DNA of 5,934 bases from a virus (lineage: Duplodnaviria; Heunggongvirae; Uroviricota; Caudoviricetes). This document shows positions 1 through 5,934 of the stretch, in pieces. The position numbers were made by a program, and so were the translations under genes. How positions within the stretch are numbered: the stretch's first letter is position 1; the number at the start of each line of letters is the position of its first letter. The notes beneath the pieces were generated by a model. That model was given only the letters and a program-made list of their open reading frames with translations. It was not told the DNA's origin and did no database searches. Location of the stretch: the IMG/VR virus record IMGVR_UViG_2526164609_000027. The stretch is one strand, 5' to 3'.

Positions 1-225
1 AACGCCCATAATGCGTGCAGTTGCCCGGCATCCAACGCCATTCATGGCCATATCAATAATTTTCTGGTGCGTACCGGGTTGAGAAGCGGTGTAAGTGAAC
101 TGCAGTTGCCATGTTTTACGGCAGTGAGAGCAGAGATAGCGCTGATGTCCGGCAGTGCTTTTGCCGTTACGCACCACCCCGTCAGTAGCTGAACAGGAGG
201 GACAGCTGATAGAAACAGAAGCCAC
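1..225 (-). CDS. insA: IS1 InsA (transposition inhibitor / N-terminal transposase part), 3'-truncated by window edge
   Basis: GTG start at 225-223 (minus). Reading frame translates without stops to [75 protein letters not shown], matching InsA as I recall it. The track ORF 42..254 (-) is the overlapping -1 frame, not the real gene. Confidence 0.85.
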
Positions 226-257
226 TGGAGCACCTCAAAAACACCATCATACACTAA

Positions 258-280
258 ATCAGTAAGTTGGCAGCATCACC
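258..280 (-). repeat. IS1 terminal inverted repeat (IRL, about 23 bp)
   Basis: Sequence ggtgatgctgccaacttactgat on the minus strand; this is the outermost IS1 end and marks the insertion junction at 280/281. Confidence 0.8.
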
Positions 281-517
281 AAGGCGAGCTTCATTTAACG
301 CCTTACGCAGTTGCAGAATTTCAGATTCCAGTTCAGCCACCGTGCGGGAACCAGGAGTACCGAGCCCTTTTCTGGCGGCGGTAACCCATTGTCCTAAAGT
401 GCCTTCAGGAAGGGATAATCGGGAAGCGCCTTCACTGATCGAAAGTTGATTTTCAAGAACCGTTCTGACAGCTTCGGCTTTGAACTCTTTAGAGTAACGT
501 TGGTTTTTTCTGCTCAT
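281..517 (-). pseudogene. IS3-family transposase OrfA (HTH + leucine-zipper part), truncated by IS1 insertion
   Basis: Translation MSRKNQRYSKEFKAEAVRTVLENQLSISEGASRLSLPEGTLGQWVTAARKGLGTPGSRTVAELESEILQLRKALNEARL has the HTH-then-heptad architecture of IS3-family OrfA. In the track ORF (254..517) the last 8 residues GDAANLLI and the stop are encoded by the IS1 terminal repeat, so the native ORF is cut at 280/281. Confidence 0.7.
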
Positions 518-571
518 TATTAGCTCCTTCTGATGCCATTCTATTTCAGGAAGGAGTGTCCGTTAAACTCA
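281..571 (-). mobile_element. IS3-family insertion sequence remnant (outer end plus 5' part of orfA), interrupted by IS1
   Basis: orfA-like ORF preceded on the minus strand by a leader beginning TGAGTTTAACGGACAC..., with an AAGGAG RBS 7 nt before the ATG. The TGA-initial terminus is typical of IS3-family IRs; boundary at 571 is inferred, not verified. Confidence 0.5.
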
Positions 572-802
572 GGCTACCTCACTGTTCGCGTTGCTGTTGT
601 GGCCGACGTTTGTGGTGTCAGCCAAAGAGCAATCTATAAATGGATGGATAACGGAAAATTGCCTCGCACAGAATATACCGGCGAAACAAATTACGCTGAA
701 AAAATCGCTCTTGCATCAAACGGATTATTTTCTGCCGATGCAATTTTAACTATTGGCAGGAATAAAACTACTACGAAAAAGCTGATGGGAGTTGATTCAT
801 GA
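533..802 (+). CDS. Cro/CI-type HTH DNA-binding protein (YdaS-like, Cro-like); start uncertain, 5' end possibly disrupted
   Basis: 89-aa ORF containing an HTH-like segment VADVCGVSQRAIYKWMDNGKLP, immediately upstream of and overlapping (ATGA) the YdaT-like gene, as in the Rac ydaS-ydaT arrangement. The ATG at 533 lies inside the predicted IS3-family terminus and has no SD; in-frame alternatives are GTG 599 and ATG 644, neither with a good SD. Confidence 0.5.
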   Translation: MPFYFRKECPLNSGYLTVRVAVVADVCGVSQRAIYKWMDNGKLPRTEYTGETNYAEKIALASNGLFSADAILTIGRNKTTTKKLMGVDS

Positions 803-1224
803 AAATCAAGCATGAACACATCCGCATGGCGATGAATGCCTGGGCGCATCCGGACGGCGAAAAAGTACCGGCTGCGAAAATTACCAAATCGTATTTCGAG
901 CTGGGAATGACGTTCCCGGAACTGTATGACGACAGCCATCCGGAAGCCCTGGCTCGCAATACTCAGAAAATTTTCCGCTGGGTGGAGAAAGACACCCCTG
1001 ATGCGCTTAAAAAAATTCAGGCGTTGTTACCAGCTATCGAAAAAGCAATGCCACCTCTGCTGGTGGCCCGAATGCGCAGCCATAGCTCAGCCTATTTTCG
1101 GGAACTAGTGGAGACGCGGGAACGACTGGTGAGAGACGCTGATGATTTTGTCGCAGTGGCGATCGCTGGTTTCAACCAGATGAATCGTGGTGGCCCTGCA
1201 GGAAATATTGTGGCTGTGCATTGA
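799..1224 (+). CDS. ydaT: YdaT-like protein (CII-like regulator family of Rac-type prophages)
   Basis: 141 aa, begins MKIKHEHI and ends ...GNIVAVH, matching in length and at both termini my recollection of E. coli Rac YdaT (about 140 aa). Start ATG 799 overlaps the upstream stop (ATGA); GGGAG lies 8-12 nt upstream. Confidence 0.8.
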   Translation: MKIKHEHIRMAMNAWAHPDGEKVPAAKITKSYFELGMTFPELYDDSHPEALARNTQKIFRWVEKDTPDALKKIQALLPAIEKAMPPLLVARMRSHSSAYFRELVETRERLVRDADDFVAVAIAGFNQMNRGGPAGNIVAVH

Positions 1225-1295
1225 CTCGCAATATTCATACCGGATCACTTCCGGCAATTTGTGAGTAAAAAGATTCGGTATCAAAAGAGGTGAGT

Positions 1296-2366
1296 ATGGC
1301 TAACGCCTGGCTCAGATTATGGCATGACATGCCAAATGACCCTAAGTGGCGAACAATTGCCAGGGTGTCAGGGCAGCCAATTGCAACAGTGATGGCAGTG
1401 TATATCCACCTCCTGGTGAGCGCGTCACGAAATGTCACGCGAGGTCACATTGATGTCACGACAGAAGATTTGGCAAGTGCGCTCGACGTGACAGAAGAGG
1501 TAATTGATTCAATTTTGCAGACGATGCAGGGGCGGGTACTTGATGGTGATTTAATCACTGGATGGGAAAAACGCCAGGTGCTGAAAGAGGACAACGGCAA
1601 TATTCCGCAAACCGCAAAATCTCCTGCAGAGCGCAAGAGGGCGCAGCGAGAGAGGGAAAGAAAGCGGGAACAAAATGGCGATTGTCACGGCGCGTCACGA
1701 TATGTCACGCACATGTCACGACGAGTCACGACAGATAAAGATACAGATAAAGATACAGATCAAGAAGATCAAAACACTATGGTCCATGGCGTAAAAAACG
1801 CCACGAACCAGGCAGGGGATGTTCAGACCGTCAATCCTGGTCAGCCAGCAGGCACGACACCGGAAGCCGATTCAGCGTATGCGCTGAAAGCCGATTCGGG
1901 CGCTGTGCAGCAGGTGATGACCGCAAGTCCGGAGCAATCACACCAACTGCAGCAGCCTGAAGCCGATTCCGCCATTCAGCGGGAAGCCGATCGGGTAGTC
2001 CCGGAAAACACCGGGCAGTCTGTGGGACGAGTGGATTATCCGGATGTGTTCGAACAGGTCTGGCGGGAGTACCCGTTGCGTGCCGGGGCAAACCCGAAGA
2101 AATCCGCTTTCAGTGCCTGGAAGGCCAGATTACGCGAGGGGGTGCCACCAGAGGCCATGCTGGATGGCGTGAGGCGTTACGCAAGATACCTGGCGGCTAC
2201 CGGGAAAACGGGAACGGAATTTGTTCAGCGAGCGACGACGTTTTTTGGACCGGACCGGAATTTTGAGAACCCCTGGTTGCTCCCGGTAAGCGGCACGAAC
2301 AACCAGCGTTGTGTGAATCATATTTCTGAACCGGATAGCGAAATTCCGCCGGGCTTCAGGGGGTAA
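1296..2366 (+). CDS. Phage replication initiation protein with DnaT-like (primosomal protein I-like) C-terminal domain
   Basis: Long ORF directly after the cro/cII-like pair. Likely start is ATG 1296 (MANAWLRLWHDMPNDPKWRTIARVSG...) with AAGAGG SD at 1284-1289; the track's GTG 1290 abuts the SD. The C-terminus ...NHISEPDSEIPPGFRG closely resembles the C-terminal tail of E. coli DnaT as I recall it (...SEPDSQIPPGFRG). An acidic low-complexity linker (DKDTDKDTDQEDQ) sits mid-protein. Confidence 0.85.
   Translation: MANAWLRLWHDMPNDPKWRTIARVSGQPIATVMAVYIHLLVSASRNVTRGHIDVTTEDLASALDVTEEVIDSILQTMQGRVLDGDLITGWEKRQVLKEDNGNIPQTAKSPAERKRAQRERERKREQNGDCHGASRYVTHMSRRVTTDKDTDKDTDQEDQNTMVHGVKNATNQAGDVQTVNPGQPAGTTPEADSAYALKADSGAVQQVMTASPEQSHQLQQPEADSAIQREADRVVPENTGQSVGRVDYPDVFEQVWREYPLRAGANPKKSAFSAWKARLREGVPPEAMLDGVRRYARYLAATGKTGTEFVQRATTFFGPDRNFENPWLLPVSGTNNQRCVNHISEPDSEIPPGFRG
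1421..1460. repeat. Iteron cluster 1: four direct GTCAC(G/A) repeats at 10-11 bp spacing (putative initiator binding sites)
   Basis: GTCACG at 1424, 1434, 1455 and GTCACA at 1444; an inverted copy CGTGAC at 1487-1492. Lies within the N-terminal coding part of the replication gene. Confidence 0.6.
1681..1730. repeat. Iteron cluster 2: five direct GTCACG repeats at 10-11 bp spacing (putative ori core)
   Basis: GTCACG at 1684, 1694, 1704, 1715, 1725. The hexamer falls in all three codon phases, so the repeat is at the DNA level rather than a peptide repeat. The cluster resembles cluster 1 over about 45 bp (both end gtcacgacaga). Confidence 0.65.
1731..1770. repeat. Tandem 12-bp repeat (acagataaagat x2 plus a degenerate third copy) with two GATC sites, directly after iteron cluster 2
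   Basis: acagataaagat at 1731-1742 and 1743-1754, then acagatcaagaagatc; GATC at 1758-1761 and 1767-1770. Encodes the acidic DKDTDKDTDQEDQ linker. Flagged as A-rich by eye, not computed. Confidence 0.55.
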
Positions 2367-2386
2367 GTGTTAATTTCTGGTCATGA

Positions 2387-2402
2387 GGTAATTTTCAGGA
2401 GG
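2387..2402 (+). promoter_or_regulatory. Conserved translation-initiation motif GGTAATTTTCAGGAGG (SD-containing), copy 1
   Basis: Exact 16-mer shared with 2803-2818; AGGAGG ends 4 nt before GTG 2407. Confidence 0.55.
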
Positions 2403-2406
2403 GCTT

Positions 2407-2829
2407 GTGGCAAAAGTTTTTACACAAGAAGAGCGGGAAAAAATTAAAGGGCAGGTTCTTGAACTCGTACGCCAGAGTGGGCGCGAGACGTTACGACAAC
2501 TGGAAGCTAAAACTGGGGCAACAAGATATCTGATGAGCGTTCTGGCCAGAGAGCTGGTTGCCAGTGGCGATGTATACAACTCTGGTTACGGGTTATTCCC
2601 GTCTGAACAGGCGCGTAAGGACTGGCAAAATGCCCGTAAAAAGCTCTCAAGGGCAAAGCTGAAGAAACCATCTGCGGTTGATCCGGACCTTATCTGGTCA
2701 TTACCTGACGGAGAAATACGTCGCTACGACAGTCGCCTAAACATAATCTGTCGCGAGTGCCGGAAGAGCGAAGTTATGCAGCGCATATTGTCGTTTTATC
2801 AGGGTAATTTTCAGGAGGTGATGGCGTGA
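2407..2829 (+). CDS. Hypothetical protein, possibly winged-helix-like DNA-binding N-terminus (function unknown)
   Basis: 140-aa ORF with GTG start 2407 preceded by AGGAGG at 2397-2402. The N-terminal segment LELVRQSGRETLRQLEAKTGATRYLMSVLARELVASGDV looks winged-helix-like by eye; a basic central stretch (RKKLSRAKLKK) follows. No family recognised. Confidence 0.65.
   Translation: MAKVFTQEEREKIKGQVLELVRQSGRETLRQLEAKTGATRYLMSVLARELVASGDVYNSGYGLFPSEQARKDWQNARKKLSRAKLKKPSAVDPDLIWSLPDGEIRRYDSRLNIICRECRKSEVMQRILSFYQGNFQEVMA
2803..2818 (+). promoter_or_regulatory. Conserved translation-initiation motif GGTAATTTTCAGGAGG, copy 2 (inside the 3' end of the upstream gene)
   Basis: Identical 16-mer to 2387-2402; AGGAGG at 2813-2818 is 7 nt upstream of GTG 2826. 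Confidence 0.55.
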
Positions 2830-3131
2830 GGGTGAGAGTCTATATCGCCGGTCCAATGACCGGGTATAAAAATTTCAACCGTGAGGCGTTTCACAATGCG
2901 GAAGAGGAACTGAAACGGGAAGGGCATACCGTCTTAAACCCGGCAGTACTTCCGGACGGGCTGACACAGCCGCAGTACATGGATATCTGCATGGCGATGA
3001 TTCGTTGTGTGGATGCGATTTACATGCTGAAAGGCTGGCAGCGGTCAGCAGGCGCTAAGGCAGAACTGGCGCTGGCGGAGAAACTGGGGCATGCGGTGAT
3101 TTTTCAGGAGACAGCCAGTGTGCAAGACTAA
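2826..3131 (+). CDS. DUF4406-family protein (nucleoside 2-deoxyribosyltransferase-like Rossmann fold)
   Basis: 101-aa ORF with N-terminus VYIAGPMTGY...F and a C-terminal motif GWQRSAGAKAELALAEKLGHAV, recognised by eye as the DUF4406 / NDT-like pattern with a conserved Glu. GTG start 2826 overlaps the upstream stop (GTGA); GTG 2832 is an alternative. Confidence 0.75.
   Translation: MRVRVYIAGPMTGYKNFNREAFHNAEEELKREGHTVLNPAVLPDGLTQPQYMDICMAMIRCVDAIYMLKGWQRSAGAKAELALAEKLGHAVIFQETASVQD
3098..3110 (+). promoter_or_regulatory. Conserved translation-initiation motif GATTTTTCAGGAG, copy 3 (inside the 3' end of the upstream gene)
   Basis: Shares the core TTTTCAGGAG with the two 16-mer copies; AGGAG at 3106-3110 is 7 nt upstream of GTG 3118. 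Confidence 0.5.
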
Positions 3132-3573
3132 TTACCAGGCATTACGTGAACGTTATTCACCAATTCAGGTGCCGGAATGTCCTGTTTGTGGCGATGAAAT
3201 GTCGATACAGCGCATATTTTCCAGAACGCATATTGTGTATGCCTGCACAGGTGAGGGGGATGATGGATATTTTAAAACTGGTCGAACTTTTGCGGATGAG
3301 CATTACCTGAAATCGCGCGTAACCGTCGTTGATGTTAGCGATCCTGACGTACTGGCTTTACTGAAAGAGCTGGAAGTTAAAGACAAACGCATTGCAGAAT
3401 TGACAGATGCGCTTACACAAATGATTAATGCGCACAAAACCACAATTCGTTTTGGTCATGAACGCATAACTGAATGTGGTGGTGATTGCGACTCGCCGGA
3501 AAAGATGATTTCAGAAAATCCGGATATCAGAATGGCAGAGGCTGTTTTGAGAGCAGGAATAAAAACTGAATAA
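3118..3573 (+). CDS. Hypothetical Cys-rich protein (putative zinc ribbon plus coiled-coil segment), function unknown
   Basis: 151-aa ORF with GTG start 3118 overlapping the previous gene by 14 nt. Contains CPVCGDEM...(16 aa)...C and ECGGDC motifs and a heptad-like stretch LALLKELEVKDKRIAELTDALTQMI. Alternative starts GTG 3166 and ATG 3199 lack a good SD. Stop at 3571-3573, 12 bp before the IS66-family end. Confidence 0.6.
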   Translation: MCKTNYQALRERYSPIQVPECPVCGDEMSIQRIFSRTHIVYACTGEGDDGYFKTGRTFADEHYLKSRVTVVDVSDPDVLALLKELEVKDKRIAELTDALTQMINAHKTTIRFGHERITECGGDCDSPEKMISENPDIRMAEAVLRAGIKTE

Positions 3574-3622
3574 TTAAATTTAGCAGTAAGCGTGTAGCAA
3601 GAACCGTATTGACGGGGATGTG

Positions 3623-5161
3623 TTATTCAGTCGGCAGTGCTACGCGCCAGGGGAGCAGTTCGCCGACCCGGTTTATCGGCCAGTCGGCTATGACGTCAAG
3701 TACATAGCGGAGGTAGCTTTCTGGCTCCACTCCGTTCAGTTTGCACGTCCCGATCAGGCTGTACAGCAGCGCTCCCCGCTCTCCTCCATGATCCGAACCG
3801 AAGAACAGGTAGTTTTTGCGGCCCAGACTGACCATCCGCAACGCATTTTCAGCGATGTTATTGTCCGCCTCAGCCCAGCCATCATCTGCATAGTACGTCA
3901 GCGCCGGCCACTGGTTCAGGGCGTATGCGAACGCTTTCGCCAGTTCTGAGTGTCGCGACAGGGTTTTCATCTTTTCACGCAGCCAGCTTTCCAGGGATTT
4001 CAGCAGCGGTTTCGTTTTCAACTGACGTTCGGCAAGGCGCTGCTCCGCCGTCATTCCCCTTATCTCTGCCTCGATGGCGTACAGTTCGCCGATCCGTTTC
4101 AGCGCTTCCTCCGTCAGGGCTGACGGGGTGCGAACGTGCACATCGTGGATTTTACGGCGGGCGTGAGCCCAACAGGCGGCTTCCGTTATCCGGCCATCCC
4201 GGTACAGCTCGTTGAACCCGGCGTATGCATCCGCCTGCAGTACACCACTGAACCCCGCAAGATGGGTCTGCGGATGGATGCCTTTTCTGTCCGGGCTGTA
4301 AGCGAACCACACCGCCGGCGCCAGCGTTGACCCGGCGTTACGGTCGTCACGAACGTAGGTCCATAACCGCCCGGTCTTCGTTTTCTTATTGCCTGGCAAC
4401 AGCACCGGGACAGGCGTGTCATCAGCATGGAGCTTACCGTCAGTCAGCACATAGTCCTGAAGCGCTTCTTCCAGCGGTGACAGTAGCCGGCAGCATGCAT
4501 CCACCCAGCCCGACAGCAGTGAACGACTCAGCTCCACGCCCTGGCGGCCGTACATTTCAGACTGGCGGTACAGCGGGGTGTGCTCTGCATACTTTGAGAT
4601 CAGCACGCGGGCCAGCAGCCCCGGTCCTGCGATACCCCGCTCGATGGGCCGTGAAGGCGCGGGGGCCTGCACGATGGCATCGCACTGAGTACAGGCATGC
4701 TTTTCACGTACAGTCCGGATAACCCGGAAGACGCTGCGCATCAACTCCAGCTGTTCGGCGGCATCCTCACCCGGATAGCTCAGTGAGCCTCCACATTCCG
4801 GGCAGCATGACGCTGCCGGCAGCAGCCGTTTTTCATCGCGGGGGAGTGATTCGGGGAACGGTTTGCGGGTGCGGGTTTGACGCAGCGGGCGCTGCACGGC
4901 CGGGTCGTCAACCCGACCGGTAAGGGTATCACTTTCTTTCTGAAGTGCCTTCAGGTCAGCTTCCATCTGTGCGATACGACGGGAGACTTTTTCGGAGCGG
5001 CTGCCGAAGTTCATCCGGCGCAGCTTATCCAGCTGTGCCTGCAGATGGTCTATTTCGCGTTCACGCTCGTTCAGCTTTTCCAGCAGGGCACGGTTCAGCG
5101 CCTCCTGTTCGGCAAGGAGACGTTTCAGTGCATTGATATCGTCAGGAAGTGAGCTGCTCAT
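3623..5161 (-). CDS. tnpC: IS66-family transposase TnpC (DDE transposase with N-terminal coiled coil and zinc-binding motif)
   Basis: 512-aa ORF. N-terminal coiled-coil-like stretch ([26 protein letters not shown]...), CxxC...CxxC motif (CCPECGG ... CTQC), then a long catalytic region; size and architecture as in IS66 TnpC. Confidence 0.9.
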
Positions 5162-5209
5162 ACCGGGTATATTACCAGGCTCATTCAGCGTCGACCAGGA
5201 TAAAGAGGC

Positions 5210-5557
5210 TTACAACATAGTCAGGGACGTAAGCAGTCTTTTAGGCTGCCGCCAGTCGATACCTTCAAGGAGCATCGCCAGCTGTGCCGGTGTGAGGAAC
5301 ACTTTGCCATCCCGGGCTGACGGCCAGGCGAAGCGGCCGCGCTCCAGCCGTTTGGTCAGCAGACACAGTCCATCGCCGGTAGACCAGAGGAGCTTTACCT
5401 GACTGCCATTACGCCCACGGAAGATAAAAACGTGACCTGACATCGGAGCGTCTTTCAGCGTCGTCTGCACCTTTGCCGCCAGGCCGTTGAAGCCATTTCT
5501 CATATCGGTGATACCGGCAACCAGCCAAATTTTGGTCCCGGAAGGTAACGGGATCAT
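5210..5557 (-). CDS. tnpB: IS66-family accessory protein TnpB (Orf2)
   Basis: 115 aa, MIPLPSGTKIWLVAGITDMRNGFNGLAAKVQ...LAMLLEGIDWRQPK, matching the IS66 Orf2 pattern (e.g. ISEc8 ...IWLVAG.TDMR..FNGL...) as I recall it; ATG overlaps the tnpA stop (ATGA). Confidence 0.9.
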   Translation of the reverse strand: MIPLPSGTKIWLVAGITDMRNGFNGLAAKVQTTLKDAPMSGHVFIFRGRNGSQVKLLWSTGDGLCLLTKRLERGRFAWPSARDGKVFLTPAQLAMLLEGIDWRQPKRLLTSLTML

Positions 5558-5934
5558 CGCTTCAGTTCCTGTATCAGCAGAGTCAGGAGCTTTTCGCTGA
5601 CATTGCCATTAAAGCGGAGCGTCCCGTGCCGGAACGTTACCTCACAGCTGATACTGAGGGTTTCCGGATCCTCTGCGAGCGATTCTGGCTGTTCGGCAGC
5701 TGCATCGAGAGTCACAGGAAGTAGCTGGGGGCTCTCTGAAGAAGGTAATAGCAGCTTTCCCTCGCGCCATTGTTGTCGCCATTTGAACAACAGATTGGCG
5801 TTAATGCCATTTTCAAGAGCAAGTTTTGAGATGGATATCCCGGGTTCACAGGAGGCAGCAACGAGCTGCTGTTTAAATTCGGGAGGATAATTAGGGCAGC
5901 CTTTTCGCCTGCCGGGATTCACATTTTTCTGCAT
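5554..5934 (-). CDS. tnpA: IS66-family accessory protein TnpA (Orf1, HTH); possibly 5'-partial at window edge
   Basis: 126-aa ORF with an HTH-like segment (PEFKQQLVAASCEPGISISKLALENGINANLLFKWRQQW) in first position of the IS66 gene triad. Its ATG is the last three bases of the window, so the true start could lie further out. Confidence 0.8.
   Translation of the reverse strand: MQKNVNPGRRKGCPNYPPEFKQQLVAASCEPGISISKLALENGINANLLFKWRQQWREGKLLLPSSESPQLLPVTLDAAAEQPESLAEDPETLSISCEVTFRHGTLRFNGNVSEKLLTLLIQELKR

Follow-up and report, generated by a model that had tools for sequence, protein, structure and literature searches.

The immunity switch of a Rac/CP-933P-type prophage (order cI - cro - YdaT) was probably removed in Shigella by a deletion of about 5.7 kb that is marked by a copy of IS600; IS1 then hit this copy, and what is left is a cro'-ydaT operon that has no native switch and is most likely silent. 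We put the probability of this reading at roughly 0.9. The window, that is, the whole stretch of 5,934 nucleotides analysed here, lies in a Shigella chromosome and forms the left edge of a decayed lambdoid prophage at tRNA-Ser(CGA)/mtfA. The repressor, the operator/promoter spacer and an intact cro are all absent, and only the downstream YdaT gene of the region is present.

Results

The window matches the reverse strand of CP026807.1 at 100% identity, where it covers positions 4584-10517 of the locus referred to here as L002 (window position x is L002 position 10518 - x), and it is also 100% identical to the draft contig AKNG01000096.1. A sister chromosome, CP026832, belongs to Shigella dysenteriae 14 ATCC 49346 (PMC10132075). 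The 87-aa orfA' product, which is specific to one of the junctions described below, had exact-sequence matches in 15 contigs, of which 10 exceed 1 Mb. The features of the window are collected in Table 1.

Table 1. Features of the window, in window coordinates.
Feature	Position	Strand	Remarks
IS1, left (IRL) end, IS1SD type	1-280	-	IRL tip at 280, insA start codon at 225; runs off the left window edge
chimeric orfA' ORF, 87 aa	254-517	-	79 IS600 OrfA residues plus 8 from the IS1 IRL
IS1 9-bp target-site duplication, one copy	281-289		AAGGCGAGC on the plus strand, GCTCGCCTT on the IS600 strand
IS600, left 301 bp	281-581	-	IRL tip at 581, orfA start at 517, orfA codons 1-79
IS600::cro' chimeric ORF	533-802	+	16 IS600-leader codons (533-580), cro' codons 12-84 (581-799) and stop
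YdaT, 141 aa, intact	799-1224	+	Pfam YdaT_toxin, 38.9 bits (family cutoff 21); overlaps the cro' stop at its start
replication-organiser-like early gene, 356 aa, intact	1296-2366	+	349/356 residues identical to APEC O1
DUF977	2407-2829	+	Pfam
DUF4406	2826-3131	+	Pfam
Ead/Ea22-like	3118-3573	+	Pfam
ISEc22-like IS66-family element (tnpA, tnpB, 512-aa transposase)	3587-5934	-	Pfam; runs off the right window edge

The initial annotation had described an IS1 terminal repeat cutting the orfA frame of an IS3-family element at 280/281, with the IS3-family element inserted first and IS1 afterwards. The junction is exact, and extension to the left recovered both the rest of IS1 and the distal part of the IS3-family element, which is IS600. 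In the source contig IS1 is complete (L002 10238-11005, 768 bp) and has both of its imperfect terminal inverted repeats of about 23 bp, GGTGATGCTGCCAACTTACTGAT and GGTAATGACTCCAACTTATTGAT; the IRL tip, reading leftwards, stands at L002 10238, which is window position 280. Over the full 768 bp it is 99.6% identical to copies annotated as 'IS1-like element IS1SD family transposase', and it contains the insA and insB' frames with Zn_ribbon_InsA/HTH_Tnp_IS1 and DDE_Tnp_IS1 domains (Pfam). The search for target-site duplications at the IS1 ends, suggested together with the annotation, returned a perfect 9-bp repeat: GCTCGCCTT is present at both L002 10229-10237 and 11006-11014, the second copy lying beyond IS1 and outside the window. 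Because this duplication sits inside IS600, which resumes past IS1, the order proposed at the outset was right, and IS1 arrived by ordinary transposition into a pre-existing IS600. The insertion point falls in codons 77-79 of IS600 orfA, just upstream of the A7G slippery run. The chimeric orfA' ORF, which matches HTH_Tnp_1 (Pfam, E=9e-21), thus ends upstream of the frameshift site, so that no OrfAB transposase comes from this IS600 copy.

Taking out IS1 and one copy of the duplication reconstituted an IS600 of 1,264 bp that matches E. coli copies annotated as 'IS3-like element IS600 family transposase' from end to end, with 99.8% identity. It has the size of about 1.26 kb, the TG...CA ends and imperfect inverted repeats (TGAGGT...; TGAGGTAGCC... 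and TGAGGTGTAC...), and it encodes an OrfA of 100 aa with a HTH_Tnp_1 domain and an OrfB of 272 aa with a rve domain (Pfam), the two being in a -1 frame relationship with the A7G run between them. The boundary of the IS3-family element had been placed at about 571. The true IS600 tip is at 581, as given by the end of the inverted repeat and by the start of the prophage homology, which begins exactly at 581 in 25 of the 25 best E. coli matches listed (query, window 1-1300). A target duplication had also been looked for at this end; the flanks of IS600, CAG and CCA, contain no 3-bp repeat, and none appeared when the flank of the second copy (CTG) was included in the comparison. A missing 3-bp duplication is expected if the IS600 copy borders a deletion, and it bears on the history of the element, not on its identity. 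The differing flanks thus argue for an IS600-bordered deletion and not for a simple insertion.

IS600 ends inside cro and not beside it, which corrects the earlier description of an IS3-family leader ending next to the cro-like gene; codons 1-11 of that gene have been replaced. A closely related prophage of E. coli APEC O1 (locus L001) shares this int - tRNA-Ser - mtfA location, and its cro-like CDS (L001 5968-6222, 84 aa) starts 33 nt upstream of the breakpoint, so that codons 1-11 (MNQKTLEDVIK) are lost in the window. By tblastn, residues 12-84 were matched at 100% in all the Shigella loci. The resulting ORF at 533-802 is in frame and retains the helix-turn-helix segment. The fusion is accidental, and no Shine-Dalgarno sequence was found in the sequence upstream of its ATG at 533. 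The intact protein at the cro position of APEC O1 had no match at E<=1 among PDB sequences, and the label 'cro' is hence based on its position and on a sub-threshold HTH_17 match (Pfam). We recommend that the ORF at 533-802 be annotated as an IS::cro' chimera or as a pseudogene, and not as a regulator.

Past the ISs the order is IS600 orfB, a 160-aa Phage_integrase (Pfam) fragment, tRNA-Ser(CGA) and mtfA, and the right end of IS600 (L002 11977) abuts a tyrosine integrase gene that is truncated at its 5' side and retains the 3' part. The cro side is 97.9% identical to the APEC O1 prophage, and the int-mtfA side 98.1%. On L001 the breakpoints fall at 306 and 6001, which leaves a missing interval of 5,694 bp (L001 307-6000). 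In APEC O1 this interval contains 447 nt from the 5' end of int, a DUF4224 gene at the xis position, a 2.5-kb exonuclease gene, DUF1482, dicB, ydfC, a cI-like repressor gene, a 79-bp spacer and the start of cro. The size and the content of the deletion are read here from a relative and not from the true ancestor, and the lost segment may have differed in detail, since lambdoid prophages are mosaic. The APEC O1 repressor is a 139-aa HTH_3 protein (L001 5469-5888) encoded divergently from cro. The cI-cro spacer has three TGWAC-N5-GTTC palindromes (L001 5881-5951; TGAACCATAAGTTCA, TGTACTGTCAGTTC and TGTACTCAAAGTTCA, 33 and 24 bp apart), which are candidate OR1-OR3 sites of this immunity type.

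None of these parts was recovered in the Shigella loci. The cI-like protein had no tblastn match in the window or in the seven Shigella loci, the whole missing interval had no blastn match in the Shigella loci, and no early-left DNA was found in the window or in the 20-kb Shigella loci. In addition, TGWAC-N5-GTTC does not occur in the window, and its only two matches in L002 are both within IS600 orfB. The absence of repressor and operator covers 10 kb on either side of the locus, and a compatible repressor on another prophage elsewhere in the genome is possible. The immunity switch had been judged to be disrupted or displaced. An intact cI-like gene and operator just beyond the ISs would have spoken against this, and a truncated integrase gene was found there instead. 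As the far end of IS600 abuts truncated int, followed by tRNA-Ser and mtfA, the switch is gone rather than displaced. The proposal that the ISs had replaced the repressor and operator region holds as to the loss of both; it does not hold as to the event, which is a 5.7-kb IS600-bordered deletion reaching int and not an insertion into the cI-cro spacer.

Downstream of the junction, YdaT is identical to the APEC O1 protein in 139 of its 141 residues and matches the published CP-933P YdaT structure (PDB 8bt1, E=1.3e-79); with this match and a Pfam score above the family cutoff, the assignment is solid. A better match was obtained with PDB 3c4r ('Uncharacterized protein', E=8.4e-90), so a solved structure of a close YdaT homologue is already available. 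YdaT has been described as the functional equivalent of lambda CII (PMC9986795), and YdaS/YdaT as counterparts of Cro/cII whose genes diverge from that of the repressor; producing them ectopically is reported to be toxic, and a lysogen can depend on its prophage repressor for viability (PMC5917428). RefSeq labels of the orthologues of the replication gene include 'phage replisome organizer' and 'DnaT-like ssDNA-binding domain-containing protein'. At about 1740-1790 this gene contains a short TDKD-coding tandem repeat, and its called length is 352, 356 or 291 aa among sister strains, which suggests repeat-length variation or frameshifts or, possibly, errors of long-read assembly.

A consensus scan, which is a crude and weak test, found no plus-strand sigma-70-like site in positions 1-1400. 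The scan gave two sites in total, with no excess over the mean of 1.6 in shuffled sequences, and both are inward minus-strand promoters, one of IS600 and one of IS1. Furthermore, all the IS genes, int' and mtfA on the left are transcribed away from the operon, and only tRNA-Ser(CGA), about 2.7 kb away, points towards it. With the promoter, the operators, the repressor and the start of cro lost, a scan without a site and IS genes directed away, the early-right operon, which runs from cro' and ydaT to the Ead/Ea22-like gene, is most likely silent. The suggestion that IS-derived or read-through promoters might drive it has no support from the sequence.

The decay of the prophage extends beyond its switch. 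Just past the Ead/Ea22-like gene the window enters the ISEc22-like element, with the inverted repeat tip GTAAGCG at 3587 and 99.5% identity to annotated ISEc22. Further on in L002, the late region has been replaced by a second block made of IS1 and the right part of IS600, with a truncated DUF968 gene on one side and a tail-fibre-assembly gene on the other. That the prophage is cryptic, as the initial annotation supposed, is confirmed by this deletion of the late region and by the IS66-family insertion. In S. dysenteriae 14 ATCC 49346 (locus L005) an IS110-family element is present at the ISEc22 tip (L005 ~5410-6927, corresponding to window 3589/3590).

The second block lies outside the window, about 8 kb past its right end in the source chromosome. 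It repeats the junction between IS1 IRR and the IS600 right part over 1,740 bp (L002 306-2045) with 2 SNPs and in the same orientation; its IS1 IRL abuts the tail-fibre-assembly gene with no IS600 left part, and its IS600 IRR abuts the truncated DUF968 gene. As the two blocks have the same orientation, the prophage remnant is bracketed by 1.7-kb direct repeats. The second block may have originated when IS600::IS1 moved as one piece, or when IS600 copies underwent gene conversion, with an IS1 adjacent deletion following in either case. S. dysenteriae 14 ATCC 49346 also has a third IS in the IS600 right part, 73 bp beyond IS1, which makes a triple nest; this is an IS3-family element of about 1.3 kb (L005 11079-12387) with an OrfA of 108 aa and an OrfB of 295 aa.

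Lastly, we analyzed the conservation of the junctions. Four junction 40-mers (cro'/IS600L, IS600L/IS1, IS1/IS600R and IS600R/int') are identical in five complete chromosomes, and S. dysenteriae 14 ATCC 49346 is among the at least five complete chromosomes that share the junctions. The cro'/IS600 and IS600/IS1 junctions are also identical in two draft contigs, which brings the number of independent contigs to seven. With this agreement and the near-identity of both ISs to known mobile elements, the nest is not a product of chance. None of 5,426 complete E. coli genomes, screened for intermediates, covered the cro'/IS600L or IS600R/int' probes at 80% or more. Junctions common to the Shigella contigs and absent from these E. 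coli genomes point to one ancestral event in a Shigella lineage. The lone E. coli match that spanned the IS600/IS1 probe had 84.5% identity and another length, and was discarded as not being this junction.

Discussion

Our analysis suggests that an IS600-bordered deletion dismantled the immunity switch, with one end now at cro codon 12 and the other 447 nt inside the integrase gene. This deletion could have been produced by recombination between two directly oriented IS600 copies or by an adjacent deletion associated with IS600 transposition, and the data fit either route. IS1 later entered orfA at codons 77-79, making the 9-bp duplication and abolishing the production of OrfAB by this IS600 copy. 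The repressor and PR would have been lost together, so the YdaT/cro module could not be de-repressed, which would make this a survivable way of losing the switch. The general point would be that loss of a repressor is safe if the same event also takes the promoter that it targets.

A simple nested insertion into the cI-cro spacer, with a switch displaced and potentially functional, is the default interpretation when only the window is considered, and IS1 by itself is indeed a simple insertion. This interpretation is refuted by the truncated integrase, tRNA-Ser and mtfA past IS600, by the lack of any cI or operator in the 10 kb to the left and right, by the missing cro codons 1-11 and by an IS600 with no 3-bp duplication, and we consider it extremely improbable. 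The chance that the junctions are false, arising from IS1/IS600 repeats that were collapsed or mis-joined during assembly, appears just as slight. IS copies are a classic cause of misassembly, and the draft contigs L007 and L008 do end inside IS1; against this, five complete chromosomes, assembled independently of one another, share identical copies of the four junction 40-mers, two of the junctions recur in two drafts, long-read and draft assemblies agree, and the 9-bp IS1 duplication is the signature of a real transposition.

The question of expression bears on the second half of our main reading. The operon could still be expressed, either from a cryptic promoter facing out of IS600 or IS1 or by transcripts reading through, for instance from tRNA-Ser, with the chimeric Cro' and YdaT retained by selection. 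The chimeric ORF is in frame and keeps its helix-turn-helix segment, neither YdaT nor the replication gene is disrupted and both are 98-99% identical to their counterparts in an intact prophage, and tRNA-Ser(CGA) is oriented towards the operon. The intact YdaT and replication ORFs are compatible with a recent event as well as with residual expression or selection. We nevertheless regard continued expression as unlikely: no plus-strand sigma-70-like site was found in 1-1400, where the two sites detected are both on the minus strand, ATG 533 has no Shine-Dalgarno sequence, and read-through would need to run for about 2.7 kb in the antisense direction through int', IS600 and IS1. Furthermore, the frameshifted or shortened calls of the replication gene in some sister strains fit neutral decay, and unrepressed expression of the YdaS/YdaT type has been reported to be toxic (PMC5917428). 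A somewhat fainter chance is given to the idea that the 2.04-kb IS600::IS1 was mobilised by an IS600 transposase acting in trans and that the bracketed cro'-ydaT-replication segment is a retained, possibly excisable or amplifiable module whose intact YdaT regulator still serves the host. In this regard, a YdaT-type transcription factor of Rac is reported to regulate host operons (PMC11879457). Loss of the switch by an IS600-marked deletion, leaving a silent operon, is thus the reading that we retain.

The module that was lost is alike, in order and logic, to lambda cI-OR-cro-cII, as judged from the intact relative: a divergent repressor and cro, three operator-like sites, a cII-equivalent and replication genes. 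Unlike lambda, there is no sequence homology to cI or Cro, and the switch no longer exists in the window. Other close systems are racR-ydaS-ydaT of Rac (K-12) and its counterpart in the cryptic prophage CP-933P (O157:H7), in which YdaT likewise follows a small HTH gene at the cro position. The intact prophage of APEC O1 resembles both in its upstream divergent HTH_3 repressor and in a short spacer with three palindromic sites, whereas the window has neither repressor nor spacer nor the 5' end of cro. Additionally, the protein at the cro position is HTH_17/AlpA-like and not a member of the Pfam YdaS family. The Rac prophage sits at ttcA, and integration here is at tRNA-Ser/mtfA. No description of this prophage locus at serU/mtfA was found in the literature searched.

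The event itself corresponds to IS-driven decay as described for Shigella. IS1, IS2, IS4, IS600 and IS911 have expanded in all Shigella (Hawkey et al. 2020, PMC7373316), and the reference chromosomes carry 229-348 IS each (PMC7373316). At such a density, insertion of one IS into another and deletions bordered by ISs are to be expected. The elements involved here are the same (IS1 and IS600, >99.5% identical), as are the host group and the outcome, namely gene truncation, IS-bordered deletions and an IS within an IS (PMC7373316), and we see no difference in kind from that process. Every component is a known element (>99.5% identity), the genome is public, and what is seen is a textbook case of routine IS-driven decay in Shigella, with little significance beyond annotation. 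Within it, this prophage remnant, which lost its immunity switch through an IS600-bordered deletion, is a clean and resolved example of how IS expansion dismantles prophages.

Follow-up and report, generated by a model that had tools for sequence, protein, structure and literature searches.

The elements of the phage lambda origin are arranged in the order iterons, A+T- and purine-rich tract, and palindrome, and in members of the PF09681 group of phage replisome organizers a repeat-rich central region serves as the origin. Repeats are present within the initiator genes of lambda, P22, and phage L, and for gene 18 of phage L six imprecise 11-bp repeats (TGTCCAACGGA) have been proposed as the origin (PMC8022706). 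The origin of pSK41 is also located inside its rep gene (PMC5703833). The DNA considered here, a stretch of 5,934 nucleotides (the window), carries a 356-aa initiator gene (1296-2366, plus strand), and the segment 1422-1810 within this reading frame is likely to be the origin at which replication of a lambdoid prophage starts. An origin inside the initiator gene had been put forward in the initial annotation, and at the sequence level this reading is supported by phased repeat arrays, by an easily melted tract, by the position of the core array in a protein linker, and by a layout that is found throughout the family.

As in lambda, the ORF of the initiator contains an iteron array where it encodes the linker between the domains. 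Directly behind the array come a ~40-bp A+T-rich tract, with purines prevailing on the coding strand, and an inverted repeat; in addition, the N-terminal part and the origin appear to form a specificity module with an exchangeable C-terminal part, and cro and cII-like genes precede the initiator in the early right operon. The likeness to lambda proposed in the initial annotation holds for this layout, but it does not extend to the encoded protein, which has no match to PF04492 (Phage_rep_O) and is not a homologue of lambda O. The sites differ as well. Lambda has four ~19-bp symmetric iterons bound by O dimers, whereas those of the window lack dyad symmetry and consist of direct repeats of 10-11 bp that have a 6-7-bp core. 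Unlike lambda, the locus also has a second array and an inverted copy upstream, within the region that encodes the DNA-binding domain, and no P gene follows the initiator in this lineage. The resemblance to gene 18 of P22 and phage L is that of a lambdoid initiator gene with its own short repeats spaced one turn apart, but a two-array layout is not described there, and no records of P22-like or Salmonella phages were among the tblastn matches to the N-terminal domain (N-domain).

The window contains a fragment of a lambdoid prophage that has been disrupted by insertion sequences. An IS1 end (about 1-281, with the InsA reading frame on the minus strand) is inserted into an IS3-family orfA (254-517, minus strand). 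There follow a 5'-truncated cro-like gene (581-802, plus strand; similarity to phage Tritos starts at window position 581), a YdaT/cII-like gene that is a remnant of the early operon (799-1224, plus strand), the initiator gene, and, as the next gene, a DUF977/Ren-like gene (2407-2829); a DUF4406 gene (2826-3131), an Ead/Ea22-like gene (3118-3573), and an IS66 element that runs from about 3600 to the window end complete the fragment. The gene order in the phage Tritos record is cI, cro, cII-like, replication gene, and DUF977, with no helicase-loader gene and no annotated origin. (A rep_origin feature is absent from all the record tables inspected in full.) Tritos and Evi, inducible-phage relatives, have the same initiator gene without a loader, and no phage loader gene follows the initiator in the window lineage. 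In the window prophage cI, pR, and the 5' end of cro are missing, having been removed by the IS insertions. Here the native promoter probably no longer drives the initiator, and because the early promoter region is lost, the candidate origin in this particular copy is probably a silent relic. Within the window, promoter-like sites occur at chance level, DnaA boxes do so as well (10 vs 8.8 expected, with none inside the candidate origin), and an Rfam scan finds no RNA family. A scan of IMG/VR yields only near-identical E. coli copies as matches.

The hexamer GTCACG is present in 11 copies in the 5,934 bases, where 2.69 ± 1.61 are expected and where at least 11 are seen in 0 of 200 shuffles. Nine of these copies fall within 1424-1730, inside the gene, as two arrays and one inverted copy; the only others in the window are at 4346 and 5431. 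Array 1 (1422-1462, plus strand) has GTCACG at 1424, 1434, and 1455 and GTCACA at 1444. Counted from where array 1 starts, a single inverted iteron (1487-1492, minus strand) follows at a distance of 63 nt. Array 2 (1682-1730, plus strand), which is the candidate core array of the origin, has GTCACG at 1684, 1694, 1704, 1715, and 1725. Both clusters and the inverted copy had been recognized initially; the inverted copy and eight of the cluster positions are exact, but the copy at 1444 matches the hexamer at 5 of 6 bases. The spacing in each array is 10 or 11 bp, and TRF assigns a 10-bp period to 1683-1733. The repeats of the window can be described as a 6-7-bp core word, TGTCACG, recurring one helical turn apart. 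Array 1 and the inverted copy are about 260 bp (~25 turns) upstream of array 2, and the gap between the two arrays is only ~230 bp.

Counted from the ATG at 1296, the copies of array 1 fall in codon phases 2 (encoding ASR), 0 (VT), 1 (GH), and 0 (VT), and those of array 2 in phases 1 (CHG), 2 (ASR), 0 (VT), 2 (MSR), and 0 (VT). The claim that the hexamer occupies all three codon phases is true of each array. Given that the repeats sit in a coding region, they might reflect a repeated peptide, or selection on codons or mRNA such as translational pausing on a rare codon; all three Ser-Arg dipeptides within the arrays are in fact encoded as TCA-CGA, and CGA is rare. However, the three phases give rise to three unrelated kinds of peptide, VT, (C/G)H, and SR, and the forward-oriented Val-Thr pairs are GTC-ACG in 4 of 4 cases. 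When synonymous codons are permuted within the gene, a maximum of 7 copies is obtained, and the observed eight forward copies or more are reached in 0 of 20,000 permutations; when codons are resampled from the usage of five phage ORFs, the maximum in 5,000 trials is 4. The alleles of the gene point in the same direction. In two E. coli alleles the iteron word of the third site in array 2 stays while its peptide changes from ICHD to RVTH, because the iterons of the two alleles sit one base apart, and in one Pseudomonas allele the array-1 loop has a 23-aa insertion that is composed of more iteron-type peptides. Moreover, in a codon alignment of 27 homologues from ~25 species (N-domains 60-97% identical to that of the window), third codon positions are conserved at 93% in the array-1 iterons vs 55% elsewhere in the N-domain (Mann-Whitney p = 8e-6). 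The GTCACG periodicity is thus kept at synonymous positions, the inverted copy is conserved as well, and the linker that contains array 2 is predicted to be disordered. Selection on peptide, codon, or mRNA is exceedingly improbable as the source of the repeats. They are selected as DNA, as had been surmised from the use of three phases, and the protein sequence does not explain their excess.

Array 2 is followed by a tract (1731-1775, plus strand) that is A+T-rich (71%), purine-rich on the coding strand (73%), and a candidate DNA-unwinding element. The tandem repeat and the two GATC sites reported for this region in the initial annotation are present, the repeat as 2.9 copies of ACAGATAAAGAT (TRF, 1731-1765) and the sites at 1758 and 1767. 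The duplex stability of this region, which the initial annotation had listed for checking, is low, in that the least stable 40-bp duplex in the entire window is located at 1735-1774 (-43.4 vs -56.8 ± 4.1 kcal/mol, z = 3.26). An equivalent tract of the AGATAAAGAT type is seen after array 2 in nearly all of 66 loci, and over these loci the 50 nt after the last array-2 iteron are richer than the average of the gene, by 18% for A+T and by 13% for purine (p ~3e-12). The tract begins with (A/C)(C/T)AGATAAAGATAAAGA or a close variant in nearly all loci, and every iteron class retains the motif (A/C)(C/T)AGATAAAGA... behind array 2; the motif at the tract start is independent of iteron word, of C-terminal domain, and of codon phase.

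Directly after the tract is an inverted repeat with 13-nt arms and a 5-nt spacer (1780-1810; arms at 1780-1792 and 1798-1810). A G+C-rich inverted repeat is usual at the equivalent place in homologues (score 8.35 vs 6.85 for controls, p = 2e-8), with stems that vary and a loop that commonly reads TGAC or TAAC. Read from the minus strand, this arrangement is a hairpin followed by a pyrimidine tract, a geometry that recurs in the homologues, and a consensus scan flags a terminator-like site there. Consequently, the inverted repeat and the T-rich complement of the tract could be an intrinsic terminator for leftward antisense transcription rather than part of an origin. This is very unlikely: the T run is short and interrupted (TAGTGTTTTG), terminator-like sites in the window are at chance level (2 vs 2.3 expected), no antisense promoter stands above chance, and lambda has an analogous palindrome adjoining its A+T-rich region.

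The protein encoded across these elements starts at the ATG at 1296 rather than at the GTG at 1290, since homologues start with MANAW or MANSW. It is assigned by PHROGs to phrog_3729, 'replication initiation protein'; the representative of its cluster at NCBI (P0001, 98% identical, 5,786 members) is named 'phage replisome organizer', and some phage records label the gene 'replication protein O'. The N-terminal domain (aa 1-128, 1296-1679, plus strand), presumed to bind the iterons, is predicted by AlphaFold to have helices at residues 2-14, 16-25, and 29-45, then a winged helix (helices 56-63 and 67-77, hairpin at ~81-88), and finally a basic helix at 110-126; the closest fold to this predicted structure seems to be the N-terminal domain of DnaD. 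Array 1 encodes a low-confidence surface loop at aa 44-56 (ASRNVTRGHIDVT), for which the models place the loop itself at residues 46-53. Residues 128-243 are disordered in the AF2 model, and array 2 and the tract encode aa 130-160 within this segment, so that the array lies, as it does in lambda, in an interdomain linker after the winged-helix domain. Beyond the linker are a confidently folded helical domain (aa 245-333, 2028-2294, plus strand), which is exchangeable and is presumed to recruit host replication proteins, and a tail (aa 333-356, 2292-2363, plus strand) that resembles the last ~24 residues of E. coli DnaT.

Comparison of this protein with the families named above indicates where it stands. 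The NCBI name and a collinear, sub-threshold match connect the N-domain to the phage replisome organizers (PF09681, Phage_rep_org_N; lactococcal phages, SPP1 G38P): the N-domain alone reaches 15.8 bits (E = 0.015) over model positions 1-116 of 121, where the Pfam gathering threshold is 23.3, but a scan with the full-length protein gives no PF09681 match. The window protein also differs from these organizers in the absence of the PF09524 C-terminal domain, and its group is set apart by an iteron word and a second array of its own. Unlike RepA_N proteins (pSK41 Rep, Firmicutes), the initiator and its relatives are found in Proteobacteria and phages and have different C-terminal modules; PF06970 is not matched by the full-length protein (E<=0.1) or by the N-domain (E<=1), and, of the 61 families matched in homologue set A4, it is not among the 25 with the most matching members. 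The N-domain has no Pfam model of its own, a profile search of PDB sequences with it finds nothing, and a Foldseek search of the PDB with the full-length model, half of which is disordered, gives nothing significant.

Relatives of the initiator, gathered by tblastn against phages and by a scan of one genome per species, are present in ~80 bacterial species (gamma-, beta-, and alpha-proteobacteria, Acidobacteria, and others) and in several phages. The layout seen in the window recurs among them. In the first 720 nt of the gene, a best hexamer with at least 3 one-turn-spaced pairs is found for 64 of 84 gene starts vs 0 of 281 control stretches taken from the same loci, and, in gene coordinates, the copies form two arrays at roughly nt 117-160 and 345-460. 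A phased array 2 is present in 66 loci, through all of which the ORF continues (66/66), and across these loci its copies use the three codon phases about equally (77/93/86). The same word is present in both arrays, in at least 2 copies each, at 56 loci. As in the window, the homologous repeats are direct, with an asymmetric core and a period of 10 or 11 bp (221 and 46 spacings, respectively). The word itself changes with the clade of the N-domain, being GTCACG, GTAACG, GCAACG, CGAACG(C), GTGACG, or others with a common ACG(C) core. In distant homologues the layout is retained but the repeated word is another; therefore the site co-varies with the protein. The module is also abundant, with matches in 2,699 of 5,426 complete E. 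coli genomes, and it is present in phages of Aeromonas, Pseudomonas, Ralstonia, and many other bacteria.

Insight into how the module is inherited comes from mosaic alleles. Some E. coli alleles share with the window gene only nt 1-464, ending inside the A+T tract just past array 2, and others share only nt 482 onward. The part of the gene after the origin falls into 20 BLASTP-unrelated groups among 62 loci. The next gene in relatives encodes a lambda-P-like, DnaB, DnaC/IstB-like, or primase-helicase protein, none of which is found in the window lineage, and relatives with other C-terminal domains do have a lambda-P-like gene. Because alleles switch just after the tract and carry varied C-terminal modules and partners, the comparison indicates that the N-domain and the origin DNA are one inherited unit and that the presumed partner-recruiting half is exchangeable. 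Such a unit would explain why the mosaic joint falls exactly after the origin, and the same modularity has been established for lambdoid O genes and RepA_N plasmids (PMC5703833).

The inheritance of the arrays with the N-domain also bears on whether another protein might be their ligand, as would be the case if they were a partition-type centromere, served in packaging, or were recognized by the cII-like/YdaT protein or a host factor. A pair of clusters, each with about five direct repeats of 10-11 bp, does resemble parC (that of R1 consists of two sets of five 11-bp repeats), and a YdaT-like gene is located upstream in the E. coli, Aeromonas, and Pseudomonas relatives. Yet no partition genes are present, the arrays accompany the N-domain even when the neighbours are wholly different (Ralstonia phage Hennie and the cyanophage loci lack a YdaT-like gene), and the word varies with the N-domain clade. 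Recognition by a protein other than the initiator is accordingly given little credence, about as little as the terminator, and the initiator remains the presumed ligand.

The most likely mechanism for the origin draws on the lambda and pSK41 precedents, from which we infer the steps of binding, melting, and recruitment. Monomers of the winged-helix N-domain would bind along one face of array 2 in head-to-tail order, with a monomer at each helical turn. This complex, resembling the lambda O-some, would stress and open the adjacent AGATAAAGAT tract, and the C-terminal domain and the DnaT-like tail would then bring in the helicase-loading machinery of the host. Since they have the same word, array 1 and the inverted copy probably bind the same protein, and as auxiliary sites they might enlarge or loop the complex or else limit initiation. 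The peptides encoded by array 1 would be by-products that are tolerated in a surface loop.

The precedent of iteron plasmids suggests a different use for such sites. These plasmids exert control through extra iteron clusters (P1 incA, F incC), and the arrays could be purely regulatory, serving as an autoregulatory roadblock or in titration or handcuffing, with the true origin elsewhere in the phage. That both arrays are inside a transcribed gene, and that array 1 has no A+T tract after it, would fit such a role. The arrangement is indeed like that of P1 incC/incA and F incB/incC in having two arrays of the same word near the rep gene, one of them adjoining a melting region; unlike P1 and F, both arrays are inside the ORF and close together, and a control role for array 1 is putative. 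However, array 2 always has a readily melting purine tract beside it, and in most cases an inverted repeat too, which is the anatomy of an origin, and no copies are near the early promoter region. Furthermore, in three complete phage genomes at least 3 copies of the word per 50 bp are found only at the two arrays; because the word clusters nowhere else in these genomes, there is no alternative iteron origin. A solely regulatory function for both arrays is unlikely, then, although array 1 alone may have one, and 1422-1810 is retained as the candidate origin.

What array 1 contributes is addressed by its variation among homologues. No melting tract is located behind it, and it is missing from about 10 of the 66 loci. 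In another clade (L158, L165, L166) it is found in a different loop, at aa ~26-34, and in many homologues of the GTCACG class the inverted iteron is present at the same offset. The idea that the iteron-encoded loop determines specificity was considered and rejected: the loop peptides are missing from L160 and L164, whose array 2 nevertheless has the GTCACG word, and the upstream array of L158, L165, and L166, placed in another loop, contradicts it as well. Because loci retain the array-2 word without them, the array-1 peptides do not set specificity, and on these comparisons they are apparently passengers in permissive loops. The retention of an upstream array in two different loops, together with an inverted copy at a fixed offset, argues that array 1 nevertheless has a function. 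The helical phase differences between the arrays are non-random, with a mean that depends on the helical repeat assumed and among loci that are related, and the phasing between arrays is only suggestive.

A more far-reaching reading, which we offer tentatively and regard as possible but doubtful, joins these observations. Array 1 would be a functional second initiator-binding array that selection retains no more than a few hundred bp ahead of the origin proper, and any surface loop of the DNA-binding domain that can accommodate it would repeatedly have been used for this purpose (the loop at aa 44-56 for most lineages, that at aa ~26-34 for others). With the inverted copy, it might cooperate with array 2 by wrapping or looping ~25 turns of DNA or by handcuffing. 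The AGATAAAGAT tract, which seems not to vary between iteron classes or between phyla, would serve for the sequence-specific loading of a conserved partner rather than being merely weak DNA. If this were true, the origin nucleoprotein complex would include the coding sequence of the initiator and would have shaped it.

Taken together, these comparisons suggest an origin of a kind already known from lambda, P22, phage L, and pSK41, in a protein family that differs from theirs and is widespread, and whose origin we did not find described. (A search of the literature returned no description of these iterons and no experiment demonstrating binding or origin activity for a member of the family; most subscription journals, including a 2006 review of phage replication modules, were outside its scope.) The conserved second array and the invariant tract could be the parts that go beyond the known kind. 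The candidate provides a concrete and testable origin for a replication module that is present in about half of complete E. coli genomes. For the family, the clade words GTCACG, GTAACG, GCAACG, and CGAACGC on a conserved scaffold are possibly orthogonal initiator-origin pairs, which would be usable for studies of how specificity evolves and for building vectors. The gene would also be a case of overlapping codes, in which binding sites in the DNA dictate the amino acids of a loop and a linker of the protein.

The replication module lies within a prophage remnant disrupted by insertion sequences. The cro-like ORF (window 533-802) is a chimera, and its match to cro of phage Tritos starts only at 581, about 105 nt inside the Tritos gene. 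The prophage is defective, since it no longer has cI, the early promoter or the beginning of cro. To the left of this ORF, window 1-517 consists of insertion sequences nested one in another: an IS3-family orfA (254-517, minus strand) is host to the left end of a presumed IS1 (~1-281, minus strand), with the terminal repeat GGTGATGCTGCCAACTTACTGAT... and the InsA frame. As a result of this insertion, the C-terminus of the IS3-family orfA is chimeric. On the right, the prophage is interrupted directly after the Ead/Ea22-like gene by an IS66-family unit. This complete-looking unit occupies 3600-5934 on the minus strand and comprises tnpC (3623-5161), tnpB (5210-5557) and tnpA (5554-5934), an ATG-initiated ORF whose first base is the last base of the window. 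In relatives of this prophage, a dicB/DicF cell-division-inhibition cassette together with ydfA-C lies upstream of the immunity region (Tritos locus L171, 29634-29686), which assigns the replication module to the E. coli prophages of the Qin/Rac-like group.

Comparison of homologous initiator loci indicates that array 1, the first of the two iteron arrays within the initiator gene, can expand and move. A Pseudomonas allele (L116, gene nt ~160-230) carries a 23-aa insertion built of additional iteron peptides; in a Stenotrophomonas/Lysobacter-type clade (L158, L165 and L166, gene nt ~56-104) the upstream array sits in another loop of the domain, encoding, for example, the peptide VTSVTSVTNVT. 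Downstream, an inverted repeat is found beyond the A+T tract, 40-100 nt past array 2, in L092, L108, L145, L152, L167 and other loci, with stems that vary and loops that recur (TGAC, TAAC or ...TCACTACGTTCGG...). Such a pattern resembles that of a hairpin whose arms have changed in a compensatory way; the candidate hairpin may act in single-stranded DNA, in RNA or as a cruciform. The DUF977 gene has near its beginning, at 2418-2426, a perfect match to the DnaA-box consensus (TTTTACACA); across the whole window, matches to the DnaA-box pattern occur at chance level.

The final 24 residues of the initiator (…NHISEPDSEIPPGFRG; window 2292-2363) match those at the very C-terminal end of DnaT from E. 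coli (E ~1e-3); the likeness is confined to this tail, the remaining C-domain not being DnaT-like. In Pseudomonas phage Marin (L004, 2501-3401), the initiator ORF, annotated 'hypothetical protein' and followed by a primase-helicase gene, ends after 186 aa, shortly past the origin; therefore, the N-domain and origin can occur without a fused C-domain. Initiator alleles with a different C-domain contain the full DnaT DNA-binding domain (PF17948). Taken together, this domain and the DnaT-like tail hint that these initiators load helicase by the restart-primosome route.

Follow-up and report, generated by a model that had tools for sequence, protein, structure and literature searches.

Three copies of a repeated motif are probable translation initiation regions of consecutive GTG-start genes in an IS-flanked prophage remnant

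Three copies of a short repeated motif probably form the translation initiation regions of lygF, a DUF4406 gene and an ead/Ea22-like gene, three consecutive members of one polycistronic early operon, as judged from the sequence and its relatives. The copies lie in a stretch of 5,934 nt of viral DNA (IMG/VR virus record IMGVR_UViG_2526164609_000027), referred to in its full length as the window. In the arrangement that we propose, each copy places a Shine–Dalgarno (SD) sequence, AGGAGG or AGGAG, 4–7 nt ahead of a GTG codon and behind a short U-rich tract of the initiation-enhancing type. Copy 1, within a leader of about 25–30 nt, travels with lygF. Copies 2 and 3 occupy the final codons (NFQE and IFQE) of the gene before them, so that ribosomes ending lygF could restart at an overlapping GTGA, and fresh ribosomes could bind at the strong SD itself as well. 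Each tail would thereby hold a start signal for any following gene, and single genes could be swapped and still be expressed. The mechanism is a textbook one, in which a mosaic prophage operon combines a predicted SD with an A/U-rich tract and overlapping start and stop codons; the signal is of an ordinary kind and opens no new mechanism.

The motif copies lie in a block of prophage early genes on the plus strand (584–3580), which is an IS-flanked remnant of a Rac/lambdoid-type prophage. The features of the block are the following:

Plus strand, first gene of the early block: cro/dicC-like HTH gene, truncated
799–1224, plus strand: YdaT-like gene of the early block
1296–2366, plus strand: O-like replication initiator gene (phrog_3729 'replication initiation protein', E=5e-255)
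2387–2402, plus strand: motif copy 1, GGTAATTTTCAGGAGG, in the intergenic lygF leader; AAUUUU tract and SD AGGAGG, 4 nt to GTG 2407
2407–2829, plus strand: lygF (DUF977), GTG start; Pfam PF06163, E=3e-30, residues 1–136; phrog_142
2803–2818, plus strand: motif copy 2, GGTAATTTTCAGGAGG, in the lygF 3′ tail, codons G-N-F-Q-E; predicted ribosome-binding site of the DUF4406 gene
2826–2829, plus strand: GTGA start/stop overlap (−4) of lygF and the DUF4406 gene
2826–3131, plus strand: DUF4406 gene, nucleoside 2-deoxyribosyltransferase-like, GTG start; Pfam PF14359, E=9e-38; phrog_355
3098–3110, plus strand: motif copy 3, GATTTTTCAGGAG, in the DUF4406 3′ tail, codons V-I-F-Q-E; SD AGGAG, 7 nt to GTG 3118
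3118–3131, plus strand: 14-nt overlap of the DUF4406 and ead genes
3118–3573, plus strand: ead/Ea22-like gene, GTG start; Pfam PF13935, E=2e-20, from residue 4

The O-like gene starts at ATG 1296, with position 1 of the phrog_3729 profile aligned to ORF residue 3, and its stop codon (2364–2366) leaves a gap of 40 nt to the lygF GTG; copy 1 begins 20 nt past that stop. Clusters of a GTCACG iteron-like repeat lie within this gene at 1424–1462 and 1684–1732 and probably mark the prophage replication origin, embedded in the initiator gene as in lambda, and a 36-nt imperfect direct repeat (1860–1895 versus 1956–1991, 75% identity) encodes PEADSA-type repeats in its low-complexity linker. The PHROG name for the lygF family is 'Ren-like exclusion protein'; nothing relevant to function was found in the literature on lygF.

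On its left the block is bordered by an IS1 fragment together with an IS3-family element, and on its right by an IS66-like ISEc22 element. The IS1 fragment (about 1–270, minus strand) is nested within the IS3-family element (window 1–583; orfA 254–517, minus strand; element end at about 581–587), which removes the 5′ end of the cro/dicC-like gene. ISEc22 (about 3583–5934) carries tnpC (3623–5161), tnpB (5210–5557) and tnpA (5554 to past 5934), all on the minus strand; it starts directly past the ead stop and stands in place of a hypothetical gene, hokD and the rest in the prophage of E. coli FDAARGOS_944. The FDAARGOS_944 prophage, 99.9% identical to window 2250–3585, also has an extra minus-strand gene for an 'ECs1072 family phage-associated protein' between its ydaT-like and replication genes (locus L001, 1470–1928), which the window lacks. 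E. coli SE11 likewise has the identical locus.

The original prediction placed the 16-mer GGTAATTTTCAGGAGG at 2387–2402 and 2803–2818 and a third copy at 3098–3110, each 4–7 nt ahead of one of three consecutive GTG codons, with copies 2 and 3 inside the 3′ ends of the preceding genes and FQE near both C termini. All of these positions are correct on direct reading. The motif ends 4, 7 and 7 nt before the GTGs at 2407, 2826 and 3118, and the ORF translations agree, LygF ending in ...QGNFQEVMA and the DUF4406 protein in ...AVIFQETASVQD, reading ...VIFQETASVQD, with the codons of copies 2 and 3 inside these tails. The core TTTTCAGGAG, of which the third exact copy is at 3101–3110, has three exact copies and four matches at ≤1 mismatch, against 0.47 expected at ≤1 mismatch, a count equalled in 0/200 dinucleotide-preserving shuffles; the 16-mer occurs twice against 0.03 expected, and 0/200 shuffles reach two. 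The tract directly 5′ of the SD is A/U-rich in every copy, reading GGUAAUUUUC twice and GAUUUUUC once. The repeated motif is real and non-random.

Comparison with relatives confirms GTG 2407, 2826 and 3118 as the predicted starts of lygF, the DUF4406 gene and the ead/Ea22-like gene. Each is the earliest possible start in its ORF, the Pfam and PHROG profiles start at residues 1–4 of all three ORFs, and RefSeq annotation of the FDAARGOS_944 locus uses the same three starts. Relatives of lygF in other upstream contexts have ATG at the codon of GTG 2407. In the DUF4406 gene, the conserved YIAGPM motif starts five codons past 2826, and the sole nearby alternative start, GTG 2832, is GTA in phage Rac-SA53 (L003). 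Relatives of ead have ATG, within an ATGA overlap, at the codon equivalent to GTG 3118, four codons ahead of N-Y-x-A-L-R. The chief value of the analysis is annotation, with three GTG start codons fixed and start-codon calling aided in thousands of E. coli and Shigella prophages.

The motif copies have the properties of SD sequences, pairing with the 16S rRNA 3′ end at spacings of 4, 7 and 7 nt from supported starts. Predicted duplex energies are −10.8 kcal/mol for copy 1 (lygF), −17.7 kcal/mol for copy 2 (DUF4406) and −7.4 kcal/mol for copy 3 (ead), and energies this strong occur in just 3–11% of 22-nt windows of the phage part. In copy 2 the SD extends to AGGAGGUGAU, 10 contiguous base pairs complementary to the 16S 3′ end, and the SD of copy 3 is of moderate strength. 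The 80-nt regions round the three starts show no more folding than their shuffles do (z = −0.67, +1.45 and +1.03), the unstructured state expected of open initiation regions. The reading of the motifs as ribosome-binding regions holds up well on this evidence: predicted SD pairing, no sequestering structure and starts that agree with relatives. An A/U-rich tract upstream of the SD raises initiation, acting in co-operation with a strong SD (PMC2176067), and such enhancers are effective within the 3′ end of the preceding cistron too (PMC3592434). GUG was as good as AUG in one reporter system (PMC3592434); the weak GTG starts and the possibly equimolar translation of the original prediction are speculative or doubtful.

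Other kinds of signal at the motif were considered and rejected. No family matched the locus at E≤1 in an Rfam search and the folds equal those of shuffles, which dismisses a known RNA family or structure; no promoter-like or terminator-like site was found on the plus strand between the genes, which dismisses a promoter or terminator at the motif. Programmed frameshifting at the T-run was likewise rejected: the sequence lacks an X XXY YYZ heptamer, its SD-like element follows the T-run instead of preceding it, and the only frameshift seen is a mutational 1-nt loss. That loss, in the tail T-run of phage Rac 442/2 (L006), shifts the LygF C terminus to GNFRRLCGEQH.

The further proposal that all three junctions are translationally coupled stands as plausible for lygF and the DUF4406 gene and falls short at the other two. 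Gene pairs on the same strand and one transcript that overlap by −4 or −1 nt, or lie within −8 to +6 nt, have coupling geometry; the −4 ATGA/GTGA overlap is the commonest in prokaryotes, and the −8 to +6 nt window is taken as indicating termination–reinitiation (PMC10666635). The GTGA at 2826–2829 has this geometry, but the O/lygF (+40 nt) and DUF4406/ead (−14 nt) junctions fall outside it. Because 40 nt separate the O-like stop from the lygF GTG, coupling at this junction is unlikely and copy 1 is probably an independent initiation site. In −4 overlaps with an SD, output was about 2-fold that of a cistron on its own, with upstream translation needed for half (PMC3592434). The degree of coupling here, like any enhancer role of the U-tract, is something that we infer.

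The motif is conserved in homologous cassettes, a check called for with the original prediction. About 4,200 E. coli records carry lygF. Scanning IMG/VR for the 16-mer gave at least 141 occurrences among the matches listed, comprising about 88 leaders upstream of lygF, about 50 lygF 3′ tails and 3 chance matches; because the occurrences listed sit there, the 16-mer appears peculiar to the two flanks of lygF rather than a signal found in phages at large. A scan of genome contigs for distant homologous cassettes returned only Escherichia, Shigella and MAG records bearing the names of other genera (13 loci). Among the latter, Collinsella, Bacillota and Veillonella MAG contigs (L293, L295, L297, L298) carry lygF loci >90% identical to Escherichia ones and are most likely mis-binned Escherichia prophage DNA.

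Copy 1 belongs to the leader of lygF itself, of which a homologous 25–30 nt recur after three or more different upstream genes. The leader follows the pattern ..TGA(A/G)G(G)T(A/G)ATTT(T)(T)CAGGAGG(G/A)(C/T)TT-(A/G)TG ahead of lygF, and its core is retained behind the O-like gene, a DnaC-like loader, whose TAA stop lies inside GTAATTTC, and another replication protein. In the ydaW context the leader is without the T-run, and the SD-proximal part alone is kept (GATTGCCGGAGG). The T-run is a slippage-prone homopolymer, and leader alleles carry 3 to 6 T (L056, L089, L016).

Copy 2 belongs to the lygF tail, which in relatives is followed by N7-GTGA whatever gene comes next and precedes at least five unrelated downstream genes. 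These include DUF4406, Ead, a methylase, an 88-aa gene, decayed Ead N termini and a 137-aa gene; the last has a GTG or ATG start abutting the lygF stop instead of GTGA. In many relatives (L002 2577–2994; L299–L302; L025) the GTGA past lygF opens an ORF of just 27–40 aa (VSEISYQASITAG...), which looks like a decayed Ead N terminus, and the actual gene of 137–155 aa (MKLAIRLQLPLAF...) lies in another frame, with GTG or ATG abutting the lygF stop. Where no co-directional gene lies downstream, the tail is without an SD and without a T-run (for example CAGGGGGATGTTCGGTATTTATTGAAGTGA), and the protein ends in GDVRYLLK, QG and similar. Across 71 distinct lygF 3′ junctions, which are phylogenetically non-independent, a strong tail SD is associated with a co-directional ORF further along (39/4 versus 5/23; p=4e-10 by Fisher's test). 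The weakened tail SDs CAGAAGG and CAGGATG (about −7 kcal/mol; L138, L176, L203) occur only before Ead remnants without an ORF ≥60 aa, consistent with relaxed selection once the downstream gene is dead; a milder allele, CAGGACG (−8.8 kcal/mol), is found ahead of an intact methylase ORF.

Copy 3 belongs to the DUF4406 tail, which is followed by at least five different genes. Its alleles in 80 DUF4406 loci are ATTTTCCAGGAG (43), ATTTTTCAGGAG (28), ATTTATCAGGAG (8) and one other, so that the exact TTTTCAGGAG is present in just 28/80 loci against 43/80 with the synonymous TTC form. The T-run of copy 3 sits in V-I-F codons, and part of it is dictated by the protein, because V-I-Y is also found in the distant DUF4406 homologue of phage D6. 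On this comparative evidence, the lygF and DUF4406 tails would each carry the ribosome-binding site for whichever gene comes next.

What the motif holds beyond the SD calls for separate consideration. The original prediction described a conserved, extended ribosome-binding region, and for the extended part we find no detectable extra constraint. Over 105 distinct alleles of the leader, the fraction identical to the window allele is 0.79 in the T-run and 0.78 in the SD, compared with 0.75 at codon position 3 and 0.91 at positions 1+2; because the exact leader motif is conserved at the level of synonymous sites, selection on its extended part is not demonstrated. At the same time, one leader allele is identical to the lygF tail at 16/16 positions and another, GGTGATTTTTCAGGAG, to the DUF4406 tail of the window at 16/16 positions. 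This identity beyond the SD exceeds functional need and most likely reflects an old junction duplication plus selection for the SD and A/U-rich tract over Phe/Ile codons.

The repeat could instead be purely a historical accident, in which an old duplication or illegitimate joining copied a junction, the T-rich sequence reflects Phe/Ile codons and the U-tract is without function. The leader conservation at the level of codon position 3, the variable T-run length, the ydaW-context leader without a T-run, and the V-I-F or V-I-Y codons of copy 3 with their common TTT/TTC flip all speak for this reading. So does the likeness between the flank of copy 1 and the DUF4406 tail: the 24 nt ending in copy 1 (2378–2401) match the tail (3087–3110) at 20/24 positions, a result reached in 1/2000 shuffles. 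Read in the O-gene frame past the stop, these nucleotides give GHEVIF against GHAVIF in DUF4406, and the likeness may be a coincidence or an old junction duplication. We nevertheless consider an accident rather unlikely. The TTTCAGGAGG core survives at both lygF ends in a lineage of just 73% protein identity, the tail T-run decays jointly with the SD where the downstream gene is absent (GATGTTCGGTATT), and A/U-rich tracts are experimentally established enhancers (PMC2176067, PMC3592434). The idea that the O–lygF spacer is a relic of a DUF4406 3′ end also failed: the longer similarity (repeat D13, 2307–2325 versus 3003–3021) is not significant (173/1000 shuffles), and the spacer is instead the leader of lygF, found behind other upstream genes too.

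The same excess identity, at three consecutive initiation regions, is the one observation that would favour reading the 16-mer as an operator through which a trans-acting translational regulator, a protein or sRNA, co-regulates the three genes. This is highly improbable, as the locus has no Rfam match and no conserved structure, the alleles vary freely, a candidate regulator is lacking and, among the matches listed, the motif is specific to the lygF and DUF4406 flanks, a distribution that is not regulon-like.

The junctions marked by the motif are also the places at which related prophages diverge. When the window is aligned by BLAST with phages and with E. coli genomes, the alignments stop at the motif sites. 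In a comparison with 172 loci, picked by protein similarity or annotation, alignment ends cluster at 2810–2829 (67) and 3110–3119 (59), and alignment starts at 2400–2409 (24) and 2820–2829 (13). Similarity would break at these positions because the tails carry the start signal of the next gene, permitting swaps. The 6–7 nt spacer between SD and GTG tracks the upstream gene, reading TG.TG.. past lygF and.CA.CCA past DUF4406 whichever gene follows; therefore crossovers fall at or just past the start codon, in the shared GTGAG, and not within the motif.

Such a pattern raises the question of whether the 16-mer is itself a recombination linker, used by phage recombinases of the RecET/Red type for in-frame insertion, deletion or swapping of single-gene cassettes. 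Red reportedly promotes recombination between diverged sequences, and the mosaic breakpoints gather at the three junctions. DUF4406 is a facultative cassette, with Ead and VSESKCQV genes following the lygF tail or the DUF4406 tail alike; the alleles cross-match between sites; and the same short sequence meets differing flanking genes, the leader three upstream and the tails at least five downstream each. Conserved gene-boundary sequences have been proposed as recombination targets (PMC3974807). Against these points stand the SD–GTG spacers, which place crossovers at or past the start codon and not inside the sequence, and the constancy of the leader, as lygF follows all 88 leader copies among the matches listed. 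Exact scans of all IMG/VR contigs returned zero matches for each of the three predicted inter-copy recombinants (leader joined to DUF4406, tail joined to the lygF start and tail joined to an ead-type spacer); parental junctions in IMG/VR numbered at least 120 and at least 600 stretches in two scans. Recombination between motif copies was likewise rejected with chimeric BLAST queries, which matched only the intact arrangement, as two joined pieces. A stretch of 16 nt is, moreover, short for homologous recombination. We therefore regard a linker as improbable.

A related idea, for which we see a very slim chance, is that GGT(A/G)ATTTT(T)CAGGAG(G) is a portable junction module, a tail ribosome-binding site plus GTGAG into which genes are plugged by short-homology recombination (RecET/Red). 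If this were true, Rac-like prophages would plug single genes into the early operon with coupled expression kept, in the manner of an integron-like cassette system without an integrase.

The reading of the motif copies as initiation regions, which we prefer, sets the locus beside three known systems. The first is the E. coli SD ribosome-binding site with an A/U-rich enhancer of the ribosomal protein S1 type, which it resembles in having AGGAGG or AGGAG 4–7 nt ahead of the start, AAUUUU or AUUUUU immediately before the SD, and unstructured regions; it differs in that the U-tract is just 4–5 nt long and is coding in copies 2 and 3, and an enhancer effect is inferred. The second is −4 overlap coupling by termination–reinitiation, matched by the lygF/DUF4406 GTGA with its SD 7 nt upstream, a geometry kept ahead of several different downstream genes; the DUF4406/ead overlap of 14 nt and copy 1, behind its 40-nt gap, depart from it. 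The third is the mosaic module boundary of lambdoid phages. Here too similarity breaks at junctions and the same junction sequence has differing flanking genes, but unlike at the conserved boundary sequences proposed for these phages, crossovers lie at the start codon and no inter-copy recombinants were found. The pattern fits the standard view, in which recombinants are retained if their junctions stay functional, better than it fits a targeting linker, and it illustrates clearly why the breakpoints of phage mosaics coincide exactly with gene junctions.

Follow-up and report, generated by a model that had tools for sequence, protein, structure and literature searches.

The stretch of DNA analysed here (the window; 5,934 nt) holds a fragment of prophage sequence between insertion sequences, and in it three consecutive small genes follow a replication gene on the same strand. 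The features of the window are as follows.

1–580, minus strand: IS1-like fragment (1–280) inserted into an IS3-family element (orfA remnant 254–517, end near 581); left boundary
581–1224, plus strand: start of the prophage segment, with a cro-like HTH gene in which IS sequence has taken the place of the 5′ end and a YdaT/CII-like gene (799–1224)
1290–2366, plus strand: replication initiator (O-like/DnaD-like) in the same operon (phrog_3729, E = 5e-255)
2387–2402, plus strand: first copy of GGTAATTTTCAGGAGG, a U-rich tract and the Shine-Dalgarno sequence of gene 1, in the 40-nt spacer past the replication gene
2407–2829, plus strand: gene 1 (DUF977/Ren-like), 140 aa, GTG start
2803–2818, plus strand: second copy of GGTAATTTTCAGGAGG, inside the 3′ end of gene 1, encoding GNFQE; Shine-Dalgarno sequence of gene 2
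2826–3131, plus strand: gene 2 (DUF4406), 101 aa, GTG start
3101–3110, plus strand: third copy of TTTTCAGGAG, inside the 3′ end of gene 2, encoding FQE; Shine-Dalgarno sequence of gene 3; mosaic relatives lose homology just past it
3118–3573, plus strand: gene 3 (ead/Ea22-like), 151 aa, GTG start
3586–5934, minus strand: IS66-family element with tnpC (3623–5161), tnpB (5210–5557) and tnpA (5554–5934), identified by Pfam; right boundary

A preliminary description of this DNA had proposed three GTG-initiated reading frames on one strand, overlapping by 4 and 14 nt and each preceded by a common Shine-Dalgarno-containing motif, and both the layout and the motif were confirmed. Read from the sequence, gene 1 starts with the GTG at 2407, with AGGAGG 5 nt before it. 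The GTG of gene 2 at 2826 lies within a GTGA that includes the stop of gene 1, giving the 4-nt overlap, and from the GTG of gene 3 at 3118 it is 14 nt to the end of the gene 2 stop. An in-frame GTG at 2832 is an alternative start for gene 2; it would give a product beginning MRVYIAGPM, as in most homologues, and would leave a 2-nt gap to gene 1 instead of an overlap. The same three coding sequences with the same boundaries were called by PGAP in a 99.9% identical prophage of E. coli FDAARGOS_944 (locus L001, 9108–9530, 9527–9832 and 9819–10274), where the identical genes bear the RefSeq names DUF977, DUF4406 and ead/Ea22-like. The trio is routine mosaic cargo of Rac/lambdoid prophages, annotated in RefSeq. 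As for the motif, exact copies of TTTTCAGGAG occur at 2392, 2808 and 3101, one before each gene, and the first two belong to an exact 16-nt repeat, GGTAATTTTCAGGAGG. With up to one mismatch allowed, four matches were observed (the three exact copies and one with a single mismatch) against 0.47 expected, a number reached in none of 200 shuffles. A scan for promoter-like or terminator-like sites inside the trio gave none above chance, and an Rfam scan of the window found no RNA family.

The surroundings of the trio are those of an interrupted prophage. The window is 99.6–99.8% identical to prophages, and its replication initiator holds two clusters of GTCACG iterons (1424–1462 and 1684–1732). 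In an intact relative, the gene order runs from the integrase through cI-like, cro-like, YdaT, replication, DUF977, DUF4406 and ead genes to a hypothetical gene, hokD, DUF968, RusA, Q, lysis and terminase, so that the placement of the trio in a variable region downstream of the replication genes, as originally suggested, is borne out. Through the IS3-family insertion at 581 the fragment has lost the cI-like repressor and the operator/pR region as well as the first codons of the cro-like gene, all of which are present in the related locus L004; at the other end, the IS66-family insertion lies 12 nt past the stop of gene 3, and 3585 is the last position with homology to the intact prophage. The interval 581–3585 is an IS-cut prophage fragment without the repressor and the pR region, and we interpret it as part of the early-right (pR) operon of a probable Rac/Qin-type lambdoid prophage of E. 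coli/Shigella. The description of the trio as an IS-bounded cassette holds in that IS elements flank the fragment on both sides, but only the right one abuts the genes (at 3586), the left boundary at 581 being 1.8 kb upstream. A composite transposon carrying the trio was considered and rejected, as the flanking IS elements come from three different families; a defence island between IS elements was likewise rejected, as the content is syntenic early-operon DNA of a prophage.

Gene 1 matches Pfam DUF977 (PF06163) over the full length of the profile (residues 1–136 covering positions 1–134 of 134; 105.4 bits against a cutoff of 22.1, E = 3e-30) and also phrog_142 (PHROG 142, "Ren-like exclusion protein"; E = 7e-47); the family is annotated as LygF or YdaW, and the product is basic (pI 9.7). 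Its N-terminal region, for which a winged helix has been reported, is followed by a basic linker and, towards the C-terminus, by the conserved motif NIICRECRKSEVMQRILSFY. The winged helix is taken from the literature, in which HHpred and COMPASS assigned it to the N-terminal region of this family (PMC2686095); a search of PDB sequences with gene 1 gave chance-level matches only. Lambda Ren aligns with gene 1 at the HTH-like N-terminal region and at the C-terminal motif (NLVFKECRQSAAMKRVLAVY in Ren). Like gene 1, both ren, which follows P, and ydaW of the K-12 Rac prophage (LygF, DUF977) come immediately after the replication genes; a 4-nt overlap goes with this shared position. In the window, gene 1 starts 40 nt past the replication-gene stop, and its position directly downstream of the replication genes is the same in the related loci L001–L003. 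Ren differs in being shorter (96 aa against 140 aa), gene 1 having in addition the basic linker and an LPDGEIRRY segment, and overall identity is about 25%. By these alignments and the shared map position, gene 1 is homologous to lambda ren and is its counterpart. The role of lambda Ren is poorly defined and has been linked to sensitivity to Rex exclusion. Ren has been described as "likely involved in DNA replication" and as interacting with Rex (bioRxiv 10.1101/2021.04.19.439022). In an overexpression screen, K-12 ydaW was a blocker of the retron-Sen2 toxin, which we take as a lead only. Gene 1 would then be a basic winged-helix protein that binds DNA and moves together with the replication module; it may modulate replication or the response to abortive-infection systems, in the sense of sensitivity to them.

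Gene 2 is an essentially complete DUF4406 protein (PF14359; residues 4–93 covering profile positions 2–91 of 91; 129 bits against a cutoff of 22, E = 9e-38). In a test for the flavodoxin-like fold, it showed the fold common to deoxyribosyltransferases, Rcl/DNPH1 and MilB, of which it is a minimal, 101-aa member with an N-(deoxy)ribosyltransferase-like fold; MilB is a CMP hydrolase. The motif S74-x-G76-x3-E80 is invariant, E80 being so in 34 + 40 homologues, and E80 occupies the position of the conserved Glu nucleophile after the fourth strand. By HMM alignment, E80 falls on the Glu of the GTAFE motif in the T. brucei deoxyribosyltransferase 2a0k, the sole PDB match found with the DUF4406 profile and a marginal one (E = 1.4), and a PDB sequence search with gene 2 gave only chance-level matches. 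The spacing of the motif matches that of SLGVGYE in Rcl/DNPH1, a 2′-deoxynucleoside 5′-phosphate N-hydrolase. This correspondence is based on the fold, on the HMM alignment to a different deoxyribosyltransferase and on anchoring by hand; a BLASTP comparison of gene 2 with the Rcl motif segment returned nothing. The score against the nucleoside 2-deoxyribosyltransferase family PF05014 (14.5 bits) is below the gathering score of 28.8, and gene 2 is not to be classed among the true members of that family. The deoxyribosyltransferase/Rcl/MilB fold and the invariant S-x-G-x3-E motif instead suggest that it is probably a (deoxy)nucleotide N-glycosidase, an optional stand-alone enzyme in which Glu80, as the presumed nucleophile, would break the N-glycosidic bond in a (deoxy)nucleoside 5′-monophosphate. 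A Pfam scan of ten longer proteins containing DUF4406 revealed no partner domains. A literature search on DUF4406 returned no functional paper, and one on deoxyribosyltransferases in counter-defence yielded a single PF05014 enzyme, proposed for depletion of the dA pool in 2,6-diaminopurine phages, with no application to DUF4406. Two further observations concern this family. Tyr6 is invariant among the close homologues of gene 2 and lies outside the columns conserved at 90% or more in a more divergent set. Some DUF4406 proteins in BFVD are fused to dATP/dGTP diphosphohydrolase-like domains.

Gene 3 matches Pfam Ead_Ea22 (PF13935) over residues 4–105 only (74.1 bits against a cutoff of 27, E = 2e-20). 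It contains six cysteines, and in the alignment of homologues C21, C24, C43 and H62 of its N-domain are near-invariant, from which we consider the N-domain a probable metal-binding (CCCH) domain. Because a Foldseek search of the model against the PDB found no match with E ≤ 0.001, the label "zinc ribbon" refers to this C/C/C/H pattern and to weak matches to Pfam zinc-ribbon families (E = 0.0025–0.1). In the AF2 model, a continuous helix at 76–119 corresponds to a coiled coil (block-mean pLDDT 69 at its start, rising to 96), and the short C-terminal domain is helical. The same architecture of short N-domain, coiled coil and C-terminal domain has been described for lambda Ea22, which shares the Pfam family Ead_Ea22 with P22 Ead, and the C-terminal domain is exchanged as a module among the relatives of gene 3, which carry many different ones. 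In contrast to lambda Ea22, gene 3 has the C-x2-C...C...H signature in its N-domain, a C-terminal domain unrelated to the Ea22 domain solved by NMR, and a location in the early-right operon rather than in the exo-xis region; a PDB sequence search gave chance-level matches only, none of them to any Ea22 chain. By its sequence, then, gene 3 does not appear to carry the Ea22 C-terminal domain expected of an orthologue of lambda Ea22. The architecture and the pro-lysogenic role of Ea22 have been described (PMC10834534, PMC7093339). We envisage gene 3 as one allele of a modular Ead/Ea22-like family: its N-domain probably binds metal, its coiled coil would oligomerise and its C-terminal domain can be exchanged. 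By analogy with Ea22 of lambda and Stx phages, gene 3 would bias the decision between lysis and lysogeny. The products first foreseen for the three genes, namely a possibly winged-helix-like basic protein, a DUF4406 or deoxyribosyltransferase-like protein and a cysteine-containing protein with a coiled coil, agree well with the pI, family match and published winged helix of gene 1, with the family match and fold of gene 2, and with the six cysteines and modelled helix of gene 3.

Do these three genes constitute a functional unit? The preliminary description had read the tight coupling as a sign of a stoichiometric unit, and the proteins could indeed act in one complex or one pathway and so constitute an undescribed system with an accessory, counter-defence or nucleotide-processing role; the 4- and 14-nt overlaps and the common translation-initiation motif speak for this, as does the fact that the trio recurs, more than 99% identical, in 19 E. 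coli genomes and at about 16 IMG/VR loci. However, from O to Q of lambda, 10 consecutive junctions overlap, seven of them by exactly 4 nt, among genes of unrelated functions; because such stop/start overlaps are the norm there, they carry no weight for a complex. Conservation of the trio as a unit across prophages was also not found: among 5,426 complete E. coli genomes, some part of the region 2300–3620 is matched in about 4,240 (mostly, among the matches listed, the end of the replication gene and DUF977), DUF4406 is present in 1,200, the ead allele of gene 3 in 29, and at least 80% of the trio in 19. At 83 loci with the closest DUF4406 alleles, and hence in a biased sample, DUF977 lies upstream at 69 (alleles 41–100% identical) and an unrelated 134-aa HTH protein at 13, while downstream nine gene clusters of at least five kinds (the ead of gene 3, DUF4752, a 187/235-aa family, other Ead types, DUF551 and others) are freely combined with the upstream genes, gene 3 thus being replaced by at least eight other clusters. 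At 79 DUF4406 loci of other species, where neighbours were called with a crude ORF picker, DUF977 is found in none of 56 same-strand upstream neighbours and Ead_Ea22 in one of 45 downstream neighbours, the neighbours including DnaB, lambda P, RusA, DNA methylases, PAPS-reductase and DUF968. A PADLOC search, which does not cover counter-defence genes, gave no meaningful match, only a chance-level one to LmuB (E = 0.034), and NCBIfam gave nothing for the trio. Because the three genes assort independently in unrelated contexts and each belongs to a catalogued prophage family, the reading as a stoichiometric unit fails; the co-occurrence data already largely refute a three-gene complex, to which we give almost no credence. 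A toxin-antitoxin interpretation of the overlapping pair was also rejected, as it has no family support.

A more restricted association, in which genes 1 and 2 alone work together in Escherichia prophages, for instance as a DNA-binding regulator or targeting subunit with a glycosidase, would accord with the frequent precedence of DUF977 over DUF4406 (the 69 loci above) and with their fixed 4-nt overlap. Yet the DUF977-containing region is matched in several times as many genomes as DUF4406, unrelated genes follow DUF977 elsewhere in the examples examined, the alternative HTH gene can precede DUF4406, and other genera lack a DUF977 neighbour altogether at the 56 loci; the conserved gene order of lambdoid phages explains the adjacency, and we regard a dedicated pair as quite improbable. 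It is unlikely, although conceivable, that DUF4406 and DUF977 act singly as uncharacterised counter-defence or nucleotide-pool factors, DUF4406 destroying, as a minimal nucleotide N-glycosidase, one particular (deoxy)nucleotide or an immune signal derived from a nucleotide, and DUF977 neutralising toxins of abortive infection, for example Rex or RcaT, the latter from a retron. Finally, the segment may be an inert, decaying prophage remnant that is not expressed and whose reading frames are intact only through the recency of the IS insertions. The loss of the repressor, pR and the first cro-like codons on the left and of everything downstream of 3586 on the right, together with the lack of any promoter-like site upstream of the trio in a scan of the fragment, favours this possibility; against it, all six reading frames of the fragment are intact and 99.6–99.8% identical to those of intact prophages, and outward transcription from an IS element may occur. 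We hold it to be possible, if somewhat doubtful, and it is compatible with the explanation that we prefer.

That explanation, which we hold with considerable confidence, is that the three genes are independent mosaic cargo modules of the early operon of an IS-cut lambdoid prophage and not a dedicated system. They would be consecutive modules of a hypervariable equivalent of the lambda nin region (ren to Q), which occupies the same map place, between the replication genes and Q, and likewise strings together small genes that overlap, have unrelated functions and are freely exchanged; the gene content differs, NinB to NinI all being absent from the surviving fragment. The reservation voiced at the outset, that the trio might equally be ordinary nin-region cargo, is upheld by the assortment and by the lambda overlaps. 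In the overlaps and the repetition of the U-rich Shine-Dalgarno motif we see the translational coupling that is usual for a long polycistronic phage operon, and both coincide with joints of module exchange between phages. In mosaic relatives, sequence identity ends right after the CAGGAG of the Shine-Dalgarno motif, and many E. coli matches end at positions 505–531 of the query, that is, at the stop of gene 1. What the analysis shows is the identity of the genes, the fold of gene 2, the independent assortment, the mosaic joints and the truncation by IS elements; the biochemical activities and biological roles of all three genes are what we infer on this background.

A minor methodological point follows for phage early operons: the overlaps and the motif do not indicate a protein complex, and stop/start overlaps with a common Shine-Dalgarno motif are no evidence of one; the motif also marks the joints where modules are swapped. 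The cassette as a system does not matter, and the remaining interest is at the level of the single genes. The Ren/DUF977 family is still without a mechanism despite decades of work on lambda. DUF4406, for which no substrate is known, is a phage protein of enzyme-like character, very widespread and very small, in which the Rcl-like catalytic motif is intact; it is found in 22% of complete E. coli genomes, and at 50% identity its family has about 18,000 representatives.

The three genes that follow the replication gene (1290-2366, plus strand) are not a conserved unit. ORF calling confirmed three consecutive reading frames on the same strand with the coordinates and lengths of the preliminary description, and the same three CDS, with identical boundaries, are annotated by NCBI in an E. 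coli FDAARGOS_944 prophage of 99.9% identity, under the names DUF977 family protein, DUF4406 domain-containing protein and ead/Ea22-like family protein.

Genes under study (from ORF calling) and flanking elements
1-280: IS1-like fragment, inside orfA of the IS3-family element
~280-581: IS3-family element (orfA 254-517); the cro-like gene is truncated by the end of this element, near 581
2407-2829, plus strand: gene 1, DUF977/Ren-like, 140 aa
2826-3131, plus strand: gene 2, DUF4406, 101 aa
3118-3573, plus strand: gene 3, ead/Ea22-like, 151 aa
from 3586: IS66-family element (tnpA, tnpB, tnpC), 12 nt past the gene 3 stop

As read in the sequence, AGGAGG stands 5 nt before the GTG start of gene 1 at 2407, the stop of gene 1 and the start of gene 2 at 2826 share GTGA (a 4-nt overlap), and gene 3 opens with the GTG at 3118, 14 nt ahead of where the gene 2 stop ends. 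These starts and overlaps stand, with the caveat that gene 2 may instead begin at an in-frame GTG at 2832, giving MRVYIAGPM as in most homologues. The claim of an SD-containing motif before each gene was borne out: TTTTCAGGAG occurs in three exact copies (2392, 2808 and 3101), one ahead of each start, and with at most one mismatch it was observed four times (three exact copies and one with a single mismatch) versus 0.47 expected, a count reached in 0 of 200 shuffles. The first two copies belong to an exact 16-nt repeat, GGTAATTTTCAGGAGG.

Do the three genes travel together? Among 5,426 complete E. coli genomes, the frequencies were nested: 4,240 matched some part of 2300-3620, 1,200 the DUF4406 gene, 29 this ead allele and 19 at least 80% of the trio. 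Most of the matches listed to 2300-3620 comprised the end of the replication gene and DUF977 only. We also compared 83 loci with a near DUF4406 allele (80 from IMG/VR and three reference loci), in which nine gene clusters occurred downstream, including this ead allele, DUF4752, a 187/235-aa family annotated as Ea22, other Ead types and a DUF551 protein. The upstream neighbour was a DUF977 allele (41-100% identity) in 69 loci and an unrelated 134-aa HTH protein in 13, and upstream and downstream types assorted freely. The 69 loci might speak for a two-gene link between DUF977 and DUF4406 within Escherichia, to which we give very little credence, because conserved gene order accounts for the adjacency, the pairing is lacking in the loci sampled from other genera and many prophages carry DUF977 without DUF4406. 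In the 79 DUF4406 loci sampled from other species (Enterobacterales, Vibrio, Shewanella, Aeromonas, Burkholderiales, Planctomycetota, Chloroflexota and others), DUF977 was found in 0 of 56 same-strand upstream neighbours and Ead_Ea22 in 1 of 45 downstream neighbours. The neighbours there are the usual replication and nin-region repertoire: DnaB, lambda P, RusA, C5 and Dam methylases, PAPS-reductase, DUF968 and exonucleases. In the examples examined elsewhere, DUF977 is followed by an unrelated gene or by the prophage end. A 3-kb contig labelled as a Collinsella sp. MAG (JAIHTM010000290.1) carries E. coli-type DUF977 and DUF4406 (94-95% protein identity); this is probably enterobacterial prophage sequence that was mis-binned or entered as contamination.

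The tight coupling had been taken as a sign of a stoichiometric unit. Between O and Q in lambda, overlaps occur at ten successive gene junctions, seven of them exactly 4 nt long, and the genes so joined have products as unrelated as a recombination mediator, a PAPS-reductase-like protein, a junction endonuclease and a phosphatase; such coupling is therefore the house style of the operon and not an indication of stoichiometry. With the genes occurring separately, their partners exchanged and the same overlaps present in lambda, the three-gene unit does not hold; independent occurrence and membership of each gene in a catalogued family are the very findings that the preliminary description had named as contrary to it. 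In mosaic relatives, identity stops directly 3′ of CAGGAG at the 3′ end of DUF4406, the final DUF4406 codons co-vary with the downstream gene, and many E. coli matches terminate at the gene 1 stop, so that the SD motifs coincide with recombination joints. In an alignment of gene 3 homologues, Ead/Ea22-like proteins with wholly different C-terminal domains often share the tail AGI(K/R)(I/V)KGE (AGIKTE in this gene 3, at 3544-3570), which points to a conserved sequence marking the 3′ boundary, at the next mosaic joint.

The fragment comes from a Rac/Qin-type lambdoid prophage: identity to IMG/VR prophage contigs is 99.8% over 581-3585, and identity to the FDAARGOS_944 prophage is 99.6% over 1771-3585. 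In the FDAARGOS_944 prophage the order is integrase, exonuclease, dicB, cI-like, cro-like, YdaT, replication protein, DUF977, DUF4406, ead, a hypothetical gene, hokD, DUF968, RusA, Q, lysis genes and terminase. The ren-nin region of lambda, between the replication genes and Q, is the counterpart of this stretch. IS elements do lie on both sides, as described, with the IS66-family element at 3586 close to gene 3, but the left boundary lies 1.8 kb upstream of gene 1. Compared with a relative retaining the cI-like/cro-like region, the left insertion has removed the cI-like repressor, the operator/pR region and ~12 first cro-like codons, and the native promoter of the surviving early operon is thus lost. 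A scan of the fragment gave no promoter-like or terminator-like sites above chance, and no Rfam families were found in it. Because the fragment has no such internal signals and is cut on both sides, the trio is the tail of a decapitated polycistronic early operon and not an operon of its own. Within the replication-initiator gene, two clusters of GTCACG iterons (1424-1462 and 1684-1754, with 4 and ~5 copies at a spacing of ~10 nt) are presumably the origin, as in lambda O, and past them a tandem ACAGATAAAGAT x2 encodes DKDTDKDTD. Many loci whose replication proteins otherwise had no tblastn match retain, upstream of DUF977, the 20 C-terminal residues of this protein (codons at 2304-2363) with 90-95% conservation; these residues weakly match the C terminus of the primosomal protein DnaT and may represent either an interaction tail held in common or a further mosaic joint.

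Gene 3 matches Ead/Ea22-like (74 bits versus 27) over residues 4-105 only. In its homologues the first ~85 residues are conserved and the C-terminal domains are swapped, many ending in AGI(K/R)xKGE, and the N-domain (3118-3372) has near-invariant C21, C24, C43 and H62 (C-x2-C...C...H) in an Ead/Ea22-like subfamily. In the AlphaFold model (mean pLDDT 78) the N-domain is small, β-rich and moderately confident, followed by a long helix (76-119) predicted with confidence and by two helices at the C terminus; the model matched no PDB structure, and the solved C-terminal domain of lambda Ea22 gave no sequence match. Ea22 proteins of lambda and Stx phages are tetrameric, with an N-domain, coiled coil and C-terminal domain, and favour lysogeny (PMC10834534, PMC7093339); the abstracts and outline on lambda Ea22 do not mention an N-domain metal site. 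By analogy, gene 3 most likely encodes an oligomeric adaptor whose variable C-terminal domain would contact a host or phage partner.

Gene 1 matches DUF977 (105 bits versus a cutoff of 22), to which a published HHpred/COMPASS analysis assigned a winged-helix fold (PMC2686095), and PHROG 142, 'Ren-like exclusion protein'; its product is basic (pI 9.7). Lambda ren occupies the same slot, after P, and its product is alignable with that of gene 1 in the N-terminal region and has a common C-terminal motif (NIICRECRKSEVMQRILSFY versus NLVFKECRQSAAMKRVLAVY). Ren is described as 'likely involved in DNA replication' and as an interactor of Rex proteins (bioRxiv 10.1101/2021.04.19.439022), and an overexpression screen gave K-12 ydaW as a blocker hit against the retron-Sen2 toxin (bioRxiv 10.1101/2020.06.22.160242). 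Gene 1 would most likely encode a DNA-binding accessory of the replication module that alters sensitivity to abortive-infection systems.

Gene 2 matches DUF4406 (129 bits versus 22) and falls below threshold for the true nucleoside 2-deoxyribosyltransferases (PF05014, 14.5 versus 28.8). Its comparison values were 11.9 for 1t1j, 11.4 for MilB (CMP hydrolase), 9-11.3 for deoxyribosyltransferases, 9.6 for Rcl and 8-10 for TIR domains. S74, G76 and E80 show no variation across 34 close homologues and 40 that are more distant, and the profile alignment places E80 opposite the Glu in the GTAFE motif of T. brucei deoxyribosyltransferase. BLASTP against Rcl gave no match; the sole positive-scoring ungapped register is anchored on SLGVGYE of Rcl (checked against PDB), with spacing equal to the S-x-G-x3-E of gene 2. 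Nucleoside-specific enzymes have Asp at the position of this Ser, and the Ser, read in the light of published work on Rcl, suggests a 5′-phosphorylated substrate. The protein is most likely a stand-alone (deoxy)nucleotide N-glycosidase, in which Glu80 would be the nucleophile. The DUF4406-type family is common in phages of many hosts, with 18,235 representatives at 50% identity (E<=0.001). The BFVD matches to the model of gene 2 include phage DUF4406-like proteins annotated as fusions to dATP/dGTP diphosphohydrolase (MazZ-like) N-terminal domains, which hints at a pathway from dNTP via dNMP to base; in ten other long members of the family, a Pfam scan gave no partner domain.

All three proteins fall into catalogued families and have essentially identical counterparts already in RefSeq, and their arrangement is one of many Rac-like prophage combinations; the trio is therefore already known and ordinary. 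That one or both of the DUF4406 and Ren/DUF977 proteins act singly as counter-defence or nucleotide-pool factors seems to us unlikely. The interest that is left lies in the single-gene biochemistry of DUF4406 and Ren/DUF977.

Follow-up and report, generated by a model that had tools for sequence, protein, structure and literature searches.

A four-stranded DUF4406 protein of the NDT/DNPH1 superfamily, encoded in the early operon of a Rac-like lambdoid prophage remnant, is a candidate deoxynucleotide N-glycosidase

Human DNPH1 (Rcl; PDB 4p5e, 8qhr, 4fyh) is a 2'-deoxynucleoside 5'-phosphate N-hydrolase of about 145 aa with a five-stranded sheet. Its catalytic triad consists of Tyr24, Asp80 and Glu104; Ser98 together with Ser128' of the partner subunit holds the phosphate, and Ile29 and Ile76 hold the base (PMC10603095). 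In MilB, which like BcmB is an N-glycosidase of CMP and hydroxymethyl-CMP (PDB 4jem, 4ohr, 4jen), a Phe replaces the Tyr and ribose is accepted (PMC10603095). A phage-encoded, NDT-like enzyme, DmtZ, has been described as the dAMP hydrolase and deoxyribose-5-phosphate transferase of PurZ0 Z-genome phages (NAR 2026, PMC12884076). In these phages the DutZ/DUF5664 pyrophosphohydrolase makes dAMP, which DmtZ either hydrolyses or uses to move deoxyribose-5-phosphate to 2-aminoadenine. Mutants of DmtZ in Glu103 or Tyr6 are inactive, and the position of the general acid is occupied by Asn77, with the T. brucei enzyme TbPDT cited as another case without Asp (PMC12884076). The authors of that study built their own HMM, Pfam having none (PMC12884076).

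The DNA analyzed here (the window) is a stretch of 5,934 nucleotides from a Caudoviricetes record (IMGVR_UViG_2526164609_000027). Its plus strand carries at 2826–3131 an open reading frame of 101 codons that begins with GTG, ends with TAA and encodes a product of 101 aa. A Shine-Dalgarno-like AGGAGG, read from the sequence, is located 7 nt 5' of the start (2813–2818, plus strand), and the GTG overlaps the TGA of the preceding DUF977 gene in a GTGA (2826–2829, plus strand), suggesting translational coupling of the two genes. The product scores 129 bits with Pfam DUF4406 (PF14359), for which the cutoff is 22 (E = 9.1e-38), residues 4–93 spanning profile positions 2–91 of 91, and it matches PHROG 355 with E = 5e-48. 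Given these scores, the motifs on which the first-pass annotation was built are not due to chance. VYIAGPMTGY was found at residues 5–14, and SAGAKAELALA at residues 74–84 fits the pattern S-x-G-x-K-A-E-L-x-L-A, the conserved Glu being Glu80. Comparison with two E. coli homologues yielded a dN/dS of 0.12–0.13, by which measure the frame is a real gene under purifying selection.

The gene is intact and already annotated. The protein is 100% identical to RefSeq WP_001266147.1 (E. coli FDAARGOS_944), a DUF4406 gene annotated in E. coli CFSAN029787 matches over all 306 bases with 100% identity, and the closest protein cluster (99% identity) is named for Shigella boydii. A search of NCBIfam gave no match, nor did the PADLOC defence profiles at E ≤ 1. 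Since it is identical to an annotated RefSeq gene and belongs to a standard Pfam family with an NDT link in phage annotations, we regard it as an ordinary, already known family member.

The plus-strand genes from 533 to 3573 constitute the early-right operon of a Rac-like lambdoid prophage. The operon starts with a Cro-like HTH ORF (533–802), followed by a YdaT/CII-like ORF (799–1224), as assigned from the Pfam and PHROG searches, and by a gene for a prophage replication initiation protein (1290–2366; PHROG 3729, E = 5e-255). The upstream neighbour of the DUF4406 gene is DUF977/Ren-like (2407–2829; Pfam PF06163, E = 3e-30; PHROG 142), and the downstream neighbour is Ead/Ea22-like (3118–3573; Pfam PF13935, E = 2e-20), overlapping the DUF4406 stop by 14 nt. 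No plus-strand promoter or terminator motifs were found between 533 and 3546. The prophage context initially proposed for the gene is thus correct. Bases 1771–3585 share 99.6% identity with a Rac-like prophage of E. coli FDAARGOS_944, which adjoins tRNA-Ser/mtfA and in which three of these genes are annotated, WP_001266147.1 being the DUF4406 product.

Membership of the DUF4406 protein in the NDT/DNPH1 (DrHyd) superfamily is secure. A profile of 76 family members matched TbPDT (2a0k) over its full length (E = 1.9e-4), which was the only significant sequence match in the PDB. The same structure was the best Foldseek match, and the top Foldseek matches were NDT/PDT enzymes. Of the 76 members, 27 touched Nuc_deoxyrib_tr, 44 DUF1937 and 37 DUF7768 in Pfam. 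The window protein scored 14.5 bits for Nuc_deoxyrib_tr (PF05014), below the cutoff of 28.8, and 22.7 bits for DUF1937 (PF09152), just under the cutoff of 23 and over the C-terminal half only. A single-sequence search of the PDB gave no significant match to DNPH1 and returned matches to Mediator subunit 29 only, and a first profile of 27 sequences returned one sulfhydrylase; both were judged to be chance, so that the sequence connection to NDT enzymes emerged only with the profile of 76 members. Profiles, alignments and Foldseek hence agree with the original assignment: the protein belongs to DUF4406, its fold is of the NDT/DNPH1 type, and a conserved Glu occupies the position of the nucleophile. 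The predicted model adopts the flavodoxin-like alpha/beta fold of the NDTs. However, only four strands were predicted (residues 4–8, 35–37, 64–67 and 90–93) and the chain ends at residue 101, in place of a five-stranded sheet and a C-terminal segment serving the site of the partner subunit. According to the model the protein therefore terminates after strand 4, lacking the segment that completes the neighbouring active site. Candidates for taking the place of this segment are the conserved loop N38-P-A-x-L-P-x-G-L, Asn18/Arg19 and Trp71. The closest solved structure, 1t1j (DUF1937; structural-genomics target APC5043, 'hypothetical protein'), has 16% identity to the window protein and, being itself uncharacterised, adds no functional information on DUF4406.

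Residue correspondences were taken from a family hhalign comparison with human DNPH1 and from the HMM alignment to TbPDT, and the active-site geometry described here rests on these alignments. The sequences used for human DNPH1 and L. leichmannii NDT are identical to the PDB chains over the crystallised regions. Glu80 corresponds to the nucleophile Glu104 of DNPH1 and to the Glu of the TbPDT motif GTAFE, and lies in a G-x-x-x-E at the start of the helix that follows strand 3. Tyr6, at the end of strand 1, corresponds to Tyr24 of the DNPH1 triad (NDT Tyr7), which orients the Glu and excludes a 2'-OH. The codons for Tyr6 to Gly13 (YIAGPMTG) occupy 2841–2864 on the plus strand, and the alignment places the loop from G9 to G13 opposite GSIRG, the phosphate/base loop of DNPH1. 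Met11 and Tyr51 occupy the columns of the base-stacking residues Ile29 and Ile76, respectively. The 5'-phosphate binder Ser98 aligns with Ser74, a small uncharged residue as in DNPH1, where nucleoside transferases have Asp; the codons from Ser74 to Glu80 (Ser-Ala-Gly-Ala-Lys-Ala-Glu) lie at 3045–3065, on the plus strand, and were placed by the DNPH1 and TbPDT alignments and by conservation counts. Among 118 representatives conservation was 100% for S74 and G9, 99% for E80 and 98% for G76 and Y51, and position 6 was Tyr in 83% and Phe in 15%. Because the column that binds the 5' end holds an invariant Ser rather than Asp, as in DNPH1 and MilB, the alignment points to a 5'-phosphorylated substrate, that is, Ser74 argues for a nucleotide over a nucleoside.

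The fourth key position differs. In the helix before strand 3 the general-acid Asp (DNPH1 Asp80, NDT Asp72; Asn in TbPDT) is replaced by Cys55, the last residue of Tyr51-Met-Asp-Ile-Cys55 (codons 2976–2990, plus strand, from the same DNPH1 and TbPDT alignments). Among the nearest 118 representatives, position 55 is Cys in 61% and Asp in 16%. Distant phage members have Asp there (Ariel, RTH11, Wildcat, Monty, Aminay, Lego, phi297, RHph_Y60 and DFL12phi1), mostly within a Y-x-R-x-D motif, where the clade of E. coli and Vibrio has YMDIC. By eye Asp53 might have been equated with DNPH1 Asp80 as the general acid; this candidate was rejected, since both the hhalign and the TbPDT alignments place Cys55 in that column. 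Asp53 is moreover only 43% conserved and covaries with Arg60, and the distant members carry Asp55. The covariation of Asp53 and Arg60 is as expected of a structural salt bridge rather than of a catalytic residue. By alignment, three of the four key positions are consequently canonical and the fourth is Cys in the E. coli/Vibrio clade. The active site assumed at the outset was thus recovered in part: Tyr6, Ser74 and Glu80 are canonical, whereas the general-acid position holds Cys55 and the C-terminal element acting in trans is absent. A residue other than Asp at the acid position is compatible with activity, as in DmtZ (Asn77) and in TbPDT, the other case cited.

Compared with the described enzymes, the window protein is short. 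DNPH1 has Asp80 where the window protein has Cys55, and it is longer, with about 145 aa and one strand more; its helical element with His56/Glu55 and its shielding loop have no counterpart, and the C-terminal extension that contributes Ser128' to the partner site is absent. In MilB the Phe at the position that sets ribo- versus deoxyribo-specificity is Phe17, in place of Tyr6, and the phosphate-binding Arg23 falls in the column of Thr12. The NDTs (L. leichmannii NDT, 1f8x; TbPDT, 2a0k; PF05014) have the YIAGP start and the G-x-x-x-E motif in common with the window protein, but differ in their 5'-OH-binding Asp (here Ser74) and in the C-terminal Asn123'/Tyr157' elements, which are missing here. 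The window protein and DmtZ are both phage-encoded and NDT-like, with Tyr6 and a specificity loop at residues 11–13, and comparable in the Glu nucleophile and the non-Asp acid position; a further parallel is the dNTP pyrophosphohydrolase to which DmtZ, like DUF4406 members of several phages, is linked or fused. In contrast, DmtZ, which could be compared by description, has about 145 aa and five strands as against 101 aa and four, and it travels with purZ0 and dutZ, neither of which is present in the window or the reference prophage.

We inspected 17 annotated phage loci for the surroundings of DUF4406 genes. In all of them the gene was situated among early, replication, recombination or nin-like genes, and in 5 of the 17 a dNTP pyrophosphohydrolase gene lay within 3 kb. 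The Ariel locus has a MazG-like gene and a DUF5664 gene, and the Monty locus a pyrophosphatase. In Xanthomonas phage RTH11 the gene for an NTP pyrophosphohydrolase ends at the start of the DUF4406 gene, with a dCTP deaminase nearby. Aminay encodes a 264-aa protein with the DUF4406 domain at its C-terminus, and its gene is directly followed by one for a PF18909 dATP/dGTP diphosphohydrolase. In Vibrio phage 1.030.O the stop of a DUF4406 gene of the Cys55 clade overlaps the start of a dUTPase gene, and BFVD contains phage proteins that join a DUF4406-type fold to a dATP/dGTP diphosphohydrolase domain. The link to dNTP pyrophosphohydrolases (MazG, DUF5664, Dut) across the 17 loci is suggestive only. 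Neither the window prophage nor its intact relatives have such a partner, and a PurA/PurZ or Dut homologue was found neither in the window nor in the 31-kb reference prophage.

Two of the inspected genes are extended at the N-terminus. Aminay gp56 (2509–3303 of its locus) has about 160 aa and the RTH11 protein (2788–3303 of its locus) about 70 aa before the DUF4406 domain, neither extension matching Pfam. Both genes abut a dNTP pyrophosphohydrolase gene, and the extensions might represent a further nucleotide-metabolism module. Twenty longer representatives with N- or C-terminal extensions were scanned for fused Pfam domains and none were found; these extensions may be gene-call artefacts.

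DUF4406 is among the more widespread phage accessory families of uncharacterised function. An exhaustive profile search at E ≤ 1e-3 gave 17,472 clusters at 50% identity, and by tblastn the domain occurs in 519 of 50,697 phage records, mostly of Vibrio, Arthrobacter, Gordonia, Mycobacterium and Pseudomonas phages. The family had been called uncharacterised and common in phages, and these counts uphold the description; a literature search for functional studies of DUF4406, PF14359, DUF1937 or PHROG 355 found none. At a threshold of at least 80% DNA identity the gene is present in 1200 of 5426 complete E. coli genomes (22%), O157:H7 included, with up to four copies per genome. The O157:H7 copy lies among small ORFs of no assigned function, with the replication genes on one side and the Q antiterminator on the other. 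Existing labels vary. A DUF4406 protein of about 120 aa in Arthrobacter phages Cote and Warda and Mycobacterium phage Ariel is labelled in three ways, different actinophage records naming it 'deoxycytidylate deaminase', 'MazG-like pyrophosphatase' or 'nucleoside deoxyribosyltransferase'. Cote gp55 ('deoxycytidylate deaminase') and Ariel gp162 and Warda gp27 ('MazG-like pyrophosphatase') were considered as possible fusions and rejected, because they have only 121–126 aa, approximately a lone DUF4406 domain; the labels are therefore read as naming noise.

Taken as a whole, the alignments and gene contexts lead us to propose, with chances that we judge to be about even, that the protein is a dNMP N-glycosidase acting through Glu80 and adjusting the dNMP pool during lytic growth. 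It is a minimal, four-stranded member of the superfamily, and its gene is an accessory early one in the stretch of a Rac-like lambdoid prophage that separates the replication genes from the Q antiterminator. Glu80 would attack C1' of the substrate, releasing the free base and leaving a covalent deoxyribose-5-phosphate–enzyme intermediate. Water would resolve this intermediate, or possibly another base, in which case the enzyme would be a phosphodeoxyribosyl transferase. Tyr6 would set the orientation of Glu80 and keep out a 2'-OH, Ser74 and the G9–G13 loop would hold the 5'-phosphate, and Met11 and Tyr51 would sandwich the base; the protein would presumably dimerise, the superfamily being one of homodimers or higher oligomers of dimers with active sites at the interface. 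The probable role would be to reshape or clean the dNMP pool in lytic replication, downstream of dNTP pyrophosphohydrolases. Several observations speak against such a glycosidase: Cys55 at the acid position, a sheet of four strands with no equivalent of Ser128' or Asn123'/Tyr157', and the missing pyrophosphohydrolase partner in the window prophage and its intact relatives. Moreover, it is not obvious why a lambdoid phage should destroy dNMPs.

The same truncation and the same Cys would suit a protein that has kept the pocket and lost the chemistry, a degenerate nucleotide binder serving as a sensor, a sponge or the partner of another phage protein. Beyond the four strands of the model, the lack of a trans-acting C-terminus and the replacement of the acid in the E. 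coli/Vibrio clade, such a binder would be in keeping with the uncharacterised state of 1t1j and with the inactive binders known in the wider TIR/DrHyd/SLOG class (PMC9503650). We nevertheless consider it unlikely, as Glu80, Ser74 and an aromatic residue at position 6 (Tyr or Phe, 98%) are retained and dN/dS is low, relatives with Asn as the residue at the acid position are active, and a Vibrio homologue of the very same clade is coupled to a dUTPase. A true nucleoside 2'-deoxyribosyltransferase, swapping bases between deoxynucleosides for salvage, is what the PHROG 355 label and many phage annotations imply, and both the Foldseek ranking and the sole significant PDB sequence match would agree, as would the conserved Tyr6 and Glu80. 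Against this, where TbPDT and NDT have the Asp that binds the 5'-OH, the family has an invariant Ser, in common with DNPH1 and MilB, which are nucleotide-specific; the C-terminal residues completing the transferase site are absent and the Nuc_deoxyrib_tr score is below its cutoff; the phage labels are themselves so inconsistent ('MazG-like', 'dCMP deaminase', 'hydrolase') that they carry no experimental weight. A nucleoside transferase is accordingly improbable.

The missing acid could also be explained by a different leaving group: a charged, nicotinamide-type one would need no general acid, and the protein might then hydrolyse NAD+ or ADP-ribose-derived immune signals by TIR-like chemistry, as a phage counter-defence. 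This we consider very improbable. The sequence links are to NDT, DUF1937 and DUF7768, no Pfam TIR-family match occurred among the 76 members and PADLOC gave none either; position 6 holds the Tyr that serves as the deoxyribose gate of the superfamily (MilB Phe17 versus DNPH1 Tyr24), the partners in other phages are dNTP pyrophosphohydrolases and not NAD-pathway genes, and the viral DrHyd members in a survey were only of the cyclase type (PMC9503650). Finally, the first-pass annotation had suggested an action on unusual or modified deoxynucleotides. An enzyme specific for these might, for example, destroy damaged dNMPs or the hmdUMP- or hmdCMP-type nucleotides of rival phages. DNPH1 and MilB do prefer hydroxymethylated pyrimidine nucleotides (PMC10603095), and DmtZ acts in a modified-base (Z) pathway (PMC12884076). 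However, the co-occurrence with DNA-modification genes that would be looked for was seen neither in the window nor in the intact reference prophage (FDAARGOS_944) nor in the O157 prophage; nothing in the window surroundings points to DNA modification, the gene being a standard annotated one in a decayed prophage. The carriers are many ordinary temperate phages, the partners that recur at other loci are dNTP pyrophosphohydrolases of the ordinary kind, and a place in a repressor-controlled early operon is unlike that of lysogen-expressed exclusion genes. With no support at the locus, modified-nucleotide specificity appears doubtful at best.

A narrower version of the dNMP N-glycosidase proposal concerns the Cys55 clade of lambdoid and Vibrio temperate phages. 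These proteins could be distinct minimal dNMP N-glycosidases or phosphodeoxyribosyl transferases with a Tyr-Cys-Glu site, working without the canonical Asp or the trans C-terminus and in a conflict role, for instance destroying non-canonical or defence-generated deoxynucleotides or starving competing phages. We offer this as a speculative and rather unlikely reading; if true, it would provide DUF4406, with its more than 17,000 sequence clusters, with a first function. More generally, if DUF4406 proteins are dNMP glycosidases acting after dNTP pyrophosphohydrolases, ordinary temperate phages would in general control their nucleotide pool at the level of the base, as has been shown to date for Z-genome phages alone (DmtZ). 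The present analysis adds the Cys at the acid position, the nucleotide argument from Ser74, the truncation to four strands and the recurrent pyrophosphohydrolase neighbours and fusions.

The window prophage is an IS-flanked, IS-eroded remnant. Its left end (window 1–540) is IS debris, with an IS1-like fragment at about 1–250 and an IS3-family orfA (HTH_Tnp_1; 254–517, minus strand) whose ORF ends early. The IS-matching DNA reaches to about 540 and so covers position 533, where the Cro-like ORF begins; the window prophage therefore appears to lack both its repressor gene and its native early promoter. At the right end an ISEc22 element (IS66-family) occupies about 3578–5934 and runs past the window end, with tnpC at 3623–5161, tnpB at 5210–5557 and tnpA from 5554 to 5934 and off the end, all on the minus strand. 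Many E. coli genomes contain copies to which this one is 99.5% identical. It was inserted a few bases 3' of the Ead/Ea22-like stop, where the FDAARGOS_944 prophage has other genes. In a comparison of window 787–1770 with that prophage the YdaT/CII-like gene was only 85% identical, and bases 1226–1770, the 5' half of the replication gene, had no match in it, the identity of 99.6% setting in at 1771. This pattern suggests a mosaic prophage with a recombination junction within the replication initiator gene. The Ead/Ea22-like protein has a Cys-rich, zinc-ribbon-like N-terminus (CPVCGDEMS ... YAC) with weak matches to zinc-ribbon families in Pfam, and it gave a weak match to LmuB in PADLOC (E = 0.034).

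Follow-up and report, generated by a model that had tools for sequence, protein, structure and literature searches.

A mosaic Ead/Ea22 family gene with a candidate Cys3-His zinc site beside an IS66-family element in an Escherichia coli prophage

A tailed-phage sequence of 5,934 nucleotides (IMG/VR record IMGVR_UViG_2526164609_000027; this whole stretch is referred to as the window) contains a short Cys-rich reading frame, for which a first-pass annotation had recognised no family and had proposed a zinc-ribbon protein acting together with its DUF4406 neighbour. Does this frame encode an orphan metal protein, or does it belong to a known group of phage genes? It is a genuine, intact and already annotated Ead/Ea22 gene, and thus no orphan. 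Ead/Ea22 proteins are small, non-essential accessory proteins encoded in the early operons of lambdoid phages. The frame itself is present as it had been described, with the following signals:

3118-3573, plus strand: complete coding sequence with a GTG start, 151 amino acids, Ead/Ea22-like family protein (list of open reading frames)
3105-3110, plus strand: Shine-Dalgarno-like CAGGAG, spaced 7 nt from GTG 3118 (sequence)

A family had been missed, because Pfam PF13935 (Ead_Ea22; the Ead/Ea22-like family, InterPro IPR025153) matches the product at 74.1 bits against a gathering threshold of 27 (E=2.2e-20), the alignment of aa 4-105 covering profile positions 3-90. The RefSeq protein WP_000335375.1 ("ead/Ea22-like family protein") is 100% identical to the product, and the annotated gene of E. 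coli FDAARGOS_944 shows 100% nucleotide identity. The protein also matches PHROG 368/1138, and a homologue search with it yields 1411 matches at E<=1e-3, with PF13935 on all matches listed. No NCBIfam model matches the protein, and no Rfam RNA family is found anywhere in the window. Other open reading frames inside the gene (3146-3310 on the plus strand; 3157-3303 and 3303-3443 on the minus strand) have no support and were rejected.

The N-terminus had been regarded as uncertain, and of the in-frame alternatives listed at that time ATG 3199 (codon 28) is real, while the GTG placed at 3166 actually lies at 3169-3171 (codon 18). We infer that translation starts at GTG 3118, because AGGAG precedes it by 7 nt and homologues conserve residues 1-20, L9 and R10 being common to lambda Ea22, which leaves little of that uncertainty. 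CAGGAG is part of a 10-mer, TTTTCAGGAG, which also precedes both upstream genes and occurs three times in the window (2392, 2808 and 3101) against 0.01 expected.

Downstream of the gene, the window is occupied by an insertion sequence:

3586-5934, running off the window, minus strand: IS66-family element, ISEc22/ISEc8-like (breakpoint; NF033517, E=1.7e-139)
3623-5161, minus strand: IS66 transposase gene (NF033517 IS66 transposase)
5210-5557, minus strand: tnpB of the IS66-family element
5554-5934, minus strand: tnpA of the IS66-family element

Identity to the uninterrupted prophage ends at 3585, and the IS terminal repeat (GTAAGCG...) starts at 3586, 12 nt past the stop codon, so that the gene is left intact and is, as had been stated, the last one before the element. 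IS1, an IS3-family fragment and this IS66-family element all interrupt the prophage segment, as would be the case if the frame were a functionless remnant persisting idly in a decaying prophage. Such a remnant is scarcely credible, since the frame is full length with its Shine-Dalgarno sequence and start intact, identical copies are present in uninterrupted prophages, and its inserted module (described below) is kept across Escherichia, Salmonella, Cronobacter and Enterobacter. Moreover, purifying selection acts on the frame (comparison with an allele of 90% identity gives a dN/dS of about 0.30).

The usual module order of the family is retained in the protein, with an N-terminal helix, an insert of about 60 residues, DPDVLALL followed by a long helix, and a C-terminal cassette:

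3118-3156, plus strand: family-wide N-terminal helix, aa 1-13 (..YQALRERY) (alignment A1; AF2 helix 6-13)
3157-3339, plus strand: beta-rich inserted module, aa 14-74 (near-invariant residues; AF2)
3340-3474, plus strand: DPDVLALL motif and long amphipathic helix, aa 75-119 (AF2; heptad test; PF13935 positions 66-90)
3475-3570, plus strand: acidic helical C-terminal cassette, aa 120-151 (CGGDCDSPEKMISENPDIRMAEAVLRAGIKTE) (alignment; AF2)

The short helix at aa 5-13 contains the QALRE element common with lambda Ea22 (MSEINSQALRE), and L9, R10, V78 and L81 are invariant in alignment A1, lambda Ea22 included. A heptad-like region had been noticed between the two Cys motifs of the protein. AF2 confidently predicts a helix there (76-119, pLDDT about 86-97), but the heptad pattern is modest, L, I, V, M or F occupying 8 of 12 a/d positions, which is equalled in 232 of 5000 shuffles (p about 0.05). 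The family counterpart of aa 75-119 is the coiled-coil/oligomerisation segment. The combination expected of an Ead/Ea22 protein, an N-terminal helix, xPxxVLxLLxE and a coiled-coil helix, is therefore present (alignment A1 and AF2), albeit with this modest heptad signal, and so is a mosaic, exchangeable C-terminal domain. The K/R-G-E tail noted for Ea22 proteins (PMC7093339) is missing, as the protein ends in AGIKTE and the homologue consensus is AGIxxKGE. This tail is a minor, non-defining feature.

The insert has the signature C21-x2-C24-x18-C43-x18-H62 and a second motif, G55-R56-x2-A-D60-x-H62-Y63-x2-S66. CPVCG, one of the two motifs pointed out earlier, comprises aa 21-25 (nt 3178-3192), and the further Cys is aa 43 (nt 3244-3246). 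Among 145 representatives of 50%-identity clusters, C21 is kept in 141/142, C24 in 140/142, C43 in 142/144 and H62 in 143/145, each of the four candidate ligands thus being conserved in at least 98%; they are invariant in alignment A6, and the signature residues are near-invariant also in 120 close homologues. At E<=1e-3 the insert is present in 195 representative clusters, where it nearly always occupies residues ~12-78, and by itself, without the rest of the protein, it matches PF13935 (E=2.5e-6). In the AF2 model, which is only moderately confident in this region (pLDDT 58-80), strands are formed by 29-35, 38-42 and 68-71 and a helix by 59/61-66, in such a way that the knuckle is followed by the beta-hairpin 29-35/38-42, C43 comes directly after it and H62 is in the first turns of the helix. 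The near-invariance of C21, C24, C43 and H62 is consistent with zinc coordination by a Cys3-His set within the N-terminal module, and a Zn(Cys3His) site within aa 14-74 is probable. An extra Cys is found near position 51 in 78 of the 145 representatives, and because about half of them carry it, the fourth zinc ligand could differ between subgroups. H38 was rejected as a ligand, its position varying among R, H, S and Q in homologues; C2 and C120 are not conserved among homologues.

Is this module a zinc ribbon? Metal binding, as claimed before, is plausible, but a ribbon is not. The profile and structure searches that had been suggested as a check speak against it. Zinc-ribbon Pfam models reach 13-18 bits, below their cut-offs of 25-28, and these sub-threshold similarities (DUF2089, SprT and PADR1 ribbons, E 0.003-0.09) span only ~13-30 residues around the knuckle. 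Phmmer and profile searches of PDB sequences give nothing significant (E>=0.13), the knuckle-level similarities to LysW and the Rad50 hook (E 0.13-0.74; LysW, E=0.13) being rejected as chance. Foldseek finds no match below E=0.4 when PDB and BFVD are searched with the full-length AF2 model, or PDB with the N-module model; zinc-ribbon proteins do occur among the Foldseek matches, at noise level. In zinc-ribbon and treble-clef modules such as LysW (5k2m), RNAP Rpb9 and the serine-integrase ZD, a CxxCG knuckle is also followed by a beta-hairpin. A second knuckle is absent here, however, since the conserved module has a single CxxC (C21/C24) and the other candidates, C43 and H62, are a lone Cys and a lone His 18 residues apart. 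The likeness is only a resemblance, with no membership. Nucleic-acid binding, which had been proposed as the role, is likewise disfavoured because the protein is acidic, with a predicted pI of 5.3 for the whole protein, 5.1 for the Cys module and 4.6 for the C-terminal cassette, every module past the N-terminal helix (aa 14-151) being acidic.

ECGGDC, the other motif, corresponds to aa 119-124 (nt 3472-3489) at the edge of the C-terminal cassette, where AF2 predicts helices at 127-132 and 135-146 (pLDDT about 88-96) and Pfam gives no match. Most homologues end in unrelated C-terminal domains, and a homologue search with aa 96-151 alone returned a single candidate; the cassette relatives were collected from earlier homologue match sets. 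The cassette recurs in P0038, where it follows another N-module, and in P0224, where an extra insert precedes it. In the alignment, C124 is kept in all 12 cassette-bearing proteins; in Cronobacter and Enterobacter cassettes, C120 is replaced by Leu and a Cys occurs instead at the position of T109. Every version of the cassette hence keeps two Cys, C120/C124 here and the T109 equivalent with C124 there. Since C120 is Leu in those versions, CPVCG and ECGGDC form no single zinc ribbon. Both motifs had been seen correctly, but they do not make a joint unit around the coiled coil, as C120/C124 are confined to the few cassette carriers, and C120 varies even among these. ECGGDC would rather be part of a variable, swappable cassette outside the candidate zinc site.

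A partnership with the product of the upstream gene had also been proposed:

2826-3131, plus strand: DUF4406 protein, upstream neighbour and no proven partner (PF14359, E=9e-38)

The DUF4406 protein belongs to PHROG 355 and is nucleoside 2-deoxyribosyltransferase-like, and its gene overlaps the Ead/Ea22 gene by 14 nt. The latter follows a replication gene, DUF977 and DUF4406, and the hok/RusA/Q region is downstream. It is thus positioned between the replication genes and Q in an IS-riddled Rac/Qin-like E. coli prophage, not in the exo-xis region of the pL operon that is required of Ea22 sensu stricto; homologues occur at both kinds of location. According to the explanation set out at the beginning, the product would be a zinc-ribbon nucleic-acid binder with Cys motifs flanking a coiled coil, working in a cassette with the DUF4406 and DUF977 proteins. 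The CxxC knuckle and the weak ribbon similarity agree with this, as do the 14-nt overlap, taken as translational coupling, and the adjacency of DUF4406 in 30 of 30 E. coli matches. On the other hand, these 30 co-occurrences all come from copies of a single prophage segment that are at least 90% identical. Synteny was assessed in eight contexts, namely seven homologue contexts and the E. coli matches; the 2 loci yielded by a scan of GTDB species-representative genomes did not suffice for statistics on synteny. Outside the near-identical E. coli copies DUF4406 is no longer the upstream neighbour, and more distant homologues are preceded by ES18 gp42, by unrelated proteins of 121, 134, 151 and 156 aa, or by DUF1627. 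The proposed action with the DUF4406 protein is therefore unsupported, as upstream neighbours vary among homologues. Together with the sub-threshold ribbon matches, the single knuckle, the lack of a structural match, the non-conserved cassette around ECGGDC and the acidity of the protein, this makes a zinc-ribbon cassette protein very improbable.

The closest relatives of the gene in sequenced phages are ES18 gp41 ("similar to P22 eaD"), ST64B, D6 and P884B11, as judged by sequence. The Cys3-His module is present in ES18 gp41 and Xuanwuvirus P884B11 (70-73% identity over aa 1-92/95), in phage D6 (about 60% over aa 6-95) and in the Sb32/33 region of ST64B (43% over aa 1-133), although the coiled coils of these relatives are longer and different and their C-terminal domains differ. 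ES18 gp41 has 274 aa and is encoded within the pL "ea" region, adjoining int/xis. Lambda Ea22 (NP_040612, 182 aa), the C-terminal domain of which has been solved by NMR (PMC10834534), likewise matches PF13935, at 100.9 bits as against 74.1. It shares with the present protein the QALRE helix, the xPxxVLxLLxE motif ahead of a coiled coil and a mosaic build of three parts, with an overall identity of 28%. In contrast, lambda Ea22 has no ~60-aa Cys3-His insert, its coiled coil is much longer, its alpha/beta dimeric C-terminal domain is unrelated, and it ends in KGE and is encoded in the exo-xis region of the pL operon, whereas the present gene follows replication genes. [quoted passage not shown] In an alignment with lambda Ea22, ES18 gp41 and others, the N-helix and DP.VL.LL.E are common and the C-termini are unrelated.

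Stx-phage Ea22 variants V1-V3 (933W, phi24B and P27) and Ead-like proteins of Sf6/HK phages also have an extra, beta-strand-containing segment of ~63 aa that separates the N-helix from the coiled coil, and their acidic C-terminal domains are swappable. Their insert is of the common "ATPG.W..." type, in which both the CxxC knuckle and GR..AD.HY..SR are lacking. With P0038 as the query, this type is retrieved from 258 phage records; phage records with the Cys3-His type number only 11. In P0038, an N-module of the Stx/Sf6 type is joined to exactly the C-terminal cassette of the gene studied here. Possibly, though with somewhat less than an even chance, the ~60-aa insert C-x2-C-x17/18-C-x18-22-H with GR..AD.HY..SR represents an undescribed zinc module that takes the slot filled elsewhere by the Stx/Sf6-type insert and serves as a target-recognition surface, while the Cys pair kept in every version of the cassette could provide a second metal or redox site that subunits of the oligomer share.

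What might such a protein do? Ea22 is expressed early, tetrameric and pro-lysogenic, and has mosaic acidic C-terminal domains (PMC10834534, PMC7093339, PMC8614690); the tetrameric and pro-lysogenic properties were established experimentally for lambda, phi24B, 933W and P27 only, tetramers having been reported for lambda and P27 Ea22 (PMC10834534). The pro-lysogenic Ea22 proteins of lambda and Stx phages differ from the present protein in that they are devoid of the Cys3-His module, have other C-termini and are encoded in the exo-xis (pL) region. We consider it about 80% probable that the gene encodes a mosaic Ead/Ea22 member with a Cys3-His insert, acting as an oligomeric early accessory protein. 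The Cys3-His set would hold one structural Zn2+ and keep the small insert together, and the long helix would oligomerise the protein, as in the tetramers of lambda and P27. Through the terminal modules that it displays, the oligomer might then engage a protein of the host or the phage, and this binding may tune an early decision on lysis-lysogeny or host survival, as for lambda/Stx Ea22, without being an essential step. On comparative grounds, the protein is thus likely an oligomeric early accessory protein modulating lysis-lysogeny or a host interaction.

The extreme shuffling of N- and C-modules can also be read as an arms race, in which the protein would be an anti-immunity or exclusion factor whose terminal modules target host defence or a rival phage. 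The gene resides among accessory "moron-like" genes, with DUF977 being a Ren-like exclusion protein (PHROG 142); fusions of EaD/Ea22 proteins with an OLD inhibitor related to P22 EaE occur in some cases, and such loci have been proposed as anti-immunity gene reservoirs (2026 preprint, 10.64898/2026.07.10.737580). PADLOC defence models, however, give no match to the protein, no direct evidence presents any Ead/Ea22 protein as an inhibitor, and the phenotypes reported for the family concern only lysogenisation, induction and survival, so that an anti-immunity function is unlikely.

As an annotated Ead/Ea22 gene, 3118-3573 should therefore be dropped as a novel zinc-ribbon protein or a member of a DUF4406 cassette. 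[quoted passage not shown]

On the evidence of sequence comparison, the ORF encodes an already-annotated member of the known, poorly understood Ead/Ea22 family. The first-pass annotation had recognised no family; this is overturned by a match of residues 4-105 to PF13935 (Ead/Ea22-like protein; E=2.2e-20, 74.1 bits against a cut-off of 27) and by the RefSeq annotation of a gene in E. coli FDAARGOS_944, 100% identical to the ORF DNA, as "ead/Ea22-like family protein" (WP_000335375.1). PHROGs 368 and 1138, neither with a known function, match the product as well. Of 5426 complete E. coli genomes, 29 carry a full-length copy at >=90% identity, and 1411 homologues in a large protein collection reach E<=1e-3, with PF13935 present in all 120 among the matches listed.

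3118-3573, plus strand: ORF, 151 aa, GTG start (ORF list)
3105-3110, plus strand: Shine-Dalgarno-like CAGGAG, 7 nt ahead of GTG 3118

The ORF is thus present as first described, although its N-terminus had been considered uncertain. Of the alternative in-frame starts proposed, ATG 3199 (codon 28) exists, but "GTG 3166" does not, the internal GTG sitting at 3169 (codon 18). GTG 3118, also the RefSeq start, is taken from sequence as the true one, because CAGGAG precedes it, residues 1-20 are kept in homologues (with L9 and R10 invariant in the alignment and also present in lambda Ea22, MSEINSQALRE), the Pfam match begins at residue 4, and a start at 3169 or 3199 would lose the family N-terminal helix or the invariant C21 and C24, respectively. 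The dN/dS of ~0.30 against a 90%-identical allele indicates that this frame is the selected one. Identity to the uninterrupted FDAARGOS_944 prophage stops at 3585, and the IS66-family terminal sequence GTAAGCG... begins at 3586, 12 nt past the stop codon; the ORF is therefore intact, and the breakpoint confirms it as the final gene before that element. Short overlapping ORFs in other frames were rejected as lacking support, and an Rfam search of the window found no RNA family.

When aligned with lambda Ea22, ES18 gp41 and a mixed set of homologues, the product divides into four modules.

aa 1-13: family N-terminal helix
aa 14-74: insert (Cys module), lacking in lambda Ea22
aa 75-119: DPDVLALLKELE and a long helix, counterpart of the family coiled coil, which is much longer in lambda Ea22
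aa 120-151: small acidic helical cassette (alignment and AlphaFold2)

This order is that of the published mosaic layout of Ea22 proteins, in which a short N-terminal region is followed by a coiled coil and by acidic C-terminal domains unrelated to one another, with an additional ~63-aa segment in Stx-phage variants (PMC10834534, PMC7093339, PMC8614690); family membership and modular architecture are established for the ORF. An AlphaFold2 run on a 67-sequence alignment gives a single long helix at aa 76-119 (pLDDT ~86-97) and two cassette helices, 127-132 and 135-146, also at high pLDDT. The heptad-like region noticed earlier between the Cys motifs corresponds to the long helix, and its coiled-coil signal is real but modest: the best register places L/I/V/M/F at 8 of 12 a/d positions, equalled by 232 of 5000 shuffles.

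The modules are exchanged among homologues. In one of them (P0038), a near-identical cassette sits behind the common Stx/Sf6-type N-module (258 phage records), and another (P0224) has an additional ~88-aa block just before the cassette. The N-module with the cysteines is less common, with 11 phage records including ES18, ST64B, D6 and Xuanwuvirus P884B11; when 1.84 billion cluster representatives were searched exhaustively, 195 clusters had this module at E<=1e-3, almost always at about residues 12-78 of proteins 100-360 aa long. The best-supported reading is an oligomerising early accessory protein. The module shuffling suggests, as a plausible but less likely alternative, that the product may be an anti-immunity or exclusion factor, as does the fusion of an OLD inhibitor related to P22 EaE to some EaD/Ea22 proteins noted in a recent preprint (10.64898/2026.07.10.737580); a PADLOC search gave no match. 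Otherwise unrelated Ead/Ea22 C-terminal domains share a tail with the consensus AGIxxKGE (P0007, P0012-P0014 and lambda Ea22), and a C-terminal tripeptide "K/R-G-E" has been pointed out (PMC7093339); the ORF ends in AGIKTE (window 3550-3570). The common tail may be a recombination boundary at the gene 3' end rather than a protein function.

The cysteine motifs reported earlier, CPVCG (aa 21-25) and ECGGDC (aa 119-124), are present, with a further Cys at aa 43, and conservation sets the N-terminal cysteines apart from those of the cassette. Among 145 representatives of 50%-identity clusters, C21 (141/142), C24 (140/142), C43 (142/144) and H62 (143/145) are near-invariant, as are G25, G45, G55, R56, D60, Y63 and S66, while H38 and C2 show no conservation among homologues. 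The invariant columns of a 69-sequence alignment are exactly C21, C24, G25, C43, G55, R56, D60, H62 and S66. An extra Cys lies at or near the Y51 position in 78 of the 145 (e.g. DDGCFKTGR, DDKGCHYAEGR), and the remainder, the subgroup of the ORF among them, show Y, S, W or G at that site. A division of the family into Cys4(+His) and Cys3-His subtypes is possible.

3442-3489, plus strand: cassette-related positions aa 109/120/124 (alignment of C-terminal homologues)

The cassette occurs in only ~10 of 121 aligned sequences (query and 120 closest homologues). C124 is kept in all 12 cassette-bearing proteins, query included, whereas C120 is Leu in Cronobacter, Enterobacter and related cassettes, which carry Cys at the T109 position. 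Every version thus has two cysteines, in different pairs (C120 and C124 in E. coli; the T109-position Cys and C124 in Cronobacter/Enterobacter), and the partner of C124 could have been relocated, as part of a possible metal or redox site. Since ECGGDC belongs to an exchangeable cassette and C120 is not kept, the two motifs do not form a single ribbon around the coil, as had been supposed.

In the AlphaFold2 model, CPVC lies in a loop ahead of a beta-hairpin (29-35/38-42), C43 directly follows the hairpin and H62 is at the start of helix 59/61-66, with pLDDT of only 58-80 for the module. Such a layout would fit a small Zn(Cys3His) site of the knuckle-hairpin-helix type, in which C21, C24, C43 and H62 would cluster. 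The Pfam ribbon models DUF2089, SprT and PADR1 match over the knuckle region only and stay at 13-18 bits, below their cut-offs of 25-28; phmmer and the family profile against all PDB sequences gave nothing below E=0.13, nor did Foldseek below E=0.4 (full-length model against PDB and BFVD, N-module model against PDB). The conserved module has one CxxC, a lone Cys and a His instead of two knuckles. A zinc ribbon was therefore rejected, and the module is probably a zinc-binding mini-domain inside PF13935. The first-pass annotation was mostly right in its sequence observations and only partly right in interpreting them: a metal site is likely, in another configuration. Its proposal of nucleic-acid binding is unsupported, and the acidity of the protein (pI 5.3; Cys module 5.1, cassette 4.6) argues against a generic activity of this kind; acidic C-terminal domains like this cassette are reported for Ea22 variants.

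The ORF resides in a lambdoid (Rac/Qin-like) prophage, in the order HTH regulator, YdaT-like, replication initiator (358 aa, PHROG 3729), DUF977, DUF4406, ORF; hok, DUF968, RusA and Q genes lie downstream of the ead gene in uninterrupted relatives.

2407-2829: DUF977 protein, two genes upstream of the ORF (PHROG 142 "Ren-like exclusion protein", E=7e-47)
directly upstream, overlapping the ORF by 14 nt: DUF4406 protein (PHROG 355, nucleoside 2-deoxyribosyltransferase(-like), E=5e-48)
3586-5934: IS66-family element (breakpoint against FDAARGOS_944)

The product had been thought to act with the DUF4406 protein, which is encoded upstream in 30 of 30 E. coli matches. The 30 matches repeat a single segment at >=90% identity and hence reflect common descent, not independent linkage, and distant Cys-module carriers follow unrelated genes (ES18 gp42; 121-, 134-, 151- and 156-aa proteins without Pfam domains), that of Cronobacter being a different 121-aa protein with no similarity to ES18 gp42 or DUF4406. 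A dedicated partnership is therefore unsupported. The gene upstream of P0038 is DUF1627. Family members lie in the pL "ea" region beside recombination and int genes (ES18, locus L016) or in the post-replication region (this window, loci L005 and L018).

The 10-mer TTTTCAGGAG has exactly three copies in the window (2392-2401, 2808-2817, 3101-3110; 0.01 expected), each 5-8 nt ahead of the start codon of the consecutive genes DUF977, DUF4406 and ead, and the first two share GGTAATTTTCAGGAGG. It may serve all three genes as a ribosome-binding or module-boundary sequence, like the "boundary sequence" annotated beside phage Sf6 ead. In FDAARGOS_944 (L001 5395-6140), the ydaT-like and replication genes flank a minus-strand gene for an "ECs1072 family phage-associated protein"; the corresponding window stretch (1224-1290) is 65 nt only, without this module. 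One prophage of E. coli C8 has two different ead/Ea22-like genes ~500 bp apart in the post-replication region (L002 8001-8456, 8944-9543), with DUF7167 and a frameshifted gene of the TraR/DksA family between them, resembling the orf73(TraR)-ea22 pairing of the lambda exo-xis region. By eye, the leftmost part of the window (1-268) appears to be an IS1 end (terminal repeat GGTGATGCTGCCAACTTA, minus strand), and IS1-like annotations are also among the whole-window matches. An IS3-family orfA-like gene (87-aa ORF, 254-517, minus strand) has its 3' end cut off by this putative IS1 end. IS1, IS3-family and IS66-family elements bracket the prophage segment.

Ea22 of lambda and Stx phages is tetrameric and expressed within minutes, and deletion of ea22 leads to faster induction and lower lysogeny (PMC10834534, PMC7093339, PMC8614690). 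The invariant Cys3-His signature of an Ead/Ea22 sub-class is mildly new, not being discussed in the accessible Ea22 literature. For the ORF product we infer zinc binding, oligomerisation and a phenotype: zinc would stabilise the N-module, and the coiled-coil stalk would oligomerise the protein and display the N-module and the swappable cassette for binding a host or phage protein. The product would, by analogy with Ea22 of lambda and Stx phages, bias the early lysis-lysogeny or host-survival outcome.
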